From positions 1 through 5,922 of the forward strand of contig RQSC01001014.1 of assembly GCA_013416795.1 (NCBI GenBank): 5,922 bases of DNA, given 5' to 3'. This document shows positions 1 to 5,922 of this stretch, one piece after another (position 1 is the stretch's first letter; each line of letters begins with the position of its first letter). This DNA comes from Prasinococcaceae sp. CCMP 1430. Its lineage: Eukaryota; Plantae; Prasinodermophyta. The position numbers and the translations under genes are program-made. The notes beneath the pieces are model-generated. The model made no database searches and was not told the DNA's origin. It saw only the letters and a list, made by a program, of their open reading frames with translations.

Positions 1-142
1 TTCCACACGCGCTCGTGTGCAGACCCTCCTCTGACCCGATAACCCATATTAACCGAGGCTGAATACTGTGGCGCGCGTGCGCCGATTTCAAAAGGCGTTC
101 CCCGAGCGCGGCGCGCCGCGCACGTGCCGGGGCGCGTCGCCA

Positions 143-475
143 ATGCCGGCGGGCTTTAAGGTGCGCTGCCGGTACTGCCACACTCAGACCACCCGCGTCT
201 GTGAGCTGTGCACAGGCACCAACAACTGGTTCGGCGTGTGCCGCACGCTGGATGGTCAGTGCATGGCTGCCCATCTCGAGGGGATATCACCGAAGGCGCA
301 GAGGGCGGAGCGCAAGCGGCGCAGGCGGAGCGCAAGCGGCGCCACCAGCGGTGCCTCTCAGACCGCGCTCTCCTCGGGCGTCCGCGGCACCTCCATGGCG
401 CATACACCGAGCACAGGCCGGATTACCCCCACGTCCTTCTTCAGGACGACTTCGCAGCCTTCACAGACGACATAA
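143..475 (+). mobile_element. Small ORF or remnant with a Cys6-His zinc ribbon resembling the C-terminal cysteine-rich domain of piggyBac-like transposases (no DDE domain in the window)
   Basis: Codons 167-274 read CRYC-HTQTTRV-CELC-TGTNNWFGV-C-RTLDGQ-C-MAA-H, i.e. C-x2-C-x7-C-x2-C-x9-C-x6-C-x3-H with a Thr three residues before the third Cys. A basic RKRRRR patch follows. There is an ATG at 143 and the frame is open back to 53, so it could be a terminal exon of an upstream gene (CTGAC at 31-35, AG at 56-57). No TTAA lies downstream. Confidence 0.4.
304..343. repeat. 20-bp tandem duplication (GGCGGAGCGCAAGCGGCGCA / GGCGGAGCGCAAGCGGCGCC)
   Basis: Read directly: 304-323 and 324-343 match at 19 of 20 positions. 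Confidence 0.92.
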
Positions 476-645
476 TCACGATGTACAATCGCGTCCAACA
501 TGCCGTCGGTGCCGGGTCTACGAGGCTGCGCGTGCCGCCAACCCGCGCACATGAGCTCTCGCGCATGTGTGGGCGCCGCTAGGCCGCCTGGCGCTGCCCC
601 TTGCTCCGCCGCCGCGCCCCCAGGTGTGGGTTGTGAGCATGTGTC

Positions 646-672
646 AAAACTGTGGAATTTTTCCACAATTTT
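646..672. repeat. Short AT-rich inverted repeat (AAAACTGTGGAA-TTT-TTCCACAATTTT)
   Basis: The arms 646-657 and 661-672 pair at 11 of 12 positions with a 3-nt loop. It lies in a low-GC patch about 60 nt past the DUF455 stop codon. Confidence 0.6.
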
Positions 673-734
673 CTGTGAGAGAAGACATAGTGTACACAGC
701 GTGAGCCCCAAGCGCTGGCAGGTGGCAGGTGACA

Positions 735-1597
735 TCACGCCGCACCGATGGCCTCCACGGCGCTCATGTACCACTCCCGCGGTAGGTCAGCTTCTTCTCG
801 CCGCGTGTGGTTGAAGGGTTCGCGCAGAATTCCCTCCGCGTGAAGTGCGGCCAGCCGCGCGAACTCTGCGCCCGGATCCTTGCCCGTGCGCTCGCAGAGC
901 CACGTAAACCACACCACGCCGGCCTTGACGTGCGGGACCTCCTCGTCGGAAATGCGCTGAACGATAGCCGCCGACTCCTTGTCGCCCGCGCCGACGAGGC
1001 GCGCCGCCAAGCGGTCGCCGTGGTCAAGCCCACGAGCCTCCTGAATCATCGGGACAACGACCAGCCGTGCTCCCAGGTCGCCCACGGTCCCCTGTGCAGC
1101 TTCCCACAGCCCATCGTGTGCCGGCATGTCGCCATAGGAATGCCCCAGGGCCTCGATGCGATCGAGGCACCACTCGAGGTGCCTTGCCTCGTCATCCGCA
1201 ATTTGCGCGAACGTCTCGAAGAACGCCGGCGGGAGCGGCTCCGGGGCCCCCGCAGCTGCTGCCGTATCGGCGCACGAGAAGCGCACGACCGTGTCCCACG
1301 CAAGGTTGACCGCATTGAGCTCAATAGACGCCAGGTTGTGCAGGAGGAATGCCGAGAGCGGCAGGCCCGATTGGCGCTGGCCGGGCATCTCCTTCTGCGG
1401 CACCAGCACGGGGCGCGCGGGGCGCGCAGGGCGCACTGGCGCGCTCGCCACGCCCACACCCCCGCCTGACGCGCCGGCTGCAACCACCGCCGCGAACGCC
1501 TCGCGCGTAAGCGCCACTTTTTCCCGGGGGCACTCCGCCCTGAGCACCCGCGCGGCGAGCTCCGCTGCGGCAGGCGGCGCCACCGCCGCTCAGCCAT
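735..1597 (-). CDS. DUF455-family ferritin-like (putative diiron) protein, plant/green-algal type; 5' start unresolved
   Basis: Family motifs are RPARPARPVLV, LLHNLASIELNAVNLAWDTVVRF, ADDEARH, YGDMPAHDGLW, ARLVVVPMIQEARGLD, DEEVPHVKAGVVWF and PFNHTRREEADLPREWY. The four-helix ligand set E / ExxH / E / ExxH is intact. The stop is TGA at 737-735. The frame is closed upstream by TGA at 1592-1590, and the ATG at 1597 is 1 nt out of frame. Confidence 0.9.
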
Positions 1598-1610
1598 CGC
1601 CACATGCGAC

Positions 1611-1722
1611 CTGCGACGCATCGCGCAGGGGCACGAGAGCGCGTCAGCGCGCGGGCAACGCGCTGGTGTGAGGCTGGGCCGCATCAAAGAATCGCCGCGC
1701 GCGCTTGTAGCTGGCAACGCAC
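1611..1722 (-). other. Candidate 112-nt spliceosomal intron in the 5' UTR of the DUF455 gene
   Basis: On the minus strand: donor GAG|GTGCGT at 1722, branch GCTGAC at 1648-1643 and acceptor CGCAG|G at 1611. These are the same signals as in the well-supported introns at 4478-4561 and 5253-5392. There is no transcript evidence. Confidence 0.5.
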
Positions 1723-1802
1723 CTCCACTACCTCTATCGCCTCCTACCGCGCCTCGAGTGTGCGCGCCTCCCGCTGCACCGCCGCCGCCCGCGCCGCCCC
1801 CC

Positions 1803-3359
1803 CTGCGCAGCCACTCGTCCGCGGCGAGTTCGGCGCGCGTCACGTTGAGCGTGCGCAGCGCNCGGCGGCGGGTGCTCCCGCGCGCGGCGGCGACGTTCGG
1901 CGACGTCGACCCGGCGGAGGAAGCGCGGCTTGCGGCGGAGATGGAGGCCGCGCAGGCGGGCGGGGTGCGCAAGATGGTGGAGGATCGCCTCGCCGAGCTG
2001 CGCGCGATGGGCGACAACAAGCTCCCAAGCGACATGTGGGCGAGCCTCGCGCCGTCCGCGTGCGGCACCGAGGCATACGGCAGCTGGCGTGCAGGACTCG
2101 GCGGGGCGTCGCGGGGAGGGCTCAAGCTGGTGTGCGAGGCGCCCGCTGGGGCAGACGTCGGCGACGTCCTGCTTTCCATCCCCGAGAGCGCATGCCTGGT
2201 GGAGCCTCGCGCTCCCCCGCCCGGCGCGCCCGACCTCCCGTGGGAATTGCGGCTCGCGCTGCGCTTGCTCGACTCCGCCATGGGTCAGGACCCGAGCGAG
2301 GCGGGATACGTGTGGGCGGCGTACGCGGGCGCGCTCCTCCCCGCGCCCGCGCAGCTGTCGCAGCCCAGCTGTCTCTCCGAGGGTCTCCTGAAGGAGTACC
2401 AAGAGGGCGAAGAGGCCGACGGCGTGACCGCTCGCGCGCGTACGCAGCAGGCACGCCTGCGCGAGGCGATGCCCGTGCTCTCGCCACCAGCGGGCGAGGA
2501 CTGCGGGCCGCTGCAATGGGCGCTCGCGTGCGTGCGCTCGCGCGCGTTCGCGTGCGGCGCCGGAGGAGCCACGGGTGGCGCTGTGAGCTTTGGCGACATG
2601 GGTGACCAGGCCGGTGCGGGGCTGGATTCCGACGACCGCGGCGCTCCCACCGACCGATTCGCTATGGTGCCGTTCCTGGACATTGCCAACCACGCGGACG
2701 ACGACCAGGACCTCAACGCCGACTTCAGTTTCGAGGCGCTGCCGAACGCGGCTGGAGAAGTCAGCAGCGAGGGCGAGGCAGCTCCCAACTTCATGATGGA
2801 CCCGAGCGCCGCAGCGGGCGGCGCCGCCGACGGCGGCGAGCCCACCATGGGCTTTGTGCTGCGCGCAGTGCGCCCCATTGCACAAGGTGAAGAGGTACGG
2901 ATCAAGTACCACAGTGGCATGGACAACAAACGGCTCATGGCGGCCTACGGCTACTGCCTTGAGGGCAACGAGCTCGACCGCATGCCCCTGCCCCTGCCAC
3001 CGGCGGCCGCGCGCGCCGCGCGCGCGGCTGCGGACGCCGCACGGGAACGCGCTCTGGATGCAGGCGACGCCGCGGCTGCTCGCCGCGCGATGGCGCTGGG
3101 CGCCTCGGTGCAAGACACGGGCGCCGACTTGGGTGCCGGAGAGGACACCTCGACGTTGCTGCTGGAGCTCGCGCTGGCGCTGCTGGAGGACCTGCGCTCG
3201 CTCCCGACCAGCGCGGACGAGGACGACGCCATGCTCGCAAGCGCCCCGCTCGCGCCGCCGCTGCGCGCCGCGGTGGCCTACCGCGCCGAGCGCAAGCGCC
3301 TCGGCAGGCAGCTCGCGGACGTGCTCATGGCCGCCGCTGACCTCGTCGATGCCAAGTAA
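1803..3359 (+). CDS. SET-domain protein lysine methyltransferase, Rubisco LSMT-like family, with a probable plastid transit peptide; start unresolved
   Basis: SET-N is GLKLVCEAPAGADVGDVLLSIPESACL, followed by an iSET-like LALRLL...WAAYAGALLP segment. Core motifs are LQWALACVRSRAF, MVPFLDIANH and RAVRPIAQGEEVRIKY...DNKRLMAAYGY. The tail LPTSADEDDAML...AAVAYRAERKRL is typical of the LSMT substrate-binding region. The stop is TAA at 3357-3359. The first in-frame ATG is 1941, but a Ser/Arg/Ala-rich transit-peptide-like stretch precedes it from about 1803. Confidence 0.88.
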   Translation: MRSHSSAASSARVTLSVRSXRRRVLPRAAATFGDVDPAEEARLAAEMEAAQAGGVRKMVEDRLAELRAMGDNKLPSDMWASLAPSACGTEAYGSWRAGLGGASRGGLKLVCEAPAGADVGDVLLSIPESACLVEPRAPPPGAPDLPWELRLALRLLDSAMGQDPSEAGYVWAAYAGALLPAPAQLSQPSCLSEGLLKEYQEGEEADGVTARARTQQARLREAMPVLSPPAGEDCGPLQWALACVRSRAFACGAGGATGGAVSFGDMGDQAGAGLDSDDRGAPTDRFAMVPFLDIANHADDDQDLNADFSFEALPNAAGEVSSEGEAAPNFMMDPSAAAGGAADGGEPTMGFVLRAVRPIAQGEEVRIKYHSGMDNKRLMAAYGYCLEGNELDRMPLPLPPAAARAARAAADAARERALDAGDAAAARRAMALGASVQDTGADLGAGEDTSTLLLELALALLEDLRSLPTSADEDDAMLASAPLAPPLRAAVAYRAERKRLGRQLADVLMAAADLVDAK

Positions 3360-3760
3360 TACACGTGTCCTTCGTGTCGCCGGAATTCGCCCCTTCGGAC
3401 ATACGTTCGTTTCGAAATCAAACATACCCACGGCGGAGCGCATTCATCATCATTGATCATTGGGAATGCGTTCGTATCAATCTGCCTGCAATTTCTGCGT
3501 GTCCACACATGGCGCCACGTCATCGTCATCCACGAAGGGGTGCATACGGGGGAAAAGCGCGCGCCTGGTGCTGGCGCGCGCGCGCGGGGTGCGGGGTGGC
3601 GACGCGCGGGGTCGGCGCCACTCTGCGGGACGAGCGGGCTGGCGCGGCCTTGCTCGGGAGCGCGCGTAGAAGCGGGCAATGTCGTCTGCCAGCGCGCGCG
3701 CGCGCCTACGCGGCCGGCCTCACCGGCGGACCGGGGGGGGGCGTTCGGTGCGCGCGCTCC

Positions 3761-4825
3761 ATGGGCGCAGCCGCCGGGGAGGAGCTGTTGGTGCGCCTGG
3801 CTGCGGCGGAGAAGGCGGTGGAAGCGGGTGAATCCAAGCGCGCCGAGGACGCGCTCATGCTGCTCTCCAAGTCCACACCTGCGGCCAAGTGGCTCGCATC
3901 GACCAAGGCGGCGCACCGCGTCAAAGCGCTCAAGCGGCACTCCCGCTCGACGCCTGCCGTGCGCGGCGCGTGCGTCAAGGTCGTCGACGCGTGGCGGGCC
4001 GCCGTGACGGCCGAGGCAGCGAGTGCTAAGGAGGCCAAGGCAGGGGCTGCGAAGTCAAACAAGAGCGCGCCCGTCGCGTCGGCGGCGGCCGCTGACAAGT
4101 ACACCTCAGACCGCCTGCGCGTGTTGGAGCAAGTGTACACCAACCGCAACAACGGCGGCTTCCGCGATGCCATGACGAAGGTGCTCAAGAGCAAGTTGTG
4201 CAAGTCGGAGAGCGACTACAAAGTCGGTGACACCGTGCGCGTGGTCGACCGCATGCAGCGCGGCACTTATAGCTACAAGCTGAGCGCCCCAATCGGCCAG
4301 GACTTCGCACCGGGTTTCGAGCCGCTCTACTCACCCGCGGAGATGCTTGCGCTCGGCGTCTTCGAAGGCAAGTACTACAACGACGGGTTGTTCGAGCTCC
4401 CACGCGAGTGGTTCGAGGGGGCCATTGCGGCGCGCAAACTCGGACGCACGCCCAGCGTCACGCACAACGCCATGAAGGTGCGTGCGCGTTGCGCGCTGCG
4501 CGCCCACCTGACTGGCGCCTCGAAGGTCTGCGCACTGACCTCCCTGCTCGTTCGCTTCCAGGCCAAGTCGCGCCAGCCCCTTCACGTGTGGAACGAGAAC
4601 GGCTGGCTGCACAAAGACGACCCGCGCGGCTGGTTCCAGTGGTACTGTAGGTACTACCTCGGACGGCGCTGTCCCAAGGAGGACGCACGGCAGATCGGCC
4701 GCTGGCGCTCGTTCGGACCCCGCCACTCGGGGCAGATCAGAGCCAACTGCAAGCCGGGTGACTGCACGTGTCGGCCAAGGCAGCGGCAGGGCCTGCTGCA
4801 GTGGAGCTACGAGTACGACCTGTGA
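3761..4825 (+). CDS. Two-exon gene (3761-4477, 4562-4825; 326 aa): TFIIS N-terminal-like helical domain fused to an uncharacterised DPRGWFQWYCRY-family domain
   Basis: The ATG at 3761 (CCATGG) begins a coding-like sequence. Residues about 7-82 (LMLLSKS...WLASTKAAHRVKALKRH...VRGACVKVVDAWRAAV) fit the TFIIS-N/Med26-N pattern L..L..(8)..L..T.(I)G..V..L+KH...(v)...A..(l)v..W+..V. The region 4217-4822 carries DRMQRG.YSYKL.AP.G, SPAEMLALGVFEGKY, GW....DPRGWFQWYCRYYLGRR...D.RQI.RW and C.PGD..CRPRQRQ.LLQW. The stop is TGA at 4823-4825. Confidence 0.85.
   Translation: MGAAAGEELLVRLAAAEKAVEAGESKRAEDALMLLSKSTPAAKWLASTKAAHRVKALKRHSRSTPAVRGACVKVVDAWRAAVTAEAASAKEAKAGAAKSNKSAPVASAAAADKYTSDRLRVLEQVYTNRNNGGFRDAMTKVLKSKLCKSESDYKVGDTVRVVDRMQRGTYSYKLSAPIGQDFAPGFEPLYSPAEMLALGVFEGKYYNDGLFELPREWFEGAIAARKLGRTPSVTHNAMKVRARCALRAHLTGASKVCALTSLLVRFQAKSRQPLHVWNENGWLHKDDPRGWFQWYCRYYLGRRCPKEDARQIGRWRSFGPRHSGQIRANCKPGDCTCRPRQRQGLLQWSYEYDL
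4478..4561 (+). other. 84-nt GT-AG intron (phase 0, in frame, no stop codon)
   Basis: Donor AAG|GTGCGT, branch ACTGAC at 4534-4539, pyrimidine tract CTCCCTGCTCGTTCGCTTCCAG|G. Removing it joins NAMK to AKSRQPL and deletes 28 non-conserved-looking codons. Confidence 0.85.
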
Positions 4826-4911
4826 GCCATCGACCGCAGTCCAAAAGACGCTCTTTATAAGTTGCGCGCTCTCCGCTTGCTCTCGCAACCTTCCGACGTG
4901 TGTGCGCACTC

Positions 4912-5922
4912 TTAGAAGCCACTATCGGGCCCGCCCCGGGGTTGGCGCCGCGACCGCGCCTGTCAGCGCCGCGCATGCGCTTAGGTGCGCAGCGTCGCCA
5001 GGAAACACTCAGGCCAGGGCGCACGCGCTGAAGGCAGCGCGAGCAAAACATCGAGCTGAAACAGTCGACAGGCGTGGCGTCACCGGTCCGCGGCGCTGAC
5101 AGCACGTACATGAGGTCATCATCGCAGCCGATGCCAAACTCTTCACACTCGGAGTCGAGGTCAACCTCGCCGGTGCTGGCGCCGTACCGCTGTCCGAGCG
5201 CGCCGGGCTGAACAGGCGGCCGGCGGCCGGCAACGCCACTGGCGTAGAATTCCTGCATGGGGCGGACGGGCGCGTCGGGTGCGCGCCCCCATGCGCCGTC
5301 AGCACCGGCGCGCTCTGCCGGGCGTGTTTCGTGCCGAAACGTGCGCACGCCAGCCACGCGCTCGCACGCGCCCGCACGCTGCGCCTTCGCACCTTGATGT
5401 CGAGCTCGTCCATGCCGTTCTTCTGAAGTGCTGCCTCAAGGTCTTTCGAGCGCACCATCGGTATGCTGATGGTGATCTCACCCTCTCCCGGCGGGATTTC
5501 GGGCGCGAATGCGAGCTTGCCCGTGCCGCAGACGTTGGCACTGCTCTTGCACTTGTCCACCGCGCCCTCACCGCGCGAGTCGAAGACGGTGCCGTACACG
5601 TCCGCCTTGTACAGCGGGCCCTTGGACGGATTAGAAGTGTGCGCGGTGATGTACAGGCAGCGCTGCTCGATCTCGCCAGTGAACTGCGAGCTCATGCCTG
5701 ACACGCCACCGCCCAGGGAGGCGACGTTGTCGGGGCCCTTGTTGTCGCACTCCCCGATGACAGCGCGCAGGTCGGTCATCGCGACCTTCGTGTCCGCGAG
5801 CGCGGCGGGCGCGCCCGCCAGCGCGAGCGACGCGGCGAGGGCGAACGACGCGGACGCCGCGCCGAACCGCGCCAGCGCGCCGCCGTCTTCGGCCGCCACC
5901 CTCTCCTCCCTCACGCGCGCGC
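4912..5922 (-). CDS. 5'-partial predicted thylakoid-lumen protein resembling a cyanobacterial hypothetical family (exons >5922-5393, 5252-5110, probably 4921-4912)
   Basis: The frame is open to the window edge. A hydrophobic signal ASFALAASLALAGAPAALA ends in A-x-A, and the mature protein starts DTKV at 5794. The core C...CLYITAHTSNPSKGPLYKADVYGTVFD...EIPPGEGEITISIP...LDIK|EFYASG resembles, from memory, cyanobacterial C...C(F)(I)I.G...N.(S).K....AD(V)(F)G.(I)YD...E(V)PPG...(F).(I).(I)...L.LK.F.ASG proteins. The 3' exon choice is inferred. Confidence 0.75.
4922..5109 (-). other. Candidate 188-nt terminal intron of the lumenal-protein gene
   Basis: Donor AT|GTACGT at 5109 and branch GCTGAC at 4967-4962. 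The first usable AG downstream is at 4923-4922, giving ...CDDDLIGF* (TAA 4914-4912). Alternative acceptors exist at 5056 and 5028. Confidence 0.5.
5253..5392 (-). other. 140-nt GT-AG intron (phase 0)
   Basis: Donor AAG|GTGCGA at 5392, branch GCTGAC at 5303-5298, acceptor ATGCAG|G at 5253. Splicing switches ORF frames and gives LDIK-EFYASG, which completes the family motif. Confidence 0.88.

What the first reader, a model, noticed from the sequence alone, without database searches (positions are those of the whole stretch)
3761..4825. TFIIS N-terminal-like domain fused to an orphan, widely conserved DPRGWFQWYCRY domain
Seen: an N-terminal helical segment (about 3779-4006) with the TFIIS-N pattern, an Ala/Lys linker, and then a roughly 170-aa aromatic/Arg-rich domain with a C-terminal C.PGD.(T)C cluster. 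Established: TFIIS N-terminal domains (TFIIS, Elongin A, MED26, IWS1) are docking modules for short acidic motifs in the RNA polymerase II elongation machinery. As far as I recall, the C-terminal family has no assigned function and usually occurs alone. Inference: the fusion would tether an unknown, probably nucleic-acid-acting fold to transcribing Pol II or chromatin, giving a 'Rosetta stone' hint for the family (transcription-coupled repair or RNA/DNA modification are guesses). I do not know of this architecture being described, but I cannot search.
Basis: partly seen in the sequence, partly recalled or inferred. Interest (0 to 1): 0.75.

Follow-up and report, generated by a model that had tools for sequence, protein, structure and literature searches.

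The report
Pol II docking domain fused to orphan stress-linked domain
A marine green alga has a real two-exon gene that joins a docking module of the RNA polymerase II elongation machinery to a very widespread, highly conserved domain of unknown function and apparently unsolved fold, which in bacteria sits in light and singlet-oxygen stress gene clusters.

Summary
Window 3761-4825 (+) is one gene. Residues 31-82 match Pfam PF08711 (TFIIS-N) above its curated cut-off. In a model of a 59%-identical ortholog this part superposes on the Arabidopsis TFIIS LW domain (Z 12.3, rmsd 1.2 A).

The C-terminal domain (about 175 aa, plus two N-terminal helices) has no Pfam, NCBIfam, PHROG, PADLOC or PDB-sequence match. 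A confident model (pLDDT 94, pTM 0.91) finds nothing in the PDB (best Z 2.5).

One correction: 4478-4561 is an in-frame 84-nt GT-AG intron, so the product is 326 aa, not 354.

A full-length poly(A) cDNA contig of an ortholog carries both domains in one ORF. The fusion is rare: I found four ortholog clusters, all marine and monophyletic.

The domain itself is huge: over 7,700 protein clusters, in Alphaproteobacteria, CPR bacteria, giant viruses, jumbo phages, streptophytes and fungi.

New here: in 25 of 80 bacterial loci the gene lies next to TspO or to the rpoE-chrR singlet-oxygen cluster, often behind sigmaE-type promoters. Other eukaryotic members carry NLS-rich disordered N-termini.

Best reading: a photo-oxidative-stress activity brought to transcribing Pol II. 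Its biochemistry is still unknown.

The parts
3761..4477 (+). Exon 1 (239 codons): start codon, TND, linker, two-helix extension and first half of the orphan domain
   Evidence: The ATG at 3761 aligns with the start of ortholog P0002, whose cDNA has in-frame stops upstream of its ATG. In a 97%-identical Tara allele, frame-breaking indels lie upstream of 3761 and none lies in this exon.
3779..4036 (+). TFIIS N-terminal domain (TND / LW domain), about residues 7-92, with the Leu...Trp signature (ALKRH ... DAWR) and a basic surface (pI about 10)
   Evidence: PF08711 at 22-24.9 bits against a cut-off of 20.6. Ortholog model against A. thaliana TFIIS LW domain 8h6r: Z 12.3, rmsd 1.2 A, 77 aa, 26% identity. 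The next hits are yeast LW, HRP2 IBD and MED26 TND. pI.
4037..4093 (+). Ala/Lys/Ser-rich disordered linker
   Evidence: The matching segment of the ortholog model has pLDDT below 50 (residues 96-108). Two of the four non-synonymous allele differences fall here.
4094..4210 (+). Two-helix N-terminal extension of the orphan domain. It is shared with other eukaryotic and giant-virus members and is absent from most bacterial ones.
   Evidence: Helices 114-127 and 132-145 in the ortholog model. ESM-Atlas giant-virus clusters align over residues 108-327 at TM 0.87. Alignment.
4211..4477 (+). Orphan domain core, first part (DRMQ.G.YSY ... GVFEGKY.ND ... N)
   Evidence: Alignment A1, invariant columns. 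All 5 allele substitutions here are synonymous.
4478..4561 (+). Phase-0, in-frame intron of 84 nt (GTGCGT ... pyrimidine tract ... CAG)
   Evidence: The 28-aa insert is unique to the window among 56 aligned homologs. The only indel inside the ORF in the Tara allele L011 is a 7-nt insertion at 4488/4489, which would shift the frame if this stretch were coding. That read-through gives the truncated P0003. Boundaries.
4562..4825 (+). Exon 2 (87 codons plus stop): KSRQ, DPRGWFQWYCRYYLGRR, D..QI.RW, RH, NC.PGD..CRPRQRQ.LLQW
   Evidence: Most of the invariant columns of the family lie here. pI 9.8.

Best explanation
SHOWN.
- The window holds one intact two-exon nuclear gene of a GC-rich marine green alga. 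It encodes a 326-aa protein.
- The protein starts with a bona fide TFIIS N-terminal domain (TND), followed by a disordered linker.
- The rest is a domain of a very large, strongly conserved family that has no name and no detectable structural relative in the PDB.
- The same architecture occurs in at least three other marine algal lineages. In one of them it lies on a single capped, polyadenylated mRNA.
- In bacteria the stand-alone domain is repeatedly encoded next to, or fused to, TspO.
- It also lies inside or beside the rpoE-chrR / UfaD-UfaO-CFA-synthase / SDR / fasciclin cluster, the singlet-oxygen (sigmaE-ChrR) stress regulon. There it is often in the same transcription direction behind TGATCC-N16-CGTA promoters.
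- Other recurrent neighbours are SOUL heme-binding protein and MsrA.

INFERRED.
- The domain carries out a protective or repair activity needed under light and photo-oxidative stress.
- In eukaryotes it works in the nucleus. Streptophyte, fungal, Kipferlia and Rhodelphis members carry NLS-rich disordered N-termini.
- In this algal clade the TND replaces those tails. It would dock the domain, through acidic TND-interacting motifs of factors such as IWS1, SPT6 or LEO1, onto elongating RNA polymerase II.
- The activity would then be delivered to transcribed chromatin or nascent RNA, for example to deal with singlet-oxygen or UV damage met during transcription.
- The chemical reaction or ligand is not known.
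For: Gene and fusion:
- Open frame.
- PF08711 above its cut-off, and TND fold at Z 12.3.
- Orthologs P0002 and P0004 have the same architecture, and P0005 has it with a truncated gene call.
- L001 is a cDNA with a SMART-type 5' adaptor, in-frame stops in its 5' UTR, one 327-aa ORF and a poly(A) tail.
- Against a 97.2%-identical Tara allele the exons differ by 10 synonymous and 4 non-synonymous changes. All frame-breaking indels lie in the intron or upstream of the ATG.
- The four fused proteins are monophyletic (SH-aLRT 98-99).

Orphan fold:
- Domain model has pLDDT 94.4 and pTM 0.91.
- Best Foldseek E against the PDB is 2.6. Best VIA-align Z over 48,161 chains is 2.5.

Stress link:
- Among 80 genome loci, TspO is directly upstream on the same strand in 13.
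- The rpoE-chrR plus amine oxidase-DUF1365-CMAS (+SDR, fasciclin) cluster is adjacent in about 9.
- 25 of 80 loci have at least one marker.
- SigmaE-type promoters lie upstream in the same orientation in L045, L049, L050, L054, L065, L067, L080 and L083.
- SOUL, MsrA and a flavodoxin-like reductase recur as neighbours.
- TspO fusions exist.
- In a Sinorhizobium medicae plasmid the order is fasciclin-DUF378-TspO-family gene, with a 4-nt overlap.
- The regulon is identified from PMC7380195, PMC5507510 and PMC7074977.

Nuclear tails: sequences.

TND function: PMC9987994.
Against:
- No biochemical clue. There is no fold relative, no obvious metal site, and the Cys pair is lost in fungi, Rhodelphis and Calypogeia.
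- 55 of 80 bacterial loci show none of the stress markers.
- No sigmaE motif lies within 300 nt upstream of the gene itself.
- Gene context in bacteria need not transfer to a eukaryotic nuclear protein.
- TspO and SOUL point to tetrapyrroles at least as much as to nucleic acids.
- The TND's binding partners are untested.
Confidence: 0.45

Rival explanations
1. The orphan domain is a tetrapyrrole (heme or protoporphyrin) binding or processing module. In the alga the TND fusion couples tetrapyrrole status to Pol II elongation, as a nuclear effector of tetrapyrrole (plastid-to-nucleus) signalling rather than a repair factor.
For: - The most frequent bacterial partner is TspO, a tetrapyrrole-binding membrane protein. 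It is directly upstream in 13 of 80 loci, and three fused clusters exist.
- SOUL heme-binding protein is directly upstream in 5 loci.
- In Aliiroseovarius the gene follows hemF and lies near hemC and hemE.
- The domain is rich in invariant Trp/Tyr/Phe and Arg, plus a conserved His.
Against: - No similarity to any known heme or porphyrin binding fold.
- The candidate axial ligands (His, Cys) are lost in fungal members.
- The domain is present in jumbo phages, giant viruses and CPR bacteria, and occurs fused to an HNH endonuclease. A porphyrin role is not obvious in those settings.
Confidence: 0.2
2. The domain is a nucleic-acid enzyme of mobile elements and viruses (DNA or RNA modification, or a counter-defence function). 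The alga domesticated it from a giant virus. The bacterial stress-cluster context would then be incidental.
For: - 284 IMG/VR contigs carry it, mostly giant-virus MAGs.
- The nearest ESM-Atlas structures are Nucleocytoviricota proteins at TM 0.87.
- Jumbo phages carry it, including Yersinia phage YerA41.
- HNH_3 and DUF5872 fusions exist.
- The algal clade groups with eukaryote and giant-virus sequences.
Against: - The TND clade is not nested inside the viral clade.
- There is no PADLOC hit for the domain.
- Bacterial copies are single chromosomal genes in housekeeping or stress neighbourhoods, not defence islands.
- Identity across CPR bacteria, Alphaproteobacteria and algae is 55-60%, which argues for a conserved cellular substrate.
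Confidence: 0.15
3. The apparent fusion is an artefact: two adjacent genes, or a mis-assembled contig, read as one frame.
For: The window's frame stays open through an intron and upstream of the ATG, which shows that GC-rich DNA gives long spurious open frames. No RNA data for this alga could be obtained.
Against: - The same architecture lies on an independent poly(A) cDNA contig and a second transcript contig.
- Four independent Tara assemblies reproduce the locus.
- Only a 20-aa disordered linker separates the domains, with no stop and no start context between them.
- Both halves show a pattern of purifying selection.
Confidence: 0.03

Closest known systems
TFIIS N-terminal domain (TND / LW domain / IBD; Pfam PF08711) proteins: TFIIS, Elongin A, MED26, IWS1, PNUTS, LEDGF/HRP2
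   Same: The N-terminal 90 residues have the same five-helix bundle, the Leu/Trp signature and a basic surface. The best structural match is plant TFIIS itself.
   Different: None of the described TND proteins reviewed in PMC9987994 carries this C-terminal domain. TFIIS domains II and III (the zinc ribbon) are absent. TIGR01385 matches only its N-terminal part, at 25 bits against a cut-off of 237.
Stand-alone bacterial 'hypothetical proteins' of about 169 aa (e.g. Aliiroseovarius crassostreae K3X48_11620; Sinorhizobium medicae U8C40_35935, downstream of tspO)
   Same: 55-65% identical over the whole core, with all invariant motifs shared.
   Different: They have no TND, no linker and mostly no two-helix extension. 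They are cytoplasmic bacterial proteins encoded in TspO or sigmaE-ChrR neighbourhoods.
SigmaE-ChrR singlet-oxygen regulon of Rhodobacter sphaeroides (rpoE-chrR, RSP1087-1091 including UfaD/UfaO, cfaS/ufaM, phrA, fasciclin RSP_1409)
   Same: The family gene is embedded among homologs of these genes and sits behind the same promoter motif in several Alphaproteobacteria.
   Different: The family is not one of the published core members. RSP1088, the one small hypothetical protein in the operon, corresponds to a lipoprotein in P. syringae and is not this family. Regulation was not measured here.
Giant-virus (Nucleocytoviricota) 221-aa hypothetical proteins
   Same: Same domain including the two-helix extension, at TM 0.87 over residues 108-327, with 45-54% identity.
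   Different: They have no TND. They are encoded in a conserved viral synteny block with DVNP, ThyX, ODC and RFC1.

Membership tests
TFIIS N-terminal domain (PF08711) | Sequence match to the Pfam model above the gathering score | tested here: met
   22.0 bits (whole protein) and 24.9 bits (residues 1-100) against a cut-off of 20.6. Orthologs P0002 and P0004 score just below it, at 18.7 and 17.4 bits.
TFIIS N-terminal domain (PF08711) | Right-handed five-helix bundle superposable on solved TNDs | tested here: met
   Ortholog model against 8h6r: Z 12.3, rmsd 1.2 A over 77 aa. Against 7faw: Z 11.7. Against 6t3i: Z 10.9. The Foldseek top hits are all TND, LW or IBD domains. The model is of ortholog P0002, not of the window's own sequence.
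TFIIS N-terminal domain (PF08711) | Binds acidic TND-interacting motifs via a basic patch and hydrophobic pockets | not testable with these tools
   The segment is basic (pI about 10), and the review defines the interface.
TFIIS proper (TIGR01385) | Domains II and III with the C-terminal zinc ribbon; full-length model score | tested here: not met
   25.5 bits against a cut-off of 237.1. Only model positions 2-136 match.
Orphan 'DPRGWFQWY' domain family (unnamed) | Shared invariant motifs DxMQ, GVFEGKY.ND, KSRQ, DPRGWFQWY.RY..GRR, D..QI.RW, RH, CRP.QRQ.L.QW | tested here: met
   E 2e-87 to 1e-56 against hundreds of members, with 51 invariant columns.
SigmaE-ChrR singlet-oxygen regulon | Gene transcribed from a TGATCC-N16-CGTA promoter and induced by singlet oxygen | tested here: inconclusive
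   The motif lies upstream of operons containing the gene in 8 loci. It is absent within -300 nt of the gene in all 80 loci. Induction was not measured. This applies to bacterial members only.
Class I SAM methyltransferases | Rossmann fold with motif I | tested here: not met
   The only PDB profile hit, 2p7h (E 0.014), is a short motif-I look-alike. The model is mainly helical and has no fold match.

The most novel reading that the evidence does not exclude
The orphan domain is a new-fold enzyme or sensor that belongs to the ancient cellular response to light-generated singlet oxygen and free tetrapyrroles. A clade of marine green algae has wired it directly to elongating RNA polymerase II through a TND. 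This would be either a previously unknown transcription-coupled system for photo-oxidative nucleic-acid damage, or a nuclear tetrapyrrole-responsive elongation regulator.
Probability: 0.3. Interest if true: 0.85.

Novelty: new variant of a known kind. Interest (0 to 1): 0.68.

Why it matters
- The C-terminal domain is one of the larger protein families still without a name, a Pfam model or a solved relative. It has more than 7,700 clusters at 90% identity. It is found in at least 600 bacterial species, in CPR bacteria, giant viruses, jumbo phages, streptophytes and fungi. Identity between bacteria and algae is about 55-60%.
- Two independent clues now make it testable. Bacterial gene context ties it to TspO and the sigmaE-ChrR singlet-oxygen response. 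Eukaryotic architectures (the TND here, NLS-rich tails elsewhere) place it in the nucleus, at transcribing Pol II.
- It also adds a TND partner of a new kind to the TND interactome, which so far consists of scaffold, chromatin-reader and phosphatase-targeting proteins.

Tried and rejected
- Pfam, NCBIfam, PHROGs and PADLOC scans of the C-domain found nothing.
- phmmer and a profile search against PDB sequences gave only 2p7h at E 0.014. I rejected it as a SAM motif-I look-alike.
- Foldseek against PDB and BFVD, and VIA-align wide on the domain-only model, gave no fold relative. The one BFVD hit is an unnamed viral family member.
- ESM-Atlas feature searches returned only the family's own unnamed clusters, and no named cluster.
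- I considered RSP1088 of the R. sphaeroides operon as a family member. I rejected it because its reported counterpart is a lipoprotein.
- A sigmaE promoter immediately upstream of the gene was found in 0 of 80 loci. The motifs lie further upstream, at operon starts.
- Several 'fusions' (DUF523+DUF1722, PolyA_pol, OsmC, AAA_33) match only fragments of the partner domains and may be gene-calling chimeras. I gave them no weight.
- Giant-virus synteny gave no functional clue.
- Literature searches found no description of the family.
- I did not submit a joined (spliced) protein of the window to any tool. The exons were searched by reference, and ortholog P0002 served as the intron-free proxy for folding.
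- I did not run the big representative search, because no claim here rests on the absence of relatives.

Full report
**1. The observation**

The + strand frame from 3761 to 4825 is open for 354 codons. Pfam PF08711 (TFIIS helical bundle, 'Med26') matches residues 31-82. It scores 22.0 bits in the whole protein and 24.9 bits in residues 1-100 alone. The curated cut-off is 20.6. NCBIfam TIGR01385 (TFIIS) matches only with its N-terminal third.

The rest of the protein has no hit in Pfam, NCBIfam, PHROGs or PADLOC. It has no hit among PDB sequences either.

**2. Gene model**

An alignment of 56 homologs shows a 28-residue insert found only in the window's read-through. It corresponds to 4478-4561. 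This stretch starts with GTGCGT, ends with a pyrimidine tract and CAG, and is 84 nt long, so it does not break the frame.

Four Tara Oceans metagenome assemblies carry a 97.2%-identical allele of window 1863-5922. The only indel inside the ORF in that allele is a 7-nt insertion at 4488/4489, inside this stretch. Every other indel lies upstream of the ATG at 3761, including a 1-nt deletion at 3733. So 4478-4561 is an intron and 3761 is the start. The longer database 'proteins' P0001 and P0003 are gene-caller read-throughs.

The exons are 3761-4477 and 4562-4825, and the product is 326 aa. Between the two alleles the exons differ by 10 synonymous and 4 non-synonymous changes. Two of the non-synonymous changes lie in the linker. 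That is the pattern of a gene under purifying selection.

They were searched by reference. The intron-free ortholog P0002 was used for folding.

**3. The fusion is real and conserved, but rare**

P0002 (327 aa) and P0004 (323 aa) have the same architecture at about 59-65% identity. P0005 (287 aa) also has it. Its gene call is truncated at the N-terminus, at what looks like an intron acceptor.

P0002 lies on contig L001. That contig starts with a SMART-type cDNA adaptor and has a 5' UTR with in-frame stops. It holds a single 327-aa ORF and ends in poly(A). So in an ortholog both domains are on one mRNA.

In two trees the four fused proteins form one clade (SH-aLRT 98 and 99). A search restricted to proteins of 267-850 aa found no other TND fusion among 71 long family members.

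The 65-76% GC fits, but I did not test that identification.

**4. The two domains as structures**

An AlphaFold2 model of P0002 has mean pLDDT 90.6. Its residues 8-93 superpose on solved TNDs as follows:

| PDB entry | Domain | Z | Detail |
|---|---|---|---|
| 8h6r | Arabidopsis TFIIS LW domain | 12.3 | rmsd 1.2 A, 77 aa, 26% identity |
| 7faw | Yeast LW domain | 11.7 | |
| 6t3i | HRP2 IBD | 10.9 | |
| 6zv3 | MED26 TND | 9.4 | |

Foldseek gives the same ranking. The window sequence keeps the Leu...Trp signature (ALKRH...DAWR) and is basic, with pI about 10. This fits the basic patch that reads acidic TND-interacting motifs (PMC9987994).

The C-terminal part was modelled alone (P0002:108-327). 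The model has pLDDT 94.4 and pTM 0.91. It consists of two N-terminal helices, a beta-hairpin and a mainly helical core. It has no counterpart in the PDB:
- The best Foldseek E-value is 2.6.
- The best VIA-align Z over 48,161 representative chains is 2.5.
- BFVD holds one unnamed viral relative.
- The nearest ESM-Atlas clusters are 221-aa Nucleocytoviricota hypothetical proteins, at TM 0.87 over residues 108-327.

On present evidence this is an unsolved and possibly new fold.

**5. How big the family is**

- The word search returned at least 7,751 clusters at E <= 1e-3. Most are about 169 aa, have no Pfam domain, and are named 'hypothetical protein' wherever a name exists.
The hits are mostly Alphaproteobacteria. 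There are also Gammaproteobacteria, Nitrospiraceae and CPR lineages (Saccharibacteria, Nomurabacteria, Gracilibacteria, WWE3).
- 284 IMG/VR contigs carry it, mostly giant-virus MAGs.
- Jumbo Vibrio phages, Yersinia phage YerA41, and Cobetia and Flavobacterium phages carry it.
- Rhizobial megaplasmids carry it.
- Eukaryotic members include Spirogloea, the liverwort Calypogeia, Kipferlia, Rhodelphis and three fungi.

Fifty-one alignment columns are invariant, many of them Arg, Trp, Gln, Asp or Glu. The Cys pair and the His are lost in fungi, and partly lost in Rhodelphis and Calypogeia. They are therefore not the universal core.

**6. What the family is associated with**

I called ORFs in the 80 bacterial loci, clustered them, and named the recurrent neighbours with Pfam.
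- TspO lies directly upstream on the same strand in 13 loci, including CPR, Nitrospiraceae, Rhizobium and Bradyrhizobium.
- In about nine loci the gene abuts rpoE-chrR together with an amine-oxidase-like gene, DUF1365, a CFA-synthase-like gene, an SDR and often a fasciclin gene.
- These are the homologs of the Rhodobacter sphaeroides sigmaE-ChrR singlet-oxygen regulon: UfaD, UfaO, cfaS/ufaM, RSP1087 and RSP_1409 (PMC7380195, PMC5507510, PMC7074977).
- In all, 25 of 80 loci carry at least one of these markers.
- SOUL heme-binding protein (5 loci, directly upstream), MsrA (4) and a flavodoxin-like reductase (4) also recur.

The sigmaE promoter consensus TGATCC-N16-CGTA is absent from the 300 nt before the gene. 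It does lie at the head of same-strand operons that contain the gene, in L045, L049, L050, L067 and L083 (rpoE-chrR-(fasciclin)-gene). It also lies before fasciclin-gene in L050, 465 nt upstream of the gene in L054, and upstream of TspO-gene in L065 and L080.

An annotated Sinorhizobium medicae plasmid shows the order fasciclin-DUF378-TspO-gene, with a 4-nt overlap between the last two. TspO-domain fusions exist.

RSP1088 of the published operon is not this family. Three other bacterial loci showed unrelated neighbours. The association is therefore frequent but not universal.

**7. Eukaryotic architectures**

Outside the TND clade, eukaryotic members have long disordered N-termini. These carry acidic runs and classical NLS-like motifs: KRKRED and PKRGKRKS in Calypogeia, PSKKRKVS in a Dothideomycete, and KRKKEGE in P0122. 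This points to a nuclear location, by inference from sequence only.

The TND in the algal clade sits at the same position as these tails. In the trees the TND clade groups with eukaryotic and giant-virus sequences at SH-aLRT 91-93. That support is below the star threshold. The clade is not nested within the viral clade.

**8. Interpretation**

Shown: a real, selected, two-exon gene that fuses a TND to an orphan domain of unsolved fold. The family is linked in bacteria to TspO and the singlet-oxygen stress cluster.

Inferred: the domain provides a protective or repair function under photo-oxidative stress, and in this alga the TND docks it on the Pol II elongation machinery.

Whether the substrate is damaged nucleic acid or a tetrapyrrole cannot be decided here.
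- For nucleic acid: nuclear tails, phage and giant-virus carriage, the HNH fusion, and a photolyase in the same regulon.
- For a tetrapyrrole: the TspO, SOUL and hemF neighbours.

I put 0.45 on the first composite reading and 0.2 on the tetrapyrrole-sensor variant.

**9. Comparison with what is known, and novelty**

The TND half is a member of a known family. The membership tests of sequence and fold were met. The C-terminal half belongs to no described family.

The review of TND proteins lists TFIIS, elongin, Mediator, IWS1, PNUTS and LEDGF/HRP2 among others. None of them has this partner.

I rate the finding a new variant of a known kind: a TND-tethered protein with a partner domain that is uncharacterised. 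The categorically new element, if any, would be that orphan domain.

Other notes of this scan report further unusual TND fusions in the same genome. I did not check them.

Noticed in passing
window 735-1583 (-): Intact 282-aa DUF455 (PF04305) ferritin-like protein, E 2e-78. It is an ordinary neighbour gene.
   Followed up: partly
window 1668-3359 (+): Long 563-codon open frame upstream of the gene, with an N (X in translation) near 1860 and no Pfam hit at E <= 0.01. Its C-terminal part looks SET/LSMT-like by eye only. The Tara allele differs from it only by substitutions, with no indel.
   Followed up: no
window 5009-5914 (-): 301-codon open frame converging on the gene's 3' end, with no Pfam hit. 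Only 6 substitutions and no indel against the Tara allele, so it is probably a real gene.
   Followed up: no
window 3365-3760 and P0001/P0003: Database 'proteins' of 421 and 324 aa are prokaryote-style read-throughs of the 5' UTR and of the intron. GC-rich algal DNA keeps spurious frames open.
   Followed up: yes
L056, L063, L073, L079, L089, L090, L080, L036 (genome loci): The TspO-linked copies of the family (CPR bacteria, Nitrospiraceae, Rhizobium, Nitrobacter) form their own well-supported clade (SH-aLRT 95-98). This suggests a TspO-partner subfamily that moves between phyla.
   Followed up: partly
L097-L176 (IMG/VR loci): In giant-virus contigs the family gene sits in a conserved block with a DUF2177 membrane protein (59 of 80 loci), DVNP (dinoflagellate/viral nucleoprotein), ThyX, ornithine decarboxylase and the RFC large subunit.
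   Followed up: partly
Yersinia phage YerA41 MW570730.1 28671-29183 (H5): The phage homolog is annotated 'structural protein'. If it is truly virion-associated, that would be an odd location for this domain.
   Followed up: no
P0183-P0185 (fungal members): Fungal members share an N-terminal motif, YE..R...I..N..L...LG(I/L), followed by K/R-rich tails. It has no Pfam match and I could not place it.
   Followed up: no
L003 7900-8000: The P0005 ortholog (Tara scaffold, 69% GC) begins at what looks like an intron acceptor inside the TND. Intron positions therefore differ between the algal orthologs.
   Followed up: partly
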